Positions 1-46,753 of a stretch of DNA of 46,753 nt are shown here, one piece after another. Source of the DNA: an uncultured Geminicoccaceae bacterium (GTDB taxonomy: Bacteria; Pseudomonadota; Alphaproteobacteria; Geminicoccales; Geminicoccaceae). The DNA lies in assembly GCA_964412385.1 (NCBI GenBank), contig CAYPOV010000002.1, forward strand, positions 1 through 46,753, in the 5' to 3' direction. Below the pieces are notes generated by a model, which saw only the letters and a program-made list of their open reading frames with translations, had not been told where the DNA came from and ran no database searches. Both the position numbers and the translations under genes were made by a program. Within the stretch, counting starts at the first letter, position 1. Each line of letters opens with the position of its first letter.

Positions 1-358
1 CGGTGATCTCAAACCCTGCATAGACCTCCGTGATTCCCCCCGCGAGGAGTTGGCCTTCCGCGCCAATGTTGAAAAGACCACAACGAAATCCGACGGCGAC
101 TCCAAGACCCGCCAGGATCAAAGGCGATGCGGCGGTAAGCGTCTCCGATAAGGCGTAGAGTGAGCCGAATGACCCCTCGAGCATAAAATAGAAGGCATTC
201 AGGACGCCGATGGGTGAGATGCCTGTCGCCAGCATGATGAGACCGCCGGCAACGAAAGCTAGGACAAGGGAGGCCGAGGTGAGCCCAAGAGTAGCCGCAA
301 GACTGTTTTCACTGTCGCGAAAGGGTTCCAGCAGGCGATGCGCGGCCGATCTGCTCAT
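1..358 (-). CDS. ABC transporter permease (BMP/nucleoside-type importer), N-terminal part; gene runs off the left edge
   Basis: Absent from the ORF track because it has no stop in the window. The reverse-strand ATG at 358-356 overlaps the TGA (357-355) of the upstream ATPase gene (ATGA coupling). Translation MSRSAAHRLLEPF...LVLAFVAGGLIMLATG...LILAGLGVAVGFRCGLFNIGAEGQ is hydrophobic and matches the N-terminus of this permease family. Confidence 0.75.
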   Translation of the reverse strand, partial: MSRSAAHRLLEPFRDSENSLAATLGLTSASLVLAFVAGGLIMLATGISPIGVLNAFYFMLEGSFGSLYALSETLTAASPLILAGLGVAVGFRCGLFNIGAEGQLLAGGITEVYAGFEIT

Positions 359-1878
359 GCCGCGCGTGCACCTCCCGCCATAGCCACGCCGATGCTGGTG
401 ATATCGACGGGAGTATCGCCCTGGGCTCCGGAGAATTCGGCAGTAATGCGCCCGCCATACATGACAAGAATGCGGTCCGAGAGGGCGATAATCTCGTCGA
501 GCTCGGTCGAGACAATCAGGACTGCGACGCCTTGATCGCGAGCTTCGATGATACGTTTGTGAATGTACTCGATAGAGCCGACATCGACGCCGCGTGTCGG
601 TTGGGCTGCGAGAAAGACCTTGATCACCCGCGACATTTCTCGCGCCAGCACGACCTTTTGCTGATTACCACCGGAAAGAGTCTTGGCCGGAGCGAAAACA
701 GAGGAAGTTCGAACATCGAACGCTTCAGCGCGTTCTGCTGCCGCGAGATTGGCGGCTCCCCAGCGCAACATCGGTCCCGAACTGAACCGAGGCTCATAAT
801 AACAGTCGAGCACCATATTCTCTGTGATCATGAATGGCGGCACGATGCCTGAGCGTTGGCGATCCTCGGGAACATGAGCGAGGCCGAGTTTATGGCGATC
901 GCGAGGACCCTTGGCCGTAACGTCTCGGCCTTCAATCATGATGGTGCCTTGATCCGCCTCGCGAACACCGGCAATCACTTCGATGAGCTCGGTTTGTCCG
1001 TTGCCTTGCACCCCGGCGATCCCGACGACTTCGCCAGCGCGAACCTCGAAGCTTATCGCATCGATGGATAGCTCACCATTGGGCTCCTTGACCGTGACGT
1101 CCTGAAGTCTAAGAGCCCGGACTTTGGGGGCAGAAGGGTTTCGTGATGCCGTCAGCTCGACATTGCGCCCGACCATGAGTGCAGCAAGATCATTCGCGCT
1201 CGCTGTTCGGGGATCCGCAATTCCCACGACCTTGCCATGGCGCAATACCTCGATCCGGTCGGCTAGTTCCAAGACCTCACGGAGTTTGTGGGTGATGAAG
1301 AGAATGGCCTTGCCCTGATTGCGCATGGCTCGAACGATCTCGAAGAATTCGTCGACTTCTTGTGGGGTCAGCACCGCTGTGGGCTCATCGAAGATCAAGA
1401 CCTCGGCTTGGCGATAGAGGATCTTCACGATCTCGACCCTTTGCTGGACGCCGACCGGAAGATCTTCGACCAGCGTGTCAGGATCGAGAGCAAGACCGAA
1501 ACGCGTGCTGATCTCACGAACGTCTCTGCGCGCTCTCTTGAGGTCGAGGCGATCCAGTCCGCGCACGGGCTCATCGCCGAGCACGACATTCTCAGCGACC
1601 GTGAAAACCGGCACGAGCATAAAATGTTGGTGCACCATGCCGATACCGGCCTGGATCGCGTCGCGCGGGCTGTGGAAGATAACGGGATGACCGTCGATCT
1701 TGATTCGTCCCTCATCGGCTCGGCTGAGCCCATAGAGAATGTTCATGAGCGTGGTCTTGCCGGCGCCATTTTCGCCGAGAAGACATAGGATCTCACCTGA
1801 ACGCAGGGTCAGGTCGATACGGTCGTTCGCTGTGAACGAACCGTATCGTTTGGTAATCCCTTCGAGTTCAACGATCAC
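355..1878 (-). CDS. ABC transporter ATP-binding protein with duplicated ATPase domains (CUT2/BMP-type importer)
   Basis: 507 aa. First-half Walker A is GENGAGKTT. Second-half P-loop is GVQGNGQTEL with signature LSGGNQQK. Walker B-like motifs are ILIFDEPT and VFLAAQPTRGVDVG. It lies between the BMP lipoprotein and permease genes. Confidence 0.95.
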   Translation of the reverse strand: MIVELEGITKRYGSFTANDRIDLTLRSGEILCLLGENGAGKTTLMNILYGLSRADEGRIKIDGHPVIFHSPRDAIQAGIGMVHQHFMLVPVFTVAENVVLGDEPVRGLDRLDLKRARRDVREISTRFGLALDPDTLVEDLPVGVQQRVEIVKILYRQAEVLIFDEPTAVLTPQEVDEFFEIVRAMRNQGKAILFITHKLREVLELADRIEVLRHGKVVGIADPRTASANDLAALMVGRNVELTASRNPSAPKVRALRLQDVTVKEPNGELSIDAISFEVRAGEVVGIAGVQGNGQTELIEVIAGVREADQGTIMIEGRDVTAKGPRDRHKLGLAHVPEDRQRSGIVPPFMITENMVLDCYYEPRFSSGPMLRWGAANLAAAERAEAFDVRTSSVFAPAKTLSGGNQQKVVLAREMSRVIKVFLAAQPTRGVDVGSIEYIHKRIIEARDQGVAVLIVSTELDEIIALSDRILVMYGGRITAEFSGAQGDTPVDITSIGVAMAGGARAA

Positions 1879-1905
1879 GGCGAGACCCGCGACCGCGCTA
1901 CAGGC

Positions 1906-2979
1906 TCATCCTCCGATCTGGATCGAGCCGTCGATGACCCCGCTTCGGAGTGCTTCAATCTCAGCTTTCAACTCGTCGGAAATCTGATCATCGAAATCAT
2001 GAAACGGTGCGATCGCCACGCCAGCATTCTCAAGTGTTCCGCGCAGCTCACCGCCTTCGAAACTGCCGTCCTTTGCAGACTTGATGGCTTCAAGAGTGGT
2101 GACATCCATGCGCTTCATGATTGACGTCAAATAGACGTGCTGATTCTCGGGATCGGTCACGTAGAGATCAGCATCGACACCGATGATCTTGAGCTGGTCG
2201 GATCCCAGTTCGTCGGCAAGTGCCGCGGAGCCGAGGCCCACTGTGCCGGCAACCGGCAAAACGATATCTGCGCCTTCGTCATAGAGGTTTTGCGCAAATG
2301 TACGGCCGTCATCGAGGCTGTCGAAATTATTGGTGAAAAGGCCCTCCTGAGTATCAGGATCCCAACCGAGAACCTGCACGTCGGTGCCTTGGGTTTCGTT
2401 ATGGTGACGCACACCGTGCACGAACCCATCCATGAATATTGTTACGGGAGGAATATTGATGCCGCCGAAGGTACCGAGAATGCCCGTTTCGGTCACGCCG
2501 GCGGCGAGATAGCCCGCTAGGAAGGCCGCTTCATCGGTTGCAAAAGTTTGGCTCAGAACATTGGGAATGGGCGGATCATATGAATAGTCGACGATCGAAA
2601 ACTTTTGCTCGGGATGGTTTTCGGCAAATTCCTGGGTGGCGTCGCCTAAGAGGAAACCGACCGTAACAATGATATCACAGTCGCCGCCGACGAGCGATCC
2701 AAGATTGGGCTCATAGTCGGTCTCGGTTTGGGATTCGAGAAATCGGCCGGTGATGCCAAGCTGCTCCTCAGCGGTCTCAACCCCACGCCATGCCGTTTCG
2801 TTGAAGCTCTTGTCATCAATGCCGCCCGTGTCCGTGACCTGGCACGCCGTGAATTCGTCCTGAGCCTGCGCCGAGCCACTCGCTACGGACAGCATAGCGG
2901 CGCTCGCGAACGCAGTGCTCAGGAAGAACGTGTAGATTGTTGTCGAACCTGCTCTCTTCATTATTGGTGACCCTTTCAT
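1906..2979 (-). CDS. BMP-family (Med/PnrA-like) ABC substrate-binding lipoprotein
   Basis: 357 aa. It has a signal peptide (FFLSTAFASAAMLSVASGSAQA) and BMP-type segments (GFLLGDA, IIGVDAD). It heads the operon with the ATPase and permease. The true start could be the second Met at 2961. Confidence 0.88.
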   Translation of the reverse strand: MKGSPIMKRAGSTTIYTFFLSTAFASAAMLSVASGSAQAQDEFTACQVTDTGGIDDKSFNETAWRGVETAEEQLGITGRFLESQTETDYEPNLGSLVGGDCDIIVTVGFLLGDATQEFAENHPEQKFSIVDYSYDPPIPNVLSQTFATDEAAFLAGYLAAGVTETGILGTFGGINIPPVTIFMDGFVHGVRHHNETQGTDVQVLGWDPDTQEGLFTNNFDSLDDGRTFAQNLYDEGADIVLPVAGTVGLGSAALADELGSDQLKIIGVDADLYVTDPENQHVYLTSIMKRMDVTTLEAIKSAKDGSFEGGELRGTLENAGVAIAPFHDFDDQISDELKAEIEALRSGVIDGSIQIGG

Positions 2980-3178
2980 GCGGCGGTTTCGAGGCCGCTA
3001 TCTTGTTGCACGCGATTGAGACACGTCAACGCAGGTTTTGCTTTTAAGATCAAAACCGCCTGATTGCGCGTCAACACGCTAAAAAATTGAGCGGCAACTT
3101 GACTTGATTTGAGACAGATCAAAGGCTTGTTATAGGTTCACGGTAGAACGCGTTGAGCGATAGTCCTGGGAGTAAGCG

Positions 3179-3523
3179 ATGAGAATTGGGTTAAGGTTGG
3201 CAAGTCTGGCCGCATCATTTGGATTCATGACGAATATGGCCGCGGCGCAAGAGGCGGGCAATCCCGATATCGGCGAAGAGATCGCCAATGATCAGTGTGC
3301 TCGTTGTCATGACGTCAGCCCCGAGGGCGCGTTCAAGACATATCCCCCGAGTTTTGCCTCGATTGCCTACTACCGTTCTGCCGAGCAAATTCGTGCTCGG
3401 ATCGTTTTTCCTCCGCTCCATTCGAGCATGCCCGAGATCGGCTGGATGCTGAGCCCCTTCGAAGTCGACGATATGGTGGCCTTCATTCAATCGCTGGAGC
3501 CCAATCTCGTTCCGGCCGAGTAA
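3179..3523 (+). CDS. Small periplasmic class I c-type cytochrome
   Basis: 114 aa. It has a signal peptide ending AAAQE, a single CxxCH haem motif (CARCH) and a downstream Met ligand candidate (HSSMPEIG). Confidence 0.8.
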   Translation: MRIGLRLASLAASFGFMTNMAAAQEAGNPDIGEEIANDQCARCHDVSPEGAFKTYPPSFASIAYYRSAEQIRARIVFPPLHSSMPEIGWMLSPFEVDDMVAFIQSLEPNLVPAE

Positions 3524-3530
3524 GCGAGGT

Positions 3531-4193
3531 TCAGAGAACGCCGTACTTGGCGTAGACCTCTTGAAGCGTTCGCCCTTTTAGGAGTTCTTGCCGGGTGCGG
3601 TCTTCCGCCTGCACTTTCTCAAGCGCCTGCGTCAAGGCGTCGGCCGCAATGGCTTGGGGAATGATGACGACACCGTCGGCATCCCCCATAACATAGTCTC
3701 CGGTCTCGACAGCGACGCCAGCGCATTCAATCGGCGTGTCACGCGCGATCATCTCGCCGCGGCCTTTAGAATCGAGAGGGCCGATGCCGCCGTGGAAGAC
3801 AGGGAAGTTCATTGCCCGAATGCGTTTGATGTCACGGACGAGACCATCGGTGACGCAGCCTGATGCCTTGCGGCACGTAGCGGCCGTGGACAAGAGTTCG
3901 CCCCATGGAGCGATTCGCGTTGTCGGACCTCGACAGCCAAATACGGCTACGTCGTTCTCTTCGAGATCATCGACGAGCGCCATCTCGATTTCGTAGGGAT
4001 TGTGATCCTCAGGCGCATCATAGCGATCGACATAAAGACCTGTACGCGCCCGTCCGAACAGGATCAGAGCGTCGTCCAAAGGGCGGATGAAGGGAGGCAA
4101 GGCTTGATCGCGGTAGCCGAGGCTGTCCAGCGTGTCGGATAGAACAGCGGTGTAGAGTTTATTTAGAACTTCGCTCTTGGAAGGCATTGGCAT
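3531..4193 (-). CDS. RraA-family protein (RraA / HMG-CHA aldolase-like fold)
   Basis: 220 aa. The RraA-type core NDVAVFGCRGPTTRIAPWGELLSTAATCRKASGCVTDGLVRD is present. Its ATG overlaps the stop of the upstream micro-ORF (TAATG). Confidence 0.85.
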   Translation of the reverse strand: MPMPSKSEVLNKLYTAVLSDTLDSLGYRDQALPPFIRPLDDALILFGRARTGLYVDRYDAPEDHNPYEIEMALVDDLEENDVAVFGCRGPTTRIAPWGELLSTAATCRKASGCVTDGLVRDIKRIRAMNFPVFHGGIGPLDSKGRGEMIARDTPIECAGVAVETGDYVMGDADGVVIIPQAIAADALTQALEKVQAEDRTRQELLKGRTLQEVYAKYGVL

Positions 4194-4318
4194 TAGTTGT
4201 TGCCTTTGTCTGATGATGATGCGGGAAGATCAGACCTCAACAAGAGGGCGATCAAGACGCCGACGAAGACGAAGACGACAATGTTCAACAATGTGTCGAC
4301 GGGATCACCTGAGAGCAT
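4193..4318 (-). CDS. Candidate 41-aa single-pass membrane micro-protein (MLSGDPVDTLLNIVVFVFVGVLIALLLRSDLPASSSDKGNN)
   Basis: It is the internal part of the 77-aa track ORF 4193..4426. The ATG at 4318 has a GGAG 7 nt upstream. The start overlaps the BCCT 3' end by 14 nt and the stop overlaps the RraA-like ATG. It contains one clear hydrophobic helix. Confidence 0.4.
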   Translation of the reverse strand: MLSGDPVDTLLNIVVFVFVGVLIALLLRSDLPASSSDKGNN

Positions 4319-5834
4319 CGAAAGTCTCCGCGCGTAGCGCTCTGATGAGGCAAACGATAAGGAGCGAGACAAGGAAAACAAAGGGCATGGCACCGAGGGC
4401 GATAATCGCCCGGACGGCTTGAACATCGCCCGAGAGAATCATGACCACCCCCAACAGCCCCAAAATGAAGCCCCAAATCAGCTTGGTACGCGTGTCGGGG
4501 TTGGGATCGCCACCACTTGAAAACATGCCGAGGACAAAAGCGGCACTCACCACGCTCGTCACGATGAAGAGGAACGCGGCGGCAATTGTTCCGATCGATG
4601 TGAGAGCGGTAAGGGGAAGCCCTTCGAGAACTGCAAACGTCACCCGCTCGACATCGACTTCGGCAAGGGCCAGCAAAGCGCCTTCGCCACGGAGTGCTTC
4701 GTAAAACGCAATGCCTCCGAAACTGCCAAACCAAAAGAGCGATATGACTGTCGGTACAAGCATGACGCCGAGCAAGAACTCCTTGATGGTTCGGCCTCTC
4801 GAGATCCGCGCGATGAAGATGCCGACAAAGGGCGCCCAGGCGAGCCACCAGACCATGGTGGTGAGGGTCCAATCCTGAAACCAGGTTCCGATGTCGTCGC
4901 CTGCAAACGAGTAAGTGCGAAAACCCGCTTGCCACACTTCGATGATGTAGGTCCCAAAAGCACTAGTGATGACACCCATGATGTACTGCGTCGGACCGGC
5001 AATGATAATGAAGACGACGAGAGCGCCTGTGATGCTCATAGCAGCGTTGGAGAGTTTGGCCATGCCGCTGCCGAGGTCAACGAGAAGAGGTGGGATATAG
5101 GCAATGACGAGGACCGCGAAAATGATCCAAACAAGACTGTCTCCACCGCTGCCAGTCATGCTGACGATGCCGCTTCGAACTTGAAACACGCCCATGGCGA
5201 TCGAGCCGGCAAGCCCGATGGCGATGGCAACGAGCGCCATAAAATCGGCAAGTCTACCGAGGATCGAGGCCCAGCGTTCACCCGGAAATGCGTATTCGAA
5301 GGGGGCACTAAGCAAGCCCGGCAGGCCCTTTCGAAACATGAAGTAGGCAATAACGAGTGCGATCATGCCGTAGATTGCCCAGGCATGGATGCCCCAGTGG
5401 AATAACGTCAAGAAGAGCGAGATTTCAGCCGCGCGGGCATCGGTTTCGTAGTTACTGGCCAGGAGAAAATGGGAAAGCGGCTCGGCCGAGGCCCAAAAGA
5501 GCAGACCGATTCCCATCCCTGCTGCAAACAGCATGGTAAGCCAACTGGTCGTGGAGAACTCGGGCCTTGAATCATCCGGGCCGAGCCGAATGTTGCCGTA
5601 GCGGGAAAACGCCAGCCACAGAGCCGTGAGGAGCATGCCACTTACGGTAATCATGATGAACCAGCCGCGGCTGGTGAAAAGTGTCGTACGAAGCTCGGAC
5701 GCCAATGATGCGAGGCCGGCATTGTCGACAATGCCCCAGATGCCGATGGCAATGGTGACCAAGAGCGCACAGAGGATCTGCGGGCTCTTGAAACCAGACG
5801 GCACGTTCATTTGCGGCCTCCCTGCGCCGCCCAC
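4305..5834 (-). CDS. BCCT-family (betaine/carnitine/choline) transporter
   Basis: 509 aa and polytopic. The segment DWTLTTMVWWLAWAPFVGIFIARISRGRTIKEF matches the conserved BCCT TM8 signature region. Confidence 0.93.
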   Translation of the reverse strand: MGGAGRPQMNVPSGFKSPQILCALLVTIAIGIWGIVDNAGLASLASELRTTLFTSRGWFIMITVSGMLLTALWLAFSRYGNIRLGPDDSRPEFSTTSWLTMLFAAGMGIGLLFWASAEPLSHFLLASNYETDARAAEISLFLTLFHWGIHAWAIYGMIALVIAYFMFRKGLPGLLSAPFEYAFPGERWASILGRLADFMALVAIAIGLAGSIAMGVFQVRSGIVSMTGSGGDSLVWIIFAVLVIAYIPPLLVDLGSGMAKLSNAAMSITGALVVFIIIAGPTQYIMGVITSAFGTYIIEVWQAGFRTYSFAGDDIGTWFQDWTLTTMVWWLAWAPFVGIFIARISRGRTIKEFLLGVMLVPTVISLFWFGSFGGIAFYEALRGEGALLALAEVDVERVTFAVLEGLPLTALTSIGTIAAAFLFIVTSVVSAAFVLGMFSSGGDPNPDTRTKLIWGFILGLLGVVMILSGDVQAVRAIIALGAMPFVFLVSLLIVCLIRALRAETFDALR

Positions 5835-5837
5835 GAT

Positions 5838-6761
5838 TCAGCGTTTGGGCACGCGGCGCTCACTCTCGAATAGGCGCCAACTTATCCCTGCGAAGACGGC
5901 CGTGGTAAAGTCATCTTTGTGAAGTGGACTGTCGTCATTGGCGCTGAACTTCCAGAAACCGAATTGCGTGCCTCCGAAAAGCCTGATCCGATCGGTGATA
6001 CCATAGGATAGGGCGAGCGTGGCTTCCGATCCGATATAGCCGTCATCGGCATCAAATTCTTCGCGTCCGGGCTCTGCGTCCTTCGGCTCAACTTCGTAGA
6101 AATAGTTATTCAAACCATCGAGCCCGAAGAGAGGCCCAAATGAGACAAATGAACGGAGATCGCGATCGAACAGCTCCTCTTCGCGGTAGATGAGCCGTGG
6201 ATTGACGACGATACCCTGATAGCGAGTGTTCGTGATATCGCTGGAGATGACGGCCCTGGCCGCAATGGCGAGATCGAGATCGGTGTTCTTCTTGTTTGGC
6301 AGGAATTTGAAGATGGCCTGAGGCCCGGCCTCAAAGAGAGCATCGAGATCGGACATGCCATCGCGCGCGTCATTATCTGAATAATCGACGGGGAACGAGG
6401 CGTCAAAGCCGACGTTAAACTCAAGCCATGGCACGTCGATCAAGGCACCTCTCGGGCCGCCGCCATCACCAAGTCGAAAGAACTCACCGCGATAGATCCC
6501 GAACGGCACGGCCAATCCGTTGAGATGGTTCTCGTCGGCCGCAGGATAGTCGGGAAGATAGCCCAGGAAACCGCCCAACCCGATTTCCCAAAGGGGTTCC
6601 GTCTCGTCATCGTCATCTTCACTTTCGAGAATTGCCTCCTCTGCACTGGGAGCATTCTCCAGATTGAGCGTTTCGGCGGGTGTCGTTGACAGCTCCTGCG
6701 CGACAAGCTGAAACGAGACAAATGTCAGTGGCAAGGTGATGTATAGGGCATGATTCGGCAA
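5838..6761 (-). CDS. MipA/OmpV-family outer-membrane protein
   Basis: 307 aa. It has an N-terminal signal-like segment, an alternating beta-strand pattern, a GLGGFLGYLPDYPAADE segment and a C-terminal GISWRLF typical of the family. It ends 3 nt before the BCCT start. Confidence 0.72.
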   Translation of the reverse strand: MPNHALYITLPLTFVSFQLVAQELSTTPAETLNLENAPSAEEAILESEDDDDETEPLWEIGLGGFLGYLPDYPAADENHLNGLAVPFGIYRGEFFRLGDGGGPRGALIDVPWLEFNVGFDASFPVDYSDNDARDGMSDLDALFEAGPQAIFKFLPNKKNTDLDLAIAARAVISSDITNTRYQGIVVNPRLIYREEELFDRDLRSFVSFGPLFGLDGLNNYFYEVEPKDAEPGREEFDADDGYIGSEATLALSYGITDRIRLFGGTQFGFWKFSANDDSPLHKDDFTTAVFAGISWRLFESERRVPKR

Positions 6762-6862
6762 TCGTTGGCTCCGGCCAATAGGTTAGGCGGGAGAGAGATG
6801 GCGCAGCCGGAGACCATTGGCCAGAATAGAGTTGAAGCGTCCGATGGCGATGAACCACCGAG

Positions 6863-8029
6863 TTAGGGTGCCAGCTTCGAAGTTTCCTCCTCGGGTACCG
6901 GCTCCCATCGCTCGCGATACATCGCTTTGAAATCATAATTAGGGGTGAGCCGGTTTTCTGAGCCGCCAAACATGTCAATGTTGTCAGCAGTCACTAAGAA
7001 GGGCCGCCGTGTCCAGAAACTTGGCTGGCTTCCGTAAAGCGCCCTGATCATTTCGTCGACTGCTTGATAAGCCTCCAGTTCAGGGGCCTCGGCAGTCGTT
7101 ACGCGCTGAAACTGGTCACCTCGGCGGATGCGTTCGTAGGCCTCCGTTGTGCCATTGCTACCGACAAGAATGACACCATCGCGAGGCGCATCTGAGGCTT
7201 CCAGTGCGGGCACGACGAAATCGAGGAAATAGTCTGCAACCGACACGACGTAAAACGGTGCGTCGTAGGACTCGAGCCAATTTGGCACGACCTCGGGAAG
7301 CAGGTTCGGCAGCTTCTCGAGGAACGCATCGTAAACCTCGAGAATTTCGCAATCAGGGCATTCTTCCAGGCGTGATTGAACGGAGGTCGATTGAGCGCAG
7401 GCGCGCGGATGGCTGCAATCCGTGACGACAACAACCTTGGCTTGTCCCTCGCTGTCGGCAATCACCCAGTCGGCTTGTGCACGGCCGATCGCACGCGGGT
7501 CCGGGCTGATGTTGGTGTAGAGGCCGACCTCGCGATCTGGGCCCGGCAGCGGTGCCGAATGGATCCCGACAATCGGTATACGTGCCCGTCTGGCATCGCG
7601 CGAGAGAGGCTTGAGATGGGTGAGATCCATGGATGTGATAATGCCGTCGACACCAATTTGCAGCGCAAGGCCCAGATTTCCGACCCATCGAAGCGGGTTC
7701 CCCTCGCCATCGAGCACGCGGTACCGCCATCCAAGATCGGTTGCGGCCTCCGCCATGATTTCGCCCCAACGCTTGGAGACGGGGTTCTCTTCATCTGTGG
7801 AGAGGTAGTAGACAGTCTTCTGGGGCTCATAGGGAGGCGTGCTCGACAGAGATGTCGGGACTGAAGGCGGAAGAGATAAGTCTGCGACCGAATTCTTGGC
7901 TTCTTCGACGATTTGAGCCTGGGCAGGTACCGTGAGAACGAGGAAGGACAACAGCACAACGACCATCCTTAGCCAGACGGGAGCCGGCCAGATGGACGTC
8001 GCATTGCGTGTGTTTTTTTGCAGGCTCAT
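6863..8029 (-). CDS. Periplasmic binding protein, type-1 (sugar/LacI-like) fold, orphan
   Basis: 388 aa. It has a signal peptide (VVVLLSFLVLTVPAQAQ) and an alpha/beta alternation typical of PBP1 proteins. The functional family call is weak. There are no adjacent ABC genes. Confidence 0.65.
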   Translation of the reverse strand: MSLQKNTRNATSIWPAPVWLRMVVVLLSFLVLTVPAQAQIVEEAKNSVADLSLPPSVPTSLSSTPPYEPQKTVYYLSTDEENPVSKRWGEIMAEAATDLGWRYRVLDGEGNPLRWVGNLGLALQIGVDGIITSMDLTHLKPLSRDARRARIPIVGIHSAPLPGPDREVGLYTNISPDPRAIGRAQADWVIADSEGQAKVVVVTDCSHPRACAQSTSVQSRLEECPDCEILEVYDAFLEKLPNLLPEVVPNWLESYDAPFYVVSVADYFLDFVVPALEASDAPRDGVILVGSNGTTEAYERIRRGDQFQRVTTAEAPELEAYQAVDEMIRALYGSQPSFWTRRPFLVTADNIDMFGGSENRLTPNYDFKAMYRERWEPVPEEETSKLAP

Positions 8030-8255
8030 CGAACCAGGAAGCTCTCTTTTTTCGAAACGTGGAAGCGATAAATTGTGCGACGTCAGTGGCTTACGGAAGC
8101 TTATTCATGTTTCAAGTAAAGAATGAATTATTCTATAACTTTAAGTTGAATAATAGTGAACAGTGTATTACTAAGCGCAACAAGTCAAGCGGGTGGATAT
8201 AGTGAAACTCCCAAGAGCAAGAATCAAGCTCAGAGAGCAACAGGGAGTTGTTTTG

Positions 8256-8477
8256 ATGCGAAGGACTTCGGTCCCAGAAGTGACGCTCCATCATCGGCTT
8301 GTTCCGGATCATGCATATCGCCCCGAGCATGTCCATGCCGCTAGAGAACGGGCGAAACGGCGCGCTGGTGACCGTTTTGACGATGGCTATCCATCGGCCC
8401 GGATGGCGTTCACCTTGTCACTTCTGTTTTGGCCTATTTGTGGGATCGTGATCTACTTGCTGGCGCGTGTAATTTAG
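8256..8477 (+). CDS. Hypothetical small protein with a PLDc_N-like C-terminal helix (possibly a remnant)
   Basis: Only the C-terminus FTLSLLFWPICGIVIYLLARVI resembles the short PLD-N-terminal membrane domain family. The upstream part is basic, unconserved-looking and lacks the usual first helix. The start is uncertain (track ORF starts at 8193). Confidence 0.25.
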   Translation: MRRTSVPEVTLHHRLVPDHAYRPEHVHAARERAKRRAGDRFDDGYPSARMAFTLSLLFWPICGIVIYLLARVI

Positions 8478-8555
8478 CGACATAGCGAGACAAGCTACAC
8501 CCTCGCCGACGGTAGCCAATGCTGCTAGTTTTCTGCTAGCGGGAACTGAGTTCGG

Positions 8556-8942
8556 TTGGAGGGTTGTATGGCGACGATCAGAATTTCGTCCGGCGCTGTG
8601 GCGATCGATTGCACGTTGCTGGACACGGAGTCTGCCAAAGCCATTCTGTCGGCACTTCCTCTCCAAGGACGCGCCAGTCTTTGGGGAGATGAGGTATATT
8701 TTTCGGTACCTGTCGAACTCGCCGCAGAGCCAGAGGCCCGTGATCTCCTGAACGCGGGCGAAATTGCATACTGGCCTCCTGGCAAGGCCATCTGCCTTTG
8801 CTGGGGCCCGACACCCGCATCCAGCGGAAACGAGCTTCGTCTCGCCAGCGCGGCCAATGTCTTCGCGACTACCAAGGCTGAAGTGGGTGCTTTCTCCAAG
8901 GTCAATTCGGGAGACACCGTCACCGTGGAACTCATCGACTAG
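8556..8942 (+). CDS. Cyclophilin-like superfamily protein (TM1367/DUF3830-like)
   Basis: 128 aa. The pattern ...TLLDTESAKAILSALP...WGDEVYF...GEIAYWPPGKAICLCWGPTP matches this small beta-barrel family as I remember it. Confidence 0.7.
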   Translation: MEGCMATIRISSGAVAIDCTLLDTESAKAILSALPLQGRASLWGDEVYFSVPVELAAEPEARDLLNAGEIAYWPPGKAICLCWGPTPASSGNELRLASAANVFATTKAEVGAFSKVNSGDTVTVELID

Positions 8943-8983
8943 CGACGAGCGTCGGCTCGCGTCTTTAAACGGAGGAAACGACG

Positions 8984-10213
8984 ATGATGGAGCTTCAAGG
9001 CGATGCCCTTCTGATAGGACAATTTCTGACCTTAACATTGGGCATCATCGTCCTCTTCGTCGGGAGGCGCCTCAACCAATCGATCGCGGTCCTGCAAAAT
9101 TTCAGCATCCCGGAAGCCGTCAGCGGCGGTCTGCTGTTTTCGATCGTTTTCTTCGTGATTTACGAGATCTCGGGCGTTGGTGTGACATTTGAACTCGAAG
9201 GGCGAGATATCCTTCTCATCTATTTCTTCACCACGATCGGCATCAATGCCAGCCTCAAGGACCTAATCGCCGGCGGCAAACCTCTCATCATCCTCCTTGC
9301 CATCACCATTGCCTACATGGTCGTCCAGAACATCACCGGCATCACCATGGCAGCGTTATTCGGTCAGCCGACGGCTGTGGGCTTGTTGGGCGGTACCGTC
9401 TCCTTAATCGGCGGTTACGGCACGTCGATCGCCTGGGCGCCCCGCATCGCGGAGGATTTCAACGTTCCCAATGCTGCGGAAATCGGTGTCGCTTGTGCCA
9501 CCTTCGGCCTGATCCTGGCGAGCTTGATGGGCGGACCGATCGCCAACTTCCTGATCTCTCGCCACAAACTCAAGCCGGTGGCAGTCGAGAATCAGGACGT
9601 CGGTTTGTCGGACGAGGAAGAAAAGCGAGGTATCAATCATCTCGACTTTTTGGATGCCGTTTTGGCGATCCATATCAGCGCGCTCTTGGGCATTCTGTTG
9701 AATGATGCAATTGCCGGTTTGGGGCTCCAACTACCGCTATTCGTGACCTGTCTCTTTGGCGGGATCATTCTGACCAATCTCGTCCCCAAGAATTTTCCCA
9801 GAATTTCGGGAAGACAATGGCCGACACGCACGCCGGCGATGGCGCTCATTGCCGAAATTGCGTTGGGCACGTTCCTCGCCATGTCGCTCATGAGCATGCA
9901 GCTTTGGACACTGATTGATCTCGCCGGACCCCTTCTCGGAATACTGATGGCGCAATTCATCGTCGCCGTACTTGTGAATATTTTCATCATCTTCCCGGCG
10001 ATGGGCCGGAATTATGACGCTGCTGTGGTATCCTCGGGTTTCGGCGGCATCTCGCTTGGCTCGACACCGACCGCCATGGCCAACATGTCGGCCGTGACAC
10101 ACCGCTACGGCGCCTCCAATCTGGCCTTTATCGTCGTTCCTTTGGTCTGTGCCTTCTTCATCGATTTGGTGAACGCGCTCCTGATACCGTTCTTTCTCCA
10201 GAACTTCGGATAA
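8984..10213 (+). CDS. gltS: Sodium/glutamate symporter GltS
   Basis: 409 aa and polytopic. The N-terminus LLIGQFLTLTLGIIVLFVGRRLNQSIAVLQNFSIPEAVSGGLLFSI and the overall length are characteristic of GltS. Confidence 0.9.
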   Translation: MMELQGDALLIGQFLTLTLGIIVLFVGRRLNQSIAVLQNFSIPEAVSGGLLFSIVFFVIYEISGVGVTFELEGRDILLIYFFTTIGINASLKDLIAGGKPLIILLAITIAYMVVQNITGITMAALFGQPTAVGLLGGTVSLIGGYGTSIAWAPRIAEDFNVPNAAEIGVACATFGLILASLMGGPIANFLISRHKLKPVAVENQDVGLSDEEEKRGINHLDFLDAVLAIHISALLGILLNDAIAGLGLQLPLFVTCLFGGIILTNLVPKNFPRISGRQWPTRTPAMALIAEIALGTFLAMSLMSMQLWTLIDLAGPLLGILMAQFIVAVLVNIFIIFPAMGRNYDAAVVSSGFGGISLGSTPTAMANMSAVTHRYGASNLAFIVVPLVCAFFIDLVNALLIPFFLQNFG

Positions 10214-10231
10214 TCGCTGAAGAGTATCGCC

Positions 10232-11737
10232 ATGGCTCGTTCGATTGATCATCCGAATGTCTTGCTGATCATGGTTGATCAGATGAAGGCGACGGCCAGC
10301 CATCTTTGGGGAAGTCGCTTCTGCCGAACCCCGGCACTCGAGGCGTTGGCATCACGAGGGGTCCTGTTCGATCAGGCATTCACGCCGCATCCTCTTTGCG
10401 TTCCGGCGCGCGTCGCCATGTGGACGTCGCGCTGGCCGCATCAAACGGGTTCGCGCCTCAATGAGACCCCGATGCCGGACGGCGCCATGCACGCTATTCG
10501 ATTGTGGAAAGAGAACGGCTTCAATACCGCATTGATCGGCAAGAACCACTGTTTCGCATCGCCCGAGGACCAAGCACTCTTCGATGTGTGGTGCGAAATC
10601 ACACACCACGGCCGGCCCGATGGTGTGGCCACACGAGGCATGGATTGGTGGCGTCCTTTGGAGGCGATCGACGAAGCGCATGAGATGCGGCGCGTTATGC
10701 AAGGTGGCAGGGGCGACGCCAAGCCGGTCGACCTCGGCGCATTTTCCTATGCCGTGACCGACTATGACCATGCCGATTACAGCACGGGCCTCATTGCCGG
10801 ACAAACCGTGCGATTTCTTGAAGAGAACAAAGACCAACCCTTTGCTGCCTGGATTTCTATCCCCGATCCTCACACACCCTACGAGGCGCCGCGGCACTAT
10901 TTCGAGCAGGTCATGAATTCAGGGGTCGAGATCCCGCCTTGGCGCACGGACGAGTTCCTCGATGCACCTGAACGGAACCAAATCCTGCATCGCATGATCG
11001 GGCTGGATAATATCGAACGCGATCATGTTGTCGCCGTGATCGCTGCTTACCATGCGATGGTCGCCTTCATCGATGACGCCATCGCCGAGATTATAGCTGC
11101 ATTGGAACGCCTGGATCTTTGGAACAACACTCTCGTCGTCTTTTGCTCCGACCATGGTGATTTCTCGGGTGAGCACATGATGATGGGCAAGGGCGGTGCG
11201 TTCCATGATTGTTTAGTGCGAGTTCCTATGATTATCGCAGGTGCCGGGATCGAAGAGCAGGAGCGGCGCGAGCCGTCTCTTGTCAGTCTGATTGATCTCG
11301 TCCCGACGCTTCTCCACCTGCAGCGTCTTGATATCCCTGAGACGATGATGGGACGTCTCATGCCAGGCGTGACGGATGGTACTCCCAGAGAAGCGATCTG
11401 TGCCGAATATGGCGCGGGTGGTCAGCAATTCCGGCTTGGTGATCTCGAAGCCCAAGAGTCGACCACGGGGCGGGCCGCGATTGCCGAGAGCTTAGTTTGG
11501 CGCGAAACCGAAGGCTTGCGCAAAATGGTTCGTACAGATCGATGGAAGTGGGTTCATGACCCCTTGGGTGATCACGATGAGCTCTATGACCTCGCAACCG
11601 ACCCCCATGAACTCACGAACCTTGCCCAACGGTCGGGATATCAGCCGATCATCGAAGAAATGCGCCAACACCTCACGCACTGGTCAATTCTCACCGAACC
11701 CCATAGAGTGACACCGAGACGTCAGGGATTGGCCTGA
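10232..11737 (+). CDS. Cys-type sulfatase (arylsulfatase/choline-sulfatase-like)
   Basis: 501 aa. The N-terminus is NVLLIMVDQ. The formylglycine motif is C-V-P-A-R in HPLCVPARVAMWTS. Downstream segments GKNH and FCSDHGD are typical of the family. Confidence 0.92.
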   Translation: MARSIDHPNVLLIMVDQMKATASHLWGSRFCRTPALEALASRGVLFDQAFTPHPLCVPARVAMWTSRWPHQTGSRLNETPMPDGAMHAIRLWKENGFNTALIGKNHCFASPEDQALFDVWCEITHHGRPDGVATRGMDWWRPLEAIDEAHEMRRVMQGGRGDAKPVDLGAFSYAVTDYDHADYSTGLIAGQTVRFLEENKDQPFAAWISIPDPHTPYEAPRHYFEQVMNSGVEIPPWRTDEFLDAPERNQILHRMIGLDNIERDHVVAVIAAYHAMVAFIDDAIAEIIAALERLDLWNNTLVVFCSDHGDFSGEHMMMGKGGAFHDCLVRVPMIIAGAGIEEQERREPSLVSLIDLVPTLLHLQRLDIPETMMGRLMPGVTDGTPREAICAEYGAGGQQFRLGDLEAQESTTGRAAIAESLVWRETEGLRKMVRTDRWKWVHDPLGDHDELYDLATDPHELTNLAQRSGYQPIIEEMRQHLTHWSILTEPHRVTPRRQGLA

Positions 11738-11752
11738 GATAGGGGGAAGGAA

Positions 11753-12775
11753 ATGACCATGCGGGTAGCAGTCGGTCAGTTCAAACATGTGAGCGACGAA
11801 GATCTGAGCTTTGCGGCCCAGATCGGTGTCAGCGGGATAACCTTCAATCAACCTGATTTTGATACGACGCGATGGCGCGAAACGCTGGGGCGACATGGAC
11901 CTGATCCCGGGGCCGACGCAGCGCCTCCTCCCTATTTTCAGTTCATGGATCTCTTGCGCCTGCGCACGATGATCGAAAGCTATGGCCTCAAGCTCGAGGC
12001 TATCGAGAACGTGCCCGGCCGATATATGGACAAGATCAAGCTCGGTCTTCCCGGCCGCGACGAGCAGATCGAGAATTACAAGACACTGATCCGAAATATG
12101 GGTGCGGCTGGCATTCCTATCCTCGGCTATAACTTCAATCTGACCCGGGTCTGGCGAACCACGCGTGCAGAGCCCGGCCGAGGCGGTGCCCGCAACACCG
12201 CGTTCGATCTCGACCTCCTCGCCAACACACCAAATCTCTATCCGCAAACTATTTCATCCGAGCAGGTCTGGGACAATTACCGCCACTTTATCGAGAAAGT
12301 GCTGCCGGAGGCCGAGGCATCGGGTGTGACCATGGCGCTCCATCCTGACGACCCCCCGGTGCCGATGCTGGGGGGTGTGGCCCGCGTCATGATCGACCTC
12401 GAAGGGTTCAACCGTGCCATGGCCTTCGGGACCAGTGACGCCCACGGTCTCGATTTCTGCATGGGAACGTGGTCCGAAGGGGGCATCGAGAAAATGTTCG
12501 AGGCCATGGAGCATTTCGGCCGCGCCGGCAAGCTCGTCTATTTGCATTTTCGCAATGTTCAAGGCTGCCTTCCGAAGTTCACGGAAGCCTTCATTGACGA
12601 AGGTGACGTCGATGTCGTTCGCGCCATCCGTTTGCTTCATGAGATCGGTTTCAATGGCTTCATCATCGACGATCATGTTCCGGCGATGGCGGGCGACACC
12701 GCTTGGGGTCATCGCGGCCGTGCCTATTCAACAGGCTTCATCAAAGGCCTCGTGAGGGCGATCACGGGAGACTAG
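11753..12775 (+). CDS. uxuA: Mannonate dehydratase (UxuA) family protein
   Basis: 340 aa. NYKTLIRNMGAAGIPILGYNFN, VTMALHPDDPPVPMLG, GDVDVVRAIRLL, DDHVP and YSTGFIKGL align by eye with the E. coli UxuA motifs HPDDPPRPILG, GDVDMYEVVKAI, RPDHG and GYSAIGRLKGL. There is a good RBS (GGAAGGAAATG). Confidence 0.85.
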   Translation: MTMRVAVGQFKHVSDEDLSFAAQIGVSGITFNQPDFDTTRWRETLGRHGPDPGADAAPPPYFQFMDLLRLRTMIESYGLKLEAIENVPGRYMDKIKLGLPGRDEQIENYKTLIRNMGAAGIPILGYNFNLTRVWRTTRAEPGRGGARNTAFDLDLLANTPNLYPQTISSEQVWDNYRHFIEKVLPEAEASGVTMALHPDDPPVPMLGGVARVMIDLEGFNRAMAFGTSDAHGLDFCMGTWSEGGIEKMFEAMEHFGRAGKLVYLHFRNVQGCLPKFTEAFIDEGDVDVVRAIRLLHEIGFNGFIIDDHVPAMAGDTAWGHRGRAYSTGFIKGLVRAITGD

Positions 12776-12844
12776 TTGCCGAAACCGTTGTCCCAGAGGT
12801 GCAAGCGGTGTTATCGTGAACGCATAAGAAAGCAGGAGGCATTC

Positions 12845-14785
12845 ATGAGATTTGAACAGAGGTGGCCTATTCTTGCCTGGGGCGCTGCGCTTGGCTTGGC
12901 ATTTTCAACTCATGCTTGGGCTTACCAGGAAGCACCCGGACTGGCTGAGAAAGTTGCTGCAGGCGAACTTCCGCCGGTCGACGAGCGTCTGCCCGAGAAC
13001 CCCGAAGTCATCGAGCCGCATGAAAGTGTTGGGGTCTATGGCGGCACCATCAATCGCGGCCTCGTCGGCGGCAATGATCACAACAATATCCTCCGGATCA
13101 TCGGTCCGCAGGGGCTGGTTCGCTGGAACATCGACTACACCGAGGTCATCCCTAATCTCGCCGAGAGCTGGGAGGTCAGCGATGATGGTACCGAATTCAC
13201 ATTCCATTTGCGACCCGGCATCAAATGGTCGGATGGCACGCCATTCACCGCCGACGACATCATGTTTTTCGTCGAAGATCTTCTTAACCACGAAGAGTTT
13301 TACAAGGGAGCGGTCCCGCGTGCTTATTCAGCCGGCGGCGAGACCATGACGGCTGAGAGAATCGACGATCATACTGTGACCTTCAAGTTTGCTGCACCCT
13401 ATGGTGGTTTCTTGGATCAATTGGCAACGCCACTAGGACAGCATCCGGTGCTGTGGGCGAAGCATTACTGTTCGCAGTTTCACCCGGACTACAATGACGA
13501 TCTTCAGCCACTACTTAACGAGTATCAAGCAAGCGATTGGATCGATCTCTTTTCCCAGCGCTGTGGTGACATCGAGATTCCCCCGCGTTGGGGAAATCCT
13601 GAAAGGCCGGTGCTCGATCCATGGATGGTGGCGGAACCCTATACGGGTGGCTCCGTGCGCGTTGTGTTGGAACGCAACCCCTATTTCTGGCAGGTCGATT
13701 CGGAGGGCAACCAGCTTCCCTACATCGACCGCGTCGCCTTCAATCTCCACCAGAATGCGGAAAGTTTGATCCTGGCGGTAATTGGCGGAGAGATTGATCT
13801 TCAGAGCCGTCATATCGACGCGCCGGCCAATCGGCCCGTTTTCTTCGAGAACGCGGAAAGCGGCGGTTACGAAATCTACAATCTCGTTCCGGATGATGCC
13901 AACTCCACCGGCATCTACCTCAACCTCACCCACAAAGATCCGGTAATCCGCGAGATTTTCAACAACAAGGATTTCCGTATCGCCCTCAGCCATGGGATCG
14001 ATCGCGACGAGATCATCGAACTCGTCTATTTCGGTCTTGGTGAACCCTGGCAAACCAGCCCTTTGCCCGATCATCCTCTCTACAACGAGCAGCTTGCCAC
14101 GCAGTTCACGGAATATGATCCGGACAAGGCCAACTCCTTGCTCGACTCGATTGGCCTTGCGGAACGGGACTCCAACGGCGTTCGCTTGATGCCAGACGGA
14201 CGGCCCCTTTCGCTGGAAGTGGACATCATCCCTGCCATGAACCCCGAGCGCGCCGACGTTATGGAACTCATTGCCCAGCAATGGCAGGACATTGGTGTCG
14301 ATCTTCGGCTCAACGCGATGGACCGGACGCTGTTCTTCGAGCGGGATACGAGTAATGAGCATGAAATTTCAGTTTGGGGCTTGGCAAGCGGCCTCAATCC
14401 CGAGCTAGACGCGCGCGGCATCATCCCGATCCACAATCACGGCTCACGTTTTGCGATCCCGTGGGCGCAATGGTATCTCTCGGGCGGTGAGCAAGGCGAA
14501 GAGCCGCCACAGGATATGAAAGAGCGGCTCGAGCTTCTCGATGAACATGCCAAGACACTCGATCCGCAAAAGCGTCGAGAGCTGTTCGCCGAGATCTTGC
14601 AGCGTAGCGCCGATGGTTTCGAGGTGATGGGAGTCTCTACGGCACCCATGGGTGTGGGCGTGAAAGATAGAGATCTTCGCAACGTGCCCGAAACCATGCC
14701 GGGCGCCTGGATGTATCCGACACCAGCGCCCTCATTGCCGCAGCAATACTATTTTGTGGAAGGTGCCGACGACCACGAAAGCTAG
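12845..14785 (+). CDS. Family-5 (peptide/oligosaccharide/nickel type) ABC substrate-binding protein, orphan
   Basis: The track ORF starts at TTG 12776. The ATG at 12845 has an AGGAGG RBS and gives the signal peptide MRFEQRWPILAWGAALGLAFSTHAWA. At about 646 aa it has the typical length and pattern of the family. No permease or ATPase genes are nearby. Confidence 0.88.
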   Translation: MRFEQRWPILAWGAALGLAFSTHAWAYQEAPGLAEKVAAGELPPVDERLPENPEVIEPHESVGVYGGTINRGLVGGNDHNNILRIIGPQGLVRWNIDYTEVIPNLAESWEVSDDGTEFTFHLRPGIKWSDGTPFTADDIMFFVEDLLNHEEFYKGAVPRAYSAGGETMTAERIDDHTVTFKFAAPYGGFLDQLATPLGQHPVLWAKHYCSQFHPDYNDDLQPLLNEYQASDWIDLFSQRCGDIEIPPRWGNPERPVLDPWMVAEPYTGGSVRVVLERNPYFWQVDSEGNQLPYIDRVAFNLHQNAESLILAVIGGEIDLQSRHIDAPANRPVFFENAESGGYEIYNLVPDDANSTGIYLNLTHKDPVIREIFNNKDFRIALSHGIDRDEIIELVYFGLGEPWQTSPLPDHPLYNEQLATQFTEYDPDKANSLLDSIGLAERDSNGVRLMPDGRPLSLEVDIIPAMNPERADVMELIAQQWQDIGVDLRLNAMDRTLFFERDTSNEHEISVWGLASGLNPELDARGIIPIHNHGSRFAIPWAQWYLSGGEQGEEPPQDMKERLELLDEHAKTLDPQKRRELFAEILQRSADGFEVMGVSTAPMGVGVKDRDLRNVPETMPGAWMYPTPAPSLPQQYYFVEGADDHES

Positions 14786-14810
14786 GAGACGCAAGACGCG
14801 GGCGTCGATC

Positions 14811-15488
14811 ATGAGGTTGTCGACGCCCGTCCAGATGGCACTGGCCCTCAGTGTCCTCGCCTCATGCGGGGGAGATGGTAAAGAGCGTCAGCTCGCCTTT
14901 CTCAAAGAATTGGATCCGTCGATTTGCTGCGGTCGGGCTGAAACCGGCGAGGTACGAATCTATAATTTTGCGCTCGAAGAACTCGAGATTGGCAACCAAA
15001 CTGTGCTCCCCGAAGGCGCAAGCGAAGAAGATCAAAGAAATAGCGAAGATTTCGTGCAAGCGGTCGAGGATTTATTGAAGCGCCGACTCAAGACCGAAGG
15101 CGGTGACGGCGTTCTTCAAGTCACTATTCTTGAAGCCAGTGTGCTCAGAAAAACCGAAGAAGACCTAGAAAGTGCCGAGAACCAGTCGACACTGGATAGC
15201 TATTCCAACGCCATTGTCGACTTGGCGATGACGATGGCTGTGATCGGCACGAATGGCGAGGTTCTCAAACAAGCGGACATCGCCTTGGAACCGAAGCTCG
15301 GCGAAATCACGGGCGTTCGCGACCTTACTGCCTACGGGCACTTCGACATCGCCGCAAGTGATGTGCTGTTTCAGCTCGATGGCGAGATCGACAAACAGGT
15401 GCTCTTGAACTTCCTACCCTATTTGGATCCCGCAAAAACCAATGATGATCTTAAGGGGCTATGGAACTCTGACTTTTTCAGTCTCTAG
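14811..15488 (+). CDS. Acidic lipoprotein of unknown function
   Basis: The internal ATG gives MRLSTPVQMALALSVLASCGG, a lipobox with Cys. The remainder is acidic with no motif I recognise. Its stop overlaps the stop of the convergent sulfatase gene in a CTAG. Confidence 0.6.
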   Translation: MRLSTPVQMALALSVLASCGGDGKERQLAFLKELDPSICCGRAETGEVRIYNFALEELEIGNQTVLPEGASEEDQRNSEDFVQAVEDLLKRRLKTEGGDGVLQVTILEASVLRKTEEDLESAENQSTLDSYSNAIVDLAMTMAVIGTNGEVLKQADIALEPKLGEITGVRDLTAYGHFDIAASDVLFQLDGEIDKQVLLNFLPYLDPAKTNDDLKGLWNSDFFSL

Positions 15489-16936
15489 CTTTCGCGGTCC
15501 CAAGGATAGGTACGTCGCCAACCGCGCTGATGGGCCGGATGGCCTTCGGTCATTGTCGTATAGGGATAGCGTTTGTCCTCATGCGCGTTGGCTGTCGCCT
15601 TGAACATTTCTTGCACCAGTGCGGCATCGAGCCGGCTGCGCAGATCCTGCTTGCCTGGATCATTGGCGAGGTTGCGTGCTTCAGTTGGATCCTCGTCCAA
15701 ATCATAGAGTGTCACCAGACCATTCGTATAGTGTGACAGCCGGAAACGACCGTCTGTGATCATGACGCCATTGCCGACCGCGCCGAGCGCGTACTGACGC
15801 GGCTCGCCTGTTCCGATGCCGGGCAATGCGTAGGACTCCTTGCCCGTCGTATTGTCGAGCCCTGCCACTTCAAGAAAACTCGCAAAAAGATCCGTGACGG
15901 TGACAAGTGCGTTGGACCTCTTAGCGGCGGTCTGACCTGGCATGTGGAGCAGCATCGGCACATGCATCGCCGCCTCGAAGAACAGATTCTTGCCGATGAA
16001 ATCGAAGTCGCCGACAAAATCACCATGATCGGCGGCGAACACGATCATCGTATTATCGGCATCGCCGCGCGCTTCGAGGGCGTCGAGAATGGCGCCTACT
16101 TGCTCATCGATCATGGCGATGAGAGCGCAGTAATGAACGCGAACGCGCTGTTTGGTGCTCTCGGGAAAATCACTTAAATCAACCCGCGACGAGCCACCTG
16201 CGTGGCTCTTGATCCAGCCCTCCAAGAAACGGTCCGTGTCTTCTGTGCGCGGCAAAGATGGAGGCATATCCTCGTAGCGGAAGCGTTCGGCCCACTCCCG
16301 CGGCGGGTTATAGGGATCATGCGGGCCCGGGAAGGCAACATGCAGCGCAAAGGGTTTTTCACTCTTGTAGGATTCGAGAAACTGCGCGGCCTCGCGGCCC
16401 GTCCAGACATCGACTTGGTGCTCCGTCGGGACGTCGCTGATCGACGCCATCTTGAATTCCGTGTAGCCTTCCTCCTCCCAGCCTCGAACCTTTTTGAGAT
16501 CATGCTGAGCCAAGTACCGGGCGTAGTCGTCCTCGATATGAATATGACGCTTGTCCTCGGCGATCACGCGATGATCGAAGCCCTCGTCGCTATCCCATGG
16601 GATGAAATGCATCTTGCCGATGGCTTCGGTATGATAGCCCGCTTCGGACAACAAAGACGGCCAGCTTGGCATGCCACAGGCCTCATGATCCGGCCTTAGC
16701 CAGTAATTGTTGGTAAGAACTCCTGTCGTCAGAGCGTTGCAGCCTGTCAGCAGCGCTGCGCGCGCCGGGATACAGACGGGGTGAGGGGAGATTGCGCGCT
16801 CGAACACGGTCGATTTGGCTGCCAACCGGTCGATGTTTGGTGTGGAAATAAACTGAGCCCCATAGCAACTCAAGAAATCCCAGCGCAATTGGTCCGGAAA
16901 GAGAAAAAGAATGTTCGGCTTTGCGACCACGATCAT
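15485..16936 (-). CDS. Cys-type sulfatase
   Basis: 483 aa. The N-terminus is NILFLFPDQ. The motif is C-I-P-A-R-A-A-L-L-T-G. The segments GKMH and FAADHGD are also present. Confidence 0.92.
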   Translation of the reverse strand: MIVVAKPNILFLFPDQLRWDFLSCYGAQFISTPNIDRLAAKSTVFERAISPHPVCIPARAALLTGCNALTTGVLTNNYWLRPDHEACGMPSWPSLLSEAGYHTEAIGKMHFIPWDSDEGFDHRVIAEDKRHIHIEDDYARYLAQHDLKKVRGWEEEGYTEFKMASISDVPTEHQVDVWTGREAAQFLESYKSEKPFALHVAFPGPHDPYNPPREWAERFRYEDMPPSLPRTEDTDRFLEGWIKSHAGGSSRVDLSDFPESTKQRVRVHYCALIAMIDEQVGAILDALEARGDADNTMIVFAADHGDFVGDFDFIGKNLFFEAAMHVPMLLHMPGQTAAKRSNALVTVTDLFASFLEVAGLDNTTGKESYALPGIGTGEPRQYALGAVGNGVMITDGRFRLSHYTNGLVTLYDLDEDPTEARNLANDPGKQDLRSRLDAALVQEMFKATANAHEDKRYPYTTMTEGHPAHQRGWRRTYPWDRES

Positions 16937-16954
16937 TTCCTTCGAGGCAGAAGA

Positions 16955-17791
16955 TCAGGATGACATATTCTCGAGCGACTGCACCCATTCAGCGAAAGCG
17001 GGTTTCCATTCGGGATGCCAGCGAGAAAGGGGCGGGCGGCGTTCGATGAGATCATGGGCCGCCCAAAGCATGCGTTGGCGATCCATCTCTTCGGTGACCT
17101 CATCGTCGGGGCAAATGATGTAGAACTCTCCGCGCGCGAGATGCTCCAGGAAAAAATCCACTAACTGGTCAGGCATCCAGGCGCCGGGCTTGTGCTCGTC
17201 ATTGCCGGTCGTGGTCCAGCCGGGAACTAGTAGGTGGGCCGTGACCTTCCGGTTAGGATCTTGACGCAGTGCATGCTCGAGCCCTTCCGTGTAGGTTTTC
17301 ACAGCCGATTTTGCGACATTGTAAATGGTAAAGCCGGGCGGATTGGTAATGCCCTGTTTGGAGCCGAGATTAACGATGGCGCCGGGCTTGTTGCGCGCTG
17401 TCATGCTTGGCGCGAAGACACGAACGCCGTTGACTACACCGAAAAGATTGACATCAATAGCGCGGCGCCAGTCTTCCAGAGGGCCGTTAATATCGCCGCC
17501 GATACGTAGCACTGCGTTATTGATCAACACGGCTGGCGCATCGCCCCATCGTGCCTTGATCGCACTCCGCGCCATTTCTAGGTCCTCGAGGCGGCTCACA
17601 TCGCCTGAAACCGTGAGCGCTTCGCCCTCCACCTCTGAGGCAGCAGCGTCCAAGCGTCCCTGATCGATGTCGAACATGCAGACCTTCAGGCCCAATGAGG
17701 CTAGTCTCTGGCTGAGGGAACGGCCAATGCCGAGTGCAGCACCCGTCACAACAGCAATGTTGCCGTGCTTGAGGGCTGGGTGGTGCGCCAT
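16955..17791 (-). CDS. Short-chain dehydrogenase/reductase (SDR)
   Basis: 278 aa. It has the TGxxxGxG motif (VTGAALGIG), NNAV, and the catalytic YxxxK (YNVAKSAVK). It ends 18 nt upstream of the sulfatase start on the same strand. Confidence 0.9.
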   Translation of the reverse strand: MAHHPALKHGNIAVVTGAALGIGRSLSQRLASLGLKVCMFDIDQGRLDAAASEVEGEALTVSGDVSRLEDLEMARSAIKARWGDAPAVLINNAVLRIGGDINGPLEDWRRAIDVNLFGVVNGVRVFAPSMTARNKPGAIVNLGSKQGITNPPGFTIYNVAKSAVKTYTEGLEHALRQDPNRKVTAHLLVPGWTTTGNDEHKPGAWMPDQLVDFFLEHLARGEFYIICPDDEVTEEMDRQRMLWAAHDLIERRPPLSRWHPEWKPAFAEWVQSLENMSS

Positions 17792-17859
17792 AAATTGCCT
17801 CCCTTTTGCGGAAACGAAGCCTTATCTCAACGTAGGCCGAGACAAGGGATAGTTAGGCA

Positions 17860-18765
17860 ATGAATGATGTCCAGAAATTCGTGCGTGCGACACATTTTGC
17901 TGCCAGGGCGCACGCCAATCAGCGGCGCAAAGGCGCTGCCCAAGAACCCTATTTCAATCACCTGATCGAAGTCTCTGAGATGGTCTCGGATGCTGTCGAG
18001 GGTGCCGATCTCGACCTGATCATTGCAGCCCTCCTCCATGACACGGTCGAGGACACGCATGTGACGGAAAGCGATTTGCGCGCCCTCTTCGGGGCCCGTG
18101 TCGCCAGTCTTGTCTTGGAATGCTCCGATGACATGACCATCACCAAAGAAGAGCGCAAACGCCAGCGTATCGAGCATGCGGCATCACGCTCGAATGATGC
18201 CAAGATGATCAAGACGGCTGATCTGATCTCGAATCTCGAAGGAATGGCAAAATCACCGCCGGCGGGTTGGTCCATCGAGCACCGGCTGGGCTATCTCCAG
18301 GGCTCAAAACAGTTGCACGCCGCGATGCGTGGAGTGTCCGCATTGCTCGACATGAAATTTGACGAAACAGCGGCGATGGCCAGCAATATCTGCACGGCTC
18401 AGGCCAAAAAGCTGATCGATGAACCGATCGCCGTGCCGGAAAGCTACAGCATCGATCCGACCGCAGGCCAGCCGGTGCATCTCATCTACTTTGCCAACAC
18501 GGAGTCGCAGCCGATCACTGAGGAGGATCGCGAAAAGCTGGCGAGGATCGCCGCCAAGTCGTTTCCAAGTGTCACCATGGCAGACGCAGAAGCTGTCTTT
18601 GAGGGGGCGCGGCGGCCGATCATCATGCTCCGAATACGCACCGACAGCACGGATTCGATTGTCGCTCTTGCCCAGCGGCTGTGTGTCGAGTTCAATCAGC
18701 GCTTCGCCGGTGTCGAAACCGAACGCCGTTACATCCGTGTCTATGCTGATGACACAGGGGGCTAG
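17860..18765 (+). CDS. HD-domain phosphohydrolase (SpoT/Mesh1-like small alarmone hydrolase type) fused to an unassigned ~100-aa C-terminal domain
   Basis: 301 aa. The N-terminal half has HFAARAHANQRRKG...PYFNHLIEV...ALLHDTVEDT, the HD signature of RelA/SpoT-type hydrolase domains. Residues ~200-301 form a separate alpha/beta-looking module. Confidence 0.82.
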   Translation: MNDVQKFVRATHFAARAHANQRRKGAAQEPYFNHLIEVSEMVSDAVEGADLDLIIAALLHDTVEDTHVTESDLRALFGARVASLVLECSDDMTITKEERKRQRIEHAASRSNDAKMIKTADLISNLEGMAKSPPAGWSIEHRLGYLQGSKQLHAAMRGVSALLDMKFDETAAMASNICTAQAKKLIDEPIAVPESYSIDPTAGQPVHLIYFANTESQPITEEDREKLARIAAKSFPSVTMADAEAVFEGARRPIIMLRIRTDSTDSIVALAQRLCVEFNQRFAGVETERRYIRVYADDTGG

Positions 18766-19340
18766 GCGGCTTTCGACAGTCTCGCTTGATGAAGCATCTT
18801 GATCCACGGGCCGATATAACGGCCGTGGTCATGCCAGGTGCGGCCTGACACAAGGTTGCCGTCGATAACGCACGGCTCGTTGACGAAAATCCCACCACAC
18901 ACTTCAAGATCGAATTGGCATTTGGGTACCGTCGCCATGCGCCGGCCACGCACGCGATCGGCACGCGCAGGTATCTCGACACCATGACAAACACTCGCGA
19001 CCGGTTTGCCTGTGTCGAAGAAATGTTGGGTTATGCGGATGAGATCGGAATCATCACGAAGATACTCGGGAGCGCGGCCGCCCGAAAAGAAGATGCTCAG
19101 ATAGTCTTCGACATCGATATCGCGAAAAGCGATGTCGGCATCAATGGTGTAGCCTTCCCATTCCTTGGTAATAGTCCAGCCGGGCTTAACCTCATGGCAA
19201 ACCATTTGATAGCGTCGCTTTTCGGGTGCTGCGACGACCGGCAGGAAACCTTCCTCTTGAAGCCGGAAGTAAGGATAGAGCGTGTCGACGGTCTCGACCG
19301 CATCGCCGACGATAATCAAGACTTTACCCAGGTTTTCCAT
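18762..19340 (-). CDS. DJ-1/PfpI-family protein
   Basis: 192 aa. It has VLIIVGDAVETVDTLYP at the N-terminus and a nucleophile elbow ASVCHGVEI. Confidence 0.9.
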   Translation of the reverse strand: MENLGKVLIIVGDAVETVDTLYPYFRLQEEGFLPVVAAPEKRRYQMVCHEVKPGWTITKEWEGYTIDADIAFRDIDVEDYLSIFFSGGRAPEYLRDDSDLIRITQHFFDTGKPVASVCHGVEIPARADRVRGRRMATVPKCQFDLEVCGGIFVNEPCVIDGNLVSGRTWHDHGRYIGPWIKMLHQARLSKAA

Positions 19341-19372
19341 GACATCTTCTCCCTCGGACAGGGTTCGTGCGA

Positions 19373-20059
19373 TCAGGCGCTTAACGTGGTCTTCGTGCGA
19401 ACGTACTCGAGTTGGTAGATGTCGAGGCGTGCCCCATCCTCGATACCCAATGCTTGTAAGGGGCCAGCTTGCAGATGTTCGTTCTGAATGCGAGTGAGGA
19501 CATCGGGGCGTACCGCCTCGACCAACATCGACCAGCCCGGCATCTCGGTCTTGTCCTTGCGCCCTTCCTTTTCCTTTGTCTGGATCCCGCTGGCGCCGAG
19601 ATTGGTCTCGCCGAGATGAACGCCGGCGACACCGCGAAGTGCTAGGATAGGCACGAGCAGTTTGGCTTGAGCCTCATGGGTAAATGTCTCGGGATCGGAA
19701 ACTTCGAACCGCAGGGTTAGAATCGAGCCGCCCATGCCCGGTCCTTGAGAAAAACGCACACGCTGGATGGAACGGGCTGTGTTGCGAAAAAACTTGACGG
19801 TGGAAAGGGTCCAGGGTGTCGGATCGTTAAGCCGGTTCAGGTAGTCCTGGCCGGCCAAGGTCTCGGCGCTCAGCGCCTCGTAGAGTGTGAAGAATTCGGG
19901 ATTGGCGTCCGACCCAATGTAGCGGCGGCCACGAATAAATCCCGGAATGCCGACGCGCTCGGGCATATGTTCGTGGACATGCCACCAATAGAATTCGTCC
20001 CGACCTTCAGGCTCGATATCGTTCCAAATCGCGACAATGGCATCACCGGCGAGGCTCAT
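19373..20059 (-). CDS. Conserved-looking hypothetical protein with two ferredoxin-like (dimeric alpha/beta-barrel-like) halves
   Basis: 228 aa with coding-like GC3 usage. The N-terminus AIWNDIEPEGRDEFYWWHVHEHMPERVGIPGF resembles EthD/ABM-like stress-type barrels. The family was not identified with certainty. Confidence 0.65.
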   Translation of the reverse strand: MSLAGDAIVAIWNDIEPEGRDEFYWWHVHEHMPERVGIPGFIRGRRYIGSDANPEFFTLYEALSAETLAGQDYLNRLNDPTPWTLSTVKFFRNTARSIQRVRFSQGPGMGGSILTLRFEVSDPETFTHEAQAKLLVPILALRGVAGVHLGETNLGASGIQTKEKEGRKDKTEMPGWSMLVEAVRPDVLTRIQNEHLQAGPLQALGIEDGARLDIYQLEYVRTKTTLSA

Positions 20060-20099
20060 TAGGTTTTCCAGACAATGTCATTGCCGCGATTGATTGGTG

Positions 20100-21089
20100 C
20101 TAGCTCGAGCCCGGCAGGAACTCATTGGTATAGAAGTCAGAAGCCGGCCGATCCGTTTCCAGACCCCGATATTCCTTCAGAAGGTCGACGGTACGCTGCC
20201 AATCTTCGGCCGCGCCATAGCCCAAACCTTGGCCTTCGCTCGCCGGCGATTGCAGCAAGTCGAGATCGACGAGAAGTTGACCCTTGAGAACGTCCTTGTT
20301 GATATCCGGCTTGATCTTGGCGGCCGCTTCGATAGCGGCGTCCGGATCCTCGAGGGCGGCCTCATAGGACTTGCGCATGGCGCTCACAAAGCGTCGAATG
20401 AGATCAGGTTGATCTTCAATCGTTTCTTCATGGGCGATGACCGAAAGACCGACCGTATTCACGCCGATATCCGCAAAATTCATGACGGCGGCGTCAACAC
20501 CTTTCTCTTCGATTTGAAAGTATTGCGCATCGCCACTTCCAAGAAGTGCATCCGCTTTCTTTTCCAGGACCGACACGACTTTTGCTGCAGGATCGACGAA
20601 AACCATCTCGATAGCGTCGGCATCGAGATCGTTGGCCTTGACGACCGCAGGAAAAAGCTGGGTCAACGAATCGCCGGCGGTAACCGCGAGTTTCTTGCCC
20701 TCGAGGTCCTTAGGCGTGTTGATATTGGCATCCGCTCTCGACACGACACCGAAAGGCGAAATGTTCATAGGCGACATCACGGCTTTGATGGGGATGCCCT
20801 TCGAGGCTGCAAGGATCATCGTGCCCGCGTCTGCGATCCCGAACGTATCGCTCTTGGCGCCAATCACCTGCGTTGACACGCCGGAGCCCCGGCCCTCATT
20901 GATCGTGAGGTCAATGCCTTCATCGTCGAAATAGCCTCGTTCCACGCCCAGATAAATTGGCGCGTGAAAGCCAACCAAATACCAGTTCAAGCGAAGTGAA
21001 ACCTCGTCCGCGGCGTGTGCCGGCGTCCCTTGAAACAATGCCAACGAGAATAGGCCGGCCACCAAGCCGAACAGCGTGCGTCGATGCAT
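20100..21089 (-). CDS. NMT1/THI5-like (SsuA/nitrate-sulfonate-bicarbonate type) periplasmic binding protein, orphan
   Basis: 329 aa. It has the signal peptide MHRRTLFGLVAGLFSLALFQGTPAHA and the segment LRLNWYLVGFHAPIYLGVERGYFDDEGIDL typical of the family. Confidence 0.87.
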   Translation of the reverse strand: MHRRTLFGLVAGLFSLALFQGTPAHAADEVSLRLNWYLVGFHAPIYLGVERGYFDDEGIDLTINEGRGSGVSTQVIGAKSDTFGIADAGTMILAASKGIPIKAVMSPMNISPFGVVSRADANINTPKDLEGKKLAVTAGDSLTQLFPAVVKANDLDADAIEMVFVDPAAKVVSVLEKKADALLGSGDAQYFQIEEKGVDAAVMNFADIGVNTVGLSVIAHEETIEDQPDLIRRFVSAMRKSYEAALEDPDAAIEAAAKIKPDINKDVLKGQLLVDLDLLQSPASEGQGLGYGAAEDWQRTVDLLKEYRGLETDRPASDFYTNEFLPGSS

Positions 21090-21166
21090 TCTTAGTCTCC
21101 CCGATTTATGTTGTGCGAAACAGAACGCCGATAAGGAAATTGAGTCAAGAATGGGATCGCAAGCAA

Positions 21167-22093
21167 GTGCGCAACGCCGACATAGACAACGAGACGTATC
21201 AGCAGCTCTTGGACCGTGCCCGACCAGGTTGCCGACTTATGCGGACCCGTCCGCTTGAGGGAGGGGTGTCAGCCATTACCAACGTACTTGACATCGAGAA
21301 CCAAAACGGGAACCGCGAGCAGTTGGTTCTCAAGCGATTGGGCCTGGGAAATTTTTGCGACGAATGGGATCTCCCTTCGCTGGAGTACTTTAGCCTCGGA
21401 TATCTTCAGGATCTTAACTTCTCCGTGCCGGAACCGGTCCTCTATGAAGAGCCAGGAGTGTATTTCGACGAGCCCGTCTTGCTGATGTCCTTCATTGAGA
21501 ATGATCGCTCAGAGCCTGAAGACGTTTCGCGCAAGATGGCATTGATGGCACGAGAACTGACCACGCTTCATGCGACAACAAGCGGTCTCGAGAAACCATC
21601 ATTCTTGCCGCGACTTTGCGAAATTGAGGAGGCCAGGATCACAAGAGAGGTTGTCGACCCTCTTGAGCGTTATGGTGAAACGGCAATACGCGAGACCTTG
21701 CGGGCCAATTGGCCCATGGCGAAGCGGAATGCCGATGCCTTTCTCCATGGCGATTACTGGCCCGAAAACATCCTCTGGCGAAATGGAGAGATTGCAGCCA
21801 TTGTCGACTGGGAGGGAGCAGCATTCGGCGATCCCGTGGCCGACCTTGCCGTCGCGCGGCTCGAAATTTTATGGATGCATGGCGATGACGCTACGGAAGA
21901 GTTTACCGAACAATATCGCGCTGTGTCCGGTGCCGACCTGACCGATCTTCCGCTCCACGATCTCCTCGCCGCGCTTATGCCGATCCGCTGGTTTTCAAGC
22001 TGGGCAGAATCAGAAGAGGAGCGCCAATCGATGCGTGATGGTCACCGGAGATTGACAAGCCGTGCGATTGAACGGTTGCGCAGAAGCCGCTAG
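21167..22093 (+). CDS. Aminoglycoside-phosphotransferase-fold (APH/choline-kinase family) kinase
   Basis: The catalytic loop is HGDYWPENILW and the metal-binding segment is IVDWEGAAFGDPVADLA. The track ORF (from 20957) overlaps the divergent SBP gene. I place the start at GTG 21167, with ATG 21239 as an alternative. Confidence 0.78.
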   Translation: MRNADIDNETYQQLLDRARPGCRLMRTRPLEGGVSAITNVLDIENQNGNREQLVLKRLGLGNFCDEWDLPSLEYFSLGYLQDLNFSVPEPVLYEEPGVYFDEPVLLMSFIENDRSEPEDVSRKMALMARELTTLHATTSGLEKPSFLPRLCEIEEARITREVVDPLERYGETAIRETLRANWPMAKRNADAFLHGDYWPENILWRNGEIAAIVDWEGAAFGDPVADLAVARLEILWMHGDDATEEFTEQYRAVSGADLTDLPLHDLLAALMPIRWFSSWAESEEERQSMRDGHRRLTSRAIERLRRSR

Positions 22094-22103
22094 GCACTGC
22101 GGC

Positions 22104-23306
22104 ATGAAATACACACGAATCATTACTCTCGTCATTCTTGGTTTTGTCGCATCAGGCAGCCACGTCCGTGCCGAGCCAGAATGGTCCAGGATGGAAGAAG
22201 CGGCGCGCGGCCAGACGGTTCACTTCAATGCCTGGGGCGGGTCGCCTTCGATCAATGACTATCTTGGCTGGGTCGCAGAAGAATTGCGCGATCGCCATGA
22301 CATCGAGTTGGTTCATGTCAAACTCACCGACACCGCCGATGCGGTCTCGAGCGTCCTCGCGGAAAAGGCTGCTGGTCGAGACGACGGTGGCACTGTCGAT
22401 CTTATCTGGATCAATGGCGAGAACTTTGCGCGGATGAAGAACGCCGGATTGTTGTTCGGCCCATTTGTCGATCGTCTCCCCAATGCCGAATTGATCGACC
22501 AAGAGGATAATCAGACGGCCGTCATCGATTTTGCGCTTCCGACGGATGGCTTCGAAAGCCCCTGGGGTGTCTCGCAGTTCGTCATGGCGTACGAGGCCGA
22601 CGAGAGTCTCGAAGCGCCAGGATCGATGGATGAAGTCCTCGCGTGGGCCCGACAAAACCCGGGAAGGTTCACATATCCCGCACCTCCAAATTATATTGGG
22701 ACGACGTTCCTCAAGCAATGGCTTTACGAAATCGTCGAGGATGATGGTCTCTTGCTCGAGCCTGCCGATCCGGCACAATTCGCAACAATAACCAAACCAC
22801 TCTGGCACTGGCTCGATGCATTGCATCCGCATCTTTGGCGATCCGGCCGAGCCTTTCCCAAAAGCGATGTCGCCCAGCACCAATTGCTCAATGATGGCGA
22901 GGTCGCCATGACCTTCGCCTTCAATCCCGGCAACATCGCCAATATGGTGGAGACTGGCAGGCTTCCCGAGACCGTCGAGATCGCCATTATCGATGAGGGA
23001 ACGATCGGCAACACCCATTTCGTAGCGATTCCTTATAATGCCACAGCCAAAGAAGCGGCCATGGTGACGGCGAACTTCCTGCTCGAGCCGGAAGCCCAGG
23101 CACGCAAGGAAGATGCTGGAGTTTGGGGCGATCAGACCGTGCTCGATCTTGATGCTTTGGATCCCGAGGGCCAATCCTTCTTTGCCGATATCGAAGTGCA
23201 TCCTTTGGTGCCGCCACCCGGCTCCATTCGCCCGATCCTTCCGGAACCGCACCCTTCTTGGCATGAGCTTCTTGAAGCGGCATGGTTGGAGCGCTATCGC
23301 CGTTGA
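22104..23306 (+). CDS. ABC substrate-binding protein, YnjB-like
   Basis: The ATG at 22104 gives the signal peptide MKYTRIITLVILGFVASGSHVRA. The segments FNAWGGSPSINDYLGWV and DLIWINGENFARMK resemble E. coli YnjB from memory. A fused permease and a short ATPase follow, as in ynjBCD. Confidence 0.82.
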   Translation: MKYTRIITLVILGFVASGSHVRAEPEWSRMEEAARGQTVHFNAWGGSPSINDYLGWVAEELRDRHDIELVHVKLTDTADAVSSVLAEKAAGRDDGGTVDLIWINGENFARMKNAGLLFGPFVDRLPNAELIDQEDNQTAVIDFALPTDGFESPWGVSQFVMAYEADESLEAPGSMDEVLAWARQNPGRFTYPAPPNYIGTTFLKQWLYEIVEDDGLLLEPADPAQFATITKPLWHWLDALHPHLWRSGRAFPKSDVAQHQLLNDGEVAMTFAFNPGNIANMVETGRLPETVEIAIIDEGTIGNTHFVAIPYNATAKEAAMVTANFLLEPEAQARKEDAGVWGDQTVLDLDALDPEGQSFFADIEVHPLVPPPGSIRPILPEPHPSWHELLEAAWLERYRR

Positions 23307-25000
23307 GGCATATCGGGGTCCTGGCCCCTTGGATCATAGTCCTTCTTGTTGCGGGACCTGTTGCGGCCGGCCTGATCGGCACCTTGCTCCCGGCATTCGG
23401 TTATCTTCCGGCGATTGGCGCGCGTGAGTTCACATTAGAAGCATTCCGGGCTTATTTCGAAGCACCCGGTGCCGGCACGTCTCTCATCCTCTCAATCTGG
23501 ACGGGACTTGCAGGCGCCGTTCTAGCCCTACTGCTGGCCATGACCATGATGGCGGCCCTTGCGCAAACGAGAGTCTGGCGGTTCTTACACTCGTTGACGC
23601 CTCTCTTCCTTGCGGTCCCTCATGCGGCCATGGCTATCGGTTTCGCGTTTCTGATCGCGCCATCCGGACTTTTCTTGCGAATTGGATATCAGGCACTCGG
23701 GCTCGGAGATTCCGTGCCCCCGGATCTCTTGATCGTCAACGACCCGAATGGGCTTGCGCTGACGGTGGGGCTGGCGCTGCGCGAGACACCTTTCCTGCTG
23801 TTCGCACTCATGGCCGCGAGCCACCACCTCGACATCGATCATCAAAGTAAAATCGCACGAAGTTTGGGCTATCGCTCGATTGAAGTCTGGCTCTTCGTCA
23901 TCTTGCCGCAACTTTATCGCCGCATTCGCCTGCCTATGATCATAGTTATCGCTTATGGTGCAACGAATGCCGATATCGCATTGGTTTTGGGCCCGACCAG
24001 CCCGCCGACCTCGACAGTTCTCATCCTACAGTGGTTTCGTGATCCCGACCTTGCCAATCGTCTCTTAGGCACGGCAGGAGCACTGATCTTAACGCTTACA
24101 GTTGTTGCAGCGGTTCTCGCATGGCTCGCCATCGAGCATGCTGTCGGCAAGCTCCGCCAAAGCCTCGTCAATGCCGGGCTGGGCGGCATGTTCGGGCCAT
24201 TGACGACGTGGTCCGGAAGAATAGGCACTGTGGCAGTTTTTGGCGTGGGCATGCTCTCGCTGGCCGTTTTGGCAATCTGGTCGGTAACGGGACGGTGGCG
24301 ATTTCCCGATCTCTTGCCTGAACTCTGGTCTCTCGAATCATGGATGCGGTCAAGCGACGACTTATTGCGCGCGATTGGAACCACGCTGTCGATTGCCATG
24401 ATCACATCACTGATTGCGTTGATCTTGACCGTTCTCTGGTTCGAGAACCGGCGAGACCAGGATCGTGAAGGAACAAGCTCTTTAAAAATAGCCTTCCTCA
24501 CCGTGCCCCTTCTGATCCCACAGATCAGCTTCGTGTTCGGTCTTCAGATCGCCATGATCCGCCTTGATCTCGATGCAACTTACCTCGGTGTGATCCTTGC
24601 CCATCTGGTGTTCGCAATCCCGTACACCGCACTTCTCCTCGTCGATCCGTATCACTCGCTTGATCCACGCTTTGCGCGCACCGCTCTCTCGCTTGGTCGT
24701 CATCCCTGGGCCGTTTTTTGGCGCATCAAGCTGCCGCTTTTGGCCCGTCCCATCGCCTTTGTCTGGGCGATCGGCTTTAGCGTCAGTTGTGCGCAATATC
24801 TGACGACACTATTCGTGGGACAGGGCAGGGTCGTCACACTCACGCTCGAATCCCTTGCGCTGATCGGTGCTGGGGACCGGCGCGTGACCGCCGTGATGGC
24901 GATAGTCCTAGCACTGCTGCCGCTTTCCGCGTTTGTCGTGGCTGCCTTGCTGCCCCGCCTGCTCTGGCCTCGGCTTCATGTCCATAAAGGTGCAGGATGA
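23282..25000 (+). CDS. ABC permease with two fused transmembrane domains (YnjC-like)
   Basis: 572 aa and about 12 TM. It has two EAA-type loops (ARSLGYRSIEVWLFVILPQLYRRI and ALSLGRHPWAVFWRIKLPLLARPI). The start may instead be TTG 23303, which overlaps the upstream TGA. Confidence 0.87.
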   Translation: MVGALSPLRHIGVLAPWIIVLLVAGPVAAGLIGTLLPAFGYLPAIGAREFTLEAFRAYFEAPGAGTSLILSIWTGLAGAVLALLLAMTMMAALAQTRVWRFLHSLTPLFLAVPHAAMAIGFAFLIAPSGLFLRIGYQALGLGDSVPPDLLIVNDPNGLALTVGLALRETPFLLFALMAASHHLDIDHQSKIARSLGYRSIEVWLFVILPQLYRRIRLPMIIVIAYGATNADIALVLGPTSPPTSTVLILQWFRDPDLANRLLGTAGALILTLTVVAAVLAWLAIEHAVGKLRQSLVNAGLGGMFGPLTTWSGRIGTVAVFGVGMLSLAVLAIWSVTGRWRFPDLLPELWSLESWMRSSDDLLRAIGTTLSIAMITSLIALILTVLWFENRRDQDREGTSSLKIAFLTVPLLIPQISFVFGLQIAMIRLDLDATYLGVILAHLVFAIPYTALLLVDPYHSLDPRFARTALSLGRHPWAVFWRIKLPLLARPIAFVWAIGFSVSCAQYLTTLFVGQGRVVTLTLESLALIGAGDRRVTAVMAIVLALLPLSAFVVAALLPRLLWPRLHVHKGAG

Positions 25001-25632
25001 GCTTGACGCTCGAAGCCGTCACGATCGCGACTAGCGATACCGCTTTGTTGTCATCATTCAATCTCGAGGTTGGAGCTGGGGAAATGGTCACGCTGATGGG
25101 ACCGAGTGGACGCGGCAAGACCATGCTCCTCAACTACTTGACCGGCCACCTGCCGAACGGCGTTCGTGCGACCGGTGAGGTGCGGCTTGACGGCCGGCGG
25201 ATCGACAACCTCCGACCGGAAGATCGGGCGCTTGGGATCCTCTTTCAGGACGATCTTCTCTTTCCGCATATGAGCCTTGGTGAAAACCTCATGTTTGCCG
25301 TGCCGCGCTCTGTGAAGGGCCGTGACCAGCGCAGACTTCGTGCTCTAGAGGCGCTGGCTTGGGCCCAGCTGGACGAGTTCTTCGATCGCCATGTGCTCAC
25401 CTTATCTGGCGGCCAGGGACGTCGTGCGGCACTCGTGCGTGCGCTGCTTGCCGAACCCAAGGCGATGCTCCTCGATGAGCCCTTCACTGCACTCGATCTG
25501 GCACTCAGAGAGGAGATCCGCGCGTTCACGGTCCAACACTTGAAAGAACGTCATATTCCGACCCTGTTGGTGACGCATGATCCAAGCGATGCCGAGGCGG
25601 CACAAGGCCGTGTGTTCAAACCTTGGGGATAA
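24997..25632 (+). CDS. ABC ATP-binding protein (YnjD-like, short form)
   Basis: 211 aa. Walker A is GPSGRGKT, the signature is LSGGQGRRAALVRAL and Walker B is MLLDEPFTALD. There is a 4-nt start/stop overlap with the permease gene. Confidence 0.9.
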   Translation: MSLTLEAVTIATSDTALLSSFNLEVGAGEMVTLMGPSGRGKTMLLNYLTGHLPNGVRATGEVRLDGRRIDNLRPEDRALGILFQDDLLFPHMSLGENLMFAVPRSVKGRDQRRLRALEALAWAQLDEFFDRHVLTLSGGQGRRAALVRALLAEPKAMLLDEPFTALDLALREEIRAFTVQHLKERHIPTLLVTHDPSDAEAAQGRVFKPWG

Positions 25633-25652
25633 TGGTTTGTGCGGTGGGGAAA

Positions 25653-27617
25653 TTAGAAAAGGAGATAGGATGTATCTCCTGAATAAACGAAATCATCCTG
25701 GTTCAAATTGGTGATACCCAAGGCGACGATGCTGTTGGTGCCGGTCCAAAACTCGTTGACGCCAAATGCGACATCGAGGTCGATTTCTGTTGAAATCTCC
25801 TGGCGCATGCCACGGCCCGCCTGAAAGACCGTGACCTCGTGGATACGCACGGCTTCGTCGCCAAAATCAAGCACACCGTTGCGATTGGTGTCGAGGCCCG
25901 CAAAATCGAAGCGATCACTCTTGTTGCCGACGCTGTAATGTCCGTCGATCTGATCGGCACCTTGGAAGAAGTCGATAATGACGTCGCGGCCGGTGCCATC
26001 GTTCGTGCGATAGCCCATGAAAAAGACGTCGCTGCCATGGCCTCCTTCGAGTAGGTCATCGCCGCCGGCACCATCGAGTATGGTGTTGCCGTCCTTGTCG
26101 TTGAGCCAATTCTTCTCATTGTCTCCGGAAAGTCTTCCGCCGAAGGCACCGAACTTGCCGGTGTAGAAATTGGTCGGAACAAAGTCGGCCTGAGTAAGCG
26201 ACGTGATGCCATAAACCGTCATCGTGTGGGCGCCTGCCTCGACTTCCGATGCCGTCATCCGCCCCGCAGCGAGATTGGCCGCACCCACATCGAGCGTCAT
26301 GCTCAACGCCCAGACATTGTTGTGCGTTTGCCAATCAACGGAGGTGAAATCGTCAAATTGATTAACGAAGCCATCGCCGTTAGTATCGAAGGCTTCAAAC
26401 CCGCCCTGGTGGTATTCGAATCCCTTGGACCCCTGGCGGTAAATGACGGCATCGAGTTTGTCGATGCCGGGCTGGAAATCGGCAACCAGATCGCTATTCG
26501 GGCCCAGCGTGATCGTGTTCATGCCGAACCAGCCGGAATAGTTCACCCAAAATCTCGGCTCGAAAATGTCGACGCCAAGCCCGCCGATGAGCGCATCGCT
26601 ATCAACGTCATCTCCCGGCCGGTCCTGGGGACCACGAAAGCCTCCGACGAGACGGTCATTGCCCAAACCGCCGTCAATCAGGTCGTTACCGCCAAGGCCT
26701 CCATTGATGTATTCGGAGCCTGCCTCGCCGTAGAGCTCATCATCGCCATTGCCGCCATCGATCCGGTCGTCGCCGTCACCGCCGAAGATGATATCGGCGG
26801 CGTCATTCCGATCCGCTGAATAGCGGCCCGATCCGCCATTGAGATAGTCGTGACCGGCATCGCCGTAGATCGTATCCGAACCGTCCCTGCCATTGATCGT
26901 GTCGTCGTGCTCCGTTCCAATCAGGAACTCGTCCTCGGCAGTGCCGTCGATAATGTGGCCAGGATCCCCTTCATCGATGACAATCACGGTTTCCGAGAGT
27001 GCCGATGGCAAAGCTGCGGGCTGGGTAAAAACAGGATTAACCACCAGAGGAGCCGCCACCGGAAACGTGGACGTGGTTCCGCCGCTGACTAAGCTGTCTT
27101 GGACAAAGTCTGTCGAGACAAGGCTGGCAATCCCGAAGAGCGAGATCTGATGGCCATAACCTGCCGTCTGATGCGGCGCCAAGAGACCGGCCGCCATTTG
27201 TGCACCGAAAATGTCCAGCGTAATCGTCGGCGCGGTGGCACCGCGATAGGTTTCGTCGGTAACGTCAACAAAGGTGTCAAGCTCGTTCAGTAATCCATCG
27301 AAATTACTGTCAAACATTGACAAACCATTGTGGCGATAGGTGTATTGTCCGCCGTCGAGTTGCCACAGCGCAATGCCAAGTTTGTCTTCGCCCTGCGTAA
27401 AATCGGTAATGAAATTGGTGTTTGTGGCGAGCAAGGTCGCACCAAACTCGTCCCAGCCTTGGAGGTTGGCCGCGGAAATTGACGCAAACACGTCATTGCC
27501 GGCCCCACCCGTCAAGGGTTTGCGTTGGCCTGTCGTCGTACCGAGATTGGCTAGACTTTCAAAATTACCGTGCAACCAGTCATCGTCCAGAGTAAATTGA
27601 GTGGGGTCGGTATTCAA
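25653..27617 (-). CDS. Secreted-type calcium-binding protein with RTX nonapeptide blocks and three EF-hand-loop-containing modules
   Basis: 654 aa with no N-terminal signal peptide. The GGxGxD repeats include GGAGNDVF, FGGDGDDRIDGGNGDDELYGEAG, NGGLGGNDLIDGGLGNDRLVGG and DGAGGDDLLEGGHGSDVF. Three ~100-aa modules begin DF-x-x-G-x-D-K/Q-[LI] and each carries a DxNxDG loop. Confidence 0.85.
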   Translation of the reverse strand: MNTDPTQFTLDDDWLHGNFESLANLGTTTGQRKPLTGGAGNDVFASISAANLQGWDEFGATLLATNTNFITDFTQGEDKLGIALWQLDGGQYTYRHNGLSMFDSNFDGLLNELDTFVDVTDETYRGATAPTITLDIFGAQMAAGLLAPHQTAGYGHQISLFGIASLVSTDFVQDSLVSGGTTSTFPVAAPLVVNPVFTQPAALPSALSETVIVIDEGDPGHIIDGTAEDEFLIGTEHDDTINGRDGSDTIYGDAGHDYLNGGSGRYSADRNDAADIIFGGDGDDRIDGGNGDDELYGEAGSEYINGGLGGNDLIDGGLGNDRLVGGFRGPQDRPGDDVDSDALIGGLGVDIFEPRFWVNYSGWFGMNTITLGPNSDLVADFQPGIDKLDAVIYRQGSKGFEYHQGGFEAFDTNGDGFVNQFDDFTSVDWQTHNNVWALSMTLDVGAANLAAGRMTASEVEAGAHTMTVYGITSLTQADFVPTNFYTGKFGAFGGRLSGDNEKNWLNDKDGNTILDGAGGDDLLEGGHGSDVFFMGYRTNDGTGRDVIIDFFQGADQIDGHYSVGNKSDRFDFAGLDTNRNGVLDFGDEAVRIHEVTVFQAGRGMRQEISTEIDLDVAFGVNEFWTGTNSIVALGITNLNQDDFVYSGDTSYLLF

Positions 27618-27687
27618 TCGACAAACTACCTAATTGTCAGCGCCGGTGCGGTTGCATGTGCCATAAACACGAATTCATTCAATTCGA

Positions 27688-27701
27688 GTGATCAAGATCA
27701 C
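27688..27701. promoter_or_regulatory. Perfect palindrome GTGATC-AA-GATCAC, ~70 nt upstream of the RTX-protein start
   Basis: Read directly from the sequence. It lies in the 217-nt AT-richer spacer between the RND 3' end and the RTX gene 5' end. The function is unknown (possible operator). Confidence 0.25.
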
Positions 27702-27834
27702 ACGTCACGAAATAAAGAATGACGGCACGGTGTGGCTCATTTCCCGCACCCCGCTAGCTCCAGAAAAACCAGAAAAGCGTTTCAGGCAAGCGGAACCTCG
27801 TTCGGCCAACCCGCGCCAAGTGACTTCGACACTA

Positions 27835-30800
27835 TCAAGCAGCCTCGGGCTTGGCCCGGATCAGCCTGAATCCCAGGGTATTTGCAGGTGCGGTCGACGG
27901 TTCGCGTCGTTTCATCACAAGTCTGAACATGGGCGGCACGAAGTAAAATGAAATGATCGCGGACAACAACACACCGGCGGCAATCGCCATCGCGAAGGGT
28001 GGCCAGAAGCCCCCGCCACCGAGGATAAGCGGAAGGAACCCACCGAACGTCGTGATCGTGGTCGAGCTGATATGGCGGCCAGCACCAGTGACGACGTCAA
28101 CCATCGCGTCATGTTCACCGCGCATGGCGCCTTCATCGCCTTGCAGCGAGGTCATGATGATGATTGCCGCATTGATCGACACACCGATCGAGCCGATCAC
28201 GCCGATTACGGCTTGAATGCCAAAAGGATAGTTGAAGACTGCAAGAGCCAGCACGCTGAGCCCCATAGACAGAATACAGACGATCGCGGCGATTCCGGCG
28301 AGCCGGAACGAATTGAATGTCACGACAATGGTGATGACCAGACCCGCAACGATGAGACCCATCGACGACATGAGATTGTTGATCGTCTGGTTTCGGGCGT
28401 CGGTGTCTCCACCCCACTCGATGCGATAACCGGGTGGCAAGTCGAGCGGCGTCTCTTGAAGGCGCTCTTGCACCTGGACCAAAGCAGCATCAGGCAGCAC
28501 TCCAACCTCGAGGAAAGCCTGAACCGTATTGACCCGCTCGCCATTGCGTCTGGAAATCGGGCTTTCTGACGGCACGATGTTCAGTGATCCGAGTGCTGAA
28601 AGCGGAATTCCGGGATAAGCACCGCCGGCCACCATCGCCCGGGCGCCGGGTGGCACAATATCGAGATGCGCGATCTGCTGGGCTCCCATCCGATTCGACT
28701 CGTCCAAGCGGACTCGAACAGGCAGCTCTTCGGTCCCCTCGATGAGCGAACCACCGGTAACCCCTTCAAGTGATGCATCGAGCTGCTGAGCGACATCGCC
28801 CATTTCGAGACCGGCCAAGCGTACCTTATCCTCATCCAGCTCAAACACGAGCTTGGGTGCGCCACCCAGAAGTGAGGCCTTGGTATGGGTCACCTCGGGT
28901 ACCGAGGCCATGAGGGTTCGTGCCGCTTCGCCAAGGCGGCGCAACTCCGAGAGGTCCGGGCCGACGAGGCGCATCTCGACAGGTGCATCGACGGGCGGCC
29001 CTTGAACCAAATCACGCACGATGATTTGTGCCTCTGGCACTTGTCGGTCGAGGTCGTTCTGCAGAATGGGAATGAGTGCGTTGGTGGCATCTTCGCTCAC
29101 AGTCGTCACGAGCGCTTCTGCAAATGCAGCGACACCATCCTGATTGGCCACCATATTGTAGTAGAACGCCGGGGCACTCTCGCCGATGACCCAATCGATG
29201 GTCTCAATCCCGTCATGGTGCTTCATGATTTCATCGACTTCCGAGGCAATCGCCTCGGTACGTCTAATCGAAGCGCCGTCCGCAAGCCGCACCTGGACGT
29301 AGAACTGATCCCGATCGACAAGCGGAAAGAATTGCGGCGTCAATGTTGGAAATGCGCCAAAGCCGATCACGGGCAGGACCAGGGCGCCCAAGATCGACAG
29401 TGCTGGATAGCGCAAGGAGAGCGCAATCGAGCGCCGGAAACCACGCGCTAACCAGCCGATCGTAAGACCGTGGCGCCAGAAGGCGAGACTGCCTCCTTCC
29501 GCACCGCGCGGCATCACAATGCCGGCGAGTGCAGGTGTCACCGTCAAGGCCAGAATGAATGAAACCAACAGCATGACGATCACGGCCGTTGCAATCGATC
29601 CCACAAAGTCCCCGGGTGGTCCGGGAAGCACAGCCATCGGCATGAAGGCCAGCACTGTCGTCACCGTTGATGCCAAGAGCGGTAGGCTCAGGCGCTTCAC
29701 CGAGCGGCCGACGGCAAGCGTTACGTCGAGTCCTGCCACAAGACGCTTGCGGATTTCATCGACCATGACGACGGCGCCATCGACCAGGAGGCCAAGAGCC
29801 ACGACGAGGCCCGTTACCGACATCTGGTGGATGGGAACGCCCAGCCTTTCGAGGATGGTGAGGGATGCCAGCGTCGTGAGAGGCAGCATCACGGCGACGA
29901 TCAATGCTGCGCGCCAACCAAGCGTGATGATCAAGACCACAATCACGATCGCAACGCCGAGCAACAATGTTTGCCCGAGTTCGCCCAAGCGCTCGAAGGT
30001 ATAACTGCTTTGATCAAAGAGGATTTCGTGCACCACGCCGTCGGGAAGGCCCGCTTCGAACTCGGTCATGGCGGCGCGGACCGAGGCCATCCAGGCGTCG
30101 ACTTGAAGATCCGATTCCATGCGAGCGGCAATCAGTACGGCAGGTTCGCGCTCCGTGAATGCCATGCTTTCGGGGGGCGCACGTGGCACGCGACGAACCG
30201 AGGCGATATCGCCGATCCGGGTGACGATCGCTTCATCGCTTGATGTGATTGGAATGCGACGGATGCGTTCGAGCGATGCGATCTCGCCCTCGACTTCGAC
30301 AAGGTAATCGTGGTTGTTACCGTGAACGCGACCGGCCTGAACCTTGGTATCAGCCTCAAATACGGCGCGACTGACAGCGTGGATGTCGAGCCCCAACGCT
30401 TCGAGATTGCCGGGATCGACCTCGATTAGGATTTCCTCCTCGGGCTCGCCATAGAGCCGGGCAAACTCGGTCCCTGAGAGACTTCGCAAGCGGTCCTGCA
30501 GGCGTTCGGCCAAGCGCGACAGGATCGCAATGGGTACTGCGCGACCTTCCTTGGCACGGATCCCGCTGATTACCGTGAAGGCACCCGTGCGGTCATTGTC
30601 GAACTCGGGTTCGGGCACACCTGGAGGGAGGTTAACGGCGGCATCCGCCAGTGCATCGCGGATCTCGGACCATGTCTGCTCGATTTCAGTGTCGCTGATG
30701 AATTCGGAAAGCTCGATGGTGACGATCGAAATCCCTGTGCGTGACGTCGATTCGATTGCATCGATCTCGGCGATCGTCTCTAGCTCTTCCTCGATCTTTT

Positions 30801-30987
30801 CGGTTACCAAGGATTCGACACGCGCTGGGCTCGCGCCCGGATAGGGGGTCACGACGGTTGCGAAGAGATTGGTGATCGTCGGGTCTTCTTGCCGGCCGAT
30901 GGTCAAGAGCGTCGATCCGCCGACGGCCACAATCATCAAGATGGCCAGGACCAAAAAGCGCCGTTCGCGAAAGAACAAAGTCGACAT
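27835..30987 (-). CDS. RND efflux transporter, inner-membrane pump (AcrB/HAE1-like)
   Basis: 1050 aa. It has the 12-TM architecture with two large periplasmic loops and a typical N-terminus FFRERRFLVLAILMIVAVGGSTLLTIGRQEDP. It starts 3 nt after the adaptor gene stop. Confidence 0.95.
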   Translation of the reverse strand: MSTLFFRERRFLVLAILMIVAVGGSTLLTIGRQEDPTITNLFATVVTPYPGASPARVESLVTEKIEEELETIAEIDAIESTSRTGISIVTIELSEFISDTEIEQTWSEIRDALADAAVNLPPGVPEPEFDNDRTGAFTVISGIRAKEGRAVPIAILSRLAERLQDRLRSLSGTEFARLYGEPEEEILIEVDPGNLEALGLDIHAVSRAVFEADTKVQAGRVHGNNHDYLVEVEGEIASLERIRRIPITSSDEAIVTRIGDIASVRRVPRAPPESMAFTEREPAVLIAARMESDLQVDAWMASVRAAMTEFEAGLPDGVVHEILFDQSSYTFERLGELGQTLLLGVAIVIVVLIITLGWRAALIVAVMLPLTTLASLTILERLGVPIHQMSVTGLVVALGLLVDGAVVMVDEIRKRLVAGLDVTLAVGRSVKRLSLPLLASTVTTVLAFMPMAVLPGPPGDFVGSIATAVIVMLLVSFILALTVTPALAGIVMPRGAEGGSLAFWRHGLTIGWLARGFRRSIALSLRYPALSILGALVLPVIGFGAFPTLTPQFFPLVDRDQFYVQVRLADGASIRRTEAIASEVDEIMKHHDGIETIDWVIGESAPAFYYNMVANQDGVAAFAEALVTTVSEDATNALIPILQNDLDRQVPEAQIIVRDLVQGPPVDAPVEMRLVGPDLSELRRLGEAARTLMASVPEVTHTKASLLGGAPKLVFELDEDKVRLAGLEMGDVAQQLDASLEGVTGGSLIEGTEELPVRVRLDESNRMGAQQIAHLDIVPPGARAMVAGGAYPGIPLSALGSLNIVPSESPISRRNGERVNTVQAFLEVGVLPDAALVQVQERLQETPLDLPPGYRIEWGGDTDARNQTINNLMSSMGLIVAGLVITIVVTFNSFRLAGIAAIVCILSMGLSVLALAVFNYPFGIQAVIGVIGSIGVSINAAIIIMTSLQGDEGAMRGEHDAMVDVVTGAGRHISSTTITTFGGFLPLILGGGGFWPPFAMAIAAGVLLSAIISFYFVPPMFRLVMKRREPSTAPANTLGFRLIRAKPEAA

Positions 30988-30990
30988 GGC

Positions 30991-32148
30991 TCAGCTACCG
31001 AGACTGGCGGCGACGCGCTGACCGGGTGAGACACGGTTGACACCATCGATGATCACGTTTTTGCCGTCGGCAAACGTGCCGCGGACGAACGCCTCGCCAT
31101 CCGCAACATGGATGATCTCGACGGTCTCAGAACTCACGAACTCTCCGTCGTCGCGTTCGACGACCGTCAATATTGTCCAAAGTCCGGACTGACCTTCGCG
31201 GAGCGCGCTGAGCGGCAGCCAGGCGCCTGGCTCATCGATTCTGCGTTGCCATTCCAGTCGAATAAGATCGCCGAACGGCACAGGTGAGGGGCCAGCCATC
31301 AAGAAGCGCGCTTCGACCGTCCGCGTGGTCATCGCAAGATCCGGGCGGAGGCTCACCAGTTCGGCGGAAACTTCCCCCTCTGACGTCGACAATCTGTAGT
31401 TTTCACCAATCTCGAGTTCGTCGGCGATGGTGGGCGGGATACCGATCTTGGCTTCCGGCCGGCCGGTTTCCAAAAGCGTGATGATGGGCATGCCGACATC
31501 GACGACAGCGCCCTCATCGCGCCAGCGCGCGGCGATCGTGCCTGAGAATGGTGCTTCCAGAGTAGCCTTTTCGATTTGAATGTCGATTTCGCGAATTTGC
31601 GCCTCGAGGCTGGCGATCCGTCCTGCAAGTGCGTCAACGGCGAAGCGCGCTTCGTCGAGGCGCTGCTGGGATGCGTGCCCCTGATTGGCGAGGGTTCGTT
31701 GACGATCCAGGGTTCGGTTGGCGAGCGCTCGGTCAGCCTCGGCCTGTTGGAGCTGCGCTTCGAGTGCGTCCTGCGACGCCATGAGCAGATCGATGTCGAG
31801 CTCGGCGATGGCGTCTCCTTGTTCGACGCGGTCGCCTTCGTCAACATGGACGGCGCGGACCAGTCCGCCAAGCTCGAATGCGACATCAGTCTCGCGATCG
31901 GCTGCAACGCGACCGGTGAAACGATCGAAAACCTCGAAGTGATCTTGAAGATCAATTCGGATGGTCGCAACGGGCAGCGGAGCGCGTGCATCGGCGACGG
32001 ACTCGTCGCCCGCGCGGGCATGAAAGTAGGCGACACCGGCCGCCATCATCCCCACCATACCCAGAGCAATGATGGTTCTCGCCGAGAGACCCATTGCGCG
32101 GCGCCAAAGATTCCGGGGCATTGGAGATTTCGTCAATTCATCAGCCAT
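30991..32148 (-). CDS. RND periplasmic adaptor (membrane fusion protein, HlyD_D23 type)
   Basis: 385 aa. It has an N-terminal anchor helix, a lipoyl-type segment (VDEGDRVEQGDAIAELD), a coiled-coil hairpin (LEAQLQQAEADRALANRTLDRQRTL) and a beta-barrel C-terminus. Confidence 0.92.
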   Translation of the reverse strand: MADELTKSPMPRNLWRRAMGLSARTIIALGMVGMMAAGVAYFHARAGDESVADARAPLPVATIRIDLQDHFEVFDRFTGRVAADRETDVAFELGGLVRAVHVDEGDRVEQGDAIAELDIDLLMASQDALEAQLQQAEADRALANRTLDRQRTLANQGHASQQRLDEARFAVDALAGRIASLEAQIREIDIQIEKATLEAPFSGTIAARWRDEGAVVDVGMPIITLLETGRPEAKIGIPPTIADELEIGENYRLSTSEGEVSAELVSLRPDLAMTTRTVEARFLMAGPSPVPFGDLIRLEWQRRIDEPGAWLPLSALREGQSGLWTILTVVERDDGEFVSSETVEIIHVADGEAFVRGTFADGKNVIIDGVNRVSPGQRVAASLGS

Positions 32149-32172
32149 GGGCGATGCCTATCGACTTTGGGA

Positions 32173-32195
32173 TTATGTTACGGCCACTAACATAA
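32173..32195. promoter_or_regulatory. Candidate TetR operator 1: TTATGTTA-N7-TAACATAA (perfect 8-nt inverted repeat)
   Basis: Read directly. It lies in the 126-nt divergent spacer between the adaptor gene (start 32148) and the TetR gene (ATG 32275). Confidence 0.5.
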
Positions 32196-32223
32196 GGTGA
32201 TTTCGCACAGGTTCAAACAAAAA

Positions 32224-32238
32224 GTTATGGTGCTTAAC
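32224..32238. promoter_or_regulatory. Candidate TetR operator 2: GTTA-N7-TAAC (same core and spacing as operator 1)
   Basis: aGTTAtggtgctTAACat compared with atGTTAcggccacTAACat in operator 1. It lies 37 nt upstream of the TetR ATG. Confidence 0.35.
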
Positions 32239-32274
32239 ATTGCGCCTCGATCATTGTGTTGCCAGATTGCAGGC

Positions 32275-32922
32275 ATGACCAACAATTCCGATATCTCCGT
32301 TGCAGCGCCCGCAGGACGCAAAAGCTATCACCATGGCGCGCTACGCGAGAGCTTGATCGCGGCCGCCCATGAGCTTGTCGCCGCTGGCGGCCTCAAAGGC
32401 TTCACGCTTGCCGATGCAGCCCGCAAGGTCGGGGTGAGCACGGCCGCACCCTACCGTCATTTTGCCGATCGGCAGGCGCTGCTCGATGCCGTGTGTGGCC
32501 TGGCGTTCGAGCGGCTCACGGAAAGATTGGCACAAGCGCGCGACGCTAAACCGGTCGGCTCGATCGAGGCGATCGTCGAAATGGGCAAAGCCTATGTTCG
32601 CTTCGTCGGCGAGAGCGAGTCACTGTTTGAGCTGATGTGGAGCCGGCATCTGGAGGGGCTGGCTACGGATGAGACTGACGATGTAGGGCGGCGTTGCTTT
32701 CAGACCCTTCTCGATGCCGTAGGTGCCTATTGCAGCACGCATAATCTGGAAAACCGCAACATCCTTGAAATCGCGATGCCTCTTTGGGTGATGGTCCATG
32801 GAACGGCGAGCCTGGTGTTGGGCCGGAACATCGACGTCGTTGCACCCGGTATTCAGACCGGCACAATGCTCGAACAAGCAACGCACGCCTATTTTGCCGG
32901 TCTGGAGGCGCAACGCCTTTAG
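32275..32922 (+). CDS. TetR-family transcriptional regulator
   Basis: The track ORF begins at 32197. The ATG at 32275 gives MTNNSD... The HTH is FTLADAARKVGVSTAAPYRHF. The gene is divergent from the RND operon. Confidence 0.9.
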   Translation: MTNNSDISVAAPAGRKSYHHGALRESLIAAAHELVAAGGLKGFTLADAARKVGVSTAAPYRHFADRQALLDAVCGLAFERLTERLAQARDAKPVGSIEAIVEMGKAYVRFVGESESLFELMWSRHLEGLATDETDDVGRRCFQTLLDAVGAYCSTHNLENRNILEIAMPLWVMVHGTASLVLGRNIDVVAPGIQTGTMLEQATHAYFAGLEAQRL

Positions 32923-32925
32923 CCG

Positions 32926-34137
32926 ATGGCAGAACTGCTGGAGATCGACAACGAAACCGCCAGGCATCTGGTCCTGGGCCTTCAAGGCCTAAGCACGCCG
33001 CCCCGTCAGAAACTCACCACGACAGGACTTTCAGCGAAGATTTCGGAGCTCGGCTACGTCCAACTCGATAGTATCAACACCGTCGAGCGCGCCCACCACA
33101 TGATCCTTGCAGCGCGCAATGACACCTATCGTCAAGAGCAGCTCAAACGTGCCTATGACAAGGAGCGGCGACTCTTCGAAAACTGGACGCACGACGCCGC
33201 GGTCATTCCGATGGAATATTATCCTTATTGGATTCCGCGCTTTCGCCGCAACGCTCCCAAGCTCAAAGCGCGCTTCGAGCAATGGCACAGCGTAACTTTC
33301 GATGGGGATATCGACCGGGTCAAACGCCATATCGAAACCCATGGCCCGATCAACTCCCGTGTTTTCTCGGAAGAACGAAAAGGGATTTCGGGAGGCTGGT
33401 GGAATTGGCATGGTGGCAAGATTGCGCTCGAATATTTGTGGCGCACCGGTGAACTTGCCGTCTGTCATCGCGAAAACTTCCAGAAGATTTATGACCTCAC
33501 GCCCAACGTCATTCCGGTGGCGTTCCGAACAACAACACCGGATCATGACCAGTTCGTCGATTGGCATTGCCGCGCTGCGCTCGAACGGTTGGGCTTTGCA
33601 ACGCCGGGCGACATCATGCGGTTCTGGAATGCCCTCACGCTCGATGAAGTCAAAGCCTGGTGCGTCCATAGCAATCTTCCGCGTGTATCCGTTGAGGCTT
33701 CCGACGGTACGGCACCTCGCCAGATGTGGGCGCGGCCTGATATCGAGGATGTTCTTCAGTGTCTCGTCGAGCCCCCCGGCCGCATCCGATGTTTGAGCCC
33801 GTTCGATCCGCTTTGTCGTGACCGCAAGCGCCTCGCCTGGCTTTTCGGCTTCGATTACCGCATCGAAGTTTTTGTCCCGGCTGCCAAGCGTCTCTATGGT
33901 TACTATGTGTTCCCGCTGCTCGAGGGATCGCGCTTGATCGGCCGCATCGATATGAAGGCCGACCGCGTCAATGGCATTCTTTGTCTTTTAGGCCTATGGC
34001 TTGAACCCGGGATTACGTTTACCAAAGGTCGAATGTCCAAACTCGAATCGGAGCTCTCACGCATCTGTCGTTTCGCCGGGCTTGAAAGCTGGTCACCGCA
34101 ACAGCTGCGCTCACTGATGTCACCCTCACCAATTTGA
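32926..34137 (+). CDS. ycaQ: YcaQ/AlkZ-family winged-helix DNA glycosylase (interstrand-crosslink repair)
   Basis: 403 aa. YVQLDSINTVER contains the Q-hydrophobic-D catalytic motif of the YcaQ type. SPFDPLCRDRKRLAWLFGFDYRIEVFVPAAKRLYGYYVFPLLEGSRLIGRIDMKADR aligns closely with my recollection of E. coli YcaQ. It starts 3 nt after the TetR stop. Confidence 0.85.
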   Translation: MAELLEIDNETARHLVLGLQGLSTPPRQKLTTTGLSAKISELGYVQLDSINTVERAHHMILAARNDTYRQEQLKRAYDKERRLFENWTHDAAVIPMEYYPYWIPRFRRNAPKLKARFEQWHSVTFDGDIDRVKRHIETHGPINSRVFSEERKGISGGWWNWHGGKIALEYLWRTGELAVCHRENFQKIYDLTPNVIPVAFRTTTPDHDQFVDWHCRAALERLGFATPGDIMRFWNALTLDEVKAWCVHSNLPRVSVEASDGTAPRQMWARPDIEDVLQCLVEPPGRIRCLSPFDPLCRDRKRLAWLFGFDYRIEVFVPAAKRLYGYYVFPLLEGSRLIGRIDMKADRVNGILCLLGLWLEPGITFTKGRMSKLESELSRICRFAGLESWSPQQLRSLMSPSPI

Positions 34138-34213
34138 CGCCGAATTCACGAGACATTCACCAGACACTGAACCAGTTGTTAGATCAGGCGAAGCGAGGCG
34201 TGACGACAATTGC

Positions 34214-35176
34214 GTGGACAGGATCGCTATGCACCAATTCATGATAAGCATTCGTATTACTCTAGCACTCTCGGCGACGGCGTGGCTTGCTGCTTGTGCC
34301 ACGACGAGCACCTATCCCGAACCGCAGAAAGACGCGTCGCCTGCACTTTGGAAGGTCAGCGACCAGGACAGCTCCATCTATCTGTTCGGCACGATCCATT
34401 CGCTTCCGCGCGGCGTTCCGTGGCAAACTATCGAGGTCACGGAGGCGGTCGACCAATCCGAAATGCTTGTCACCGAAAGCAACGCCTGGTTCGGGCATTC
34501 ATGGACCACCAACAGGATCATCCGCACTGAAGGATTTTATCCCAAAGGTCAGAGCCTGAGCGATACGCTCGATCCTGAAACCCGTGATCGCTTGTTCGAG
34601 GCAGGTCAGGCGATTGGCTATGATATCGAGGAAATGGATCGCATGCGGCCATGGCTCGTGGCATTCAACTTTGGTGCGACCGCCGAGGATGATCTTCGCG
34701 GCAGTCGTCGCTATGGTGTCGAAACCATCCTCTATGAACAGGCCGAGACGCGCGACTTGCCTCTGTCGCGACTTGAGATTGCGCCGGATGTCATGCGCGC
34801 CATGACTAAGCTTGACGAAGCCGATCAGATCCAGATGCTGGAGGCTGCCCTCGAAGATGTCGAAAATGCCGGCTACGCCCGGAGTTATCATCAGTTGATC
34901 GATGTCTGGCTCGAAGGTGATCCGGAACGCTTGAGCGATTTGCACGCAAGCTCGTCACTTTGGAGCAATTCGGCTTTCTATGATGTGCTCTTGACCAACC
35001 GCAACACGGCATGGATGGATCCGCTCGAAGACCTCCTCGCTAATGACACTCAGGCGTTTGTTGCCGTTGGCGCTGCACATCTTGCGGGACCGGATAGTGT
35101 GGCGGCCCTTCTTGAAGATCGTGGCTACGAGGTGGTTCGTGTGGATCGCGCCGGGCTGCTTGAGACCAGGCAGTAA
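34214..35176 (+). CDS. TraB/GumN-family protein (lipoprotein-type signal)
   Basis: 320 aa. The signal/lipobox is ALSATAWLAACA. The motifs YLFGTIHSLP and AFVAVGAAHLAGPDSV are typical of TraB/GumN. The start may be ATG 34229. Confidence 0.83.
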   Translation: MDRIAMHQFMISIRITLALSATAWLAACATTSTYPEPQKDASPALWKVSDQDSSIYLFGTIHSLPRGVPWQTIEVTEAVDQSEMLVTESNAWFGHSWTTNRIIRTEGFYPKGQSLSDTLDPETRDRLFEAGQAIGYDIEEMDRMRPWLVAFNFGATAEDDLRGSRRYGVETILYEQAETRDLPLSRLEIAPDVMRAMTKLDEADQIQMLEAALEDVENAGYARSYHQLIDVWLEGDPERLSDLHASSSLWSNSAFYDVLLTNRNTAWMDPLEDLLANDTQAFVAVGAAHLAGPDSVAALLEDRGYEVVRVDRAGLLETRQ

Positions 35177-35186
35177 AATCTGGAGC

Positions 35187-35750
35187 TCAGCTACTGCGTA
35201 GCGAGATTCGGTTCAGCAGATCGTTGGTTTCGGCAGAAGAGACCGGTTCAGCTCCTTCGTGACAATAGACGGCGATGAAAAGCTCATTGTAAATTTCCCG
35301 TCGGCTATCGTCGAAGGTTCGGCGATCCAGCCTCTGGAGGGCAACACAGGCGGTGTTGTCATTGTCGATTCGATAGGGCTGAACATTGATTTCACCGAGA
35401 TTGGAACCGCGCGTGGTTTCAGCTCCCTTCCAAGTAATTGAGCCTTGGTGAAAATAATCGTCAGCTTGATCGGCTGGGGGCCGCTTGAGGATGACCATAC
35501 CCGACGGCGTTTCGACTTTGGCAACCAATGTAAAGGTCGTGTCCGTTGACGCGTCCGTCGTAAAAAACGTGACGCCGTTGCGCGGATTGCGAAATTGCTC
35601 ATGAGCGACGTCGCTGCCTTCGGGTGCGTCATAGCCGAACGGCATCTCCTCTGCCGCCATCTGCTGATGACTGATGGTGGTTGAGCAACCGCTCATGGAA
35701 ACACTGACGGCCGCGGCAAGTGCTGCGAAGATTCCTAGTCTCATCCTCAT
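35187..35750 (-). CDS. Lipoprotein of unknown function
   Basis: 187 aa. The signal plus lipobox is FAALAAAVSVSMSGCS. I recognise no family motif. Confidence 0.6.
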   Translation of the reverse strand: MRMRLGIFAALAAAVSVSMSGCSTTISHQQMAAEEMPFGYDAPEGSDVAHEQFRNPRNGVTFFTTDASTDTTFTLVAKVETPSGMVILKRPPADQADDYFHQGSITWKGAETTRGSNLGEINVQPYRIDNDNTACVALQRLDRRTFDDSRREIYNELFIAVYCHEGAEPVSSAETNDLLNRISLRSS

Positions 35751-35792
35751 TCCCCTAACGCCCGATGTTGAGCCGTCAGCGTTTGTAGTCGG

Positions 35793-38174
35793 CTAGGTCG
35801 CCACTGTCGCCTTGTCTGAAACCACTTCTTTTGACGCAGTGTCGGTCTTGCCTTCGAGGCTGATATGGGCCGGCGGTGCCGAGCCGTCGCGATCGACACC
35901 GAAATAGACGGTCTGATGCGGGAACGGAATTTCGATGCCCAGATCGTCAAACCGTTGCTTGAGTCGCCGATTGAATTCGCGTGTGATCATCCATTGTGAA
36001 CCGGGGCGAACCTTGATACGGCACTTGATGTTGATCGAGCTGTCGCCGAAAGTGTCGAGCCCGAACATTTCGAGCGGCTCCAGTATTGCGCGCCGGTAAG
36101 CCCGCTCACGCCTCAAGGTTTGGCCGACCTCTTCGATGGCGCGCATGACGGAATCGACGTTTTCGCGGTAGGCCACGCCGATCACGAACACCGCATAAGA
36201 AAACTCCTTGGTCATGTTGGTGACAACATCGATGGCACTGAAGGGGATCGTATGCACATTGCCGCCAAGGTCGCGGAGCCGGACGGTGCGAATGGTAACC
36301 GCTTCGACGACACCGGATTTGCCACCCAAATCGACAACGTCGCCGACCGCGAAATTGTCTTCGATGAGATTGAAAAGCCCCGAAATTATATCCTGAACCA
36401 GTCTCTGCGAACCGAAGCCGATCGCAACACCCAAGACTCCGGCACCGGCGAGCAGAGGGGCGATATCGATCCCGAGATTGGGAAGAATCGATAGGACGCC
36501 GATCACAACCAGGGTCACGAGAATGCCGTTGCGCGCCAGAACCAGGATTGTCTGCGTGCGATTGGTCGAGCGCTCGGATCCGGCACGCTCCTGAAGTCTT
36601 CGTATATAGCTCGCGATCACTTTGCTGATGGCAAGCCAAAGCAAGTAAATGACGGTGATAGCGATTATCGATCGCATCATGGCACGGCTGAGCGCCGTTT
36701 CGCCACTGAACAGCCAACCCCAACTATTGAGGCCCCAAACCTCGAGAAACGTCAGTGCTGCAGCGACTCCGACCGCCAAGCGCAAGGCAATGAGAACAGG
36801 CGAATCGCGGCCTGATTGCGAACGATCCGCCTTGGAGGCTTCCTGAGGCTCTTCATCATCGTCATCCAGTTCCTCGAGAGCACCTCCCAGCCGGTCTTCG
36901 TTGTGTTCCAGATATTGGAGAAACCAGACGAGACCGACGAGCACCATAAAGCTCAATAAGACAGTGCCAAGGACCTGCAGGAAGAAGACCTGACCCTGCA
37001 CCACGTAAATGATGAAGAGTGCGAGCACGAACAGAATTGCCAACACATGCCAGATCTTCGAGATCTGCCGCCAGGGGATTTCGCTCCAATGCGCATGTTC
37101 GTCATCGCCGGCGAGCCGTGCAATCGCGTCGGCCACGCGTTGCCGGTTGCCGATGATAATCGTGATGAGAAAGATCAGCACCATTATTGCGAGAACGGTC
37201 TGCAAGGTGAGTCCGAGGCCGCTCGGCATGCCATAGAGCCCGAGCACCAGTATGAGCGTGCTGCCATAAACAGCGAGCCGCAACACGATGCTGAACATGC
37301 GGGTCACTTCCTTCGCAGGACCATCTCTTATGGGCACCAGTCTGGCATTCGGGCTTGTAGGCGCAAACGTCGTTCGAACCACGAGCATCATTACCTGCAC
37401 ACTAATGATGGCCGTCACCGAGGTGGCGAGCGCCCAACGCAATCGAAAGTCCGGCGATATCAGAAGGATGACAATGTTGATCGCCACGGCAAACAATAGG
37501 ATCGGCACAGCTCGAATGATCGTCAACGGGATGGCGCGCAAGAGCTTCCACAGTAGGCCGGTTTCCTCAAAACTGGCTAGCCTCCGGTCGAGGGGGCGGA
37601 GCAACCTGCCGATGCCACGGAGTACAATCAGCCCTACGAGCAATGCGCCCAAGAGACGAACCGCCACGGCCCCAAACCCCTGCCATTCTTGCCGCTCGTC
37701 GAGCGAAGTTGTCATCCAGTCGACGACTTCGGGTAAATCGTCGACGGTATTGGCTATACGCACCAATGTCTGTTCGAACGTATCGATCCGGTCCCAAACA
37801 TAAGCCTCGACTTGATCGGTTAGTCGTTCCGCAGTCGGAAGGGCTTGCTGCCAATTGAACGAAAGTCTTGGGACTTCGGCGTCCCTCTCCGTAGTTTCCG
37901 CGTCGCCAGACGGGGTTGTCCCATTTGCACTCTCATCTTGATCAGACAACACCTGGTCAAGCTGCTGTTTGAGGCCTTCGACAGCTTCCGGATTGTCCAA
38001 AATGTCTCGAAGCGCTTGCAGCTCATCGCGAGGTGTCGTGGTCTCGGAGGCAGCTGCTTGCGTCTCTGTTGACGTGTCGGACTGCGCAACCGCATGATTG
38101 ATGTTGATCAAACTCGCCACGCACAACACGATGGCGAGAACCGTGACTCGGAATCTTGCTTGCAAGAAACCCAT
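35793..38174 (-). CDS. Large mechanosensitive channel of the MscS family (MscK/MscM-like architecture)
   Basis: 793 aa. It has a signal peptide, a periplasmic acidic/coiled region and about 10-11 TM helices. The C-terminal MscS core is GSQRLVQDIISGLFNLIEDNFAVGDVVDLGGKSGVVEAVTIRTVRLRDLGGNVHTIPFS. Confidence 0.9.
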   Translation of the reverse strand: MGFLQARFRVTVLAIVLCVASLININHAVAQSDTSTETQAAASETTTPRDELQALRDILDNPEAVEGLKQQLDQVLSDQDESANGTTPSGDAETTERDAEVPRLSFNWQQALPTAERLTDQVEAYVWDRIDTFEQTLVRIANTVDDLPEVVDWMTTSLDERQEWQGFGAVAVRLLGALLVGLIVLRGIGRLLRPLDRRLASFEETGLLWKLLRAIPLTIIRAVPILLFAVAINIVILLISPDFRLRWALATSVTAIISVQVMMLVVRTTFAPTSPNARLVPIRDGPAKEVTRMFSIVLRLAVYGSTLILVLGLYGMPSGLGLTLQTVLAIMVLIFLITIIIGNRQRVADAIARLAGDDEHAHWSEIPWRQISKIWHVLAILFVLALFIIYVVQGQVFFLQVLGTVLLSFMVLVGLVWFLQYLEHNEDRLGGALEELDDDDEEPQEASKADRSQSGRDSPVLIALRLAVGVAAALTFLEVWGLNSWGWLFSGETALSRAMMRSIIAITVIYLLWLAISKVIASYIRRLQERAGSERSTNRTQTILVLARNGILVTLVVIGVLSILPNLGIDIAPLLAGAGVLGVAIGFGSQRLVQDIISGLFNLIEDNFAVGDVVDLGGKSGVVEAVTIRTVRLRDLGGNVHTIPFSAIDVVTNMTKEFSYAVFVIGVAYRENVDSVMRAIEEVGQTLRRERAYRRAILEPLEMFGLDTFGDSSINIKCRIKVRPGSQWMITREFNRRLKQRFDDLGIEIPFPHQTVYFGVDRDGSAPPAHISLEGKTDTASKEVVSDKATVAT

Positions 38175-38234
38175 CCCCTCAACTTAAAGTTGCAATTTGG
38201 CTAGCATCATCCTTGCCTGTGGACCAGATCCACG

Positions 38235-38705
38235 GTGAACAGAGTCAACAAACCTAGCGATATTGACGTCCTAGAGCTGGAAACCTTCAGACTGCCGTCA
38301 CCTCTTTGGTCGCCGGTACAGGAATTGCGGTATGAGGTCTTTGTGCTCGAACAAGGCGTGCCTGTCGAAATCGAACAGGATGATGCCGACCAAGAGGCGA
38401 CCCACTTGGTTGCCTCGCTTGATGGTAGAACCGTTGCCACGCTTCGAATTCTCGTGAGTGAAGGATATGCCAAGATCGGCCGCGTTGCCGTAGCGGAGCC
38501 GTACCGCCGTCGGGGAATTGGCCGACGAATACTTGCCGGCGCTATCCGTCATTGTCACCTGCAGGAGATCGAAAAGATCTCTCTCAATGCGCAGGTGCAG
38601 AGCAGGGCACTCTATGAGAGCCTTGGCTTTGTCGCGTCCGGTTCCATCTTCCAGGAGGCCGGTATCGACCACATTAAGATGGATCTCTGGCTGGACAGCG
38701 CCTAA
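38235..38705 (+). CDS. GNAT-family N-acetyltransferase (ElaA/YjcF-like)
   Basis: 156 aa with a GTG start in the track. It has ELRYEVFVLEQGVP and the acetyl-CoA loop RRRGIGRRIL. Confidence 0.85.
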   Translation: MNRVNKPSDIDVLELETFRLPSPLWSPVQELRYEVFVLEQGVPVEIEQDDADQEATHLVASLDGRTVATLRILVSEGYAKIGRVAVAEPYRRRGIGRRILAGAIRHCHLQEIEKISLNAQVQSRALYESLGFVASGSIFQEAGIDHIKMDLWLDSA

Positions 38706-38781
38706 GAGACGATCACACGCCGATACTCTGGCACCTCGTCCCGACATATTCCGCCAACCCGAACGCCCATCGGAGATACCC

Positions 38782-40623
38782 ATGTTGCGCTGGTTCGAAA
38801 AGCGCCTCGATCCGTTTCAACCGGGTCCCGAGGGTCCGCCGCCTGCCGGGCTCTGGGCATTTTATTGGCATCACATCAAGCAAGTCCGCCAGCATCTGGT
38901 GATTGTGCTCGCCGTCGGCCTCGTCGCGGCGCTCATCGAAGTCTCCTTGTTCGCATTTCTGGGCAGTATCGTCGACTATGTCCGCGATGCCGAGAATCCG
39001 GCACAGTTTTTTGAGCAACATGGTCTCACCTTGATCCTCATGGCGCTGGTGGCGCTGATCTTGCGTCCCATTGCCATGGGCATGCATGTCGTCGTTATCG
39101 ATCAAGTGCTGACCGCCAACTTCACCAATCTCGTGCGATGGCAAAATCACCGCTACGTGTTGCGCCAGTCGCTCTCCTTTTTCGAGAACGATTTTGCGGG
39201 CCGCATCGCCAACAAGGTGATGCAGACAGGCGCCGCGCTTCGCGAATCAGTGATGCAGGTGACCGACGCGATGTGGGTCACGAGCATCTACACCCTGAGC
39301 GCTCTCGTGCTTTTCTTGAGTAGTGACTGGCGGCTCACGATTCCGCTGGTTTTGTGGGTTTGCGTCTTTGCCACCATCCTTCGATATTTCGTGCCGCGCA
39401 TCAAAGATCGGGCGGCCATCATGTCAGAAGCCCGATCGACCCTCACGGGCCGCGTGGTCGATAGCTACACCAATATCCACACCGTCAAACTGTTTGCCCA
39501 CGCCGACCGTGAGGAAACCTATGCTAAGGAAGCGATTGCCGAGCAAAACGACCGTTTCAAGGACCAGCTTCGCCTGATCGCTTACATGGAAACCTCCGTC
39601 AGTGCAGTGAACGGGGTGCTCATCACCACAACCTGCGGCATCGCCCTCTGGCTCTGGAGCCAAGGCTTGATCAGTATTGGCACGATCGCCCTCGCCACCG
39701 GTCTCGTCATCCGCATCAACAATATGGCGGGCTGGGTGATGTGGGTCGTCACCAGTATTTTCGAGAATATCGGTACCGTCCAAGAAGGGCTCGAGACGAT
39801 CTCCCGCCCTTATCAAGTCACCGATCGCTCTGAAGCCCCGGATCTCAAAGTCGAAAAAGGCGAAATCCGCTACGACAACATCACGTTTCACTATGGAAAG
39901 GGCGCTGGTGTCATCGACAATCTGTCCCTGACGATCCAACCAGGCGAAAAAGTTGGCTTGGTTGGCCCCTCAGGTGCCGGCAAATCGACTCTGGTCAATC
40001 TACTCTTGCGATTCTATGACCTCGAAGGTGGGCGGGTTCTGATCGACGGGCAGGATATCGCCAACGTCACTCAAGAGAGCCTTCGATCGCAGATCGGCAT
40101 GGTGACCCAAGACACATCGCTATTGCACCGTTCGGTCGAAGCCAACATTGTCTATGGCCGTCCCGATGTCGACCGTGCCGAGGTCATGGCGGCTGCCGAG
40201 AGGGCCCACGCTTTGGAATTCATACCTACGTTGCGCGATCTCAATGGTAGGAGCGGTTTCGGCGCGCATGTCGGCGAGCGTGGCGTCAAGCTTTCTGGCG
40301 GACAGCGTCAGCGCATCGCGATTGCCAGGGTTCTCTTGAAGAACGCCCCCATTCTTTTGCTCGACGAGGCGACATCGGCACTCGATTCGGAGATCGAGGC
40401 CGCAATCCAAGAACAGCTCTACGAGCTGATGCGCGGCAAGACCGTGATTGCGATCGCCCATAGGCTTTCGACCATCGCGGCCATGGACCGTCTGATCGTG
40501 ATGAACCAGGGCAAGATCGTCGAAATGGGCCATCACAACGAGCTCTTGGCAGAGGGCGGTCTTTACGCGCAGCTTTGGTCGCGGCAGTCTGGCGGCTTCT
40601 TGGCAACCGAAATTGCGGCCTGA
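38782..40623 (+). CDS. Half-size ABC exporter (fused TMD-NBD, MsbA-like type)
   Basis: The track ORF starts at 38518 inside the GNAT gene. The ATG at 38782 gives MLRWFEKRLDPF and 613 aa. It has six TM helices, then Walker A GPSGAGKST, signature LSGGQRQRIAIAR and Walker B LLLDEATSALD. Confidence 0.92.
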   Translation: MLRWFEKRLDPFQPGPEGPPPAGLWAFYWHHIKQVRQHLVIVLAVGLVAALIEVSLFAFLGSIVDYVRDAENPAQFFEQHGLTLILMALVALILRPIAMGMHVVVIDQVLTANFTNLVRWQNHRYVLRQSLSFFENDFAGRIANKVMQTGAALRESVMQVTDAMWVTSIYTLSALVLFLSSDWRLTIPLVLWVCVFATILRYFVPRIKDRAAIMSEARSTLTGRVVDSYTNIHTVKLFAHADREETYAKEAIAEQNDRFKDQLRLIAYMETSVSAVNGVLITTTCGIALWLWSQGLISIGTIALATGLVIRINNMAGWVMWVVTSIFENIGTVQEGLETISRPYQVTDRSEAPDLKVEKGEIRYDNITFHYGKGAGVIDNLSLTIQPGEKVGLVGPSGAGKSTLVNLLLRFYDLEGGRVLIDGQDIANVTQESLRSQIGMVTQDTSLLHRSVEANIVYGRPDVDRAEVMAAAERAHALEFIPTLRDLNGRSGFGAHVGERGVKLSGGQRQRIAIARVLLKNAPILLLDEATSALDSEIEAAIQEQLYELMRGKTVIAIAHRLSTIAAMDRLIVMNQGKIVEMGHHNELLAEGGLYAQLWSRQSGGFLATEIAA

Positions 40624-41246
40624 TGAGCGTCATTCGCACGGCGAGTTTTGATCAACGTGGCAATATCCTGGAGATCCGTCTCGAAGCGGAGGGCGGCTTG
40701 GTTGGCCGCGGTGCTGTTGAGAACGCAGAAGATCCGGCCGCTGTCTTAGCCTCGCTCGCGGGCCGTGATCCATTTGATCTCCACGGGCTTCGTCAGATCT
40801 CTGTCCCACATCCTTTGCTGGGTGCGGCCATCGAGACCGCCTATTTCGATCTCCAGGCACAATCGTGCGGACTGACACTGGCCCACATGCTGGGTGGCGC
40901 GTTTCAAGAACGAATCTCGCTGGGGATGCGTCCCGACGCAGCCGAGATGGCCATGGCCATCGACAACCTTGATGAGCTGGCCCATGCGCTTCGAGCGCAG
41001 AGCCTCGATGTCTGGCTTGCCGATCCGATTGTCCTCGGCGGGCCATCGGCCTTTCTCAAAGGATTGGCGCTCGCCCGCACCTATCTGATCGACGTCGCAA
41101 TAGACGCAAGGCGTCATGGTGCCATCGGCGAAGCGCTGGCGATGCAACTCGCGGCCTCGAGCCGTCTCGTTAATGCTGGTGTTCTCGTCGCAAGCGGCGA
41201 AACCGGGACGAGGATGGTGTCTCAAGCGCCGGGACTTGGCCTATGA
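40623..41246 (+). CDS. Degenerate enolase-superfamily (MR/MLE, glucarate-dehydratase-like) paralogue lacking the catalytic barrel core
   Basis: 207 aa. The N-terminal capping-domain motifs (GRDPFD, AAIETAYFDLQ, LGGA) and the last barrel strands/C-terminus (LDVWLADPIVLGG, PGLGL) match the downstream full-length paralogue. The KxK, Asp, Glu, Asn and His positions are absent. Its ATG overlaps the upstream TGA and its TGA overlaps the downstream ATG. Confidence 0.6.
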   Translation: MSVIRTASFDQRGNILEIRLEAEGGLVGRGAVENAEDPAAVLASLAGRDPFDLHGLRQISVPHPLLGAAIETAYFDLQAQSCGLTLAHMLGGAFQERISLGMRPDAAEMAMAIDNLDELAHALRAQSLDVWLADPIVLGGPSAFLKGLALARTYLIDVAIDARRHGAIGEALAMQLAASSRLVNAGVLVASGETGTRMVSQAPGLGL

Positions 41247-42412
41247 AAATCGTTGCCGCCGAGCTTGATCGTGTGCGCTATCCGATGGTCGGCACCAAAG
41301 TGACCGCGCATAACGCCGTCAGCGAGCATTTTCGAACCATCGTCCGTCTTTTCACGGAGTGCGGCCGCGTCGGTCTTGGTGAATGCTCGGGCCACCCCGA
41401 TAGTTGGAGGCTCGCCGGCCTGATCGCCAAGGAGAGTCTCGGTCGCGATCCCCACGACGCAGCTCTATTCCGGTTCGACTTTGCGCGAGCGAATTTCCAT
41501 CAGCGCAATGGCCGCAATGGTTGGATCGCCTACGGTGCAATTGAAACGGCCTTCTTCGATCTTCAAGGCAAACATGCGGATCGGCCGCTGTTCGATCTCT
41601 TGGGTGGTGCCTGCCGCAAGCACATTCGGGTCGTCAAGGGACTGAGCGCCGTGCCGCTCGCAGCCGGCGCAACACGCAACGATGTCGAGAATTTTGTTGC
41701 CGATCTTGGCAATGTCGACCGGCTGGTTGGCGATGCGCGTCGCAAGCTCGGCGAGACAGGGATCGGCTCAATCAAGCTCAAGAGTGCCGCTATCAGTCCC
41801 GACTGGGACGTTGCCGCCCTTTCCGCCCTGCGCGAGGCGTTCGGGCCGGAGATGAAGTTGAGGCTCGATCCCAATGCCGGCTACAGCCCGGCCCGGGCGA
41901 TCAGCCTGTTCACTCGCCTCGACCCGCTCAATCTCGAATATTTCGAGGATCCGACGGGCGACATTGAGGGCATGGCCCGCCTCAAACGCCATCTGCGAAC
42001 ACCACTCGCCACCAATATGTGTGTCATCCAGTTCGAGCACATTCCCTGCGCCATTCAGATGAATTCTGTCGATATCGTCTTGGGCGATGTTTATCATTGG
42101 GGCGGTGTGACAGCTGTCCGTGATCTGGCGGCGGTTTGTGAGGTGATGGGACTGGGCTTTGGCATCCACAGCACGCTCGAAAGCGAGTGGGACATCGGTG
42201 TCGCCTGCAATCTTCACCTCGCGGCAGCCCTTCCGGCCGTGCGGCATGCCATCGACGGTCACTTTCCTTCCGCTGACGGCGGGATCGTCAAGGAACAATT
42301 AAAGGTCAAAGATGGCGCGATTACCGTTCCCGAAGGTCCTGGTCTTGGCGTCACGCTTGATGAGGCGAAGATCCAGAGCCTCTCGGTTGACCGTCAGTCC
42401 CTCTCCCTTTGA
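41243..42412 (+). CDS. Enolase-superfamily dehydratase, glucarate-dehydratase (GlucD) subgroup-like
   Basis: 389 aa. It has KxK (SIKLKS) and metal-ligand segments RLDPNAGYS, LEYFEDP and LATNM. It also has DIVLGDVYHWGG (His-Asp dyad region) and PEGPGLGV. These align by eye with E. coli GudD. Confidence 0.86.
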   Translation: MKIVAAELDRVRYPMVGTKVTAHNAVSEHFRTIVRLFTECGRVGLGECSGHPDSWRLAGLIAKESLGRDPHDAALFRFDFARANFHQRNGRNGWIAYGAIETAFFDLQGKHADRPLFDLLGGACRKHIRVVKGLSAVPLAAGATRNDVENFVADLGNVDRLVGDARRKLGETGIGSIKLKSAAISPDWDVAALSALREAFGPEMKLRLDPNAGYSPARAISLFTRLDPLNLEYFEDPTGDIEGMARLKRHLRTPLATNMCVIQFEHIPCAIQMNSVDIVLGDVYHWGGVTAVRDLAAVCEVMGLGFGIHSTLESEWDIGVACNLHLAAALPAVRHAIDGHFPSADGGIVKEQLKVKDGAITVPEGPGLGVTLDEAKIQSLSVDRQSLSL

Positions 42413-43034
42413 CGAAAGGGTGACCGAACGGCAGCCATTTTGAGGTGTGTCGTGCGTAATCGCCAAACGAAGCACCGTGCCGATTCTCGAGAATCCGCTC
42501 TTCAACACTGACCTGCGCCAAGACCGCCCACATGCCTACGATCAGGCAAATCAACGAGAAAAGCGAAGGCAGGGCCAAAAAGAACCCCAATTGTCCTAGA
42601 AGCACACAAAGCATCATAGGATGGCGCGAAAAGGCGAACGCGCCCTTGGTCAAGAGTTCCGTCTCGTCCCAGTCTCGCGTCCCCGAACGCCAATTTCGAC
42701 CCATGGTGAGGTTCAAAAAAAGGATCGCGAAGAATGCTGCCAAGAGGAAGGTATTGCCCACCATGAGCACGGCCGGATGCCAGAGAATGTCAAATGGCAC
42801 GATGAATTGATCAAAAGGCGGCCAGATGAGGCGACCAACACAAACGCCGAGGATCAACGCGCGAAAGACCCTAAAAGCGATGTGCGAAGCATAGTGGAGT
42901 GTTCCGGGAGCGCCCTTAAAGACTGGCGACTTGTGCAAACTTCGGGTGAGGATGGCGATGCGAAACCAGTAGAAGATCGCAACCCCGGCAAAGAAGAACG
43001 CCAGGAACCAGCGAGTGAATTCGATCGTGTCCAC
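42351..43034 (-). CDS. ICMT/PEMT-like membrane methyltransferase family protein
   Basis: 227 aa and polytopic. The C-terminal domain segments FSRHPMMLCVLLGQLGFFLAL and EERILENRHGASFGDYARHT are typical of the isoprenylcysteine carboxyl methyltransferase-like family. The last ~20 codons overlap the convergent dehydratase gene. Confidence 0.78.
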   Translation of the reverse strand: MDTIEFTRWFLAFFFAGVAIFYWFRIAILTRSLHKSPVFKGAPGTLHYASHIAFRVFRALILGVCVGRLIWPPFDQFIVPFDILWHPAVLMVGNTFLLAAFFAILFLNLTMGRNWRSGTRDWDETELLTKGAFAFSRHPMMLCVLLGQLGFFLALPSLFSLICLIVGMWAVLAQVSVEERILENRHGASFGDYARHTSKWLPFGHPFVKGRGTDGQPRGSGSSPHQA

Positions 43035-43223
43035 GGGGAGTTCTCGTAGTCTTGTTTCTTTAGTGAAGTCTCATTGGGTTTCAGTGCGCAATCGCGATCG
43101 GCGACCGCAACAATGCCACCTACAACCATCTCAACTTCTTACCTCGTTCGCCGTTCGCTGCAAACAAGTGTTTCTCGGGAGTCGTCGAATAGTTCCACGT
43201 TCTCTCGATGTGAGCGGGCAGGC

Positions 43224-43267
43224 TGTCAATGATTAATGACAACAAAAAGCGTCATCTTAGCTTGACA
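43224..43267 (+). promoter_or_regulatory. Two PpsR/CrtJ-type palindromes spaced 8 nt apart: TGTCAATGATTAATGACA (43224-43241) and CGTCATCTTAGCTTGACA (43250-43267)
   Basis: The first matches the TGT-N12-ACA consensus exactly. The second matches at 5 of the 6 consensus positions (CGT-N12-ACA). They lie 82-125 nt upstream of pucB, and the second overlaps a TTGACA hexamer. Confidence 0.55.
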
Positions 43268-43291
43268 CATGTGGGCTGGTCGCCGTAGCTT
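43262..43291 (+). promoter_or_regulatory. Candidate sigma70-type puc promoter: -35 TTGACA (43262-43267), 18-nt spacer, -10 TAGCTT (43286-43291)
   Basis: The hexamers were read directly. This would give a ~50-nt leader containing a CCTCGG-N12-CCGAGG hairpin (43299-43322) and the pucB RBS GAGGGAG. Confidence 0.35.
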
Positions 43292-43348
43292 ACAAGGGCC
43301 TCGGGAGCCTATTCGACCGAGGGGGAGTGTGTATCGAGGGAGAAACAC

Positions 43349-43525
43349 ATGGCTGAACAGCAAACCGCCGATTTGGACGATCCCAATCGGATTTGGCCGA
43401 CCGGTCTCACGATTCGCGAGTCGGAAGAGCTACATAAGCACATCATTGATGGTGCGCGCGTATTTTTTGTCATTTCATTGTTCGCTCATCTACTGGCGTT
43501 CGCGTTTACGCCTTGGGGAAGTTAA
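43349..43525 (+). CDS. pucB: Light-harvesting complex 2 beta polypeptide
   Basis: 58 aa, below the ORF-track cut-off. Translation is [58 protein letters not shown]. It shares WP(S/T)GLT, E-E-x-HK, G-x-RVF, the BChl-ligand AH and the C-terminal TPW with Rhodobacter sphaeroides PucB. The RBS GAGGGAG lies 6 nt upstream. Confidence 0.9.
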
Positions 43526-43537
43526 GGAGAAAGTCTG

Positions 43538-43690
43538 ATGAATCAGGGAAGAATTTGGTGTGTAGTTAACCCGACCGTAGGACTGCCTTTGTTCCTCGGT
43601 GCGGTAGCGTTGATTTCGTTCGTCATTCACTTCGCCGTGCTCGGCAACACGACTTGGTTCGCTGCCTTCTGGCAGGGTAGTGCGGGCTAG
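43538..43690 (+). CDS. pucA: Light-harvesting complex 2 alpha polypeptide
   Basis: 50 aa, below the ORF-track cut-off. Translation is [50 protein letters not shown]. It aligns without gaps to my recollection of Rhodoblastus acidophilus LH2 alpha (MNQGKIWTVVNP...VH...TTWFPAYWQGG), with the His31 ligand conserved. The RBS AAGGAG lies 8 nt upstream and overlaps the pucB stop. Confidence 0.9.
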
Positions 43691-43705
43691 GTTTTCTAGC
43701 CTTTT
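43685..43705 (+). terminator. Weak intrinsic-terminator-like hairpin GGCTAG-gtttt-CTAGCC followed by TTTT, embedding the pucA stop codon
   Basis: A 6-bp stem read directly, with a T-run at 43702-43705. The structure is short, so it is probably only partially terminating. Confidence 0.35.
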
Positions 43706-43722
43706 CGAGACTGATATGATTG

Positions 43723-43747
43723 GGGGTTGGGTCGTTGGTCCCACCCC
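43723..43747 (+). other. GC-rich intercistronic hairpin (GGGGtTGGG / CCCACCCC, 8 bp with one bulge, 8-nt loop) downstream of pucA
   Basis: Read directly. There is no trailing T-run, so it is more likely an mRNA 3'-end stabiliser or processing barrier than a terminator. Confidence 0.4.
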
Positions 43748-43800
43748 GCAATTATCGCAAACGACAATGATCGCTGGGGCCGAACCGGGGAGGGTCCGTC

Positions 43801-44499
43801 ATGTCCATAGTTGTTGGGTCATTCAAGACCACTGAATCCGCAGAGGCTGCCGCGGCGGAACTCGATACGGCCAAGATGATCGAGCACAAAGTGCTCCTCG
43901 CTGGCCAGCCGGAGGAGTCCGAACTCGATGCCGTGCAGGCCGCGGTCGAAACCGGTTTCGTACCGAGAAGCGAGCGGGATCACTTCGTCCAGCAGCTCAA
44001 AGATGGCCAGTCCTTGGTTGCCGTAAGGCCACCTTTCATGCGCGCCATCAAGGCCATGGGTATTCTGGAGAGCCATGGTGCCGAGACTTCCAGCCACACG
44101 GAGGACACACGGCCCATCCGCTCAAACGCAGCGCCGTTCTCCGCTGCCCTGGGTATAGACACGCTCAAATCGTCCAAATCGACAACCGATCTCAGCCGCG
44201 CCAGCCCCTTTTCCTTCAGGAAATTCCTCGGGCTGGGTCTGCTTAGCGACAATCCGGCGCCGCTATCGTCACGCTTCAATCTACCCTTGCTTAAATCGCC
44301 GAAGGCTTCTTGGGATAAGAGCATGGGCATGTCGTTGCTATCCGATGAGCCGGCACCGCTCTCCAAGCGTTTCAATTGGACGACGGTTTATCCGCGTAAG
44401 CAAGATTGGCAAAAGAGCTTCGGCATGCCGCTCCTCTCCAATGACCCGACGCCGCTCTCCAATTTCTTCGGCTTCAAGGTCCTTTCCGACAAGCAATAG
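43801..44499 (+). CDS. Uncharacterised soluble-looking protein with C-terminal 32-residue tandem repeats, embedded in the puc operon
   Basis: 232 aa. A GGAGG RBS lies 7 nt upstream and GC3 usage is coding-like. It is on the same strand as pucBA and pucC (110 nt and 38 nt gaps). No stretch is long enough for a TM helix. The repeats are listed in the next feature. Confidence 0.65.
   Translation: MSIVVGSFKTTESAEAAAAELDTAKMIEHKVLLAGQPEESELDAVQAAVETGFVPRSERDHFVQQLKDGQSLVAVRPPFMRAIKAMGILESHGAETSSHTEDTRPIRSNAAPFSAALGIDTLKSSKSTTDLSRASPFSFRKFLGLGLLSDNPAPLSSRFNLPLLKSPKASWDKSMGMSLLSDEPAPLSKRFNWTTVYPRKQDWQKSFGMPLLSNDPTPLSNFFGFKVLSDKQ
44227..44496 (+). repeat. In-frame tandem repeats (96 nt / 32 aa, three copies, the last truncated) inside the puc-embedded ORF
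   Basis: The copies are LGLGLLSDNPAPLSSRFNLPLLKSPKASWDKS, MGMSLLSDEPAPLSKRFNWTTVYPRKQDWQKS and FGMPLLSNDPTPLSNFFGFKVLSDKQ. A degenerate earlier copy lies around residues 108-140 (SNAAPFSAALGIDTL). The copies have diverged at the DNA level. Confidence 0.7.
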
Positions 44500-44508
44500 G
44501 AGCATGAT

Positions 44509-44526
44509 GACCGGCTCGAGCCGGTC
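44509..44526 (+). other. Perfect 18-nt GC-rich palindrome GACCGGCTC/GAGCCGGTC between the repeat-protein ORF and pucC
   Basis: Read directly. It can form a 7-bp stem with a TCGA loop, 12 nt upstream of the pucC ATG, with no T-run. Confidence 0.4.
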
Positions 44527-44537
44527 GCGGGACGAGC

Positions 44538-46013
44538 ATGTTCAGGCATCCGGTCAAGCAATTTGTCGCCGCTTGGGAGTCGCTCGGCCCGCGCTATATG
44601 CCGTTTCTGGATGTGGCGACCCCGGACCTGCCGCTTTCACGCCTTTTGCGGCTCTCGCTCTTTCAGGTGTCGGTTGGCATGACCTTGGTATTGCTGGTCG
44701 GCACGCTCAATCGCGTCATGATTGTCGAACTGGGCGTTCCGGCTTCGATCGTCGGCATCATGATCGCCCTGCCGCTCGTCTTCGCACCGTTTCGCGCGCT
44801 CATCGGCTATAAATCCGACACTCACCGCTGCGAACTCGGTTGGCGCCGCGTGCCCTTCATCTGGAAGGGGACGCTCCTCTTGTGGGGTGGTTTTGCGGTG
44901 ATGCCGTTCGCCCTTTTGGTGCTCGCCGGCAAAGGTGAATCGGGGAACCTGCCACTTTGGATGGGGCATTCTTCGGCAGCGATTGCCTTTCTTCTGGTCG
45001 GTGCCGGCGCCCATATTGTCCAGACCGCGGGTCTGGCACTTGCCACCGATCTCACGCCACCGGAATCCCATCCCAAAGTCGTGGGCCTTATGTATGTCAT
45101 GCTGCTTCTTGGCATGATGGTCAGCGCCTTGGTCTTCGGTGCGGCACTCGCCGATTTCACGCCGGGCCGGCTGGTCCAGGTGATCCAAAGCGCAGCGCTC
45201 GCCTGTCTGGTTCTCAATGCCGTCGCAATGTGGAAACAGGAAGCGAGGCGCCCGCCACGAGGTGCTGCGGCGCCGCCGGATCCGACATTCCGGGAGTCCT
45301 GGGCGTTGTTCTGCAGGGGCGAAGATGCCGTCCGCCGATTGGTGATTGTCGGTCTCGGCACCATGGCGTTTGGCATGGCCGATGTCTTGCTCGAGCCCTT
45401 CGGCGGCCAGGTCCTCAACTGGACCATCGCCGCCACGACGACGTTGACGGCTGTGCTGGCGCTTGGCGGCTTGTTCGGTTTCGGCTTTGCCTCGCATGTT
45501 CTCGGGCGGGGCGGCGATCCCTATCGCATGATCCTCAAGGGTGCCTTGGTTGGCTTGCCCGGTTTCGGGCTGATCATCCTGGCCGCACCGTTCGGTTTGT
45601 CGCTGGCCTTCCTCGCTGGGAATTTTCTCATCGGGTTCGGTGCCGCCGTGTTCGGTCATAGCACATTGACGGCGACGATGAACCGCGCACCCAAAGAACA
45701 GGCGGGGCTCGCCCTCGGCGCTTGGGGTGCCGTCCAGGCGACGGCTGCGGGCGTCGCCGTGGCACTCAGCGGTACCATGCGCGATCTCGTCAACGCAGGC
45801 TTGGCGGCGGCCGATGGGATCGGCGAGTTCAGTCAGGCGGCTGGCGGCTACATCACCGTCTACGCATTAGAGATCGTGCTCCTGCTGATCACCGTCGCTG
45901 CGACATGGCCGATGATCAGAAAGTTGCGCGAGCGAGGCAGCGCCGGAGCGTCGACCATCGACGGCCAAGGTCTCGACGAACCGATGCTTGATAATTCAGC
46001 GCGCTCGACCTGA
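44538..46013 (+). CDS. pucC: PucC (BCD/LhaA-PucC family MFS-type LH2 assembly protein)
   Basis: 491 aa and about 12 TM. The N-terminus LRLSLFQVSVGMTLVLLVGTLNRVMIVELGVPASIVGIMIALPLVFAPFRALIGYKSDTH is characteristic of the PucC/LhaA/Bch2 family. It lies downstream of pucBA. Confidence 0.92.
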   Translation: MFRHPVKQFVAAWESLGPRYMPFLDVATPDLPLSRLLRLSLFQVSVGMTLVLLVGTLNRVMIVELGVPASIVGIMIALPLVFAPFRALIGYKSDTHRCELGWRRVPFIWKGTLLLWGGFAVMPFALLVLAGKGESGNLPLWMGHSSAAIAFLLVGAGAHIVQTAGLALATDLTPPESHPKVVGLMYVMLLLGMMVSALVFGAALADFTPGRLVQVIQSAALACLVLNAVAMWKQEARRPPRGAAAPPDPTFRESWALFCRGEDAVRRLVIVGLGTMAFGMADVLLEPFGGQVLNWTIAATTTLTAVLALGGLFGFGFASHVLGRGGDPYRMILKGALVGLPGFGLIILAAPFGLSLAFLAGNFLIGFGAAVFGHSTLTATMNRAPKEQAGLALGAWGAVQATAAGVAVALSGTMRDLVNAGLAAADGIGEFSQAAGGYITVYALEIVLLLITVAATWPMIRKLRERGSAGASTIDGQGLDEPMLDNSARST

Positions 46014-46022
46014 AAAATCACT

Positions 46023-46535
46023 ATGCCCCAGCTTGAGATTCTTGAGCATCCCGACCCGCGTCTGAGATTGAAATCGGCGCCGGTGGCAGCGTTCGATGAT
46101 GATCTTGGGCGCTTGGTCGATGATCTGATCGAAACGCTCCACGCCAAGAATGGAATGGGTCTCTCGGCACCGCAAGTGAACGACCAGCGTCAGATCATGG
46201 TGATGGATCATTCTGAGGACCAATCTGCCCCTGAAGTCTTCATCAACCCGGAAATTCTCAAGAAATCTGCGTGGGGCGTCGTCCAAGAAAGCTGCTTGTC
46301 GGTCCCCGGCGTCGTCGGCAATGTCTGGCGTGCAACGCGGGTCGAGGTGCGTGCAAAAGACCGCACTGGCAAGGTCTTCGAGCAGGATCTGCAAGGCATG
46401 CCGGCTGTCTGTCTCCTCCACGAAGTCGATCACTTGGACGGCAAGCTATTCATCGATCGCTTTTCGATTATCGGTAAACTTCGTCTCAGAGCCCGTGCTC
46501 GCGCGCAAGCGCGCGGCAACGCGACCGCTACCTGA
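46023..46535 (+). CDS. def: Peptide deformylase
   Basis: 170 aa. The three PDF motifs are GMGLSAPQV (motif 1), ESCLSVPG (motif 2, Ser in place of the usual Gly) and HEVDHLDG (motif 3). It starts 9 nt after the pucC stop with no obvious Shine-Dalgarno sequence. Confidence 0.92.
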   Translation: MPQLEILEHPDPRLRLKSAPVAAFDDDLGRLVDDLIETLHAKNGMGLSAPQVNDQRQIMVMDHSEDQSAPEVFINPEILKKSAWGVVQESCLSVPGVVGNVWRATRVEVRAKDRTGKVFEQDLQGMPAVCLLHEVDHLDGKLFIDRFSIIGKLRLRARARAQARGNATAT

Positions 46536-46551
46536 GTTCCTCGCGTCATCG

Positions 46552-46753
46552 TCAGGCCTTGTCGTTCGATGCCGGAATAAGCTCTTCAAGAAGCGCCACT
46601 AACTTGAGAGTATCCTCCTCACGCAATCGGCTGCCGAGCGATTCCTCAATCGCCTGCGCATAGACCGGCCACATTTGCTCAAGCATCCGCCTGCCTGATT
46701 CGGTGATGGATACGCATTGTCCGCCACCCTCCTCTTCGCAAGACTGTTTCAAG
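46552..46753 (-). CDS. MarR-family transcriptional regulator, C-terminal part (gene starts beyond the right edge)
   Basis: The open frame runs to the window edge. The segment ...GGGQCVSITESGRRMLEQMWPVYAQAIEESL... matches the wing/dimerisation end of MarR proteins (D-x-R-x-x-x-L-T-x-x-G pattern, degenerate here). It is convergent with def. Confidence 0.65.
   Translation of the reverse strand, partial: LKQSCEEEGGGQCVSITESGRRMLEQMWPVYAQAIEESLGSRLREEDTLKLVALLEELIPASNDKA

Follow-up and report, generated by a model that had tools for sequence, protein, structure and literature searches.

We find that the 232-residue open reading frame (ORF) between pucA and pucC in the window, that is, the whole stretch of 46,753 nucleotides analysed here, probably codes for a divergent protein of the PucD-PucE (LH2 gamma) family, and that the protein is most likely an accessory subunit on the cytoplasmic face that stabilises LH2. 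On this reading, a gene that is known but poorly understood is present as a divergent copy, in a different operon position (pucB-pucA-X-pucC-def, where X is the family gene).

Results

The ORF and its puc neighbours

The ORF and the puc features around it are as follows.

43224..43241, no strand assigned: perfect palindrome TGTCAATGATTAATGACA (TGT-N12-ACA), about 105 nt upstream of pucB, a candidate PpsR/CrtJ-type repressor site
43349..43525, + strand: pucB, LH2 beta polypeptide, 58 aa (PF00556 at 1.2e-07)
43538..43690, + strand: pucA, LH2 alpha polypeptide, 50 aa (PF00556 at 1.3e-13)
43685..43706, + strand: hairpin GGCUAG-N5-CUAGCC, then UUUUC, from an RNA fold of 43685-43805; it overlaps the pucA stop codon
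43789..43793, + strand: GGAGG ribosome-binding site, read from the sequence, with the ATG of the 232-aa ORF 7 nt on
43801..44499, + strand: whole ORF, 232 aa, ATG start, probable PucD-PucE family protein
44538..46013, + strand: pucC, 491 aa, MFS-type LH2 assembly protein (PF03209 at 1e-142)
46023..46535, + strand: def, peptide deformylase (PF01327 at 6.2e-45), 9 nt 3' of pucC

An earlier reading of the same letters, hereafter the sequence-only reading, had placed the ORF at these coordinates behind a GGAGG ribosome-binding site, and the window sequence agrees with it throughout, including the gaps of 110 nt between the pucA stop (43690) and the ORF and of 38 nt between the ORF and pucC (44538).

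The hairpin at the end of pucA may act as a partial terminator, or as a 3' end that stabilises the pucBA mRNA. The usual puc pattern is an abundant pucBA mRNA with less read-through into the downstream genes, and a predicted hairpin followed by UUUUC after pucA fits that pattern. The U-run and hairpin may reduce read-through into the 232-aa ORF, which would be co-transcribed with pucBA and pucC by the read-through that does occur. The fold of the whole intergenic stretch between pucA and the ORF is unexceptional (z = -1.47), the hairpin is absent from the list of a terminator scan, and a sigma-70 promoter scan finds no promoter. Matches to TGT-N12-ACA number 5 in the window against 5.7 expected by chance, so that the palindrome upstream of pucB is suggestive through its position and its extended symmetry alone.

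The ORF belongs to a large family labelled hypothetical

Scans of the window protein against Pfam and NCBIfam return nothing at E ≤ 1, and the family as a whole has no model in either collection; "hypothetical" is the label in nearly all sources that name its members. A word-index search finds 144 homologues, the closest of them 40-43% identical; every one with a name in its source is called "hypothetical protein", and none carries a Pfam domain. Searching 1.84 billion cluster representatives with a profile gives 576 at E ≤ 1e-30, a lower bound on the number of family clusters (at 50% identity), and 1073 at E ≤ 1e-10. On both counts the frame that the sequence-only reading took for a gene is conserved in relatives far beyond chance. 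Sequence searches of the PDB with both family profiles return chance matches only (for example, coronavirus 3CL protease at E of about 0.1), and tblastn of the 232-aa ORF against a plasmid collection gives no match. Our search of the full-text literature on pucD, pucE and pucDE found no modern treatment.

Family members are linked to puc operons

All seven homologues whose contigs we looked up, the weakest one chosen (E 1.5e-8) among them, sit in puc operons. The order pucB-pucA-X-pucC-def recurs in Salinarimonas sp., in a 3.9-Mb MAG, where it lies beside RuBisCO and bacteriophytochrome genes, and in the metagenomic contig L007; three other metagenomic contigs have the order pucB-pucA-pucC-X, and one contig with two pucBA pairs reads pucBA-X-pucBA-pucC-def. 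Upstream on this last contig is a further gene of 333 aa, equal in length to X.

We then gathered 80 pucC loci from named genomes by PucC alignment, searched their six-frame ORFs with the family HMMs, and find a family member beside pucC or pucBA in 43. Thirteen of these carrier loci have the order pucA-X-pucC and 21 have X directly after pucC; in the remainder a second pucBA pair intervenes or the member lies on the opposite strand. The carriers include Alphaproteobacteria (Rhodovibrionaceae, Kiloniellales, Hyphomicrobiales, Rhodobacterales, Acetobacteraceae and Caulobacterales), gammaproteobacterial MAGs labelled Chromatiales, Chromatiaceae, Halieaceae, Alteromonadaceae and Lysobacterales, one Burkholderiaceae MAG, and a MAG labelled Myxococcota. 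The gene is absent from the other 37 of the 80 loci, which belong mostly to Betaproteobacteria (Polynucleobacter, Rubrivivax, Piscinibacter) and also to Rhodoplanes and some Sphingomonadales MAGs; LH2 in general therefore does not need it. def lies 3' of pucC in 19 of the 80, and pucB-pucA-X-pucC-def is a conserved arrangement, the window included. The sequence-only reading had tied the ORF to the antenna genes by position; both surveys uphold that linkage, and since the gene is a conserved puc-operon member, an association of its product with LH2 is very probable.

Profile comparison and synteny point to R. capsulatus PucD and PucE

The R. capsulatus operon bears the name pucBACDE (PMC9231093), which puts pucD immediately behind pucC. 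What follows pucC in Rhodobacterales is a weaker member of our family, which shares the N-terminal domain (MTTIITRLY...LVVVRAPF) and has different repeats. R. capsulatus and its close relatives, whose loci we reached with the R. capsulatus PucA sequence as query, have pucB-pucA-pucC and then an ORF of 232-233 aa without a Pfam domain. The R. capsulatus ORF itself, 232 aa, is ADE86263.1 in SB1003 and is present on 75 contigs; NCBI labels it "hypothetical" and UniRef "Light-harvesting protein B-800/850, gamma chain". Its last 118 residues (MTDNIMKDHRHIF...ATIQRR) match UniProt P23460 / AAA26165.1 exactly. P23460 is PucE, with the Swiss-Prot name "Light-harvesting protein B-800/850 gamma chain", and the exact match makes PucE the C-terminal half of a single 232-aa reading frame. 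We match the N-terminal 114 residues to PucD, presumably a protein of 113 aa. These correspondences, by exact match for PucE and by assumed length for PucD, indicate that the historical pucD and pucE are one 232-aa ORF. A separate small hydrophobic protein had been considered for PucE, namely the 92-aa ORF that follows the gene in locus L091; the position of P23460 at the C-terminal 118 residues rules this out.

The window-family HMM scores the R. capsulatus ORF at 50.2 bits, E 4e-14 at Z=4000 (a 4000-protein genome). Aligned by hhalign, the N-terminal domains of the window family and of a Rhodobacterales alignment match with a probability of 99.8% (E 6.8e-28, 97 columns), so that, as judged from the profiles, the N-terminal domain of the window protein and the PucD part (residues 1-114) of the R. 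capsulatus ORF are homologous counterparts. The C-terminal halves alone give a probability of 92.4% (E 5e-7, 85 columns), and an HMM of the repeat half of the window family scores P23460 at 20.1 bits (E 8e-5 at Z=4000), both of them values that repeat composition may inflate; with moderate confidence, the repeat halves of the window protein and of R. capsulatus PucE are probably homologous. The repeat-half score, the fused N-terminal domain and synteny combine into an orthology of the window ORF and R. capsulatus PucD/PucE over the whole protein that is well supported. A direct BLASTP comparison of the window protein with its R. capsulatus counterpart falls short of significance (E 0.26), which explains why this link was invisible from reading the sequence alone. 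The sequence-only reading had recognised the repeat in neither PucD nor PucE/gamma; a view of the protein as unlike these is overturned by the remote homology, the synteny and the identity of P23460 with the end of the R. capsulatus counterpart. Its candidate new LH2-associated component likewise gives way, as the ORF appears to correspond to the gene that follows pucC in R. capsulatus.

Knowledge of the R. capsulatus LH2 gamma protein goes back to the late 1970s, and its sequence to 1991. Early work by Feick & Drews (1978), Tichy et al. (1991) and LeBlanc & Beatty (1993) is said to have found that a 14-kDa gamma polypeptide co-purifies with R. capsulatus B800-850, and the same work reportedly describes this polypeptide as carrying no pigment. 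Studies of the 1990s in R. capsulatus are also said to have found that loss of pucDE lowers the level and the stability of LH2 and does not abolish the complex. As no solved structure contains a family member, a physical association with LH2 is documented for R. capsulatus only, by the database name and by this early work.

The protein might instead be a transient assembly factor that works with PucC, for instance to keep the N-termini of nascent alpha and beta polypeptides in place on the cytoplasmic side, and that is missing from mature LH2. PucC is an MFS-type bacteriochlorophyll-delivery and assembly protein, and such a role would be consistent with a gene that adjoins pucC on its 5' or 3' side, that is dispensable in many lineages, and whose product appears in no LH2 structure: no chain in our copy of the PDB, all LH2 structures there included, is a family member. 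It sits poorly with the database name of the R. capsulatus homologue, whose C-terminal half is listed among the chains of purified B800-850, and with the contig that has two pucBA pairs, where one copy of the gene comes after a pucBA pair. We consider a transient assembly factor unlikely, and favour an accessory subunit that stays with LH2.

An acidic N-terminal domain is followed by a basic repeat half

The protein divides into two parts.

43801..44091, + strand: N-terminal alpha/beta domain, residues 1-97 (AlphaFold2 pLDDT above 90)
44122..44487, + strand: C-terminal repeat region, residues 108-229, about 7.6 units of 16 residues, probable counterpart of the PucE gamma chain

An AlphaFold2 model of the 232-aa protein, built with a 120-sequence alignment, folds residues 1-97 with the element order b-a-b-a-a-b-a-b, in keeping with the small alpha/beta domain of about 95 residues that had been read from the letters. 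The predicted arrangement is ferredoxin-like and weakly YflT-like. The N-terminal half is acidic, with a net charge of -6, and A14, A17, L21, G69, V73 and F79-G80 are near-invariant in the family alignment. The suggested loose likeness of this domain to YflT/GSP17M stress proteins recurs in part among relatives of the window protein and not in the protein itself: 20 of 40 relatives give sub-threshold matches to PF11181 over residues of about 4-79 (best E 9.5e-5), those inspected one by one reaching 15-17 bits against a gathering score of 26.2, whereas the window protein has no match to PF11181 at E ≤ 1. We know of no YflT protein with a link to photosynthesis, and a likeness below threshold does not suggest a function. 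Foldseek of the N-terminal domain against the PDB gives no match at E ≤ 0.001; the best matches, to PstA (4rwx) and GlnB/GlnK, are weak (E 0.08-0.3, target-normalised TM-scores 0.45-0.64).

From such matches one could construct a regulator, in which the N-terminal domain, YflT- or PII-like, would respond to some signal by tuning puc expression or LH2 turnover, with the repeats as a mere tether. The PII/PstA fold matches (E about 0.08) and the YflT matches on which it would draw are respectively non-significant and sub-threshold, the protein has no DNA-binding or catalytic motif, and it is the repeat region that is the most conserved and most expanded part; we regard a regulator as very unlikely.

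As the sequence-only reading recognised, the C-terminal half is built of repeats, although not of three 32-residue units and a degenerate copy: there are two full units (150-181 and 182-213, 18/32 identical), a C-terminal half unit (214-229) and a degenerate upstream unit (118-149, 9/32 identical), and the underlying period is 16 residues. Alternate 16-residue units of the window protein carry S-W-x-K-S instead of P-A-P-L-S, and across family relatives the spacing of P-[LF]-S is mostly 16 or 32 residues. The family consensus, taken over 1409 units in 246 proteins, is D-N-P-A-P-L-S-S-x-[LF]-G-[LWM]-x-V-L-S; the Ser is invariant in P-[LF]-S over these 1409 units, which were picked by that same motif. 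The number of repeats varies among the aligned family members around a median of about 7.8 units per protein, close to the 7.6 or so of the window protein. Tandem Repeats Finder detects no DNA-level tandem repeat in the ORF, so the repeats are old and have been kept at the protein level. Matches of relatives to DUF6301 and Nucleoporin_FG fall on the repeat region, and we treat them as compositional.

The repeat half is basic, with a net charge of +7, and has no His. AlphaFold2 predicts it as mostly coil with a short helix at each P-L-S-x-x-F (pLDDT 50-80), and with no long helix. A search of the whole protein for a transmembrane segment finds none, the highest 19-residue Kyte-Doolittle mean being 1.04, in agreement with the sequence-only reading, and no signal peptide is seen; the protein is thus probably made in the cytoplasm and stays there. 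We infer from this anatomy, namely the lack of a transmembrane segment or signal peptide, the basic extended repeats and the acidic globular N-terminus, that the window protein would be a peripheral subunit on the cytoplasmic face of LH2, where the basic repeat region would suit the anionic head-group zone.

The gamma ribbon of Rps. palustris LH2 is a structural precedent

The LH2 gamma polypeptide of Rps. palustris, described by Qian et al., is an extended ribbon that lies in the membrane plane on the cytoplasmic side and consists of six repeats, each touching one alpha/beta pair; the Ser of each repeat is the Mg ligand of an extra bacteriochlorophyll, of which six are bound, and the polypeptide was reported in Rhodopseudomonas only (PMC9618040). 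The deposited chain (PDB 7ZCU chain S) has a 16-residue repeat, EYKGxSGxPLILKQEG. We find no significant homology of the window family to this chain (HMM E 12-33, hhalign probability below 1%) and have rejected such a relationship on that ground (E above 10); the best, non-significant alignment holds a G-x-P-L-[IL] core in register.

The precedent raises the further possibility of a gamma subunit that binds pigment as the one in Rps. palustris does, namely a ribbon round the ring whose P-L-S Ser ligates an extra B800-type bacteriochlorophyll. The equal 16-residue period, the core in register and the invariance of Ser in the motif-selected units, Ser being the ligand in Rps. palustris, would all agree with it. 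The non-significant homology tells against it, as does the offset of the Ser from the G-x-P-L core, which is unlike that in Rps. palustris, and the R. capsulatus gamma chain is reported to bind no pigment. A pigment-binding subunit of this kind is on balance very improbable, and a stabilising accessory subunit of the PucD-PucE family remains our preferred reading.

Known LH2 rings have 7-9 alpha/beta pairs. Set against rings of that size, the roughly 7.6 units of the window protein and the 16-residue period that it has in common with the Rps. palustris ribbon make one repeat per pair an analogy, not a sign of membership in the same family. On that analogy, each 16-residue unit may contact one alpha/beta pair.

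Discussion

Our analysis ties a large, unnamed, puc-linked family, spread over Alpha-, Beta- and Gammaproteobacteria and a MAG labelled Myxococcota, to the classical gamma subunit of LH2, and the link gives a way to annotate hundreds of genomes. It also shows that the family has a regular 16-residue repeat, the period of which is that of the structurally characterised Rps. palustris gamma ribbon.

A bolder extension of this comparison, which we put forward tentatively and hold to be doubtful, is that the family repeats run as an extended belt along the cytoplasmic rim of the LH2 ring, with one repeat per alpha/beta pair, either as a very ancient relative or as a convergent version of the Rps. 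palustris ribbon. Extra pigment might be bound in such a belt by the invariant Ser, or by the His found in those Rhodobacteraceae variants that have GHKYMAKFPFAHIVP repeats; the YflT-like N-terminal domain would serve as a cap or docking module on the cytoplasmic side. Were this true, gamma-type belts would be a general and overlooked feature of LH2 in Alpha-, Beta- and Gammaproteobacteria, and no peculiarity of Rhodopseudomonas.

Among known systems, R. capsulatus PucD/PucE shares the architecture of the window protein: both proteins have 232 aa in two parts, both are without a transmembrane segment, and both are encoded by a puc-operon gene that adjoins pucC, although this gene follows pucC in R. 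capsulatus and lies between pucA and pucC in the window. The repeats differ as well, being a regular 16-residue D-N-P-A-P-L-S...G-x-x-V-L-S in the window protein and about four looser S-x-x-F-W-x-x-P-L-L motifs, some 24 residues apart, in Rhodobacter. Inside the R. capsulatus ORF, Met115 is preceded by GAGGA at a distance of 10 nt and could serve as a separate start of PucE, whereas no Met lies close to the domain boundary (around residues 98-107) of the window protein, so that a separate gamma-like fragment, if there is one, would need proteolysis. With YflT/GSP17M proteins (PF11181) the likeness is confined to the N-terminal domain, where the start of the profile matches, below threshold, the first 35-80 residues of 20 of 40 relatives. 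Rps. palustris gamma resembles the window protein in being non-helical, non-transmembrane and LH2-linked, and in being built from 16-residue units in tandem, in which a G-x-P-L-[IL] core and a Ser are conserved; it is located on the cytoplasmic side, where the window protein is predicted to lie. It differs in its length of 97 aa, in having no N-terminal domain, in the offset of its Ser from the G-x-P-L core, and in binding six bacteriochlorophylls.

A peptide deformylase gene accompanies pucC

We find that def, encoding peptide deformylase, is a conserved operon partner of pucC.

Window, 46023-46535: def, starting 9 nt after the pucC end

The gene directly follows pucC in three homologue loci (L001, L003 and L007) and in 19 of 80 pucC loci from named genomes (L011-L090), and it is present after pucC in every locus with the order pucA-X-pucC, where X is the PucD-PucE (LH2 gamma chain) family gene. 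To our knowledge, no role has been described for def in antenna biogenesis; in some species, the N-terminal Met of LH2 alpha is modified and is a ligand of B800.

Operon order, gene copies and repeats

PucA length varies with operon order: PucA is 47-50 residues long where the order is pucA-X-pucC, and 123-128 residues, with a long C-terminal extension, in three metagenomic contigs where X follows pucC.

L004, 6005-6379: long pucA
L005, 6126-6497: long pucA
L009, 6057-6443: long pucA

On the JGI contig that encodes P0040 (3300042731), a 333-aa family member lies between two pucBA pairs, followed by pucC-def, and another 333-aa gene without a Pfam domain is found upstream; this arrangement suggests that X was duplicated along with pucBA. 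The order pucBA-X-pucC-def also occurs in a MAG labelled Myxococcota (L029); either the entire operon was acquired horizontally or the contig was misbinned.

L029, 5419-5952: short family member, about 150 aa, 44 bits

The C-terminal repeats are expanded and very different in some Rhodobacterales members: one type consists of approximately ten copies of a 15-residue His-rich unit, GHKYMAKFPFAHIVP, and another is RMANFPIPLISRRKPY. The two His per repeat unit could be pigment ligands.

L087, 7353-8492: divergent C-terminal repeats
L043, 2105-2830: divergent C-terminal repeats
L067, 5280-6371: divergent C-terminal repeats
L069, 2944-4017: divergent C-terminal repeats

Sequences upstream of pucB

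Two TGT-N12-ACA motifs precede pucB, the second overlapping its likely ribosome-binding site; over the whole window, the motif count is not above chance expectation.

Window, 43224-43241: perfect palindrome TGTCAATGATTAATGACA, TGT-N12-ACA, PpsR/CrtJ-type candidate site
Window, 43330-43347: second TGT-N12-ACA, ending just 5' of the pucB start

Elsewhere, a 223-aa ORF, perhaps the remnant of a gene or a truncated paralogue, immediately precedes a mandelate racemase/enolase-family gene.

Window, 40575-41246: 223-aa ORF, partial MR_MLE_C match only
Window, 41243-42412: mandelate racemase/enolase-family gene, full-length

Comparison with R. capsulatus pucD and pucE

What was historically described as pucD and pucE is, in modern R. 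capsulatus genomes, a single uninterrupted ORF of 232 aa, labelled hypothetical by NCBI.

L093 (CP198954.1), 7731-8429: pucD and pucE, single ORF

The PucE part is assigned by exact sequence match, as Swiss-Prot P23460 (PucE, 118 aa) is identical to the C-terminal part from Met115, with GAGGA 10 nt upstream of this codon; the remainder, judging by its length, probably corresponds to PucD.
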